Source: Bugula neritina
Taxonomy: Eukaryota > Animalia > Bryozoa
Direction of reading: 5' to 3'
Assembly: GCA_964035545.1 (NCBI GenBank)
Contig: OZ037772.1
Location: 7,362,889 to 7,426,888, forward strand
DNA: 64,000 bases
Under the pieces are notes generated by a model, which saw nothing but the letters and a program-made list of their open reading frames with translations, searched no databases and was not told where the DNA came from. A program made the translations under genes and the position numbers. Positions 1 through 64,000 of the stretch are shown in pieces; positions within the stretch are counted from its first letter, which is position 1, and each line of letters opens with the position of its first letter.

Positions 1-222
1 GCAACTTTAGGACACACCTCTACTGCAGAATACCCTCTTTTATTGTTTAGTTTCATATCAATAAAGTTGCAGCGTATACAACGACATTTACCAGACTCTT
101 CTACCAAGAGCGTAAAAGTAGATGCGATCAGAGTTTAATAACAAAGTTGTTGCATAAACCAAGAAGCACAACAACTAAATACGATTATTAGTTTTGGCAG
201 AGAGACATTTTCATATTTTCAG

Positions 223-406
223 CCAACAGACGAAATAGCCTTGACACTGATCTCAACTTTGTGACCAATACTTGCCTGTTAGTGTAGATAGTGACAAATT
301 AAACTCTTCTTTCTTCTGTCTCTTCTGCTTCAGTGTTCTGGTTTATATATTAACACTTCAACTTATCACCACAGCTTACCTGGTATATGTGCCGGTCAGT
401 ATTTAA
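223..406 (+). CDS. Possible last coding exons of an upstream plus-strand gene with a hydrophobic C-terminus
   Basis: Candidate exons 223-277 and 334-413 join in phase to give NRRNSLDTDLNFVTNTCLVLVYILTLQLITTAYLVYVPVSI*. Strong polypyrimidine acceptor at 305-333, GTAAGT donor at 414, acceptor at 568. No family recognised. Confidence 0.3.
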
Positions 407-1288
407 TCTTGAGGTAAGTGAAGTAATAAGATAATTGAAATTGCATGGCATCAAGATAACTAGAGTAAATAGTTTTATCACTTCTATAAAACTATCTCAT
501 GATCACTAAGCTACAGTTGACTAGTGTAGCCTCATATAAATGACTTTAATCTATTCCTTCTCTTGCAGGCATCAGATTTACATGCATGACTATACTAGAT
601 GTTAGAAAACAAGCTATGCATTAGTACATACTGCACTCCATCATCACCATAATCTAACATGTACAATATTTCAATGTACTGCAGTGAAGATTGAGAGATC
701 CGTATATACAGTTGTAACATATTATTATGTTAAGTTGAATTGGACCTATTGTAGGATATTAATAGACTTCTAGTCTTGAAATGATTTGTTTTTTTAAAAG
801 ACTGCTAAAAATATACAATTTATAACAACAGGCAGGCGTGTTATAACAGCTCTATTTCACCTAAAAACTGGAAATTTTAACTTACATGTAAGTAATGAAA
901 TTTTGTCATCAAACTGCTGATCAATTTACTATGCGTGTGATGTTGAGTGTGCAATTGTAGACATTTCGTTTAATGTTAAATAAAACTAATTAAACAGAGT
1001 ATATTAAATTATATAATAATTATTAAAATATGAGTCATGTAAACATAAACATAATACTAATTAGTATAACCTACAAGTATGATTATCCCCACCTGCAGAG
1101 ACATGATGTATATTACCAGGGGAAACATATAATAGTCAAATACTGTGTGATCTGATTGTAAATATTAACTGAATATAAACTTCTTTAAGTGCATGTAGAG
1201 GTTGAAATGGATACATTGCTATATGCAAAAATAACATTGTTTACTAAATGATGTAGCATCATATATATAGCATTGTATGTTTTATGAA

Positions 1289-1494
<206 letters not shown>

Positions 1495-2404
1495 CTCGGT
1501 TGTACAGACATATAAACAGAATGCTATTTAGTGTAACCTGTGATTATCCCTACCTGTGGATACATGGCTTATGTTACCATAAAATAAATGGATAGTTAAG
1601 AGGGGCTTAAAATTAGCCAATAACCATGTTATCAAAATGTAATTAGGTAAGCTTCTTGAAGTGTAGAGGTTGAAGTTGATAAAAATTGCTAGGCGAAGAT
1701 AGCATTGTATACTGGGTGACTCAGCATAGCATTGTATATAGTTTACAAAGTGGCTTATAGCAGACTAATTTCATGAATATCCTAACACTCTGTTAACCCT
1801 GACTCTACTATTTTCCAATTGAAGCTGTGCCTGAGTATAAATTCCAGCATAAAGATTTAACTGCCTGATTCCATGTTATATCAGTGTTTACTATTAAAAT
1901 ATAATTAAATAAACATTGAATTGCATGCCATACCTAGGCAAATTCAAACTACTACCTTGCTTGTCAAAAGTATGATTTCAAAACTGGTATCATTTTGAAT
2001 ATACCCTTACATTAATTTTTAAAAACATAATCTTCTTTTAAGATTTGTTTATGTTTCGCCCTAGTTATAATATTTGGAAAGGAAAACATATATAGCTCTC
2101 TCCACTTATCATTAATATTATTATTATATGTATACTAATACTGCCTTTTTAGCAGATTGTATAACATGGTGATAATTTGTTGCACACATAGGCTGCTTTG
2201 CCTATAGTTTGGTTGTTTCTTCTACTTTTAAATCATGAGAAAAAATAGCATTATAAAAAGTTACAACACAGTGTATATCACGTATGTACATACTATCAGA
2301 AAGAAGTTAGATGAGTGATTTCTATAGGCAACACCTTTATAATGTGCTACTACTTTGTAGCTGAGAGAATAAAGTCATACATGTCGGTAGTTTATAAGAT
2401 TGAT

Positions 2405-2615
2405 GAGAACAGCCGTGGTATAGGGGTTAGAGTGTTTGCTTTGCGAACACGAAGTAATGGGTTTGAACCCCGATAAAGACCTTTGGTGATGTTAGGAAGA
2501 GCATCCAGTCATAATTTCTCCTGTTCCTCATCTGAACAAGTCCTTAGGCCGTTCTAACAAAAAACTTTTCCATCAGAGGTCTCTCACAGGGATAGCGACT
2601 ATAATCTTCTGTGAG
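2405..2615 (+). mobile_element. tRNA-derived SINE copy
   Basis: A-box-like GTGGTATAGGGG, B-box-like GGGTTTGAACCC, shared body TTGGTGATGTTAGGAAGAGCATCCAGTCATAATT and shared 3' TCTCACAGGGATAGCGACTATAA. Confidence 0.8.
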
Positions 2616-2899
2616 GTTATTTTGTTTTATGAAATTGATGATGTCATTAGAAAGTTTGTTGGTTATGTATTTTCGCAATGTCCACATTCTGATGCTCAAC
2701 TTTCACAACTAAATATGTAATTATATTCTACAAAAACCAATAGTTATATTTGATCAATATTCTTCTGCAGCGCTAATAAATTTCAAAGGAAACAGCATGC
2801 ACATCTACAGCATATACAATACTATAAATTGTTTATTTCTGTAGAACTAACATTTAAGAAGTTCTACCAGGAGTATAATACCTTCACACAAATACAAAC

Positions 2900-3056
2900 C
2901 CCACACCCCCCCCCCCCCCCTGCACATACACGCACCCCCGACACACACACCCCCTACACACACCCCCGACACACACACCCCCTACGCACCCACACGCACA
3001 CCCCCACGCGCACCCCACACGTACGCACATATGCACGCACGCAGGCACACACACAT
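2900..3056. repeat. C/CA-rich low-complexity microsatellite
   Basis: Poly-C and degenerate (CA)n/(CACG)n tracts. Confidence 0.8.
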
Positions 3057-3433
3057 GAATAAATGCACTACTTGCAAAGCAAACTTTACAGATCAAGTTG
3101 AAATGAGGCACATGCATGGCTTCTGCCACACTCCTATTGGCTTCCATAGTCATGTGAAAAGATTCGAAAATTCAACATGGCTTCTCCTGGTGCAGCCATC
3201 AGAATGTGGCAGTTCATGACAACTTTATGAAACTTGTTTTGCCAACTTTTATTGCTTGGCAGTCACGATTCTTTTATTTAAAAAAGTTTTCTCTCACTGT
3301 CAAATATTTAGAGCCACAAGATTCATGTGCCTCTTATAACGAAATTATCTAAAATCATTGAATCAACAACTCATATAGTTGAAGAGTTTTAATAGCCTTC
3401 ATTTTGGAACCACAATACAAGTGAATCAATCAA

Positions 3434-6400
3434 TCAATTTGACCAGAGAGAAGTTTCTGGAAGCTTGACTTTCATAGAAGCAGATTTTAGACTGGTCTTC
3501 CTCAAAGTGTAGGGATAGTAGATCATGGCAGCACCCGTCCCACCTTTTGCTCTGTCGTAGTATGGACCACAGGTTAAACAGACAGTATAGCAGTGACTAA
3601 ACCACCAGCCTCCATTGTACGCCTCTACATACATCAAATGATATAAAGGATATTAACAGAAAAGAACAACTGGATTTTAATGAAAAGATACTGTACTCTG
3701 ATTTGACACAATATGTCAGGTTGAGGGATAAATGCCATAGATGGGAGTTTAAGTTAACCTTGTGCATCATGTCACCATGTGATTAGCGGAGGCTCGGACC
3801 AGTACTGTAGGTGAGGTTTGTTAGAATATATAGTGTCCTGCATGTAAACTAGGTTGATGGAAACTAGGGAGTAAAGAGTAAAGAGTGAAAAGAGACCCTA
3901 AACTGCTTTAGCAGAGATTGCAGCTAAAGTCAAAAGACAACAAATTCAACGGATGAAAATGTAAACAATAAAAATAAAAAAACGTTGCTTGAAAATGAAT
4001 AATACACTATAGAGTAAATCTTAATTTGCAATAACTAAGAAAAGACTATATACTTAAAATAATCCAACATCAAGTCAATTTATCTCATAATATTTTACCT
4101 GCGCATAGGCTAGTCGTATAGAAATATTTTACCTGCACAGCTGAGCAGTTCCTCATCTTCATCTTTGTCCTTAGCACTAAACATTTTCCCCTTGTGAGGT
4201 CCTCCCAGGTTGGCTACAATATCTGTAGTCTCCATGTCACCAGCAGTCCCTGTAACAGTGTGACTGTATACCTATATCTTCTCTACAGTTTACTTATATA
4301 ATCTCTTACGATGAATTCCGCTGGAAAAATATAGCTTACAGATAATATACTGAAATGTGAGTATAACAGCCACATAAGCGGACACAAAATTTCAATTTCA
4401 TTTATGTTGCATTTTTAAGAACAGATGTGATGAGAAAATGTTTGCTGAACTGATGTGAAATTATGACCCGGGAGTCAAATAAGATATATACCCTCAATTA
4501 TTGATGCAACTTCTAATCTTTTCAGCAACCTTTAATCACTAAATATTAAATAAATTAGATGCTTTTTAATTTTTTACCCCTAACGAGAAATTTCTATTGA
4601 GAACAAAAAATTAAGAAATAGAATAAGAAATATTTGTAATTGCTAAAAATTGTAAAAGTTGAGACTCACCAGAATAGCCTGAGATCTCTTTTAACTCGTA
4701 GCCCGTCTTAAAGTCTCCTACCATAAACCTCTCATACTCGGCATATGCATTCAGAGGTGAATTCCTAGGAACTCTGCCAGGAAATCCTTCAATGTCTATT
4801 CTCAACTTGGCGTCTCCCTTTTTGGTAAGTTGGTGCATGTACTCCAAACCTACGAGAAATTGCGGAATCGTGTATCGTGTGTCAACTAAATATTATTAGT
4901 TACCAAAATAACTTTCCAGTATGTATTATTACATAAAAAGTCAAAAGGTTTGTCATTTACAAAGGACCATATTATTTTGAGCGGGTGGTTTCAAAAAGCT
5001 TGTGTTTTTTCAAATTTAACGTAAACTAAAAATCAATAAGAATGAAACAGGAAATCCGTAAAGAAACAATTGAATTGATTTGCTGTGCAGTATTTCTCAA
5101 AGACTAACCTAACCAGTGCTCTCCTGACAGATCTCCAAACCCATCTGTATAACTCTGGTAAGTTCTGTTGAAGTCTACACTTCCATCATATCTGTTGAGG
5201 AGAGTGATCCATGGTCCCTCAGGCGTGTCCAGATCACACCAAACCTGTAGTATACAGTTTAGTTGCTATTTCATCAGCTGTTGCAACATGAGAAATAAAT
5301 GTATTAGTTGGAAAAGAATGGAATCCAATTTGTTAGTAGTTAGTAAACTATAGAATCTAAAAGACGGGTAGACAACTGGGGCCCCCAAGGGCTACCTGTA
5401 GCTATTTGCCCACTTTTGGTGATCCTTTTAATGCTTAAGATAAGTAAAATATTTCTAATTAGCACACTACATAAGTTTGGTGACAAATTACTTTAAATTA
5501 TAATAAAGATTATTATGCATAAAATCACGTGACTCTTCGTTTTGGCTGACTTCTAAGCTTGGCCCCAGAGCAAAAGAAGTTTTTCACTCCTGGGATTAAC
5601 TATGTGTTTTCAATTTATAACAACACCAAAAATAGATGTGTCAACACATAACTATGTCAAAATATAACTATGTCACCAGATTTCGATACACGCGCTAACA
5701 CCTAGCTATATGTCAATATGTAACTTTGTCAACAGGTAGCTGCATCAATAGGTATTGATATTTGGTGATTATTAAATGAGAGTCAGCGCTTGAAATTCAA
5801 AAATTTCATCACGTATTTAGAGTGAAAACTCCTACAAGTCCTACTACTACTACTAGAGCTATGTATACAATGTATATTGTTGCAGACGGTAGCATATAGA
5901 AGTATGTGGACATCACTTACCTTCATAGACACTCCATCCACTGTGATGACAGTCTCTGCACTGTTATAGACTCCATAACACAGGTTCACTGGGGACCAGC
6001 TGAGATCTGGGAGATGAAAGAACAGGCAGCATGTTATTTACAAAAAATACGCCAGGTTGATATAAAGGATAAATAGCATTGTGCTGCCTCCATATCTCAC
6101 CAGGCTACAGGTCCTAAAACCTCAATTCATGCCATAATAGAATATCAGATTTACCGCTAAATTTGACTTGTGCACACATAATGAGGTTCAAGCCCATCTG
6201 TTGAAAACTGGATAAATATGATCTGGGGAGAATACTGCATTTACTATACTGATTATGTTTTTTTATTTTGTTAAGAATAACAGAAACGCAAGTTCTTTCT
6301 GGTATGACGGGTCATTATAAGTTCTAATGAAAAAATCCCAAACTAAATAAAAATTATTCAAAGCACTATAATGTATTTCAAAAACAAGACTTTGTTTGGC

Positions 6401-9400
6401 AATAGCATGTAAGCTTGATTATTCAACATTGATTCTTTACAAGCTCTAAAATAAAAAACTAAGCTAGAATAATGCTAAGCTAGCTTTAAGCTAATTATTT
6501 TCCATATATGACAAACTCCATTATAAAATTACAGAATGCAATCTATAACACCATTATAATATAGATTCCATAGCATGCAATATGTTATATAGTCTACTTT
6601 AGAGCTCTTCTATCTAGACTCACCAATGCTGGAAAGTCCGGTATGAGTGCCAACCAGGAGGGTCTTGTTACCAACCAGAGTGACGGAGATGGGCTGCTTC
6701 ACAGTACAGGAAGTGTTGACACAGAGTGTACTGACCGTCTCTCCCAGAACATCCACCAGTCTGACTCGGTTGTTGGTATAGTCAACGACAGCGAGTATGC
6801 CCGGTTGGAGAAGTGCCAGGTTGATCAGGTGACCAAATCTACAAGAAGTTCAGCTGATTTCAGGCATTTTGGTAATTCACTGCATTTTCATGGCTTTGAG
6901 TTATGCGAATAGACGCTTGTATGAATAAATTTGTGGTTGTGGTTCGCATGGTTTCATTTGGTGCAGATATTTCAAATAAAAAAAATTTATTGCATAATAC
7001 GAAGCAATACACATAGCATTAAAAAAGATTAGATGGCAAATTGAATTTATGCTAAAAAAATATTTATTATAGATAACTGATTAAAACTTTTTGAGCTATT
7101 TTTAGCACACTACTGGCTATTATAGAACTGCGCCTTCATTGCTCCGAATTTAAGACTGATATTAATAAAAAATGTCTTTAGTATTACATATCTTATATCT
7201 AAATTAAATTTTAAAACTATTCTACCTATGAATTTCAAACAGAGAACCATTAACATATTAAAAGCAAAATAACTGTGTTACTGAAAATAAGGTAAGCGCA
7301 CTTAGTACCTTGCCTCCTTGAAGCTGCCATCATTAAAGTCATAGGCATTGACATCTGGTACTCCTGTGATGACCTTCTTATCCTTAGTGGAGTAGATACC
7401 ATTGCTTATGGCGACGTAGTATGAGTCTAGGCTGCCTGCAATGGTTGAGCATTGGCTTATAGACCTTCAATTAGTAAACATATAAACCTTTGTTCCCAAA
7501 AAGTAAATGTCTGCAAGCAGAGATAGTCGTGCACTGGATGACCCCATTTATGGCAATGTGCCAAAAAAACAATATTCTTTAAACTTTCTTTTGTGCACTC
7601 AAGTTTGTGTACCTATGGTATTTAAAATTTAGAATCCTTTCACCAAATGCCGAATGAAACACAAAGACGGACCTTGTTATTCGTTCACTGTTAAACAAGT
7701 TGACATAATTTCTCTGCAATATTTCAACTTACTGTCATAGACAATTCCTTTGGGTCGGTTTAGTTTGTCTTCACTAGATATCGTTGTTGTCTCCCCTGTG
7801 AAAACATTCCACTGCTTTATGGCGTTGTTGAATTCATCGGTGAAGACAACCTACAAAAAGAAATGTCTATGCACCTAACATGTAAATATATTTAACCACT
7901 GATACGAATGAGAAGTGGTGCTGAAAGTGAATCTACAGGTACTGAAGCATTAGAAACCTGAAAATCACAAAACGTTTTTGACTCTTAGTAGAAAGCCCTA
8001 CAAAACCTACTGGAAAGCTCAGTATAACTAGATTCCCACTGCAAAAAGTCTTCAGTCTGTACTTAAAATATTACAGTCATATGTCTATACTATAGTAATA
8101 TATTACAGTCATATGTCTATATTATAGTAATATATTACAGTCATATGTCTATATTATAGTAATATATTACAGTCATATGTCTATATTATAGTAATATATT
8201 ACAGTCATATGTCTATATTATAGTAATATATTACAGTCATATGTCTATATTATAGTAATATATTACAGCTATATGTATGCCATATTACAGTCATATGTCT
8301 ATATTTAGTGATATATTACTATTCTACAATGCTATGTGTTTTGGTTGTGTAAATGAGAGAAAGGCAAAGACAAAGCTTACCATACTGTTAGGTCCAATGG
8401 TGACAGCAAATGGATAAATGTCCATCTTTCGTACATGGCCGCTCTTTCCTGAAGTGAAACAATAGTGAATAGAGCAGAGAGGGATTACCAGAGAATTAAT
8501 GAAGCAAAGCTGAGTGAAATATGTGTTAGACAAGAGTTAAAGCTTATATGAAAGTGAATGAAATACTGGAAATGGGTGATAAGATAAAAACAGGGCCTGG
8601 TAAATCAACGTACACTCCATAATGACAGCTGGTGTGAACTTTGAACAGCAAGTATTTTTCAATGCCAATCTCTTAAACATTATTTATACAGCTACCAAAA
8701 AGATGTGGAAAAAGTCTATGAAACAGTAAAGATAAGCTTTGTGAAATCAGACCTTGACATGGTCCAATGCTAGACTGAGTTCCATTTGGCAAGGTGGCAG
8801 TGATACATCTACCAAAGTAGTCCACCGTCACTCTTCCTATTCTAGGATCCCTGGCTATGCTGTTGACAACTTCATCACTAGATTTATATATAATATAATT
8901 ATAGTGGCTGAATTAAGGTTAGCAAGGGCTCTAATGCTGTACTTCCTGTTTGATAAAAACGGCTTTCAAACAATTTGTGTTATTTTACCAAAGCACAACT
9001 TTAGATTTAATTCACTAAAATCTTTTGTCAATTGATACTATTGAAAGGCTTAAATAATAGAAGTACAATGTAAAGTGTTGGTTAAGATAATTGATAGAGC
9101 TAAACCATAATCAAAGCCAAACGAAACTATGAAACTTCAACTGGGAAATGTTTTACACAGACTTCAATAAGTAATAATTTGACTCACGAATCAGATGAAC
9201 TGGAGTTACCCGCTCCTCCAACTTGTGGTGCATACATCATTCTGCCCTTTGTAGTGTACAGCCACAGCTTGCCATCTGTTCCGGAATTTTCTATAGCAAG
9301 TACTGTCTCATTTGTAAGGATACTTCTTATGTTGTCTACAGTCACTCTGGTGTATGACTCAGCAGAGTGGTGAGTCACCAACACCAGAAAGAGTGCAAAA

Positions 9401-9669
9401 TAAGCAGACGTCTAGAAAAGTCACGTAAAATGGTAAAACATGTTCAGTAGCAAATTTTGTATTGACATTGTGTTAGCAAAATAGTTCTAAATGCACTTTT
9501 CACTACTTTCTATAAAATATAAGGAAGAAAAAACAAAAACACAACATTTTGCTCTATCCAGAGTAACTCAGTTGAAACTGCGCTTAGGCTTCAAAAATAT
9601 GGACAATAACTATAACTTTACAAACTAACTGACTAACTAAAAGGAGAGATAAAGTTACACACTCACCAT
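3434..9669 (-). CDS. Secreted NHL-repeat (beta-propeller) + fibrinogen C-terminal (FReD) domain protein, 12 exons, 529 aa
   Basis: Phase-consistent GT-AG exons: 9667-9669 (ATG only), 9188-9411, 8753-8877, 8381-8448, 7733-7850, 7309-7435, 6624-6838, 5921-6006, 5109-5244, 4670-4849, 4133-4249, 3434-3624 (sum 1590 nt). N-terminus MTSAYFALFLVLVTHHSAES is signal-peptide-like. NHL-like motifs: VFTDEFNNAIKQW, LNRPKGIVYD, DGSFKEARF, VVDYTNNRVRLVD..VSTL. FReD motifs: VWCDLDT..GPWITLLNRYDGSVDFNRTY..Y.DGFGDLSGEHWLGLE, YSGTAGD, FSAKDKD, GGWWF..C. Confidence 0.88.
8069..8320. repeat. 32-bp intronic minisatellite, about 7-8 copies
   Basis: Unit ATATTACAGTCATATGTCTATATTATAGTAAT (TATTACAG recurs at 8101, 8133, ...). 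Confidence 0.9.
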
Positions 9670-10500
9670 TTTGTTTTAAACTGCAGACTACTGTGTAAGA
9701 TGGAAGCATAGACAAATTAGGACAACCGGGAGAGGGTTGCTATGAAACTAGCCCAAAGTGCATATCAAACTTAAGCTAAGAATTCAGGTTAACACAGGGC
9801 GCGTTCACGGCGCGCTATCATAAGTTACTGTATAGTACCAAAATCATGCCCTGGCTTGGATATCGATTTCGTGAAAGATATCAACAAGCCGTAATATTCA
9901 CAGATGTGGAAGTTTTGCTGCTGAAAGTTGCTGCCATGAAAGATTTGTTCAAAATGTTGGGTTCAGTTGTAACTAACAAAAGACTGCCAACAATTTGCAC
10001 ATTTGAAATAAAAAAGAATATTACGGTACGAATGGTGAGAAACAACATATGTGATTGTAATCTATTGAATTGTATAACTTCTTGTGCAAGAGAAATTCAC
10101 AGTAGCTACAGTATATAAAATGATATATACTTAGTTGAAAATTAGCCTGTTTCAAAGCAGGTAACGCTTTGCAACTGTGACGACTTTGCAATAAGTCGCA
10201 TTGGCAATTTCAACAATTCTTTCCAGAAAACAAATGTTTGACAATATAGTGACAGTATATTTGATGTGTAAAAGGTTTATAAATTAAAGAAAACAGTTAA
10301 TAATCAGTTAATAATGGACGGAAAGTGATATAAAACCTGTTATAAATATGAAAAAGACGGAATCACTTGTATAAAAGTGTAAATGGATGGATTATGACAG
10401 ATAGATATCATGCACTGATAAATATAAATATATTTAAATAACAAATAATAGTCAGATCTCATGAATGATTATGTCTGTACGCATCAGTTGTTGTTTAAAG

Positions 10501-10540
10501 GTTGCTTAGCAACATGGTTGTTGAAAGGTTGCTTAGCAAC
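10501..10540. promoter_or_regulatory. Two tandem RFX X-box-like motifs (GTTGCTTAGCAAC)
   Basis: At 10501-10513 and 10528-10540, within a 27-bp duplication between the giant gene stop and the NHL-FReD start; motif match only. Confidence 0.35.
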
Positions 10541-10607
10541 ATGGTAGAGTATTATTTAGTTATTGGCTGAGATTTTTGTAACATAAAATGACTTATGAAA
10601 ATTATGT

Positions 10608-13600
10608 TTATTTGTTGCCTAGTGACTTCAGTTCTACTTTCTTTCTGCTAATCTCAGATTGTAGCGCCTTTGCTGATTGGCTCAAAGATTTCTTACTACT
10701 GACAACGGAATTGAGCAGCTCAGTGGGGGCCTCTGCCCCCTGAAGCTCCGTTTCTCTTTCTGCCACCTGAAATGATAAATGAAAAAGTATCAAATTTCAT
10801 GTTGAAAGAATGAATAAATTGAGTCATGAACCAAAAAAGTATTTATTTCTTTTATTGAAAATAATCCTACAAATTATATTCCAGACAATATTCTTAGAAA
10901 ATGAAAATTCTTTGCGTGAAAGTCTAATATAAAATGGCACATTTACAGATAATGCGAATCAGAGACGGGGAATCACAACTTAAAGTGAGACAAGCAGACA
11001 GACACAAAGACGGACAGTAAACTCACGTTTAGTATCTGAATGTTAATCTCGTCAAGTTTATCTTCAAGCTTTTGAATTTGCTGATTCAAAATGGCCGACT
11101 GTTTGAGTTGGACATCTATCTTGTTAGTTTGTAGTGCATCAGTGGCAGGCCTAAATACATATACACGGAATCTCATGCAAATAAACATATCAACATAAGA
11201 GTAGGTGAAAATGAGATCTTATATAGATATACACTACTGTGTCAAGGCTACCATTGTAAAAAACATGTATCTATAATAGCATACGTATTTAAGGAGCAGT
11301 CGTGGTCTAGGGGTTAATAAACAGGTCATGGGTTCAATACCAATAAAGGCCATTGATGATGTTACGATGGGCATTCAGTCATAATTGCTGAGTTGACAAT
11401 AGAAAACGAGTTTTCAATTTACATTAAAAATCCTTCATATCAAGAGTCCTCAAAAGCACGGCAACTATAACTATAAACCCACTTAAGTTGATAGCATGTA
11501 TTTAGACATTCTTATCAGTACAGTTATTTTTATATTTCAACTGCCGACATTGTTATCGAAAAGTCCCTGTTTTCGACACAATCATTATCTTATATAACAA
11601 TAATAATGTGAGAAAGATTACAGAAATAGTTTACCTGCTGCTTTCTCGGACTCTAGTCTCTTCAATAGGAGTTCCTTTCAGTTCGGATAGCCTCTGTTCC
11701 ACAATGTCTACTGAAGCCTTAGCTCCACCCTTCTGGTTGAGGAGTTGTCTCAGCCTGGCATTACTGGATACACTGTCGTATGCAGTCAGTCTAGACTCAA
11801 TATTCTAGAAAACAATAAAGGTAGTCAAAAACAACAGTACAATAAAAATGAGGTGCGTATGAAGAAGCCACAACACACGGCCTGAATAATCTACATGATA
11901 CACAGGCTAAGTGTGAATAAAAGATGAAAGAAACAAATTATTAGCTGAAATAAAATGATTAAACTAAAATTAATGTAATTTGACGAATGTGTAGAAGCTA
12001 TAGCAATAAAACTGTAGAGACATCTTCAACACTTCTGATATCAAGAAGTTTAACAGAAGTATTTCAGATAAATCAGGTTTGAATATCAGGTGACATAGAA
12101 ATATATTTTATTTTAACATACTACGTGGTACAATAGAAACAATCATGTTTTAGCCCAAGTTTCTGAAAGCTAAACAGCCTACCTTGCTGTCAAAATCAGC
12201 AGGGTGCCCGACTTTGAGAGAAATGAGTTCTCCAAGGATATCAGTCTTGTGTGCAGCAGACTGCGAGTGTTTGAAGGCCAACTCTAGAGATGACTTGTTA
12301 GTCAACCGACCAATCATAGTAGGAGCTGACGGCCTTGACCTTGAGAAGAACATGTCTTGGCAGACAACCTTCAAAGCCTGTAAGAGTGGGTTGTTTAATA
12401 AAAATGAGTCATGCTGGAAGACGTGGCATGACTCATTGCTTAATAAGAATGAGTAATTGAGCCACAGGTGGAATGAGTAATTCAACTACTGAACATTCAT
12501 TTAATAAAGAAAATATTTATTCAATCGCCAAAAACAGTTGGTTGAAGCTTTAGCAAAAAACATAACCATAAGAAATCTAAGTTAAAAAGACATTAACTTT
12601 CGAAACAAGGGACATTAAAACAATGACCCAAACAGCTTAGAGACCAAAGTTCTTTTAAAAACAGCAATGAGAGGTGTAAGACTACAGCCCACATTACCTT
12701 GTAGAAAAACCTAAGGAACATAGGCTGAGAGTCGTCTGCAAATTCCCCAGTAGAGATGTGACTCAAACAGTGTACCACGACCAGTATGAACTCTCCTATA
12801 CTCTCCAATCTCTCTTTACGTATGAACAGGATCTTCTTGGCTCTCTCGTAGAAGAAGGAACGTCTGCAAGTCAGAAGAAGTTGTAAGGTGAGTGATACGA
12901 GATGCTTTACAAAAACAATAGGTTTCTATATATAGCCAAGATGTAATCATAGACTTGAAAAAGATAAAATCAAAGAAAACTATTGATAAAGTGAACATCA
13001 AAAACTGACCTAAGCCTTTCTGTCAATTTGGTGATTAACTTACAGTTTAATTTCTTATATATATTGACAGACTGCGTGTAAATATTAGTTCCCACATTTA
13101 CCTATTAGTAATGTTGAGAAAGCAGAGATAACAACAAAAAATGAAAGAAAACGCAACAGTTATACAGGAACCACAAATTTCGTATTGAAAAACTTCAACA
13201 AGTTCACAAATATACAACGATTGAAGGTAAGTTAGGCTTAGGTGAATAGGAAGCTCAATCGACCAATCACCTGTAGGCATTCATCTCATAGTTGTTAGCA
13301 GGCAGACTAGAGGCCAAAAGGATGGAAACCTGAGGAGCTCCGATCAGCTCTTCCATCAACTTAGAGACGAACACGCCGAATCGGTAGATGACAAACTGGG
13401 AGGCGGAGATATCCCTGATGTCTACGGGAACCAGTTCTCCGTCACACTTCCACTGAGCGTCCTTGACATCCAAGTAAGGCACCGAGTAATCTCCTCCTGA
13501 TAAACACAAGAGATCAATGCAATGATTTGTACGCATGGTACAGGAAATAGTTGAACACAGGAAATGGTAACTCACCCAACACGTATTTAGAGCTGAGGCC

Positions 13601-16600
13601 TGTCTGTTTGTCCAGTATTTCCTGCAACTCATTGATCTGTTGGAAGAGGGGAGAAGACATGAGCATGGAGATGTAGTCCTTCTCCGTGACGGGTCCGGCA
13701 GCAGTACCGGCAGCAGGTGAGACGGGGACAGCAACTTGTCCCATCTTGACAGTCGCTGCTGTCGTGGGACGCACGGCCTCCTGGGACGTGTCAGCGGTCT
13801 CAACGTCCAAGAAACTGACTTTAGCTCTAAAAACAAAAAGTTATGACGTACTTCAATTCTGTTTAAAAGATGTAAGATTCCGGAATATTTCTAGAGAAGA
13901 AATTTTCGAGTAAATTCACATATTTGAAATTTAAAATCTAATGTTGCAATTATGTATGACTTTAGTAAAAGACCCATAAAACTACAAAACAAAACTGTTT
14001 ATAAAAGGCTGTTATAAAAGCAGCCAATCAGAAGACACCATCCTTACGTGCTGGACAGGTCGTCAGCATCTAACTTCCTGTGTTGAAGTTCCTGTTTCTT
14101 CTGTTCTTCTGCTCTCTGCTGCAAGTCTTTGGCCAGTCTTGCCTTCACAGCTGCCGCTTTCCTCTCCCTCCGAGCTGCCAGCTTGGCCTGGAGACTCGCC
14201 TGGCTCTTCTCATTTTCTCTCTGAGTTCACAATTTAGTAGATATTAAGGAATGCGTTGCCAGACTAAAAACGCCGCTATTGCTAAACTTTGAAACCTCTG
14301 CGTAAAAAGTTCTCTCAGTTAAAATAGAACACCACCACTAGCGACAGCTGTGAGGTATCACACTCGGGTGAACATCAACAAAAAACTAAAGATATTGCTG
14401 GCAATTTCTCAGATTTAGAAAACACAGAATTCAAAGGTCGCATGCTCACAACTATCATCATCATGACCAATAAGATTAGTTTATTTATAAATTGCACGAG
14501 TGTATGACAATAATATATAATCTGTCAGAAACATCTGGGTAAAATAGTAGAGCTAAGAGAAGATGGCCTACAGGGGTCAAGGTCAAACAGGTACATTCAA
14601 TAGACCAGCTACGCTACAGACAGACTTACCTGGAACAATTTCTAATTACCAGAAGAAATATAAAATACAATGACAGATAAATCTATTAGAAAATGATAAG
14701 TCACATTCGCCAAAATATCGTTTTCTCACTATAACCGAAACTTGTAAAAAGATTAGTATAATATTGGTATAGGAGATAGTACCAGTACTTGCAAAACTAA
14801 TACTAGTACTAGTACAAAAAGTGATGTGCTATTCTTTTACATATAAACCCACCAGACTGAAAATATAAAACATTTAAAAATTTTATCTCCACTTTCAAAA
14901 TCTCACATCATCACCAAACACTGATAACATCACCACCTAAAGCTTATGACATCATCGCTCATTGCTGATGACATCATTACCAAACATTGATGACATCATC
15001 ACTCATTGCTGATGACATCTTTACCGAATACTGATGACATCATTACTAACCTGCATGTTATCTTCCAGTTTCTTTACAGTCTCCTTGTGCTCAGCCAGAA
15101 GTCTCTCTTTCTCGTCTTGAGTTTGGGCGGAGTTTGCGATTTCTTCAGCTTCCTGTAAAAAAGAGCAATATTGGAACAGTTATATCCCCATGCAGTTATA
15201 AATATCATGTATAACGGGAAAATCAAATAAGGAAACGGTAGTTCGTTGCTGAGGTGAATATTAATTGTATTGAAAATCTTGGTTTTAGCATCTGAAGCAG
15301 CTGAAATGTGACTTATTCAATGTTTAATTTCACAAGCTATAGTTGTTGTAAATAGTTTGCAACAGGGAAGACAATTTCATAAAAGAAGAGTAATTCTGAA
15401 CCTTCTGTTCACGCTCTCGGAGTTGCTTCTCGTGGAGCCGCTGTCGATCAGCGAGTCTCTCAGCTTCCCTTTGCTCTTCTCTCTTTCTCTCCTCTTCAAA
15501 GTCTTCCTCCATTTTCCTACAAGTTCAAATAAAGTACATATATTATTGAGGCCATAAAGCAAGAACCAAGGGAGAACCTGAGAAATGGTATCATAGAAGA
15601 AATCGATGTTATTTAAGACGAGACAGAAACTCGGAAGATCTGATGTGAAAATATAATAAAGTATATAAAAGAGACCATAAAACTAAAACCAAGAGAGAAA
15701 ACTTGAAAGAAGAAGACGCAAAGCACGTTAGTCAAGGTAAGAAAGAAATTCAAAAGAACAAAACTAAGAATAAATACTACTTCTGCCTAAATATTTTAAT
15801 AGAACAATCAGCAGACGTACTTGAGAGCTTGCTCGAGCTCCAACTTCTTAGCCTCAGCTTCCTGAGCTTTGGTGGCCTTAGCTTCCTCCAGCTGGACAGC
15901 CATCTTGGCTACCACGTCGTCGCGGTACTTATCTGCTGCGACCTTTGCCCTCTCCGCCTCTTCCTCGTACTGCTTGGTGAGGGCCATCTCTGGGGTCAGG
16001 TCCTTCATGGCGTCTAGCAGATCCTGTCAAGTACAGAGACTTTGTGGGTGGGGTGACATGAGTATCCCCAAGAGTGTATGTGACCTCAGGCTATACTAAC
16101 TACTAACTACATGCTATACTAGATGCTAACTACATGCTATACTAGATACTAACTACATGCTATACTAGATACTAACCATATGCTATACTAGATACTAACT
16201 ACATGCTATACTAGATACTAACTATATGCTATACTAGATACTAACTACATGCTATACTAGATACTAACTATATGCTATACTAGATACTAACTACATGCTA
16301 TACTAGATACTAACTACATGCTATACTAGATACTAACTATATGCTATACTAGATACTAACTATATGCTATACTAGATACTAACTACATGCTATACTAGAT
16401 ACTAACTATATGCTATACTAACTACTAACTACATGCTATACTAGATACTAACTACATGCTATACTAGATACTAACTACATGCTATACTAGATACTAACTA
16501 CATGCTATACTAGATACTAACTATATGCTATACTAGATACTAACTACATGCTATACTAGATACTAACTATATGCTATACTAGATACTAACTACATGCTAT

Positions 16601-19600
16601 ACTAGATACTAACTACATGCTATACTAGATACTAACTAAATGCTATACTAGATACTAACTACATGCTATACTAGATACTAACTACATGCTATACTAGATA
16701 CTAACTACATGCTATACTAGATACTAACTACATGCTATACTAGATACTAACTACATGCTATACTAGATACTAACTAAATGCTATACTAGATACTAACTAC
16801 ATGCTATACTAGATACTAACTAAATGCTATACTAGATACTAACTACATGCTATACTAACTACTAACTACATGCTATACTAGATACTAACTACATGCTATA
16901 CTAGATACTAACTAAATGCTATACTAGATACTAACTACATGCTATACTAGATACTAACTAAATGCTATACTAGATACTAACTACATGCTATACTAACTAC
17001 TAACTACATGCTATACTAGATACTAACTATATGCTATACTAACTACTAACTATATGCTATACTATATACTTACTACATGCTATACTAGATACTAACTACA
17101 TGCTATACTAGATACTATTTACATTTGCACTTCATATTTGCATAATATTAATTATGTTTCATATTCTATTTTAATCTTTCATCTTGAAACTGGTAATATT
17201 CTATAAACTATATATTTCTAACACTGAGCACATTCTATAAACTATCTATCACCGACACTGAGTAGGCATAGCAAAGCCTGAATAAGCTGTATGACTCATA
17301 CCTTCATCTGCTCTTCCTTCAGGTGCAACTTCTCATACGTATGCTTTATCTCCAGATCTCTGGCAGCGTCGTGTTTGGCAGCAGATATAATGTCTCCTGT
17401 GAGCTCATTAAAATCTGCCAGTTGTTTCTACAGTAGCACAACAAATGATTAACACATTATAAACCAATCCCGCTGTTTACAGAAACAGTTCACGTGTTGC
17501 AATGTATACCGAAATGTTTTACATTAGATAAAGGAAGCAGACATAAACAACTTGACTAATAAATTATTTAGAAATAAATTAACGCAAAAAAGTTTTTTAT
17601 CTACTACTTTATATATCCAAATAAATGAGGTAAACTGATATTTCAGATGTCACTGTATCAATCTTCAAACTTAATTGAAGTAACAGCAGTTATTTACTTT
17701 GATGAAGTAGTAAACAAAAATAAGTTTTGGTTTATTCATATTTACTAAAGCTACTAGTCTGAGAGGTTCTATTTAAATTAGCCTATATACTTTGGTGCTG
17801 AGTAACTATTACATAATCCATCAAGTTTAAAATAAAACAGAAAAATGATAAGAGAAAATAAACCAACTTAACACTCTCAACACAAATGGTATGTCTGATG
17901 ACTACAGTTACTCATCTCATACCTTATGCTGCCTCTTCAGGGAGTCCCGTTTCTCAGCCAGTTGGCTGTCGCTGAGGCTGCCGGCACTCGCCACCAGATC
18001 CATCACTTCCTGTTCCTGTAACTTCACCAACTCGGCTCTGGCCTCGTCTCTCTCCGCTCTGCAGTCGTTCTCAGTCTACAGATTCAGAGATATGTGACAA
18101 TTAGAGAAAAACTCGATCAAGTTGAAAGTAAAATAAAGTAAAATAACATTATGAGTCACAGTGTTAGTGAAACTGGCGTCTCAAAATAAAAGAGAACACA
18201 ACTATACTGTTTTGTGGCTTACGTATGTGTGTATAGGGAAAGTACGGCTGAATTTAACGGATGCGTTAGTTAAATTTAGTATTCACGGATTGAGGTTCCA
18301 CAGCTTAGTGAGATACAGAGAAAGTACTGCAAATGTGTTTCGTTAAAGAATCAAATCTTGTACATGATAGACTATGGTTGTTTTATTTCCACCCAAAAGC
18401 CTCTGCTCTGAGTTGAACACCAGTTAGAAACATTCTAGAAGATGGAAGAACCAACCTGAGCCAAGACGTTGACTCTCTGCTTAGTCTGCTGCTCTTCCAA
18501 CCTGACAGCCTGCTTCAGGTGTCTCTGTCTCAGCACTTGGAAGATGAGACTCTCCTTTTCATTGCCGTCTTTACCCTACGCAGACGTGACACAACGTCAT
18601 TACAGGAAATAAGACACCCAGTTTGTGGTGTTAGGACTAAACTGAGATGGCAGATTGAGTTCCTATATTACACCTGACCAGTAGTCGAGTATGAATTGAT
18701 TGATTGATTTATAACATATTACAGACATGAAAACATGTTGCAAAATTCAGTGTAAATACTGGCAATAATAAGTAGAACCATCATTAGAAATGCTGATTAA
18801 AATTGCTTGCATTAATAATTCTTAGAACTTTTCGAGCTCTCTGGACTAAATCATAAACTTGTTTGAAAGTAATTTAGTGTAATAGCTAACTTCTTTCAAC
18901 GAATAGGTATCAATAAAGGTATTCTAATGGGTGTTAAAAAGAAACAAAATTAAAACAGCTGTTGTAAACCAATTAAAAATTGAAAACATTCTGTTGAAAT
19001 AGTTCTGCCTATACAGATGTTGATATGAAAGTTAAATAAATAAACTATAGAGGTTAGAAAATAATAAACAAGAAACTAGTAACCTTGACAACATTCTGCA
19101 GTGACTTACAGCTGAGTGTTGTTTAAGCACGTCCTTCTCATTCTTTCTACTCGCTTCATCGTGGAGATTATCTCTCTCCTGTTGCTGGGCAACCAGTTCG
19201 TTGTTTATGGAAGTCTCGAGCTTAGCCTTGAGTTGAGCAGCTCTCTGCCGTTTCCTCTCTCCAATCTAACAACACAGAAAGTTATGAGACCATTTTTAAA
19301 TCGAAATCTTAATTTGACATAAAAACAAAAATGAATAATATAAAAGTTCCATAAGTTAAAATGTTAAAAATTAAAGTTTGAAAAATAATAACTTATTGCA
19401 GTGTTACGAGAGCTCATTGTTACTATCCCAGTAAGAACCCCCTGATGGAATAGGCATTTAGAGCAGATTAAGGGCTGTGTTACTATGATGGTACAGGAGT
19501 AATTATGACTGGATGCTCTTCCTAACATCACCAATGGCCTTTACTGGGGATCAAGACACTGACTTCCTGTTTACTAAGCCAGTGCTCTAACCACTAGACC

Positions 19601-22600
19601 ACAACTACTCCAGTGTGATGGTACAATATATACTCTCTAAAGCAACTGACCTTGTCTTGTAGACTCTTCTGCTGTCTTTCCTTCTCTCCTTCCAGATTTG
19701 ACTCCAGAGCTTCCAGATCTTTCTTATGCTGAGCCAGCAGCTTCTGGTACTCTTCCTCCGACATCTCCCGCTGTTTAGCGGCCGTCTCTCTCGCAAACCT
19801 GTTCTTCTGACTCTCCAGAGCCTATCAGACAGAGAATACAGGTTTGATACGTGTTATTTGCATGTTATTCCTACTAGTACTTTGTCTGATCTTTGTACGT
19901 GTACAAAGATCAGACAAAGTACTAGTAGAAATAACATGCTTTATTTTTCAGACTAAAATGGTAATGCCAATGGACAGGAGTACTAGTTGAAGACAAGTAT
20001 AGAGATTTTAATGACATGGAACCTTATGATCATGGTATTAAAAATGGCCGCCAAAGTTATTTGTGAACTCACCAGCTGTTTCTGCATCTCTATCTGCTGA
20101 TGCACTGCCCCAGAAGCATTCTCCAGCTCTCTGTCCAGTTCTCTCTCACTCTCTCTCAGCTGCTCCTTCACCAGAATCTCAACGTCTGCAAGTCTCTCAA
20201 TCTGCTTTTCATACACGTCTGCAGATTCTTCTTCAGTGTCGGCCATCTTGTTTGTCAACTCTATAACTGCATCCGCAGCTGAAGCCTCTCCTTTCTGAGA
20301 CTGAAAACATATAAATATTATAGAGAAAACAACCCAGAAAGAAGATGAAAAGATCGTATTGCACGCAGCAGCAAACCACCATGAAATAAGCGACTCAAAG
20401 ACAAAATGATACAGCACACAACCTCAAACACCAAAACTCAAACCATAGAGCTGAACATCAACCTATCATCAGTATTGGGAATTTAGATAATTGCTGAGAA
20501 ATAGAGAGAGATGTTGAGATAGTGTGAGAGGCCGGAATTTCAGTGTGAGTAGCAACAAAAATATATTTAGTAATAAGAAACAAAGTTGAGATGCCCGGTG
20601 GTAGTACGACAACTCCATGATGTTATTCATTAGCAGCGCAAATACCAGTTCATTCATACTCTACCTTCTCCAGCTGGCAAATTAAAGGAAATATTTTTAG
20701 TATATATTTAGGAAACCTTCTTGGAAAGGCACAAAAATAGGTCAACAGTTATACTTCCACCAATAGCAAAATCAACAGGTAAACTGATAGAAAAATTAGA
20801 GAGAATGTGTGCTTAAATGTAGATTAAATACTAATCTGAAAATTTAAAACTTTTATATTTGAATAGTTAACAACAAAAACTATGACGTTGACTTAAACAA
20901 TAAACAGTATATCTATTGGGATATGCTTTCTCTAAAATATGGGACACGCGACACTCGGACCGCAAAGAAGATGGAGTACCTGAGCCAAAGCTATCCTCGA
21001 CATTTCATCGTTAATAGCTTTCTCTTTGGTCAACTCTTCTTGCATTCGTTTCCTGGCAGCGAGTTTGGCAGCGAGTTTGTCCTTCTGCGAGTCGATGTGA
21101 CCCTGATTCTGCCTCTCCAGCTCTCTCATCATCTTCTTGTGTTCGGCCATGATGCGATTTCCTTCTCTCATGTCTGAGTCAGACACTCTCTTCCTGACCT
21201 CAGCAGTCTCAAAGTCTTGCAACTGATTCTGTAACAATCAACATGATTGGTTAGAACTCACTAGAGTTTGCAACAATCAATATGATTGGTAAGAACCGTG
21301 TATTTCATCAAAGCATATCATTGAAGATACAAGTTCAAAGGTGAGTTTAAGTTATAAGCATAAAAACTAATTGAACAAAAATTGAAGGATTTGAAGTTCA
21401 ATTTTACATCTTTATTGTTTGCCAAGTTAATACTTGACAGAAAAATGTGTATATCAAAGTTTTTAAGAATTATTCCTGAAAAATACACGGCATAATTTCT
21501 GAATTATTTTAAAAATTCAATCCATCAGAAAAAGAAGATGGTTCCAGTCAAAATATATTAGCTAATAGCACCACCACACTACAAAGAGAACTCTGCGCAC
21601 TAAACAACAAAACCTCCGCCATCCACTTCTAGCACAAGATAACCAACCTTATTCAAGTCAACCATCACACCCAGCAGCGCTGTCTCCACCTCCAGGTGGT
21701 CAGCATTCTCCTGGTCCTGCACCATCTCCAGAACCTTGGCGTTCTCTGGCTGACTCAACGTCTGTTCTGGCTCCAGACTGGCAGCACGTCTGCTAGTCTG
21801 ACTGGATCTCAGTTTGTTCTACAGAGAGTAAATTAACTGAAACCAAGGGACAACAAACGCCAGTCACAAATGTCCAGTCTCTTGAAGTGATAACTAAACA
21901 TGATTGTAATTACAGAAAACACACCTGAATAAATTAAAATCAATTTAGCATTAACCTACTTGTGCATGACATTGGCTTAAAACTTTAGTATGAAAGCTTC
22001 AAACTACGGACCAATCTAACCATTGCTACTAAATTGAATGAGTCAAAAAGAAATGAAATTTCTACTGCCAATAGGTTAATAATGAGTCATCAAAAACAAA
22101 TGATTGAGAAGACGACTCATAACAACACTGCCTAATAATATTTAGCAGACGTGTCAACTTACCTTAATAGCCAGTGATTTAGCAGACGTATCACCAAGTT
22201 TCTTTTGTTCTGATTGGATGAGCTCATCAGCTTTCTCGTCACCAAGAAGCAGACGTAACTGCTCGGCTCTGTCGGCCATGTCAGGTTCCAGTACCTCGGC
22301 CAACATCTTCTCTTGCTGGTCTGCCAGTTTTGCTTGCATTTCTGTCTGCAGTTTTTGCTGTAGGACAATATATATTCACGTTATGACAGGGAATTATGCT
22401 AAGGCTTCCTACACTATACCCATTACTCGAATCACTAGATTCTGAACTGGTGGATGCTAACCACTAAAACTATAACAAATATAATTTTCATACAAATATT
22501 GCCATATTTAATAACATTATTGGCCAAAATACATGTTTATAAACTGTCTGCTCGAAGTGTACTCGTTCTAAATCAGAGCAACTGGTAGAGCTCTATATCG

Positions 22601-25600
22601 CCTTTGTTCGATAGATAGAAGGAAGGCAGGGAATACCTGTTGTAACGAAAGTAGCTTAAGATCTTTGTTCAGTTCCTCGAATGATGGAACAGCAATTGTT
22701 GGGACACTGTCTAAAGACACCCCCAAGTTCTTAGCCTCAGTCAAATGGGCCTTGTGCAAATCTTTCTTCTGCTTTCGACGTCTGTATAAAGAAAACAAAA
22801 TGTCTACTATAAGAATAAGCTGAGGTAGGTTCATTTAAATACTAAAAAAACGTAAAAAAAATAGATGAGCAAGTATCTAGTAGGGAAATATTTATAGACT
22901 AAAAATAAACACAGAGAGTATTTGATAGTAAACATAGGAAAGGAAATACAATAGACAACTAAAATATTATATTATCACGCAAAGAGAAAATTTTGTTCGG
23001 TAAAGGAAAAAATATTGCTAATATTAAAATTTAAAGTAATGTTTTAATAAAATGAAAAAAACTAAATATGTGCATTACTAGTGAATATTACAAGATTTAC
23101 GTTAGAAATTAACATGAGAAATGGGTTTGGCAAACATAAACAAATATATCTAACTTATCAAAGAGAGTATTAGGCTCAGTGAGAACATTACTTTACAATC
23201 AACTCTATAAGGAGACTTATAATATAGATAAAGAGACATTTGAGGAGTTATGCCCCATAAGATTAACGCCATAGAAAATTCGTGTAAAACACTGACCTGT
23301 TGAGGAGTTGTTCCTGTAACTTAGAGAGCTGCTCGAGTTTTTGACTCTCCAGTTTGTCGAGAACTTTGTTTACAGACTTGGAGTGTTCGAGTATCAGCTT
23401 CTCTGCTGCTTCTGCAGTCGTCACGGTGGCCATTTGCGCTCGAAGTCGCTAAAAATGGAAATATAAAGTTGGTGAAAATTAGCTACTCTAAATAAATAGT
23501 GATACAAGTAGGAAAAAACTCAGCCAGCTAAATTAAACCATAGTTGCAAAAAAATTAAAACTCAAAACTAAATTAAAAAAACTTAAACTAAAACAAAATG
23601 AATTCGGCACTCTAAATAAAATATTGACAAAAAATTGAAAATTCAAACTAAAAGTGAGTAAAAAAAATTGGTTAAAATATTTTTATACGTATATTTCATT
23701 TAATTGTTGATAATATGTGAAAGTTTCAGTAATCAGCAAGTAACAAAAAAAGATAAGAATAAACCGAATAAAAATAGAATCTTGCAGTAGTTAAGTTTAA
23801 TAATAACGATGAACACAAAAGCACTGACTAATCTGAAAGACATACTGAGGTGTCACCATGGCAACACTAAACAAAAGAGATGTTCACCTCTTTCGCCTCG
23901 TTGATGGTATCAGACTTCTTCCCAGCCGTCTTGTCAAGGACACTGTTGATGTCGTCAATTTCCTGAGTTCGGAGTTGCGACTCTAACTTGCTAGCCTCGT
24001 ACGCCTGCTTCTCAAACAGCTGCCGTCTCATCTGCAATTACATTCAGGAAGATGCAAACACTCTGTCTAACCAGAGTTGGTAAACTGAGTAATAGAAACT
24101 AACAAAAATCTAAATAAAAAACAAGTGAAAACTATGTATCCAGGCTAGGTTAGATTATTGTTTGGAACTTCCATAAAACATTCAATTCTTAAATTTGAAG
24201 TATTTAGTGCGGATCTAATTACAGCAGGTTGGTTAACTTCAAAATAATCATTTTGTTTTAGATGTCTATAAATAATTGAGTTAGTAAAATTTAAATAATC
24301 AAGTACAAGCCATGTATCTAGGGCGAGCTCAGTTTCAACAGGTTACATAATTGTTTTTGAACTTTAACAAAGTGATTAAATAAATAAAATCAAACTATTC
24401 ATAAATGTAATGCAAATTTAATCACAGCCGGTTAGTTTTCAAAGGATGTGATAACTCCAAAATAAACAATTTGAAATTGAAATTTGACCGTAATTGCCAT
24501 GTCAATTTGAAAACTGAGGTAGTGTAATACAAATGCAAGTATGTATGTGAGAATGTTTATTATAAAAAAGAACTAGTAGATAAATATATGTACTTCAAGA
24601 AGGTCTCGATCAGACATGCCGGTCTGAGCTGGCTGCCGCAGCAGCGACGTGTTGATGACAGCAGTAGATGCTGGTTTATATGTCACATGACTCTCATCAG
24701 CAGACGTAGTGGCGGCCATGTTGGTTGAGGACACGGAACTAGCCTGTTGTACAGACGCAACTTGTCTGGTAGCTAAAATCACAAACAAACGCCAGTCTTT
24801 GAATAAGTGTTGAGCACCATGAGAAAAGCCGTCAACTTTGGGTGTGGCTGACGAAGAAAGTCATGTTTTGAAAATAAAAAACAGCAAAACTTACAAATGA
24901 AGGTTAAATAGAAAATTAACAAATAGAACTGCCAACCTTGCTGCACCGATGTAGGGGCGACTTGACTAGAAACTGCTTGACTAACAGCCGTCTGAGGACC
25001 CCCAGCGTGGAGGTGAAGGTGTTGACCTCCACGACCTGAGAGAAGGTCACTGGTCAGCACGAAGGGAGCTCCAGACTCCAGCATTGAGATGAGCTGCTTG
25101 AGCAGAGGGATGAGTTCCTGGTCGGAGGAGCTGGAGGTCAAGTTAAGTTCACCGTAAACTCCTGAGAGGACGCAGTCGTACGAGCCTACAGGTAACATCA
25201 TAACTATGTAGGGCTTGTCACCAGAAAATCAAAAGAACATTCAAAAACATTGAAATGAGTAACTAAGTACCACCAGACACTGCATGAGACGAAAATGTGC
25301 CATTGATGAATAAATAATATCTATTTAGTTTATAACTAATATATACAAATAATTTGAGGATGAAAAATGTCATGTTTGATAGCGACAAACTTTAATAGCA
25401 AGCAACCAGCATAAAACACATCTAGAATTCTGTTTAACTCGGGCTCCACTGCATTGTAACATATTTACGGTATCTATAATTTTCATGGCTAAATGCATCA
25501 ATATTCGAAGTCAAGTTGCGAACAGAAAATAAGGCTAATGGATTAAACTCATGTAGTTTATTAAAAAAGTGTGTACCGGCTATGAGTGACTCCCCGTTGA

Positions 25601-26831
25601 GAATGTCCTTGGCCTCCTTGGCTAGAATCTCGGCTACAGTTCTGAAGAACTCGACGTAAGCCTTAGTCTTGGAGAGAAGTTCTAGAAGAGTCCAGATCTG
25701 GTCGGAGATTCCAGCGTGTTGCCTCACTTTGCTCTGTCTGTGTCTCTGGAGAAAGAGGAAGGAAACATGTCAGAGAAAGTGTGCTAGTAACAACTTGGCA
25801 CAGTGAAGAGTTCAGCAATAGAGAATACGTAAAAGTGCTTTACTTTACAGAGTTATGCCTTGCATATATACAAACAAATGCTCATCAGTTGCATGCGGAA
25901 AGTAAAATCCTAATGCTAAGTCACAAAAGAGGCAAAAAACCAAAGTCCCGACTTCTGTATATCAGACAACATGGTGTGGCAAACATCCACAAACAAATAG
26001 ATTCGGATATAAACTCTTAAATTTCAATTTTTAGAAAAATCAAATTACTTGTTTATTTGTTTGTTTGTTTGTTTTCTTTATTTCCATCAAAAAAAACAAA
26101 AGGACAAAAAAATACAAATATACAACAGTAACACAAAAAGAGCTAAATTCAATTTATATATAATATCAATCGAAGTCAAGATGGGGGCCCATGTGCTCAG
26201 TAGCATAGCTATTCAAGGAACGGGGCCCAAGTGGCAGTTGAAAAAATAGTGGGAACTATTTATTCAGATTAAGTTAAAGATTTTAGTAGGTGCTTTTTCA
26301 ACAATATTTTAAATGTGGCAAAGCTTTGATGATGTCTTAAGGTCAGAGGTAGCTTATTCCAATTGCTAGACATCTGGTAGGACACTTGACGATGACCTGC
26401 TGCGGAGGTAGAGATTAATATTTAACATCGAATTAAAATGATTAGGAAAGGTTGGAACAGTAAAACTGGGCGCTATCCTAAATAAAATACGACTTGTGAT
26501 GCTATAAATGAGAGAGAATCAGTGCAGCTGATATACTAAGTACCTGTGACAGGACAGCTTCTGCATCGGGGTTCATCGCTCCATCCAGCTCTGTCTTCTG
26601 ATCCTCATACTTAGTTTCCTCAGCAGACATTTTGACGAGGAATTTATCAATGACCTGTAATATATTAGCGGGTGAGTGAGTGGTACTAGTAGTAGTAGTA
26701 GTAGTAGTAGTAGTAGCAGTGGTAGTAGTAGTAGTAGTGGTAGTGGTAGTAGTAGTAGTAGCGGTAGTGGTAGCAGTAGTAGCAGTAGTAGTAGTAGTAG
26801 TAGCAGCAGTAGCAGTAGTAGCAGCAGTAGC

Positions 26832-26862
<31 letters not shown>

Positions 26863-29800
26863 ATAGTAGTAGCAGTAGTAGTAGTAGTAGTAGCAGTAGC
26901 AGTAGCAGTAGTAGCAGCAGTAGCAGTAGCAGTAGTAGTAGTACTAGTAGGCAGTAGCAGTAGCAGTAGTAGTAGTAGTAGCAGTAGTAGTAGTAAACAA
27001 ACAGACCTCAGTAAGTTTCTTGTGAGAAGAGAGGTGAGTGAGAGAGTGGGTGGTCTCGGGTTCGTCTGCTTCTGTGAGTATTGCAGTGACATCTAGTGGC
27101 AGAACGTTAGAATATTCTTCCTCCGCATCCTTACGACGTTGTGTCTCTCGCTTCTCCATCTCTTCCAACTCAGCCACATCCTGTAACATGACACATCATG
27201 ATTCAGCTTCAAAGAAAAAGCTGGACACATTACTGGCCTAAATAAGGTGGTGAACAGGCACATATTGACAGGTGCTGGCACATATTGACAAGTGGTGGCA
27301 CATATTGACAGGTGTTGGCAGGTGTCGGAGTATTAGGATATGTTTTGTGTGTATTCAAAGATAACTTTATTTTGATTTTGACCAGAAAACGTATAGTCTG
27401 ACTTAAACACATTTGTATTAGAAAATCCTACTCCAGGCATGAATAAAAACTAATGACACATTTCTTATGACATTTTGCAGTTTTTTGGGGACAATAATAG
27501 ACCACGGAATCCACTTGTTTTAGTAATAATTTTGCATTAGTTGCTTAATAAGCCAATCCTTAGAAAGTATGTTGTTTTGCTTAGCTGATTAGTTTGTGAC
27601 AAAAATGGCTATTGCTGATGAAGTCTAGCCTACACCAACACATGATATCAGAAGAAAGCTAGATATAATAAGTATCTGAAACTGTCAGGCATGAAAGAAT
27701 GCAAATGATGTAACAGCAGAATAAGAATATTCAAACATCAAAAGATGACATGAGAGTGAAATGGGAATATTAAAATCTATAAACAATCTGTGGAATAAAG
27801 AGTTTTATCATTTGAAAAGCAATTGAGAGACTTGAACTAAAATAACTCTCATTTTAACACTTGGAATTGTTATTCATCATTATGCAAATGAGTAAATTGT
27901 GTGTTTTGATGTGCAAACTTCACAAGATATATATTTATAGCTCTGTATGTCTTCACACAACAGACGTATAATGAGGTGGAATATTAACAGTGAAAATAAC
28001 TTTACTCCTCATGAAGAGCCTACAGTTAAAGGGTGAGGGACTGGAAAAAATCAATTGCATTTTTCTGTACTGCAAATGCAGAAAATGAGCAAAGTTTGCC
28101 TGCAGTTAAATGTAAACATAAAAAAGGATCATAGTTTAATTCTGAAATCTCTAAGTTCACAAATAAAAATATGATCACTATTTACGCGCTTAAGTAGTAT
28201 GAATTTGCAGCTAGAATAAATTTAAGTACAGACCTGTTGCATGGCTGCTAACTGTTTCCTGGTGCTGTTCAGTTTGATGGCCCCGTAATTAAACAGAATC
28301 TGATTGGCTACTTTTCTCTCTTTCTCTGCAAGCTCCACCTCTTTTTGTCTGATTCTCCTCCAATGAGATTTCCTAGCTGCAGTTTCTTCTTGCAGCATAG
28401 CCAGAGCTCCTAGAAATCAAAAAGAAATTAGTCGAGGTGAGGATACACAAGTGTCACATGATTGTCACAGTCTAAAATGTTACAAAATGTCACAAATCAA
28501 ACCATCAGATAAAATGATTCAAACACTTTTAAGACCATTCCTAATAATCTCCATCAAAACTGGAATAAAAGATTTCAATAGTTAAGCAGGAGCTCACAAC
28601 ATTTTTCTAAAAATATTTCAAACATACCCAGTGGAGCTTTTCTCTTCTTATGTCCACCAGAGGCTAATGTGACAGGCACAACAACGCCCGTCTCCGGATT
28701 ACTTCTTACACCAGTCACAGGGCTAAGTTCTGCAGTGACTGGGTCTACGGCCTTAACCCCAATAGTTATTGGCACCAAGCCAGTGCCTTCAGGGTGTTCC
28801 ATACTTCCACCCAGCGGTTTGATCTGCCAAAGCAGTATACAGCAAAAGGAATAAACTAACTCAATAAGTTTGGCTCATGCACACATTTCTGAGATAAAAC
28901 AACGAAGAGAATAAGCATGTTGTCAGTTAAAAAAAGGATAAATTGTTCACCTTTCCAGTCAGTTTGTCCTTCTCTACTCCAAGAACTGGCACAAGCAGTC
29001 CAGATCCACCTGGATCTTCCATGTTTGTACCAATAAGTATGGGCAGCAGTTGACCTGTCCTCACAAACTCATACATTCCTGCAAAGCATTTTCAGGAGAT
29101 AAGGCTATAAACAAAACCTAAGATACCGCAAATTACCAGTACAAAATCCAAACAAACTGAATTAGCAAGAAACAACTTGAAAAAAAATAAAATGCATCAA
29201 CAGTTCAACTTTGAAATATATATGGCTGCTAACATTTATATTAGAAGAAATGTAGGATTCTTTATATTTACTAATAAGTTTCGACTGAAATTGGAAAACA
29301 ACGAGTAAAAAAACCAGTACAAATCTCATCTCATACCTGGTGAGCCTCCAGTAGAAGCCAATATGGCCGCCCTTTCCTCTCTCCGTTTAACATCATGCTC
29401 CGATTGTTTCTGCACGGAAAGCATTCTAGATCTAGCAGTTAGCAGGTCCTAAAGGGTAAATAAACTCATAAGATAACTTTATATGTTATATGTATCATCA
29501 CCTTATATGGCATACATATGATCACCTTATATGGCATGATTACCTTATATGGTATTCAAAAATTTAAAGGTTGATTCTAACTAATGGTGTGCTAATAGAT
29601 AACATTTTTAAGCAAACAAATGACAGCTAAAGATTAATCACAGTTACTAACTTGAATTTACAAGTTCAATGCTATGTTTAGATGTAAGATGAATAACTAC
29701 CTTGTAACCAGACTCCATTTCTGCCTCCTCTAGCCGAGAGTTGACAGTTTCATCATCAGGTGGAGGAGTAAATATGGCATCTCCAAACTGACTCAGTTTC

Positions 29801-32800
29801 TCTGTTAGCCTTGATTCAATGGCCAGGACAGTAGAAGTGAGGAACGCCTCATAACTGCCCCCAGCTGGCATGATCTGAATGCAGAAAATAGGCTGCGTTT
29901 GACCGAACAGAAAACAAAAGCTCGCTAACAAGTCACAAGGTTTTGCCTCTATCATAAAACAAATCGAAAGTTCAAATAAACAGTACAAAATCATTACTAA
30001 AACAAATTACTAAAATTAAACAACCCATTTTGAGAACTTTCAAACACTTCCGAAAACAGAATTGCCATGATTTGAAACTTTACATGTTGAAACAAACCTG
30101 CTGATTGGCTGTGTATGCACCATGAGTTCTGATCTGACGGCCGCTCATCTTATCCACATACGAGTCGTAAGGCACGATTGGCTGAGTTCCAAGATCTGTG
30201 GACTTGACTCCACCCACCGGCATGACCTTGCCGGTTTGAGGAGAGATGCGGACGCCGAGTATTGGAACAGGAGTTCCGGAATCTTCATCATGCATCAGGG
30301 AGCCAATCTGCAGAAGAATCATGTAAACAATAAAATAAAATGAACAAACAAAAACAACAAACAATGCATCATAAATAAAAAAGGTGTATTTAAAAAAATA
30401 CTTAAATTCTTGTAACTTGGCGATAATTAAAAGTATTGTAGACTAAAGTATTAAGAATAAAGTAAATCAACCAAAGAAACCTCAACACCCTGACGCTAGA
30501 ATCAAATTAAAAACTCAGCAACTTTAATCAACTCGGTGAGATTTGAAGTACCTCGATGGCCACAGGAAGTTGAGTGACATTGTCGGTGTGGGTTCCACAT
30601 AGAGGCAGGATAGCCCCAGATTCTGGGTGAATAGTGACAGCCAGTATGGGTGCCATCAGCCCCGTCTCCGCACACGGCAGAGGAGCGCGGTAACGCAAAT
30701 CCGCTCTTCTGTCTAAAGGTCGTAGCTTAGTTTCCACAGGTTGGTTAGTAGACGGGTCTACTGGGTACGGGACGTACGGTATGAGAGCCTCGTTCATGTG
30801 AAGTGCTTCAGCTTTAATTTTCAAAATAATAAATAAAATAACAAGTAGATTCAAACTCTCAGTGAGAAGATATGGTTGGAGACAGAATAGTTATCAAACT
30901 GTTAATTTTAATTCCAAAGTGTAAGCAATAAAACTTGACTCAACATATGTTGAGTGAAGGCAGAGTATAAAACCAACATTTAACTTGTGCATTTCATAAA
31001 TCTTTTGTAGAACCCATTTTAAAGTTTTGTGGTCAGTGAAAGTCCAGGGCAGAATAATTACAGATTCAAGTATTAGTGTCAAAACATAAATTGTTAAAGA
31101 AACGAAGAAAATAGTTTATTTGAATCTCTTAAAAACTGACAAATAACTGGTTTAGTAAGAGCATAGACCACTTCCTGGTACGACTACTAATCACTTACCA
31201 CAGGCAGAATCTGCAGTGAATATGAGCCTTGAGCTGATTGGATCAAACGAGACGTGGCCTTCGATTGGTAGAAGTTTGCCCGTCTGCGGGTGAAGGAACC
31301 AATCACCTTGAAGAGGACAGATGCCGGGCTGAGGAAGAATGAGGCCGGTGAGAGAATCTAACTTCAGTATATCTGACCTCTTGATACCAGAGTCAGCGTC
31401 CAGAAGGTCGTCTCTGGTGAGACTATCTCCGTTATGTGAGATGGTGAACCCGGTGGAAGAACCGAGCACAGCCCACGCTCCCACCCTCTTACACTCTTTA
31501 GATGTTTCATTGTGGAGGCTTTCTAATAGCACCCGCACTTTTCCAGCAATCTGAGTAAGAAACCACAACTATTTCTAGGGGCTTAAAAGTCTCTACTGCT
31601 TTGAATGGAAAGGATATAATTTTTTGGTTTATAATAAAACAGAATCATAGGTTGGAGGATTATTGAGAAAAACTAGCAAAATATATCATTGTAATCAAAA
31701 TAAACAAACAATTGCTTTCTAACTTTACGATAGGAAATATTTTATAAATATGTAAGAAAGAAAAAAGTTGTATTTAATAGTGAAAACTAACCTGATCATG
31801 TTGATCCTGGTCAAAGCTGCCATCTTTCCTGGTCAGCTGTTTCCTGTGTAGTTTCTCTGAATGAGTACGAAGCAATGACATCACTTCCGCCAAGTCTTTG
31901 TCAAATGACACTTGGTGAGTCTCAACGTGCTTAGCCTCAGAATCCATTAACTTCATGTGTTTATCTAAGGCTACTTGGAACCTGTGAGAACAATACACGA
32001 CGGTTAAAGTGCCAGATGTAAACCGAGATTGACAGCTGATAATTTGTGACAGTAAAGAAAGTACGGCAGTCACTATCATGATAAACTGATTATTATTATG
32101 TATTATATAAATATATAATTATACAAAATAGCAAAAGGTTTAGAAAGAATTGGTGACAACAAACTAGGAAAAATTCAGATCGTTTGGGCAAACAAGTTTT
32201 CAGTTGTATGAGTCATGATTTTAGTAGAAGCAGACGTCACCTGTGACCAACTTGTTTCCTTCTCTCCAACTCAATTTCCAGTTCCTCTAATTTAGTCTCG
32301 TAAATGACAAGATCTTCCCGAGTGGCCAGTGATGACCGACCTTCCAGATTGAGTTTGGCCGCCCACAAACCTTTCAAAGACTGATTCTGATTGGATACCT
32401 GTAAATCAACAAGTCGGTAGGGCGGAAACAGCATCAAATTTTTGAAATTTTGAAATTCTCAAGTGGAGTGAGAAACAAAAAGTATTTAATCAATTTAATT
32501 TGTGATTGTTTAATTAAGAACAACTGACAGCTACAGTCATAAGGAAATGAACTTATTTTTATAGAGATGAAAATCAATATCGCACTAATAATTTGTTTCG
32601 AGTTGAGTATATAAACTTGACAAACATACATGTGCACATAGAAAATACAGAAATATATATATTCTGACCTAGAACCTACAGAAGTACATGCAGACGTAGA
32701 TACATCTATACATGCAGACGTAGATACATCTATACATGCAGACGTAAAATATAAATCTATACATGCAGACGTATATACATCTATACATGAAAATATAAAA

Positions 32801-35800
32801 CCACAAAACAGTTAGTAAATACATAATTCAATCTCACATCAAAACAAACAAGAATAGAAAACTCAAGACATATTTACAACATCAGATCAAAAGAGGGGAA
32901 GCATAAATCACAGGGGACAGTACGATGCCTGAAGGTATGCACTCATGCGTAAAAATTGGTTAATAGATCACTTGCAAGTGTTACTTAACTTTCACAAAAA
33001 GAACTATAACGCAAGTGTACAAGAAAATTATGACGAAATACTTGGTTCTTTATAGATAAGCAACTGAACTATTTCAAAAAATCAATAAATTCAAATTCGC
33101 AATATCAAACCGCCTGAGAGAAAAAGCAGAAGACATTAAATTAAAAAATCTTCTACTACTGAAACACAAGTCACAGTGATAAGGAATCCTACCTTCTGGT
33201 ATAAAGATTTCGCTTCCTCTTTCTGCCGAGCCAGGTTCTGGGTGATGGAGTGAGACTGACTGGCTAGTTTGTCGTAGAGCGTGCTCGCAGTGAATGCTTC
33301 CAGATCAACCTGCTGCTCGTAATCCCAGAATTCATCTTCTTTCACTTCCTTCAGCTCTGCACCTGAGTTTACACAACAATTTTCAATAAACACAAAAACA
33401 AACAAAAAAACATAAAAGACAGGTTAATTAATTTGGAAAAATAGTACAGATGCATACGGGTATATTTTACTTAATTTAGTACACACTACATATCTCTAGC
33501 TTTTAGCTATTTCTCACAGTTTAGCTGCTATTGTATATAGTTTCTTGCAGTACAATGATAAAATATTAACATATACAGCTGGATGAGCAAGATTTTTTCT
33601 AATTTTGCATGTTTTATCCTAATTTTTTAGCAGATCTGGGTGTGCAGGCCTGACACTTTATCATCACGTCTGCACACCCAGATTTACTAACAATTGGGAT
33701 AAAACATGGAAAATAAGTGAAATGATCGAGATTCAATATCAGAGTAAACCAAAATTGAGCAACAACTATTTCAACAGGAAATGCGAGTACCGCCGACAGA
33801 TGCGTCTGCTGAGGTGATGGCCAATTGAATGTCGTTGGGGGAGGAGCTATGAGTGTTCATATTTCGGTGGTACTTCTTAATGGCGTGGACGTTGGAGCCA
33901 CGGCTAGAGTAGTCGTCAAATGGCTTGCGTTTAGTGAGCCACCTGTAGCTCTTGTCAGCAAACATCAACTTGTTCCAGCCGTATCTCTTGAAGAGAACCT
34001 ACAGATGTGACATGGACTGTGATTGGATAGTAAAGCTTACTATTTAATAGAAAAGCCTTTGTGATTGGTCAATTAGACTACTCTGTAACTTTAAAAAAAA
34101 ATTATCTTCTTTTATTTAAGTTGATTTAAAACTTGAAGAAGATGCAAGCGCAGAAATGTAGGAGCAAAAAAGTCACTCCTCTTCAGTCAGCTGTGTTGGA
34201 ATGTCATTATCTAGCGCTGCCGGACATGATTAGTTATTGGACTTCACGCTGACTGACAGTTTTCAATCAGACATTGAACTGGAATAGTCTAGCAAATAAT
34301 AGAAATTCGCCCTAGAGGCAGCGAAGTACATGTCAGATGCTGCTAGCACTTGTAGAGATTAGGACAACCTCATTATTTTCGTGTCACAAAGAAATTGAAC
34401 TAGAATTTGCTGCTTATACTTCCTCTATAACAGTATACAGCATGCAAACTATAGCAGTAACATTGTATACACCTCAAATATCTCACTTTCTAATTTGCTT
34501 AATTTTGATTAGCCACAGAACATGTTCCATTCATCAGATAGCCAACTAAAATAATCACTACTAAAGTTGGTTTAACTAACGGCTGTACCATTCTTATTTC
34601 AGAAAGTAATTACAACTAACAAAAAACCCTGCTTCATTATCACTGCAGTTCCATGACTGAGCATTCTGGGAATGGATGCTCACATATTAATTAGTGGTTG
34701 TGGTTTGTATCAGCTTATGGTTACTTTCATCCCATGTAGCTGTTTGCAAACACCAAATGAAAAATCTATTCACATGGAAACGCAGTGTATAGCAGTGCGA
34801 CTACCCTTACAACTCTTGTAACAAGACTGTTTTACTATAGACAGCTGTTGTAGGAAAGTATTGGTAACAATAGTCAACTATTACCCTTTCCCCAGCATGT
34901 CTGCCCAATAATATGACAGCAAGTTGGCAGTAACTGCTGACCCTTACCAGAGCAATGATGACGACTATCACCGTCAGCAAGATGGCGACACACATGAGAG
35001 CAATGAGCACCCAGTCAGGTGACTGCAGGATATCCTGTTCCACCGACATGCCGTTCTGTATGACGTAACGCGGAGTTGTGGGGAAGAAGGGTCCATCTTC
35101 GGAACACTGGGCATTGGGTGCCATCACTTTGACATACTAAAAGTATTGGAAGTACAAAACGCGCATTCAAATTAAGAAGTCACATTGAATAGGAGATTAT
35201 CTAAGCTAAAATTCTACTGAATGCAAATAGAAAGACAAAATGGAGTTTAACTATAATTTTCTTTTTACTACCTTGGAAAATAAACAGAAACAAGCTTTTA
35301 CCAAATGATGCAATAGCCTGGAAAACCCGAGGTATTGTGCCTACCATTTTCTTGTTGATGTTGGAGCTGAGGTAGAAGACGTATACCCCAGGATCCTTGA
35401 ACCTGTATGTGAAGAGGGTGGTGGACGTCTCGGCCTGACTCTGAGCCTCCTGTAACTCTCGGAATCCGCCATAGTCAAACTTATCATTCGTGTTGTACAG
35501 GTTGTTTCTACAAACAGGAAATACAAGATAATAAAAGTGAAATGGAGACATACTGATTGCTGCTAAATATAGAACAAAACAAACATGATAATAAAAAACA
35601 CACGGAACATGACGAAGGGGATGAGACGGGCTGCCAATATAACATCAGATAATCCTTCTACCCAGATTACTGTTAAAAAGGAAGCCACTAAAAGTATTCT
35701 GCAACTAGCTACTTTTTTATGATATTAGAAAGATGGACACTAACTCAGCATTTAAATATAAAAAAGTTTACTCTAATGCATTCTGCAAAGTGAATATCAA

Positions 35801-38800
35801 ATGATGCATTTTCCTTATTGCGAAATATGTCACTTTCTCTCAAGTCTATTAACATTAATCCAAAAAACATCTAAAGAAACTTCATTATTATAAGATCTTA
35901 GGCAAACTGCCACAAATCTAATTAATAAAAAGCTCTAAAAAAACATTTCAATGGAAAGCAATCATATATGATATGTGAGCTCTGAATGTGACAGTCATAA
36001 TGACAGAAGCTACAGGGCATAGCGCACTTGTTAATGAATGTCAGCAACAAAAGTAAAAATAGGAAACGTGACATAAATAGGAAAACATGGTAAAAAGTCA
36101 TAACCAGTTGGAAAAATGGTAATATAACAAGTCACAACCTTGCATAAATTTGTCATTACAAATTTCTATTTTAATACATGTGCATCGTCACCAAAGTTAT
36201 TGCATTATAGACATTTAAAAACATTACATAAAATCGTATTTCTATATTTATGTTGCTAAGACCCAAGCACAATAAAAGAGTAATAAGTATTCTATATGCA
36301 TTCAAGTACACACTTGAGTGCATATCATCGTTTGATTATGCAATCACAGTACGACTTCTTACAAACAAGTTCCAAGACTTAAAAGACAAATAAAAGTTTG
36401 AAGAGAAAATTAGTTTTACATCTATAAGCAAGAAGAAAGAATGATGAAGGAATAGGCTTGAGGCATCAAATATAAATTATTATTGATTAGTTCTTCGGAA
36501 GAAATAAATACCTCGGCACATGAGTGCATGTTTCAATTGAGCTCAGGGTGTTCAGTTTCCAAGTACAGCTATACGCAGCGCAGGCACTGTTTGATACCTT
36601 TTAATTACATGCTTTGAGAAACTGCTGCGATATAGAGTAGATGTTAGTCATGATTTTCAATCTGCTTTTTGTTGGGACACTAATGATAATGTGCTGTGCA
36701 CAAACGAAGCAGATGGAAATGTCCAGGTAAAATTTATTTCTATCTCAAACATGAACATTGTTATTTCTTTGCATTCCATTATTAATCTATTATTTCAATT
36801 AAATTTATAAAAACAATTTTCAACTCTTTCAAGTACTGTCAAAATTGAATCTCTGAAAAAATGAAGTGTTTATTTTCAGCAGTTACACATTTTGGACTTA
36901 ATTCCATACTGTGTATTTGCAAGTAGTTACCATTTGTGTGTGAGACCAATTGCTAATATTTTTGGTTATTAGAGCAAAAAAAAGGAGAAATACTTTGTTG
37001 AGATTTGAGACATGTTTTATGCATCGGCTTTGATGTGTTTTATTAGCAGTGATCTGGGAACAAGAAGTGAAACGCAGACAGTCTCAAAGCGTGCTTTCGG
37101 TGAGTTACAATGAAATTCCAAAAGTTTTGAAAGGCAAAGTTTTCTTTTAAAATCTGATAGGAAGAGACAAATCTTTTTATTAAAAAAAAATTAATGAATA
37201 TTTTTTAAAAGTCAACAGTCACTGTCAACAAGGTTATCCCTGCAACCCTGCAATGCTAATTAATACTGTTGTGATTTGCGTTGTATATATTTAAGGTCAC
37301 TTAAACTTGGGGCCTGAACCAGACTGGATGGTACTTTTATCAGAAGGTAGGACCCGCAGACCTTCTCCCAGAAGGAAGAAATTCAGCAGGGTGAGAGAGC
37401 CATATTTTACATTCTAAAACTATCATACTTATATATTCTAAAAAAGCTGTCTACAGAAACATTGACCTATACTAAGTTCAATTGAAATAAATATCAAATT
37501 AAATACAATTGTAATTCAAAAGGCAAAATAGAGTTGTGAATTTCAATAGAATCTAATTCCGTAATAAAATGGTTGATATATCTGGCAGAAAGTTCCCTTG
37601 GCTGCTGAACCCCAAGTAGTCTCTGGAAAGCTATTCAGTGACATCCAAGAAGACGCAATAGAAAAGGAAATATTGGAAGCAAACAATGAGATCTATCGCA
37701 AGCGCTTGCTAGAGCTCATGGGAGAGATGGTGAAAGAGAGAGGAGAGGATGAGAGGAGATCTCCAGATCAGCTTGGAAGTAAAGAAAGCAATGATGAAGA
37801 GAAAAGGGTGTTTGGGTCACTCAGAGAGATAAGAAAGAGTGTGGGAGACGACGGAGAGAAAAGAGTTTTTGGATCTTTTAAAGAGTTGAGAAGTTTTGAT
37901 GAAGCTGATTTTGATGAGGAAAAAAGAGTTTTTGGCAGTCTGAGGTAAGGCTAGAAAAATAACAACTTTTCAATTGGTAAGAAACTCTGTTCTGTATTTC
38001 TTTTGATTTGATTAAATAAGCTTCATCAAGCTGGTAGCCAGTTACAATGCAAACTATAACCAGCATTCCTTTACACGTTGGCAGACAAATACGAGAAGTA
38101 GGAGGGAACACCGGCTATATGAATGAAAACACGGCTACACACGACCTCTTGGGCAGAATGAAGGTAATAACATTTATTGAGCAGATCTAAAAGTTTGAGG
38201 TAGAAGTGCATAAAGATATGTGTAAAAATATATATTGTGCCAGCACCTAAATAGTTTCAAGGAACTTCTAAAGTAATCAAACCTAAAAGAAGCTGCAATT
38301 GTTTAAACTACTAGCATGTTATGTAATGTTATGTTATGTAATGCCTGTTTCAGTGTAACAACTTTATTAGCTTTGACAGAGTATAACAGCTGCCCACACA
38401 GGTAGCTGGTCATATCAAGTACCAGTACAAAAGGGTTTAATTACAACTGTGGCATTGTTTAAATTTAATTGAATTTACAATTTAGAATTTCAATATTTTT
38501 CAGAAACTTGAACAGGCTGAAAGAATGAGGAAATGGAAGAAGCAAGAGAAAGCTAGAGGTAGGAGATTGCTATAAGTTGGTACATGGATATCAACAGAAT
38601 GGGGTAAACTGAAGTAATACAATTGAGCCATCAATAATAATTTATAAATATTTATTTATAGATTATGAGAGGGTGGAAGCAACAAAGATGGATACGTCAA
38701 TGAATTTACCAGTTTCTAAAGCCAGGTAGGAAATTATATGCAGTTTTATATCTAACTAACCTATAGCATGAAAGTTTGGGTGAAACGGAGTATTTTAATT

Positions 38801-41800
38801 TTTTTAGTTCTTTACTGATTTGATGAGAAAAATAGTTGGAATAATTACAGAACATATAAAAAGTAATAAGAATATTCAAGTACAGAGATACAGATGCTTA
38901 GATAAATGCAAAGCTAGAGTAAAATTTTATTATTTATGAATAATTAACCGGTGTTTATGTAACTTGAATTTACCATCTCATCTACAGCCTATAGTATTTT
39001 AATTGCTATGATATTATATGTTAAATATACTATTATCAATGGTATAAATATTATACTTTCAGATAAATCTTAAAATGCCATTTTTCAGGGCAAGCATAGA
39101 GAAAACAGGAGGTGAACCCGAAAAAGAATCTAGAAAAGTAGTTGTTGATGAGGTTAGTAGGAAAGTGACAGCATTCTTACAAAATCTGTGTTTGTATTTT
39201 CTAGAATTCATTCAACCCTGGATGAATTTTAGAAATTACAAAATTAACATTAAAACTGATACACGATATTGCAGATGGAGATGTACAACAGAGAGGACTA
39301 GTAGAGATGAAAAGGTTCCCCAAGCTTCTAGCAGGTTCTAGAACAAAATATTTATTTAAATAAGTTTCCTTATAGATATACCTATTGACTACTGAGAGAC
39401 TGCTTACACCCCCCCCCCAAACCCCCACACACAAACAGTAAATACGTGGATAAATAATATAAACTATATTACTCTCTTTCTCTTTGATGTATGCATCCTA
39501 CCAGCTCATCATATATTGCAAGAAGTCTTCTTGCAGAAACATTATGTTTGGAATCCAAAACTCAAAGTAGAACAATTAATGTCAACTATCTATGATATCT
39601 TCATATTACTATATGCTTTCCTGTGCAAACTTTATATTCGTGACCTCTTCTATATTTACAGTCAATAAAATTAACTGTTGTTAAAAGATGCAAAATTATG
39701 TTAAATTACCACCAAGAGTTGTGCGCACACACAGCAACAGCCATACGTTATGATACAACTAAATTAAATAAAATAAAATTATCAATATGATATGGTGCAT
39801 AAAAAATATAATTTATTACACTACGTCACAACAGAAAATATGATCCAAAATAATGTATAGCATAAAATGAGAACTTATTAGCATATACATATATGATACA
39901 TTAAAGTAAAACATATGGCTACAATACATTAAGTATTATATTGAATATTACAATAAAGTAACCAATAATTTGTAAGCTTCAAAGCTCAGTCACTTTTAAG
40001 TCAGTTGAAATGTGCTGCAAAAATGAAGGAGGCAGCAAATAATTTATTTATGGCAGCTATTCGCTGCCTACATAAAGTCTTCTTTAGTAAACAAATTCTA
40101 TCACATATCACCATCTACCTATTGTGACACCAGCCTTGTACATGTATGCTGAGTTACACAGCAATTAGCCTTCAAATCCTACATTATGGAAGTGGAGGAG
40201 CAGGCACGCCCCCTCCCAGATTAGTTTACGTACAAGAAAATGTCTTTCTTGAAATATAATCCAAATTTCTAAGAGTTAAAGAGCAGTAGAGCTGCCATAG
40301 CCTCACAGCAACTAACAACTGTTACATGATGTTACAAAAATTTAGAAATCAGCTCATTCTAATCAGCATTTAAATAAAGCTCATCCTTGTGAGAAACCCT
40401 GATGGAAAAGACTTGTTAAAGCGGGCTAAGGACTTATTAAGATGAGGCACAGGAGAAATTATGACTGGATGCTCTTCGTAACATCACCAATGGCCTTTGT
40501 CGCGGCTCGAACCCATGACTTCGTGCTTACTAACCCCTAGACCAGGGCTAGACCAAGTTTGTTATTAATGCAAAAATGGTATATAAACTCTTTGTGACAT
40601 TTTGAGCAAACTGTTACACAACTAATTAATAAAAAAAATTCCATAGCAAACCTTTCTATGAAAATGTATCATAAATAATATATGATCTCTGAATTTGACA
40701 GTTTAACGGCTCAAAGCTACCAGCATATAGAGCACTTGCATATGAATGTCAGTAAAAGAAGCAAAAATAGGAGACGTGATAAAAATAGAAAGACAGCAAG
40801 AATTGTTGAAGATGCCATAAAATTTACAAGCTTGCATAAATTTCATGATTAAAGCTTTTCTATTTAAATGTACATCTCCACCAAAGTCATTACATTGTAG
40901 ATATTGAAAAATATTGTATAAAACATAGATGTCTATTGATAAAACCAAAGCAAATTGAAAGATTATCAAGTATTCTATATGCTTTCAAGTGCATACTTGA
41001 GTGCATGTCATTGTTTGATTATGCAGTCACAAGTCTGTAGGGTTTAAGTTACAATTACCCACTTGTACAGCTTGTTTGTTGCTTCGCTATTTGTTTGTAA
41101 CAACAGGATATTGAAACAGGAAGTAGAAATTGTTCATATTGTCCATATTGTTTTATTATCATGTATGATTTATGCTGCCTATATAAATGGTTCAGTTTTA
41201 TATAACAAAACAGTTACGGTATAACAGTACAAAATTGTAACCAAACCACGTTATACATCGCATATAACAGAAATACTTCACAAGATAAAAGGGACTTCTT
41301 ACAAACAAGTTCCAAGACTTAAAAGGCAAATATTTTAACTGATCACATATTTTGAAGAACTGGTGAGGTATCTACAGTAGATGTTAGAGTGATGACTTTC
41401 ACACTGCTTTTTGTTGGAGCCCTAATGATGAGCTGCTGGGCACGACCAGAGGAGATGGAAACTTCTAGGTAAAATTTATTTCTATTTTAGATTTAACTAT
41501 TGTTACTTTTTCGCATTCAATTTTCAATTCACTATATCAATGAAACAGCTAAAAAATTTCCAACTTTCTTGAGCAAGTCAAAATACTATCAAAACTTAAT
41601 CTTTTGAGCAAGTAAAGACGTTAGCTTCAGCTAGTCACACACTGGGACGTATTTTCACTTTGAATATTTGCAAGTAGTTATCAATTGTATTCAAGAAATT
41701 GACAACTTTCTTGCTATTAGAGCAGGAAAGAGGAGAAAAGCTTCATTAGATTATATTTGAGACAGTTTTATGTATCAACCTTTGGTGTGTTTTACTAGAT

Positions 41801-44800
41801 ATGACGCGAGAAGGAGAAGTGAAATGCAGCCAGTCTCAAAGCGTGCTTTCGGTGAGTTACAATAAAGTTCCAACAAATACAAAGTTTTCTTTTAAAAGAT
41901 AGCAGAAGACAAAGTTTTATCTTGACTCCAACAGCTGCTGTAAACAAGGTTTTTTATTCAGTGAAGCCCTTAAGATTTATTAATACTATTGTGAAGTTTA
42001 TTGTATTCATTTAAGGTCATTTAAACTTGGGGCCTGAACCAGAATGGATGAAGCTTCTATCAGATGGTACGACTCGCAGACCTCCCACCAGAGAGAAGAG
42101 ATCCAGTGGGGTAAGACTGCCATATTTTAACATTCTAAACCTTTGCCTACAGAGGCTTTGATGTACTAAGTTCAATCGTGAAGAGGTGCACGTAAATGCA
42201 ATTATAATTCAGACAGCAAAACAGAAATGTAAAAGAAAACCGCTGCTAAAATCTTTAATAAAATCTGACTCCGTAAGTAAATAGTTGATTTTTCTTGCAG
42301 AGAGTTGCAGAGGCTAGTAAACCCCAAACAGCCTTTGAAGAGTGGTTCAGTGACATCCAAGAAGACAAAATAGGAAAGGAAATATTGGAGATAAGCAATG
42401 AGATCTATAACAAGCTCTTGTTAGAACTCATGGGAGAGATGGTGAAAGAGAGAGAAGAGGATGAGAAGGCTGTATTTGGATCTCTAGATCAGTCGAGAAG
42501 TGATGAAAGCAATGATGAAGATGTCAGCGAAGAGAAGAGGGTGTTTGGGTCACTCAAAGAGATAAGAAAGAGCGATGGAGATGATGAAGAGAAAAGGTTG
42601 TTTGGGTTACTTAGAGAAACATGAAAACTCTCTTGAGCAAGTCAAAATACTATGAAAATTGAATCTTTTGAGCAAGTAAAGAACTTAGGTTCAGCAGATT
42701 AATGGCTAGTCACACAAATGTATTTCCACTTTGTGTATTTGCAAGTAGTTATCATTTGCATTCAAGAAAATTGACGATTTTCTTGTTATTAGAGCAGGAA
42801 AGAGAGGAAAAGCTTCATTAGATTATATTTGAGACAGTTTTATGTATCAACCTTTGGTGTGTTTTACTAGATATGACGCGAGAAGGAGAAGTGAAATGCA
42901 GCCAATCTCAAAGCGCGCTTTCGGTGAGTTACAGTAAAATTCCAACAAATACAAAGTTTTCTTTTAAAAGATAGCAGAAGACAAAGTTTTATCTTGACTG
43001 TAAACAAGGTTTTTTAATCAGTGAAGCCCTTAAGAGTGATTAATACTATTGTGAAGTTTATTGTATGTATTTCAGGTCATTTAAACTTGGGACCTGAACC
43101 AGAATGGATGAAGCTTCTATCATATGGTACGACTCGCAGACCTCCCACCAGAGGGAAGAGATCCAGTGGGGTAAGACTGCCATATTTTAACATTCTAGAC
43201 CTTTGCCTACAGAGGCGTTGATGTACTAAGTTCAATCGTAAAGAGGTGCACGTAAATAAAATTTTAATTCAGAAAGCAAAACAGATATGTAAAAGAAAAC
43301 CCGCTGTTAAAATCTTAAATAGAATCTGACTCGGTAAGTAAATGGTTGATTTTTCTTGCAGAGAGTTGCAGTGGCAAATAGTCTCTAAAAAGCGGTTTAG
43401 TGAATCCAAGAAGACAAAATAGAAAAGGAAACATATCTATGATATCGTCATAGTACTATATGCTTTCATGTGCAAACGTTATTCATGATTTCTTCTAAAT
43501 TTACGGTCAATAAAATTATCTGTTGTCAAAAGATGTAAAACTTTGTTCCATTACAACTAGGAGTTGTGCGCACACACAGGAACAGGTACACTTAATAATA
43601 CAACTAAATTAAATAGAATACAATTATCTATATGATATGGAGTGGGAAAATATAATTTTTTACAATACAACATGACAGCAAACATGACATAAAATAAAGT
43701 TCAGCAAAATATAACTTATTAGCATATACACATATATGATCATACATTAAAGTAAAACATACCGCTGCAATACATTAAGTATTACATTGAATATTACAAT
43801 AAAGTAACCCATAATTTGCAAGCTTCAAAGCTCAGTCACTTTTAAGTCAGTTGAAATAAATTGCGAAACATGAAAAAGGCAGCATATAATTTATTTATGG
43901 CAGGTATTTGCTGCCGCCACAATGTCTCCTCTAGTAAACAAACAAACTATCACATATCACCATCTACCTATTATCATACCAGCTATGACGTACTGATATA
44001 CACTTGTGTACTGAGTTATACAGCAATTAGCCTTCATATCTTACACTAATAGAAGGGATGTGCATGTACGCCTCCTACCTGATTATTTTATAGACAGAAT
44101 CTGTCTTCCTAGAATTATAATCTAAATTTCTAAGAGTTAAAATATATTTAGAATATAAATTACCGAGGGCACGCGCACCAATGAGAGATAATAATGCAAT
44201 ACATGACATCAATACATAACGTTACGGTATGTCAACAGATTGTAGGCTGCAGCGCAGAACAGTAAAGTTGCAATAGAAGAGCTTCACTTGTAATGGAAAC
44301 TTATCTAAGCTTTATTGATAGCAGATTTAAAAGGCAGACAACTCTGTAAGAAAGAGTTCTTAAATAATCAAATATTCCTTTGAATGAGTAAATAATGAAA
44401 GTCAAATGCAGGAATTTGTGTAATGAAATCATCTCACACTCAGAACTTAGTGCGACTACTATAGCCTTCATTTCCTTTAAAACTTGGAAAAATAAACAAA
44501 GTTGCATCGTTGACGAAAAATAAAAACTCGAAAATTCGGAATACAATACATAAACTATGAATTATGAAATAGTCCAAGAACACCTAATCTTACACAGCAA
44601 TAGCATATGATTCATTTGTGAGCAATATGCAAAGAGTAGACAATTTCAAACTAGCAACGAATGCCTTATAATATGCTGTAATAAAACTTTTAAAAAGACA
44701 ATATAATATTATATTAAATGAGTCTAAGAATCTAAAGTGAGTGATATTGACGAAAAGAGAAGACAACTGCGTAAAAAATTGCTGGCATGTTTTATTAGAC

Positions 44801-47800
44801 TTGTTATAAACCAAATAATAATAGAACAGGCACAACTTGGAAAGTCTTTTGTGATAAAACAGTGCTACCAAGTCATACTTCCTTTCAAAAAATATTTCAA
44901 TAATCTGTTAGACTGAGCAGCTACAAAGCTAATGTTGAAGTTTCGAAATCGATTAATAACACTTTAGTCTTCATGAAAATATTGAAATAAAGATTTATAT
45001 TGTGTGAGTGTGTAGGGGGTTGAGAAGGTAGGGGTGTATAGGATAGGGGTGGAGAGTGTAAGGGGTAGGAAAGGTAGGGGCGGAGATAATAGGGGTGGAG
45101 AGTGTAAGGAGCTGTAGAAGATGAGTTAGCAAATGACCTACAAACAAGCTTCAACCAATGACATTCACTCACCGATCATAGACGGGGTAGTTCTCGTTAG
45201 ACACACTGAAGAACATCGTCTCTCCATACTTCAGACACACAGTCGGGTTTCTGATGCCGTTCAGATTGTTTGCACTTGTGGCCAATAGCTGTCTCTGTTG
45301 TATGTTGTTCAAGTTGTAATCTACAATTTGATTGGCTAATTTACAGAAAATGAAACATTTTGATATGATAGAAATATTATTGTGATGTAATGAAAATATA
45401 AAAATAAGAAATAGTTTTTACTCACCAAAACCAGCACCTAAAAAAATAAAAGAAGTTTATTAAACACAATTTATAAAAATAATTGAAAATAAAGATATGT
45501 GCAGCAAATAAGAAAAGTATTAGCAATCATTGTATGTAAAGTTGAAAATTTTGTAAAATTTAATACTCACTAGTTATATTCCCGGTGTAGTTTCCTTTAG
45601 TGTTGGAGGTAAGCAGGTTGATGACAATGGACGGGTCGGGTTGGTAGACACCCACAAAGCCCGAGGAGTCCATGTCTATGAGGTGAGCGGGCTCGGTGTA
45701 TTCCCCGACACACTGATCTTCTGTGATGGTGTTGCGGGAGTTGATGACCTTACGAAGGTTATTAGCCGGGATTTGTACCTGCAGAACATACGGTACGGAT
45801 CACAGGCATTGCTTGCAAGGACCATGAAACTTGAAACTTGTAGATTATAAGAGATTAAATGATACGTCTACAAGAAGGTCAATTTACTTTATCCGTAAAC
45901 TAGGACCAAACCTGCTTAAAAAAATCACAAAACCTTTCAATTTAGGATATTTTCATAAGCTGATTTGGAATATGTATAAAAAACTGACTAAATTCCCGCA
46001 ACACTAATGAAGCCTTTAAATGCAGGCATACAGAATGGACTTTTACAATAACATGGTTCACTATAATAATTGAGAACCGAGTAATGATTATAAATAAACA
46101 TGTAAAAATCTGTGTTTCTTGACTAATGACGTAAGAAAAACCTTGAACACTGTAAAACAATTTGGAAAACATTTAATTATTTTAACTTATTTGCTAAAAT
46201 TTCATTAGTTCAAGGCAGAAAACACATGTAGGTTAGCACCTATAGTTATATAAAATAAGCAAATTAATCTAAAGGCTCACCTGAACTTGGCCCTTTTGAT
46301 TTCTAACTTCAATGAAAGGTTCGAGTGGAGAGGCCGGGCAGATGAAGGAAATACTGTATCTCTGTGCAAGACGACATTCAAGGTCACACACTTCTTCAAG
46401 GTCGTCTACTTTACATTTACATAAACCCAGTATGGTGTCTACTCCAATGTATGACTCACACACCTAAAGTGCAGCAGACGTTTACCAAAAGTATGAGTCA
46501 TCAAGATGCAATGCTTTAGTCAACACACCAGCTAATAAAACTAGTATGTGTTGTAAGTTGTAAAACTAATCAGACTGAAATAACAACTAGTAAAAGAAGT
46601 ATAACTAATAACAATAATCTAACTAGTACACATTAAAACTAGTAAATTATGTAATTTTACTAAAATTAATTTAACTAACACATGTAGTAAAACTAGAAGA
46701 AGTATAAATAGGGAAACTGAAATAACTCTTATAATATGAAATGTTAAAAAGAAAATATTATAATAAGAATGTAAAGCAAAAACATCAAAAACTTATAAAT
46801 AGAACAGAAGAACTGTAAAAGTTAACTGTTTTTTTTATTAATAAACTTAGAAAGGAGAATCTAAAGAGCAAAGGCAAAAATATCAAATGGAGAAGAAAAA
46901 AGTGATAATTTATGCTAGCAGTACCTCTTCAGAACAATAACTCTTCCATTGATCAAGGTCGAGACATTGGCCATCTTGGTTTCTTGTTTGACCTTCAGTA
47001 CAAAGGTCATATACTCTCTTTACGCAATCGGTTTCTCTCTCTTCTAAGAGAGTAAATCCTGCTGCACATGGGCATTGTCTGTCCGATGGCTGAAACGTCA
47101 TAGGGAAACGATACAGAAACATGATGACTCATCATAGCGAATAGGACTTGTAAGTATATTAGGTGAACATTTCACGAGTCAAATATAAGCTTCATTCAGT
47201 TAGTATGTATTTAAAAACATGATCAACAAAACCATTTTTAGAAAGAACTACGAACCTGGAAGTCACGCCCACTTCCTGTGCATTCACATGTGTCACTTCC
47301 TTCCACTGGTTGGCTAGCTTCTCCGCCGCAGCTGAAGCAGCCCGTTTGACCAGTGAGGTGGTTGAAATGGTCTACCGGGCAGTCCAGGCAGTCCGAGACG
47401 CTCCCCTTACTCTGAAGAGCATTGTATGTTCCTTTAGGGCACGCTAAGGGAGCCCCCGATGTTTGCGGGCAATAGTAGCCGGGTGGGCATGGGTAAGATC
47501 TGCCAAGAGAAGCATAAATATAATTTTATTACAAATGACAAATATTATAAAATTAAAAAAATTACCAATGTATTTTGAAACGAGTAAAACAAATTTCTTC
47601 TTTTATTATTATAAGAAAGAAGAAAACTTATGAAATAATTCTGAAAAGAAAGTTAATCATTTTTAAATTTAGCTTTAATGTAAAAACTAGCTTCAAAGTT
47701 TGATTTTCAATTTTTAATCTGAATGCAATAAATAAACTGTTAAGATGAGGAACTGACAAATGTAGAAAATATTAAATATAAGAAACACAAAAGTAACCTG

Positions 47801-50800
47801 GTAGAATCGAAGCCATGAGTAGCTGAGTCATTGCCAAGAGGTGCGTCAGTGACAGATCCCTCCATGCAGACGACACCAGCTCTACATGAGTCACAGTCAC
47901 TCCTGTCATCTCTGGCACCATAGTATCCAGGGGGACACGTTTCGCAGGTGCTTTCAAAGTCCACACGACTCGAGTTACCGTTATTCTTCTCTCTGTAGCC
48001 CAGAGGGCAAATGGTAGGCTGCATAGCACCTAAATAGCAGTAGGTGATTCATAGGAATTTCATAATATTGAATGTAATCTCAGTATACATGATTATAATG
48101 TACGCAAAAAAGGAGGTGAAATGATAAAGACAGACCTTAAAAAATATAGCATTAAATAATTATGATTGTTCCAGCCCAGTGAATATAAAACACAACTGAA
48201 GCCCACATTTTTTACAAATAATAGCGGATGGCAACAAACATAACGTTTAAAAGCAATAGTGTGTCATATCTTAGCCAATCAAACACGAGCATGTAGCCAT
48301 CGGTAATGCTTAGCTAATCAAACAAGAGCGTTATGTGCCAAAAATAATGTTTAACATCACTACAATGATGTCCACCACAAGAGTGCACATCATTGTAGTG
48401 GTTGGTTGGTTAGGAGGACAACTTAGATAGATATCAATGAACATGTGCAGCAGACAGTGCTGGAACAATTTGTGTGTAAAATATATGTGCAGGTGGGGAC
48501 GGGGGTGGGCCCACCCGGTATTAGATAGTCAGATTGACTTAGATCTGAGCGGACAACTCACCATCTCTTTCAAATCCTAAAATTCATATAGTCCATGAAA
48601 TCACAGAGGAAATTTGAAAACATGGAAAATTGTCGTTGAATTCACATGCTGCCTGGTATGGTAGCGGTACAAAGAATTCTAGATTATTCTAGCATTTCAA
48701 ATAGCAAACATGTCAGAATAAAACTAGATAACTTAAAGCAGTATCTGAATAAAACGGGCTGGCGGTGGTAAACAAAGTAGACTTGATGTTGTGGTGGTAC
48801 AAGTTAGATAAACATGATATTGTAGCATTACAAGCTAAATATTATATCTAGTATTGTGGCAGTAACAACTAAGTAGAGTTGGTACTGTGGCATTACAAGC
48901 TAAATATATTGCAACGTTACACGTCAGATATACCTAATATTACATGTTAGTTATATATGATATTGTAGCATCACAAACTACACATACCTGGTATTGTGGC
49001 GTTACACGGTGGTGCCTCACAGTAGTGACCTGGTGGACAGGGTATGGGAGAAGCACTTCTCATTGGACAGTAAGTTCCGGCGTTGCAAGGTAACTGGTAC
49101 TCGGCGTTCGTACAGTAATAGCCTGAGCTACAGTTTAGTTGAAGACTGCTGCCTGCGGGACAGTACGAGCCGTCGTCGCACTTGGTAGCTGAGATACTCG
49201 GGCTATCGGTCTCATTGAGGCTGGGACAGTAGAAGCCTGCAGGGCAGAGGAAACAATCGTCTACGGAACCTCCAGTCGTTGTGTCCCTGTAAAATGATCA
49301 GATAGTCAGTCAATCTACAACAGTAGCTTGACGTCTGCAAGAGCAAGACATCTGCAACAGTAGCTTGACGTCTGCAAGAGCATCTCAAGACGTCTGCATG
49401 CACAAAGCTATAAGGAAATAACATTCCAATATGGAGCCTGTACTTAAAACAAGGTATAGGGAAGGTATGAGGTGTAAACTCTAGCTCAATACTCAAATAC
49501 TGAAAACAACACGAAAGCTGAAACAACTAGAAACTTCCTGAGAAGATATGAAAAAATATAATGCAGCTACAGTGTTTATACTTAAAACAAAATATGAGAA
49601 GATAATGCTCCACTACATAGTTGATAGTTTGAAAAAGATAAAAACTTAAATAACTATGAGTTTCACTGGGAAGTATATAAATGAACATTTGAATGAAACA
49701 AATGAATAGAAATCAAGGTTTCAAGATGGAGGAGAGATAAAGCAGACGACATGCCTGTATGTTCCGCTGGGACAAGGCAAAGGTTCGTTACACGCCAGTT
49801 CACAGTAGAATCCCGCAGGACACGGGAATCTCGTGTAGTTGGAGATAGCGACATCATCGCAGAAGTACCCCGCCGGGCAATCCCTACACCACGTGTCATT
49901 GGTCGCTTCCGAGAGGTCATTGTAGGTGTACAGAGGGCATTCAGTCTCATTGCGATTGTATGGACAGAAGTAACCTGCAAGGGTAAAGTGACATACACAT
50001 TTCAGCCAATAGGCAATCGACAACACATCATGTATGACTAATCCTCACTGCCAAAAACAATGAAGTCTTATATTGTGAACAGATGATTTTTATAGTGAAA
50101 CACAAGAGAGATAGAGAAGCATCAAATTCCGTTGGAAAAATATAGACTGCTACACTCCAAATATAAAAAGTTGTCAACTGAAAAATAACACAACAGTGTC
50201 TAATGACTGATAACTATAATTCTGCCATAGGACCAGTAGACTGAGTTGTACCTGGGTTACACGGCTCTGAGTCTGTAGAAAGAGGGGGACAAATCCTTCC
50301 CGCAGGGCAGGGTCCACAGTCTAACTCAGATGTGGCGCCCGCTTTACTGATCACCTGCAAGTTATACGTTACATAGTGATACCTACATGTATAACCACAC
50401 AGATGAAGGATAAACGGCTCCTAAGGTATCACAACATCTTTACCTCAATTCTCAAAAATTATTACAGAGTGCAAATGTTTCTTGTATGAAACACTATAAT
50501 CTGAGGTAACTTTCTATGGACTGCAGAAATACATTTAGTTTTTAATCAACTAAATAAAAAAATACATTTTTTATCATGAATTGTCTAAATAAAAATACAT
50601 CAAACTGAAATTCAGAAGATTGTGTAAGACTTACGGTGCCGGGAGCGCAGGACTGGGGTATGATGGTACCGGCTTCACAGAAACGTCCATACGGGCACAG
50701 AGTTCCTACTGTCTCATTCACATCTGGCTGGGTGGGGGTGGGCGTCCAACTCCCCGATATGCACACAAATCCGGCGTTACAGTCAGTTTGAATCTCACCA

Positions 50801-53800
50801 TCTAGACAATACTTGCCTACAGTGAAACAAAATATAAATACAGACAAAATATACAGGGTAGAACGAGACCCAACATTGACGGCAGTGTGGGGCAGTGATA
50901 TCGCGCCCGTTACTTAACTAGACTAAAAGCTGAGTCCAAGTCAGTTTATCTACTCTCAAGTATGTAATAATGGATTTATTTGGAATCGAAGAACACCAAG
51001 TTACAGGTTAGAGCTCAAGGCACATCTATCTAAATCTTTCAGAATAAAGTTGTTTACAACTGGCAAAGAAGACTGCATAGATAGATTAGTATAGTATTGT
51101 AAAGACTACGTAGTATCAGAACAAATCATCGTAGCAGACGTGAGAGCTCAAGAAGCAGACGTACCAGCTACACAGGGCAGACAGTCATCTTGTGACTCCC
51201 CGCCAGTCTCGTTTCTGAATGTCCCAGGAGCACAGATCTCAGGAGTTTCAGTTCCTTCAGGACAGAATCGAGCCTCTGGACAGGTGACGGGCCAGGACGT
51301 ATTCTTGAGGCAGTAGTACCCGGCTGGGCAGTCTAGACAGGAAATTCCACCCTGGTTGGGTTGGTAAGTACCTGGTGGGATAATTATAATTTAGATTTAA
51401 CAAAAACCTTTTCAATCAGATTTTTCTCACAGAGATAGTGACTATAAACTTGTGTGAGAATCGTACCTATAAGTTAAATTTCACTAACTAATATTAAGTT
51501 ATCAGAGTATCCAGCAGTCCCAGTCACTAACTAATCAGAGTACCTCTGAGTCACAGTTACACGACTCATTCACTCACCAGAGGGACATGGCTCAGGATCC
51601 TTAGTGCCGTTGGAGGGGCAGTAGAACCCCTCAGGACAGAGATACTCAGTAGGAGTGGCGGAGGAGATGGCGGCGTCAGAAGGACAGTAGTAGCGCGGCT
51701 CACACAGTCCCGTAGGTTGAGTCAAGTTCAGTCCTTCACAGTACATTCCAGCATCACAGGGGAGACAATCCTCAACATTCTTGGCAGCTAAACACAGGAT
51801 AATGCTCAGTTATATGAATTGCAAGTTAGTTGTTCAAGGAAAATGCAATAGGTTCTATTTATAAAAAAGTAGGTTGTATTGTCTCGGATAACAACATGAT
51901 GGTTTTTACAATCTTTCAAAATGGTTCATTAAAATAGATGGTCATCAATACAGAGCTGTGTCAGCAAAAATTTGACCTCCAAAATTAAAGAGCATAGATT
52001 TTGAGAACTAAAGTAATATTTATTGAAAATAGAATAAATATTACTACATCAAAGGACAAGAAAAATCGTCTAGCTCTACAACAAAGCTATGACCATAAGT
52101 CGAAATAGTAGAAACGAAAATAAAAATGAAACCAATAGCAGTTTGTTACCTCTACGACCATAGTAAGTGCCGGCTGGGCAAGGTATAGCTATCTCCACTC
52201 CTTCTGGACAATAGTGACCAACGGGACAGAAATCGTTCCAGCCGTCCACATCTGTTGGCGTCTGCCGAGTGGAAGTGGATCTGCACCAGAACCCTTCCGA
52301 GCAGTTGCCGGTTGGAGCCGAGAGACCAACTGTCTCACAGTACATGCCGGCCGGGCACTCCAGGCAGGAGTGGATAGTGGCTCTCCCCATGTCGGGGTTA
52401 TAGTAACCTGAGAAAGAAAAGAAGTAATTAAACTGAAGAATCTGCAAGACCTTTCATAAATGTTAATGGCAAAATTTTGAACAGTGAATACAAAATACAG
52501 AAAATGCATGCATTAAGTCAATGCTGTTAGGAAGTAACACAACCAACTGATCAGAAAAAAACAAACTAAAGTAATTTAGAAAATACCACAATAATTAGAA
52601 AATAAAAATCTAGAAAATTAAATAAAACACTAAGATACAGACAGACAGACTAGTAGACTCACAATTACTACAGACTCCGGAACAAAACAAAAGCCAAGGA
52701 ATATTTTAACTCCAGTGTTTAAACTCAGCTAAACCAGGAACATACTAAAGCAGGCTTACCTTGATCACATGGGGTACCATCAGCGACTGATCCGTTAGGA
52801 CAGTAGTGGCCCGAGAGACAGGGCAGGGTGTAGTTCATGGCATTGTAGGGGCAAGTGTCCCCAGCAGGGCAAAGGTCACACTCAGAGTTCTGTTTGATTG
52901 GACTGTAAGAACCTGCAGAAGGAATCAAAATTATACTTTACAGATACATAGAATACTTGATTCTATTTCATTGGTGGAACAAACCACAATTAATATAGAT
53001 ATGTCTGTTCAGAAAAGTTTTATTGAATACAAAAAAGTTGAAAGAGATGAGGAGAGTCTTCACTGCCATTATTTACATATTAATAGCCAATCAGTGCTAA
53101 AATTATGGTTTTGTAGAAGTTGAAGTAGCCTCTACTGAATCATAGCACTATTATATATTATATACATCATCATAGCCTGCAGCTCCTACTGACCTGGCGC
53201 ACAAGGTCGGGGCGACGTGTCACCTGACTGACAGTAATGACCTTCAGGACAAGGATATCCTATGACATAGTCGGTAGGGGTGGCGGTGTTAGAGCCCCCG
53301 CTACATATGTATCCAGCATCACAGTCTGGAGTGTTGCCTACAAGCAATGTATTATGGTGTCTGTATTGTATAATCTACAGGGAGAATAACTTCAAAAGAA
53401 GAACAGTATTATATGTACTTGAGATAGAAGAATCCGAGCTAATAAAATGTTTATTTAATAATAAATATATCTTCTATAACATAAGACAAAATATGTAACT
53501 TTCTATAATTCTGTTGTAAAAACTATTTCTGAACAAAATATTCCATGATGCAAATGTGGGAAAATGTGGAAAAAAATCTTTGAACTTAAAACAATAAAAT
53601 ACTCTCTAGTCACATGAGAAATGTTTTTATTAAGTCTTCCAGTTTACAAACTTTTACACCGTTTCTAGAAAATAAGCAGCAGTCAACCAAACTGTTTTAC
53701 CTGCGAGCAGTCTCACCCGAGTAAAGTTTTACCTGCAAATAATCTCACCTGAGCTGGAGCTCTCCGGGGTGCAGTATTTGCCGGGAGGACACGGCGTACA

Positions 53801-56800
53801 CTGCGAGACGTTGTAAAAGCCGGTCTCTATGGCGATAGTGCCGCTGGGGCACGGTACAGGATATTCGGAACCTTCCGGACAGTAGTTGCCGAGAGGACAT
53901 CTTAGATGCTCAGGTAGCCGGTCCGATACACTCCCGTTACAGTAGTAGCTGTTTAATGAGAACCAAACAATAAGTAGATTGATGTGATAGCTCCTAGTGT
54001 TGTTATAAATAACTCTAAATAAAATACACATCTGCATAAGATAGAAGGGATAAAGAGAGCCCCGTAAGTTTAGTATATTCGTCTCATCTTGTTTCATTTC
54101 ATTAACAAGTTCAACAAGAAAGTGCGTCATTTTACTTTATTTAGTACACATCAGCAAATCAGGACCAAATTGTGAAAAATGAGATATAGAGTGTGAACTG
54201 TATTAAGTTTGATGAGAAAATGGAAAAAATAGAGTGTATGTGATAAGGATAGTGATAGGGCCTAATTATTCACCAACAGAAAAACTAGTAGTGGTGCAGG
54301 CCTAACATTTTCAGCAACCAATCATTTAACTCCCATCCTGAATCATATTCCAAGCAATGAATCACCGAACACATACAGATTATCTCAACCTCGCAAAATT
54401 CACTGCAGGACTACTTTAAATGCTCGAGGTAGCCATTAAAAACAACACATAATAGTTTTTAAACCACAAAACATCAGCACCACAACAGAACATAGACTGA
54501 GTGTATTCCATACCCAGGCGAGCAGGGGCCGTCTGGCCACACCTCCCCTGTAGTCTCACAGTAGTAGCCCGAGGGGCAGGGCTGGCACTCCTCTATTGAT
54601 ACTCGGTGAGTGACGTTGTTGATGGTCCCCGAGGGGCAGGGGTACTGAGTAGCGTAGGCTGTGCCCACAGGGCAGTAGTGACCTTTGGGACAGGAGGAGT
54701 CGTTGAGTGATGACGTGGCATCATAGGTATTGTCACAGTAGAATCCTACACACAGGAGAGCAAGTAGAGAATCAACTGTGGATAACTGTTACACAGCTTA
54801 TGTAGAGTAGGCGTGTGAATACGTGACTTACTAATGTAAAACCGATACAGAAATAATAGTCACCATGTGGTTCATGTATAGTTAATTTATGTGCATAGTT
54901 GATATGTTATCATGTAATAAAATATTGTATATTATAACATAATGTATATAATATAATGTGTTATAATATGATATAACAACACCTATAATATAATAATATA
55001 TATTATAATATATTATAATAACACAATACATAATATAACGAAATTTAATATAATATATATCATATTACAATACAAAAATGCATAATATAATAATACATAA
55101 TATAATATAATATAACATAATACAAGATCATGGTAACATAATATAACAATACTGTCACCTTCATCGCAGACTCTGCACTCGAATTGACCCTCGTCTGGGG
55201 TCCAGGTACCATTCTCACACCTGTACGGAGACACTGAGCCGTCTAGACAGTAGTGACCTGAAAATCAAATAGTGTTGAGTCAGCGTCTACTATACTGGCA
55301 GCAGCATGATTAGTCAACCGACTGATCATGCAGAATGAACGTATTTTAAACATTCATTCAACCGTTAGGCCAAATCAAGTGACTAGAACTATCATATAAG
55401 CAGGGGGCAGATTTTGAACTTATAAGTTGGTCAAATTCTCTTTGATTAGCTTTTGCTAGCAGGAGACAATAAATTCACTACTTTTCCAAGCTTTGCATTA
55501 TGCGAATGAATTTTTCTTTCGATGTTTGAACACAGTTGCATCGAATGAAACAACATGTAAACAGAAACCACAAATTCACCCGTAGAAGCATCCATTCACA
55601 TAATGTGAAGTAATAAAAACACAGTGATAGACTCTGATTGGGTTGCTATGAGTCATTGACAAACGTTTACACTCACCGGGTGGGCAGATGTAGTCAGTAG
55701 GTGTTGGAGTTGTCTGCCCTTCAGGACAGTAGAATCCTCTAGAACATTCTCCGGTGACGACAGAAGAGCCAGGCTGTGAGCAGTAGTATCCGGCAGTACA
55801 GGGTGTGCACTCAGACTAGAATATAGGTAGAGTATATGTACCTGTTGACCATCTACTCAGACTATCTTCTGTCTAATATACTGTATGCAGAGTGTATACT
55901 CAGACTATATCTACTGTATACTCAGACTATATCTACTGTATGCAGACTATATCTACTGTATGCAGACTGTATACTCAGACTATATCTACTGTATGCAGAC
56001 TGTATACTCAGACTATATCTACTGTATGCAGACTGTATACTCAGACTATATCTACTGTATGCATACTGTATACTCAGACTATATCTACTGTATACTCAGA
56101 CTATATCTACTGTATGCAGACTATATCTACTGTATGCAGACTGTATACTCAGACTATATCTACTGTATGCAGACTGTATACTCAGACTATATCTACTGTA
56201 TGCAGACTGTATACTCAGACTATATCTACTGTATACTCAGACTATATCTACTGTATGCAGACTATATCTACTGTATGCAGACTGTATACTCAGACTATAT
56301 TTACTGTATGCAGACTGTATACTCAGACTACAAAAGGTTTACCTGACTTGTTAGCCGGAGCTGGTTGCTAAATGTTCCATTATCGCACGGGACGGGGGTA
56401 GAACTACCCTCAGGGCAGTAATGACCAACCGGACAGTCAATATCCTCAGCTGTAGAGGATCCGTTGGGACAGAAGTATCCTTCTGCACACAGCCCTGTCA
56501 CATTCTCTCTGCAATATTTCCACAGTATATGACATGTCTGTTTACTAAATAGTGTATTATAATATATTATTAATTATAATATAATGCGGTATAAACTATG
56601 CACCAGCTATGGAGCAGCCGTGGTCTAAGGGTTAGAGCTTTTGCCTAGTAAACACTGGGTCATGGGTCCGAGCCTGGACAAAAGCCATTGGTGATGTTAG
56701 GAAGAGCATCCAGTCATAATTGCTCCTGTGCCTCATTTAAATAAGTCCTTAGCCTAATTTAACAAGAAACCCTTTCCATCAGAGGTTTCTCACAGGGATG

Positions 56801-59800
56801 ATGACTATAAACTTGCGTGAGATTTATTTTATAAGCTATACACCAGTTACTGAAACAGATACAAACCTTTCATAGAACTGGCAGTAGTAGCCTGGGTTAC
56901 AAGTCGTTGGTTCTGACGAGCCTGCGGGACAGTATGTACCGGGTGGGCATACGTCCCCGTATTGTGTTGTTTGGTTACTGTCAGAACCTCCGCTACAGTA
57001 CCATCCGACATCACAAAGACCTGTAAATATGACTTAAGGTTCTTAGCAAGAAATCAACAGAGATATAAGTTGTATGGTTAGCATATCTTTGCAAGATCTG
57101 ATCAATTCATGGTGTAAAATATCACTACAGTCAATAATTTCCAGCATTATTGTTCCTTACTTTAGAAGTTCTGATTTATGAAAATGATGTTCTCAGAATG
57201 CGAGAGCAAAAACAATTCCAAATATGTTTCAATATTGAAAATGACACCAATTAAGCAATTTTGTCCTTTTCAATCATGAGAGTAAAAGCTAGAGAAGTCG
57301 TAAAAAGTTATTAAAAAAGAGTTTAGGGTAAATTTTCTTTAAAGAATACAGTTTCAAGATTAAGAAATAAACTTGACTGACCAGTTGGGGCGGAGTTGCC
57401 GAAGCCCTCACAGTAGAGGCCGGGATCACAGGCTACACACCAGGCTATGTCTGTAGCTCTCATCTGCTGATTGTAGGAGCCGGGAGGACATGGGTTGGTG
57501 AAGTTACTCGGTGTGGACTGAGGGCAGTAGTGACCGACTGGACACTCGTACGGGGCGTAGTCAAACGTCCCAACAGGACAGAAATAACCAGCGGGACAGC
57601 TGCAAAAGTACTTTCGCATTTTAATAAATTTCCACAAATTTCTGCATTTTAATTAACTTCTACCAAATTGGATTAAAATCACATAAAATCACAAAACATG
57701 TTTATGCAGGATATGGGAAGACAACTACAAGCTGTTAACCCACCTGAGGCAGTTGTCTTCCCCTGTGTCAGGCTGATAGGTTCCTGCGGCGCACGGCTCT
57801 GGTAGGTCACTTCCTTCCAGACAAAAGTGGCCCACCGGGCAGACGGCTCCGTTAGGTACAAAGTCACCTGGGCAGGTGCTGTCATTAACTGACCACGGGT
57901 TTGGGAGTGGATTGGCGCTGACACAGTAGTAGCCTGCTGAGCAGACGTCTGTTGGCTCAGTCATATGAGTGTCTATAAATAGATTGACAGTCTATATATA
58001 GATTGACAGGTGATGTGAGTGTCTAAAAATGCGCATTTCCTGTGAGTAGGTGTAATTATGTGGTATCATGAGAGTGATGATAAGTAGGCTGATGTTTTAT
58101 GTAATGAGTGTCTATAAGATATTAATATATTGTGAATTGGGAGCTATTTACTGAATGTGAGGGAGAGGCAACTCCTCAATACTGTCAAATTCAACATAAA
58201 AGTGTCAGTAAGCATAAAATATAACGACTGACTGACCAATGACTGACTGACTGACTACTGACTGACTAATGACTGGCTAATGACTCACTAATGACTGATT
58301 GACTAATGACTGACTGACTACTGACTGACAACTGACTGACTAATGACTGACTGACTAATGACTGACTGACTACTGACTGACTAATGACTCACCTCTACAG
58401 TACATGCCAGAGTCACACGGAGTACACTCACTCTCACTGCTCAGGCCGGTTCTGTTGCTATAAGTACCGGCAGGGCAGGACTTCCAGTCCACTCCTGTAC
58501 CGTTGGCACAGTAGTAGCCTCTCGGACAGACGTGTGTGGCTGAGTCAATCTCACCTGCAGAGAGATCATATTATACTCCTCTGCATTTATTCCATCACAG
58601 AAATATGTTAGCAACACCAAAACACCATCACTTATAAAACATTTAGTTAAGTTATTAAATTACTTATTAACTTATACGTTAAAATTAAAATTAAAAATAT
58701 TCATTTACTTATTACAGTTTTAAAGACTTATTACCCACAATAGCTAATAGATTTAAAGAAGAAATAACATATTACAGACAAAAAAATGGCAGCTCATATG
58801 GAAACTGATTTTAGCTTAGATTTGAACTTTTCTGAAAGAATAGTCTTCAACAGTGGCAGATGCTTCTACTGCTATTACAATTAGATAGACTGCTACTACA
58901 ATGACCCACCTTCTACAATCAGTTAGACTGCTACAGTGACCCACCTTCTACTATCAGTTAGACTGCTACAGTGACCCACCTTCTACTATCAGTTAGACTG
59001 CTACAGTGACCCACCTTCTACTATCAGATCTGGAGTACAGTAGAAACCTTCTGGACACTCATGACATTCGTAAGCTCCTTCGTAGTCTGTGTAGGTGCCT
59101 GCCGGACATTTGGTAGGGGCTGGACTACCTTCCACACAGTACACAGCAATGGGGCAGATGATCTCAGTCTCCACAATAGACCCAGTTGGACAGTAGTATC
59201 CTGAATTATAACAAAACTTAAAACATCAAATCATCAAAACAAACAGGAAGAGCTAAAATCAAAATTATGTTCCCAAACTATATCTACAAGAAACAGAGGT
59301 GAAACCGGGTGAGAAAAAAATTCCAGCTGATCAGTTGGTGTAATGATAACTGTTTCAAACCAGGTGAAATTATCTGTGAAATAATTGCTTAATCCCAGAG
59401 CATAAAAAAAATATAAGTCTTAGGTAGACAAACAGACAGACACAATTGGATAAGCTTAGTTTCCAACTCATGTATTGTATGAGTTGAATTAATCATTCTG
59501 AATAAAGATGACTGAGTAATAAGACAGGATACGTCTGCAAATGTTACCTTGTCTGCATAATCCAGTGGGTTGAGTAAGGCCCCATGACTCACAGTAGTAT
59601 CCCTGAGTGCAGGGTGTACATTGTTCTACAGAGGAGAGGCCTGATTGGTTGGAATACGTGCCGTTACTGCAGTTCATTTCATACTCACTCCCTGAAATAA
59701 AAAGAGACAAGTTTGAGTGCTCCTTTAAACTAACTGATTGTAACTGTGTTTCAGCCCAAGAGCACCAATGGAGTTTATTTTATTCAAAAGTTTAAAAACA

Positions 59801-62800
59801 GAAATTTTAAGAGAAAGGTGTCTGTCAAAGGCGACAAAACAGATAGTATATTCCAGCTACTTGAGACAATACCAGAAAGTGCAATGGCTGAAGTGGAAAA
59901 ATAAATAAACTCAAGTAGAAAATACATTAATTGTGACGTTTCCTCTGCGAGTTTGTGAAACCTCCTGGTGCCTCTCACCATGCCGGTAACACGGATAAAG
60001 GTCATCCATAGAGACAAAGAAGCCGGATGACCTTTTAATGACCTTGATCATATGTCTCATGTTAGGTTAGTACACTAATCACTGCACATTTTCTGCTCTC
60101 CAAAAAGGAGGTTTTAATATAAGTACAAAATCTGCACAGATTTTACTAAATCTCACCCATTAGGAGACACACTGCCATGTCCTGATAACTGTTGATCAAT
60201 AGTGACCTATAAACACCAACCTGCTGGACAATAGTGACCGACAGTGCACACATTTTCAGTGGGAGAACTTGACCCGACAGGACAGAAATGTCCTTCTTGA
60301 CAGACTCCAGCCACCGAGCTCAGACCTACACAGAGGTAAGTAGTATATGTCAGAGAAACTGAGTAAGTTAAGTTACAGCATAGCTAGAGAATGGAAGATC
60401 TAGTGAACTCATGAGCTTAAAATCTCACCAGACTTTTTACATGTTGTTAATATCTTAAGCAGGTGAAAACGCTTTCAAGGGTGCAACTTGTAGTAAATAA
60501 TTAAAACATACTAGAATAACTATAGAAATCGACAGCAGACTAATAGCACTTGACTCAAGTTTACTAGTGGTACCACCATGAAGTTCTACACAGTATTCCA
60601 ATGAAATACTAAACTTACCAACATTATTACAGTGAAAATCTAAACTCACCAGCAGTGTTACAGTAAAAGCCTAAACTCACCAGTAGTATTACAGTAAAAG
60701 CCTCCAGTACAGTCCAGACATTCAGAAAGCGCCATTCTGCCCAGATCTGGATTGAAGGTACCAGCTGGGCACTCGACAGGCTCGTCTGTTCCCTCGGGAC
60801 AGTAACTTCCTGTTGGACAGATATCCCCGATATCTGAACCTGTAAGAAACAAAACTAACTACTCTAATAGCTGATTGGGATTTTTGGTGGAAGGTGCTGT
60901 AATACCACAAATAAAAGTGCAAATCTGGAGCCGTAGTGTGGTATTTTGTTAAAAAAAGTAAATACCATGTATATAGGTTTTGCTGAAACAAATTAGGTGA
61001 CCTACCATGAAGGTTTAGACCCTATCCAAAACAGTTGTCTTAACTTTAAGCAATCAAAAGGAAATGAACAAAACTACATTCAACCAGTAACATGCAAAAG
61101 AGCTGAATACACAGCGATACATATAAATTTATAGTATTACATGGTAACACTGACCTAGCTGCGGTGTTGTCGTGTTACAGGAAACTCTGCAGAAATATCC
61201 AGCGGATGAGAGTCTGTGAGGATAGATTAGCCCAAGTTCATCACAAGCGTAACCTCCCGGACAGGGGGCGCACTCAGACTGCGCTGTAAGACCTGCAAAA
61301 AGTAAATAAGCCTGAAATAACACTAGGATCAGATAGTGCTGTTCTTAACTTACTCTTCATAAAAGGATGACAGCTAACACACCCTAATCAACACAGTGTT
61401 TTGAACATGGAAATGAAACTATATGAAAAAAACAATGTCCTGTATACTGTGCTTAAAACATCGTGAAACAGACTCGCTAGTTCATTAGACAAAATAATTT
61501 TTTTGATATACATAATGCTTCAATACTGAAATATGTTTCAAAGATTTTAAACTTTCTAATTGCAAAAACCCGGACAACAAAAGATCCCCAAAACATTTTT
61601 TAAAAAGTAATAATGTCGAAGAACTTCGAAACATCATATTCAGGGTAAAACGAGAATTGAATAATGGAAAGACGTAAAAGTTGAAAAATATCTTCCGATG
61701 CATAAAAATTCAATTCAGTACAGACGACAAAATGTCTGTTACATTCCATCGTTCTGTACCAAAGAGTTCTGTCAGATCACCTCAAACCAACTCACAGCAT
61801 AGAAATTATAAAATATATATTGAGAAGAGAGTAACACAAAGAGTATATTATATCATGTCCGCAGAATGTAGAAAAGACAGTAACCTATTGAGTGTAACTG
61901 TAAACACAATTCTCTACTTACCAAGTGACGGAAACAGTCAATGAACAGGATGTGATGCAAAACAAAGTTGTACATTGTTGAGATATCAAGAAACATTTAT
62001 ACGGATAAAAATCTCTTGCATGCACTGCCTTAGTATACCTACTGTGCAGAATACAAATATTGTATGTTATAACTACAAGAAGCCACAATGACTAAGAATA
62101 GACTGTGCCGTAACTCTAAACTACAATTTAAAACACTGAAAAGGGGTTCCTGTATGTAAGACAGCGCAGTAACGGGTTACCTGTGAGATTGTTATAAGTG
62201 CCAAGGTCACACGGGTACTGGGTGTCGTAGTCTGTCCCCAGGGGGCAGTAGTAGCCGACTGGACATAGATATGCGTCTGGTAGTTCGACGGGACCGAAAG
62301 TGGCGTTGCAGTATCGACCCTAGTGATGTAATAACGAACATGAGTATATGATGGTGAGTCTCTGTCACGGAAAAATAGCGATTCTAACAGAAAATGGATA
62401 TAAAATCAGGGAAACTAGCAATAATTTAAACAATAAAAACAATTATTCTTTGAAAAATAAGGCTAAAATATAAACTAAAGTGTAAAAAATACCGAGTCTC
62501 AAGTATTATACATTAGTTTTAAATCCTCACAAGCAGTAGACTAACCTGGGGGCACACTTTACATGTCCACTTGCCCGTCTCGTCCTGATAGTGACCACTA
62601 GGACATGGAGCAGGGGCTACAGAGCCTGTGGTACAGTAGTGAGCTACGGGGCAGAGGTAGGGGCCGGGAGAGTGGGTGGACTGACCAGCTGGACAGTAGT
62701 ACCCCTGGCTACACTCCCCTGTGACATCATCTTGACCTGAACCGTCGCAGTAAAACCCTGTGAAGCGTAAAATATAGATTAGCAAACAGCAGGACAAACA

Positions 62801-64000
62801 TAGCTAAAAGCAGCACAAAGGTGAGGGTTATTGAATGCAATGTTTGTCTGAACTAATACTCCCCAAAACCATTCCACTTAGTGAGTTTCTTGAACTGTTA
62901 TATAAGTCGCTCCCAGTTGGGGGTGACTAGGTGCAGTAGTTTAGGGTTCTCGAGTTTTAATTAAAACCTTAAACTATTGCACTCAGTCACCCCAACTCGG
63001 AGCTGCTTATAAAACAATTGGATTTCTTCAGTGAAACACGCAATAGTCTAGAACCTAACAAGTTTGGAAAGATGAAGTATCACTTACCGGGTACACAGTC
63101 TATGCAGTTGCTAAGCATGGTGTTTCCTGTTGTGTTGAGATACGTGCCTTGAGGGCAGGCAGTCGGTGCAGTGGAGTTCTCAGGACAGTAGTAGCCTGTG
63201 GGGCATATGTCTCCAGTCACTCCGTCAGTAGGGGTGGAGTTGTAGGCACCCAGAGTACAGAAGTATCCTAAAACAGGGTCACTGAGGCTACAGAAATTAA
63301 AACTTTTGCATTTTCTATCAGTAATTTCTCCAACAATATTGTAAATGACAACAGTTAAACAAAAGAATATTTCTGCAGAAAGCAATTTCCAAAAATCTGC
63401 AGTAGATGAATGTTATCTGCAGAAGTGCACACTATACCTTGCTGACAAGGGCCGGTTGGCAAGGCAAGCCGCTGCCGCACACAGAAGTATCCGCCATCAC
63501 ACGGCAGCGGGGCGGAACTGCCTCCTGGACAGTACTCTCCGGCATCACAGAAACCGCCCTGAGATGCTGACGTTGGCATTGGCTGGACGGCAGCACCAGA
63601 ACAGTACCAGCCCTCGCTGTAACAGAAAGTATGCGGCGCTACAATACTGTAATTGTAGTTAGCTAGCTACTGTGCCTTTACAACACCAAGTTTAAGATCA
63701 AACATAGAACTGTTTTAAAAGTTGGTTGCAAATCATTCTGAGCTTCGAGATGAAAATTTTGTCTTTTGTGAGAAAAAAAAGAGAAATCCAGAGTTAACAG
63801 ATCGCTAAACACAAATATCAACAGTATTTCCTCCGTTAGTGAAAACTTATACACAAATTGTTGTCTACAAATTAAAAAAAAAACTTTTGCCTCTTCAAAG
63901 CAGCTTAGCAAATACTTGTATACAGTAACACACCTGCAGTTGGACGTAGGAGCAGAATTGCCCGCCCCTTGACAGTACATGCCCGGAGTACAATCCAGAC
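10608..64000 (-). CDS. Giant single-pass membrane protein with GCC2/GCC3 (Ephrin_rec_like)-type cysteine-rich repeats and cytoplasmic coiled coil; 5'-partial, about 77-79 exons in window
   Basis: Long series of minus-strand exons, phase-consistent wherever checked, e.g. 63934-64000, 63438-63616, 63088-63267, 62546-62757 ... 45173-45320, 35345-35507, 34948-35136 (TM) ... 12698-12863, 12183-12378, 11635-11804, 10608-10767 (stop TAA at 10608-10610). Exons 46281-64000 repeat CPxG[YH][YF]CPxG..P..CPxGT[YF]. TM segment WVLIALMCVAILLTVIVVIIALVLF is followed by KR. Exons at 14-28 kb are E/K/Q/R-rich and helical. Not every junction was verified. Confidence 0.85.
11293..11478 (+). mobile_element. tRNA-derived SINE copy (diverged)
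   Basis: GAGCAGTCGTGGTCTAGGGGTTA...GGGTTCAATACC...CATTGATGATGTTACGATGGGCATTCAGTCATAATT matches the other copies. Confidence 0.7.
16090..17118. repeat. 23-bp intronic minisatellite, about 44 copies
   Basis: Unit GATACTAACTA[C/T/A]ATGCTATACTA. Confidence 0.95.
19420..19612 (-). mobile_element. tRNA-derived SINE copy
   Basis: Reverse complement reads GTGGTCTAGTGGTTAGAGCACTGGCTTAGTAAACAGGAAGTC...TTGGTGATGTTAGGAAGAGCATCCAGTCATAATT. Confidence 0.8.
26050..26500 (-). mobile_element. 5'-truncated LINE (L2/CR1-like) 3' end
   Basis: Minus strand encodes ...GHRQVSYQMSSNWNKLPLTLRHHQSFATFKILLKKHLLKSLT*, the WNxLP..R...S...FK..LK.HL ORF2 tail typical of L2/CR1-clade elements, followed by a 3'UTR and an (AAAC)n tail at about 26050-26075. 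Confidence 0.7.
26684..26995. repeat. (AGT/AGC)n trinucleotide microsatellite filling an intron
   Basis: Lies between exons 27008-27181 and 26544-26654 of the giant gene. Confidence 0.95.
33603..33713. repeat. Intronic inverted repeat (about 45-bp arms), MITE-like hairpin
   Basis: Arm 33603-33647 TTTTGCATGTTTTATCCTAATTTTTTAGCAGATCTGGGTGTGCAG pairs with arm 33670-33713. Confidence 0.75.
34948..35136 (-). other. Transmembrane-helix exon of the giant gene
   Basis: YVKVMAPNAQCSEDGPFFPTTPRYVIQNGMSVEQDILQSPDWVLIALMCVAILLTVIVVIIAL; the next exon (33790-33997) begins VLFKRYGW (positive-inside rule). Confidence 0.8.
36650..39301 (+). CDS. Nested secreted peptide (neuropeptide-like) precursor, copy 1, 9 exons, about 289 aa
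   Basis: Exons 36650-36726 (alternative in-frame ATG at 36641), 37047/37050-37099 (NAGNAG acceptor), 37296-37390, 37589-37944, 38085-38163, 38504-38558, 38662-38725, 39089-39152, 39275-39301 (TAG); all GT-AG and phase-consistent (870 nt). Signal peptide MIFNLLFVGTLMIMCCA. Processed segments KR-AFGHLNLGPEPDWMVLLSEGR, EEKR-VFGSLREIRK, GEKR-VFGSFKELR, EEKR-VFGSLRQIR, separated by acidic spacers. AATAAA at 39664-39669. Confidence 0.82.
40375..40549 (-). mobile_element. tRNA-derived SINE copy in the 5' flank of nested copy 2
   Basis: Reverse complement contains B box GGGTTCGAGCC and the shared body; absent at the homologous position (about 35760) of duplication unit 1. Confidence 0.8.
41392..42624 (+). 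CDS. Nested peptide precursor, copy 2 (C-terminally truncated but open, 4 exons, about 182 aa)
   Basis: Exons 41392-41468, 41799-41851, 42016-42110, 42301-42624 (549 nt), homologous to copy 1 exons 1-4. Signal peptide MTFTLLFVGALMMSCWA; KR-AFGHLNLGPEPEWMKLLSDG; K-AVFGSLDQSR; EEKR-VFGSLKEIRK; EEKR-LFGLLRET*. The stop lies at the junction with a duplicated intron-1 segment. Confidence 0.7.
42871..43430 (+). pseudogene. Nested peptide precursor, copy 3 (partial: exons 2-3 intact, exon 4 degenerate)
   Basis: Exons 42871-42923 and 43076-43170 are nearly identical to copy 2. The exon-4 remnant from 43362 hits TAA at 43386-43388, then jumps at about 43435 to sequence homologous to the copy-1 3'UTR (39587 onward). 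It has no exon 1 of its own. Confidence 0.72.
51397..51458 (+). mobile_element. SINE 3' fragment
   Basis: TTAACAAAAACCTTTTCAATCAGATTTTTCTCACAGAGATAGTGACTATAAACTTGTGTGAG matches the 3' part of the copies at 2405 and 56611. Confidence 0.6.
55855..56330. repeat. Compound intronic minisatellite (about 20- and 33-bp units)
   Basis: Unit CTCAGACTATATCTACTGTATGCAGACTGTATA and shorter variants. Confidence 0.92.
56611..56822 (+). mobile_element. tRNA-derived SINE copy
   Basis: GGAGCAGCCGTGGTCTAAGGGTTAGAGC...CTAGTAAACAC...GGGTCCGAGCC...TTGGTGATGTTAGGAAGAGCATCCAGTCATAATT...TCTCACAGGGATGATGACTATAAAC. Confidence 0.82.
58225..58390. repeat. (GACT)n/(GACTAAT)n microsatellite next to a splice donor
   Basis: Degenerate tetranucleotide array ending at the ACTCAC donor at about 58387-58392. 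Confidence 0.85.
58903..59027. repeat. 35-bp tandem repeat (about 3.5 copies) spanning an exon/intron junction
   Basis: GACCCACCTTCTACTATCAGTTAGACTGCTACAGT starting at 58903, 58938, 58973, 59008. Confidence 0.9.
62896..63016. repeat. Intronic inverted repeat (about 52-bp arms), MITE-like hairpin
   Basis: Arm 62896-62948 TGTTATATAAGTCGCTCCCAGTTGGGGGTGACTAGGTGCAGTAGTTTAGGGTT pairs with arm 62965-63016. Confidence 0.78.

What the first reader, a model, noticed from the sequence alone, without database searches (positions are those of the whole stretch)
36650..39301. Unrecognised multi-peptide prohormone-like gene hidden antisense in an intron of a giant Cys-rich receptor gene
Seen: the host exons flanking 35508-45172 splice in phase (..YPVYD-R-NNLYNTN..), so the whole 9.7 kb is one intron, far longer than the others. 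On the opposite strand it holds a complete 9-exon gene: signal peptide, acidic spacers ending in EEKR/GEKR, and repeated short peptides VFGSLREI, VFGSFKEL and VFGSLRQI, each closed by R or RK, then a poly(A) signal. Established: signal + acidic spacer + dibasic convertase site + repeated short peptide is the layout of neuropeptide precursors and of some defence-peptide precursors. Inference: I cannot match the xFGS[LF][RK][EQ][IL] motif to a named family (only loose resemblance to xFDSI pedal-peptide/orcokinin N-termini), so it may be a new peptide signalling or defence family.
Basis: partly seen in the sequence, partly recalled or inferred. Interest (0 to 1): 0.88.

Follow-up and report, generated by a model that had tools for sequence, protein, structure and literature searches.

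The report
Bryozoan xFG neuropeptide precursor, intron-nested
A real gene hidden on the opposite strand of a long intron in the moss animal Bugula encodes a neuropeptide-type precursor that is conserved at the same spot in two other probable bryozoans, and it is most likely the bryozoan counterpart of the 'pedal peptide 3 / PFG' peptides of ribbon worms and oysters rather than a wholly new family.

Summary
The gene is real. Nine plus-strand exons splice in phase into a 288-aa secreted precursor, inside the largest intron (9,665 bp) of a giant single-pass Cys-rich protein gene of Bugula neritina. Sibling haplotypes (88% DNA identity) keep every covered splice site, have no exon indels (17 in introns) and no amino-acid change in the peptide blocks. 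Two more distant animals, probably bryozoans, carry an antisense KR-xFG peptide gene in the same host intron with the same intron phases. The conserved core is xFG[ST]x[RK], in peptides of about 8 residues, amidated in one species. The closest described family is nemertean 'pedal peptide 3' / mollusc PFGx8amide (KR-PFGS[FL] repeats, lone first copy). The defining Pro1 and amide are absent in Bugula and no formal clustering was possible, so orthology is probable, not shown (about 55%). Defence role unlikely. No RNA or peptide evidence was obtained. I found no earlier description in papers or in this scan.

The parts
36650..36726 (+). Copy 1 exon 1: start codon and hydrophobic signal peptide (cleavage probably after Ala17, inferred)
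   Evidence: phase-2 intron after the signal also in L036
37050..37099 (+). Copy 1 exon 2: short pro-region, KR site and start of peptide 1 (A-F-G split by a phase-1 intron)
   Evidence: 98% identical in L004; same phase-1 intron in L036 and L037
37296..37390 (+). Copy 1 exon 3: rest of peptide 1, conserved P-x-W..L motif, basic furin-like stretch
   Evidence: no amino-acid change in aa 39-60; homologous 104-nt exon, phases 1 to 0, in L036 and L037
37589..37944 (+). Copy 1 exon 4: helical/acidic spacer, peptides 2 and 3, and the first five residues of peptide 4
   Evidence: phase-2 intron inside the last xFGSx-R peptide shared with L036 and L037
38085..38163 (+). Copy 1 exon 5: end of peptide 4 and start of the C-terminal tail
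38504..39152 (+). Copy 1 exons 6-8 (38504-38558, 38662-38725, 39089-39152): charged tail, frame and splice sites kept, sequence under little constraint
   Evidence: tail pN 0.085 vs pS 0.064, p = 0.77
39205..39225 (+). Alternative last exon (six codons and stop, 52-nt intron)
   Evidence: stronger acceptor; perfectly conserved in L004; not shown by RNA
39275..39301 (+).
   Evidence: in phase; weak acceptor; not covered by any orthologous locus
41392..42624 (+). Copy 2: tandem paralogue, 4 exons (41392-41468, 41799-41851, 42016-42110, 42301-42624), 182 aa, ends at a stop where a 1.06-kb duplication begins
   Evidence: dN/dS 0.64 overall against copy 1, 0.2 in the peptide block
42626..43430 (+). 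Copy 3: fragment duplicated from copy 2 (exons 2-3 intact, no exon 1, exon 4 broken)
35508..45172 (-). Host intron, 9,665 bp, GT-AG, phase 2, of a giant single-pass Cys-rich membrane protein gene

Best explanation
A neuropeptide (or peptide hormone) precursor gene of bryozoans, most likely the divergent counterpart of the spiralian PFG-type 'pedal peptide 3' group. Shown: gene structure, signal-like N-terminus, dibasic sites, purifying selection on the peptides, conserved nesting and intron phases in three lineages. Inferred from established prohormone biology: the precursor enters the regulated secretory pathway of neurons or neurosecretory cells; prohormone convertases cut after KR and at the single Arg of the R/K-x-x-R motif that closes each repeat; carboxypeptidase trims the basic residue; three non-amidated octapeptides with a free xFGS N-terminus are released and act on a cell-surface receptor, by analogy with pedal peptides on muscle or ciliary activity. 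Peptide 1 has lost the downstream KR that L036 and L037 keep, so in Bugula it would be released as a longer peptide. The nesting is an old positional arrangement with no shown functional link to the host.
For: Selection: 0 of 186 non-synonymous vs 7 of 48 synonymous sites changed in the peptide blocks, p = 1e-5; 0 of 17 indels in exons, p = 0.001. Orthologues in the same host intron, antisense, with shared intron phases. G-KR amidation signals on two L036 peptides. Protein-language-model neighbours include several neuropeptide precursors, all below 0.9 and so only a lead. Nemertean pedal peptide 3: KR-PFGS[FL] repeats, lone first KR-VFGSI copy, long acidic spacer, several peptides detected by mass spectrometry in Lineus. 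By eye, copy 2 shares two short collinear spacer blocks with the Lineus precursor (7 of 8 with one gap; 7 of 9); chance about 0.0025 and 0.005 each for shuffled spacers of this composition. The genome has the FDSIG pedal-peptide gene elsewhere, and this locus holds its only tandem KR-x-FG repeats; three single KR/KS-PFG hits lie in short open frames. Monobasic cleavage with an upstream basic residue is documented in PMC8557429.
Against: Position 1 is Ala/Val/Ile/Leu, never Pro; 3-4 copies instead of 7-20; the basic residue is at position 6, against 7 in most nemertean copies. The more distant orthologues have S/T at position 5, so the F/L match with nemerteans may be secondary. The two spacer blocks shared with Lineus are not conserved in L036 and only partly in L037, and were picked after the fact. 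No database search linked the gene to any named protein. A three-residue N-terminal motif can arise more than once.
Confidence: 0.55

Rival explanations
1. A bryozoan-specific neuropeptide family. It works as above, but the xFG start arose independently of the PFG/pedal peptide 3 group.
For: No hit outside bryozoan-associated samples in 1.8 and 5.8 billion proteins; none of the core hexamers tested occurs in the held supplements of PMC8557429; peptide length (about 8) and Arg6 differ from both described groups.
Against: Sequence searches miss short-motif families, and did not even find L036/L037, which are orthologues by position. The lone first copy and the VFGS first peptide match the nemertean layout. 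The genome has no other PFG-type candidate.
Confidence: 0.32
2. A degenerate member of another known family with an FG near the N-terminus: lophotrochozoan proenkephalin-like (KR-[YF]G-x-L) or achatin (xFGD tetrapeptides).
For: KR-FGxL starts in oyster and nemertean opioid-like peptides; VFG/IFG starts in nemertean achatin.
Against: No N-terminal Cys domain (only Cys15/16 in the signal); an extra residue precedes Phe in every copy; peptides are not tetrapeptides closed by KR.
Confidence: 0.05
3. A defence-peptide (antimicrobial or toxin) precursor of the frog-skin type: signal, acidic spacer, EEKR, repeated peptide.
For: Acidic spacers ending EEKR; recent tandem duplication.
Against: Peptides are 8-mers of net charge 0 to +1, invariant between haplotypes that differ 12% in DNA, and single-locus in three lineages; defence peptides are typically cationic and diversify (established knowledge).
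Confidence: 0.05
4. Not an expressed gene (pseudogene or chance frame).
For: No transcript seen here.
Against: Exon-specific conservation, conserved splice sites, absence of exon indels, orthologues with the same intron phases.
Confidence: 0.03

Closest known systems
Nemertean 'pedal peptide 3' precursors (Lineus, Cerebratulus, Tubulanus, Notospermus; Thiel et al. 2021, PMC8557429)
   Same: Signal peptide; lone first KR-xFG peptide soon after it (VFGSI in Lineus and Cerebratulus); long acidic spacer with a Y-x-K-L-L-x-E-L-M block; later KR-xFGS[FL] copies, some separated by acidic spacers ending EKR; mostly non-amidated.
   Different: Nemertean copies nearly all start with Pro, are 9-11 residues, number 10-20, and the precursor ends in a P-[VL]-Y-Y-like motif; here 3-4 copies of about 8 residues, no Pro1, a long charged tail over several small exons.
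Mollusc PFGx8amide / PFVx7amide (Stewart et al. 2014, PMC4200219; PMC5996578)
   Same: KR followed by x-F-G at the peptide N-terminus; multiple copies; amidated copies exist in the L036 orthologue.
   Different: Pro1, 11-12 residues and a C-terminal amide define the family; none holds for the Bugula peptides.
Bugula BnFDSIG-like and BnPep-like pedal peptide/orcokinin precursors (Wong et al. 2016, PMC4990251)
   Same: Same animal; non-amidated multi-copy KR-flanked peptides; one FDSIG variant begins SFGG.
   Different: Different gene on another contig; D-S-I-G / E-R-I-G cores absent here.
Lophotrochozoan proenkephalin-related (opioid-like) precursors
   Same: FG-x-L near the peptide N-terminus after KR.
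   Different: They have an N-terminal Cys domain and start directly with Tyr/Phe.

Membership tests
Neuropeptide prohormone (general kind) | N-terminal signal peptide, no other membrane span | tested here: met
   Hydropathy only; SignalP not available
Neuropeptide prohormone (general kind) | Similar short peptides flanked by basic cleavage sites and acidic spacers, conserved more than the spacers | tested here: met
Neuropeptide prohormone (general kind) | Expression in neurons and detection of processed peptides | not testable with these tools
Nemertean pedal peptide 3 group | KR-x-F-G-[ST] at peptide start | tested here: met
Nemertean pedal peptide 3 group | Pro at position 1 of most copies | tested here: not met
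   Ala/Val/Ile/Leu in all copies of three lineages; the first copy of heteronemerteans also has Val
Nemertean pedal peptide 3 group | Lone first copy separated by a long spacer from the later copies | tested here: met
   (compared by eye)
Nemertean pedal peptide 3 group | Similarity clustering next to pedal peptides 1 and 2 (how the group was defined) | not testable with these tools
   The paper's sequences have no tool reference, so alignment and clustering were left out
Nemertean pedal peptide 3 group | Shared synteny or intron positions | not testable with these tools
   No named nemertean or mollusc genome reachable; P0010 contig had no DNA
Mollusc PFGx8amide | P-F-G plus eight residues | tested here: not met
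   about 8 residues in all, no Pro1
Mollusc PFGx8amide | C-terminal amidation (G-K/R) | tested here: inconclusive
   Absent from the Bugula repeats; present on two L036 peptides and possibly a terminal L049 peptide
Pedal peptide 1/2 / orcokinin | [FL]-D-x-[IL] N-terminal core | tested here: not met
   Gly in place of Asp; the FDSIG gene is elsewhere
Proenkephalin-related | N-terminal Cys-rich domain and peptide starting with Tyr/Phe | tested here: not met
Antimicrobial peptide precursor | Cationic amphipathic mature peptide, diversifying sequence | tested here: not met
   activity itself not testable

The most novel reading that the evidence does not exclude
A bryozoan-specific neuropeptide family (xFG[ST]x[RK] octapeptides) unrelated to pedal peptide 3, held antisense in the same intron of a giant membrane-protein gene across distant bryozoan lineages, with its own unknown receptor.
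Probability: 0.32. Interest if true: 0.5.

Novelty: new variant of a known kind. Interest (0 to 1): 0.4.

Why it matters
Bryozoan neuropeptides are barely catalogued: the one dedicated survey I found lists 11 precursors and not this one (PMC4990251), and the spiralian survey did not cover bryozoans (PMC8557429). This adds a well-supported precursor with predicted mature peptides from three lineages, ready for synthesis and for tests on larval swimming, settlement or polypide retraction in a model fouling animal. If it is the PFG/pedal peptide 3 orthologue, it extends that group to Bryozoa, and the conserved nesting gives a positional test of orthology for a group defined only by clustering. 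It is not a new kind of system: lineage-specific or divergent prohormones and intron-nested genes are both common in animals.

Tried and rejected
Protein searches with exon 4 and with an alignment found only the sibling-species copies; P0002 and P0003 are acidic low-complexity chance hits. Pfam, PDB and Atlas gave no family. Metagenome scans found nothing real: blank; the two hits are one unrelated protein without repeats. Single KR-x-FG matches elsewhere in the genome lie in short open frames and are no more frequent than the control. The alternative frame of exon 3, which also reads like FGSLK, has a stop and does not fit the splice phase. RNA folding of the 3' end was unremarkable. Literature searches found no description of these peptides; some supplementary files are cut, so absence is not proven. 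Left out on the operators' instruction: no database search with the joined spliced model (searches were exon by exon, by reference; the joined model was built only inside scripts from /data and compared with loci already fetched), and no alignment with the papers' nemertean or mollusc precursors, which have no reference and were compared by eye.
Full report
Organism. The window lies on contig C8 of a 216-Mb genome. The genome encodes six copies of the BnFDSIG peptide described for Bugula neritina, and the closest homologues come from a JGI metagenome whose record names carry AY690838, an accession that occurs in the B. neritina mitochondrial genome paper and other bryozoan papers. I take it as a member of the B. 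neritina complex.

Observation. The only hydrophobic stretch is at the N-terminus. Three EKR-preceded peptides start at aa 148, 167 and 188. A fourth, KR-AFGHLNLG at aa 41, is split by intron 2 and was missed. No shuffle out of 20,000 gives even three dibasic-x-FG motifs. The host exons on the minus strand join in phase across 35508-45172. A rough model of the host over the window plus 20 kb gives about 100 exons, over 5,900 aa, 105 Cys motifs and one membrane span; this intron is the longest (9,665 bp; median 419). Pfam support for the Cys repeats is weak (Ephrin_rec_like, E 0.002, below cut-off), so 'receptor' stays an inference. Two details need care. The poly(A) signal is uninformative.

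The gene is under selection. L003 and L004 are two haplotypes (96.6% alike) about 88% identical to the window. In L004 all covered splice sites are kept; exons are 93.6% identical against 88.5% for introns; there are 0 indels in 840 exon bases against 17 in 1,682 intron bases (p = 0.001); the peptide blocks show 0 of 186 non-synonymous and 7 of 48 synonymous changes (p = 1e-5). The C-terminal tail keeps its frame but its sequence is unconstrained.

Paralogues. The same intron holds a tandem copy at 41392-42624 (four exons, 182 aa, dN/dS 0.2 in the peptide block) that stops where a 1.06-kb duplication begins, and a further fragment at about 42626-43430. No other copy exists in the genome, and this locus has the only tandem KR-x-FG repeats.

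Orthologues by position. Sequence searches found nothing beyond the sibling species. Searching with the downstream host exon gave host orthologues. In L036 and in L037/L049 the same host intron (2.7 and 5.9 kb) contains an antisense gene with a signal peptide and KR-xFG peptides. Intron phases match: phase 1 inside x-F-G of the first peptide, phase 0 after the next exon, and phase 2 before the Arg of an xFGSx-R peptide in all three; phase 2 after the signal in Bugula and L036. A P-x-W..L block follows peptide 1 in all three. Predicted peptides: L036 AFGNARLH and VFGTSRTN, both followed by G-KR, and IFGSSR (end unresolved); L037 type VFANTRIEE, AFGTTRIQ, IFGSSRINS and a candidate terminal VFGSSRI-G whose exon chain I did not fully resolve. 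Host identity over 258 aa is 84% (Bugula to L037 type) and 75% (to L036), so L036 is the outgroup. Sample names (BRYA16) point to the plastic-debris metagenomes of PMC5069773, where 30-90% of eukaryotic rRNA reads were bryozoan; that link, and that both animals are bryozoans, is inferred.

Mechanism. Shown: structure, selection and conservation. Inferred from prohormone biology: secretion, cleavage after KR and at the Arg of the closing R/K-x-x-R motif (such monobasic sites are documented by mass spectrometry in PMC8557429), trimming, and release of three free octapeptides, with amidation in the L036 lineage. In Bugula peptide 1 has lost the downstream KR kept in both orthologues and would be longer. 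Action on a receptor in muscle or ciliated cells is an analogy with pedal peptides, not tested. Neutral charge and invariance argue against a defence role.

Comparison with known families. The gene is not among the 11 Bugula precursors of PMC4990251, and no match appeared in the held supplements of four lophotrochozoan surveys (some files are cut). [quoted passage not shown] Heteronemertean precursors have a lone first KR-VFGSI copy, a long acidic spacer and then KR-PFGS[FL] repeats. By eye, copy 2 shares two collinear spacer blocks with Lineus (RRPP-TRE; Y-x-K-L-L-x-E-L-M); shuffles put each at 0.0025-0.005 by chance, but they were chosen after the fact and are absent in L036 and partial in L037. 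Pro1, peptide length, copy number and, in Bugula, the amide differ. So it works like a pedal-peptide-type neuropeptide precursor; it fails the literal PFGx8amide definition; membership of pedal peptide 3 is probable but untested by clustering or synteny.

Limits. Earlier notes of this scan list other Bugula peptide-precursor genes but not this one.

Verdict.

Noticed in passing
window 41392-43430 (+): Truncated tandem paralogue (copy 2) and a 1.06-kb partial re-duplication (copy 3); copy 2 has an extra degenerate VFGSL unit after a KA instead of KR site, where copy 1 has a deletion.
   Followed up: yes
window 2907-64000 (-) and at least 19 kb beyond (L039, L040): Host gene: about 100 exons, over 5,900 aa, some 3,300 aa of Cys-rich repeats, one membrane span near 34950-35030 and a long Cys-poor tail; highly conserved core (75-84% identity in L036/L037); function unknown, model rough.
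   Followed up: partly
Only a raw translation was viewed.
   Followed up: no
window 26502-27092: Long Thr/Ala triplet low-complexity tract (poly-Thr on the minus strand) that the rough host model includes; may be intronic repeat.
   Followed up: no
window 55836-56371: Tandem repeat array of roughly 30-nt units inside a host intron, giving spurious ORFs in three frames.
   Followed up: no
L036 5200-5100 and L037 4000-3980 (minus strand): TGACG/CGTCA (CRE-like) words lie shortly upstream of the start codon of both orthologous peptide genes; seen by eye, not tested against chance.
   Followed up: no
L027 (G000:C3 near 27,770,550): The known BnFDSIG-like pedal peptide gene, with six FDSIGNGPIG copies in one exon.
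   Followed up: partly
P0010 contig (ENA ERZ26052378, 2.09 Mb): A further host orthologue on a long contig with several opposite-strand ORFs upstream of the exon; DNA unavailable, so nesting could not be checked.
   Followed up: no
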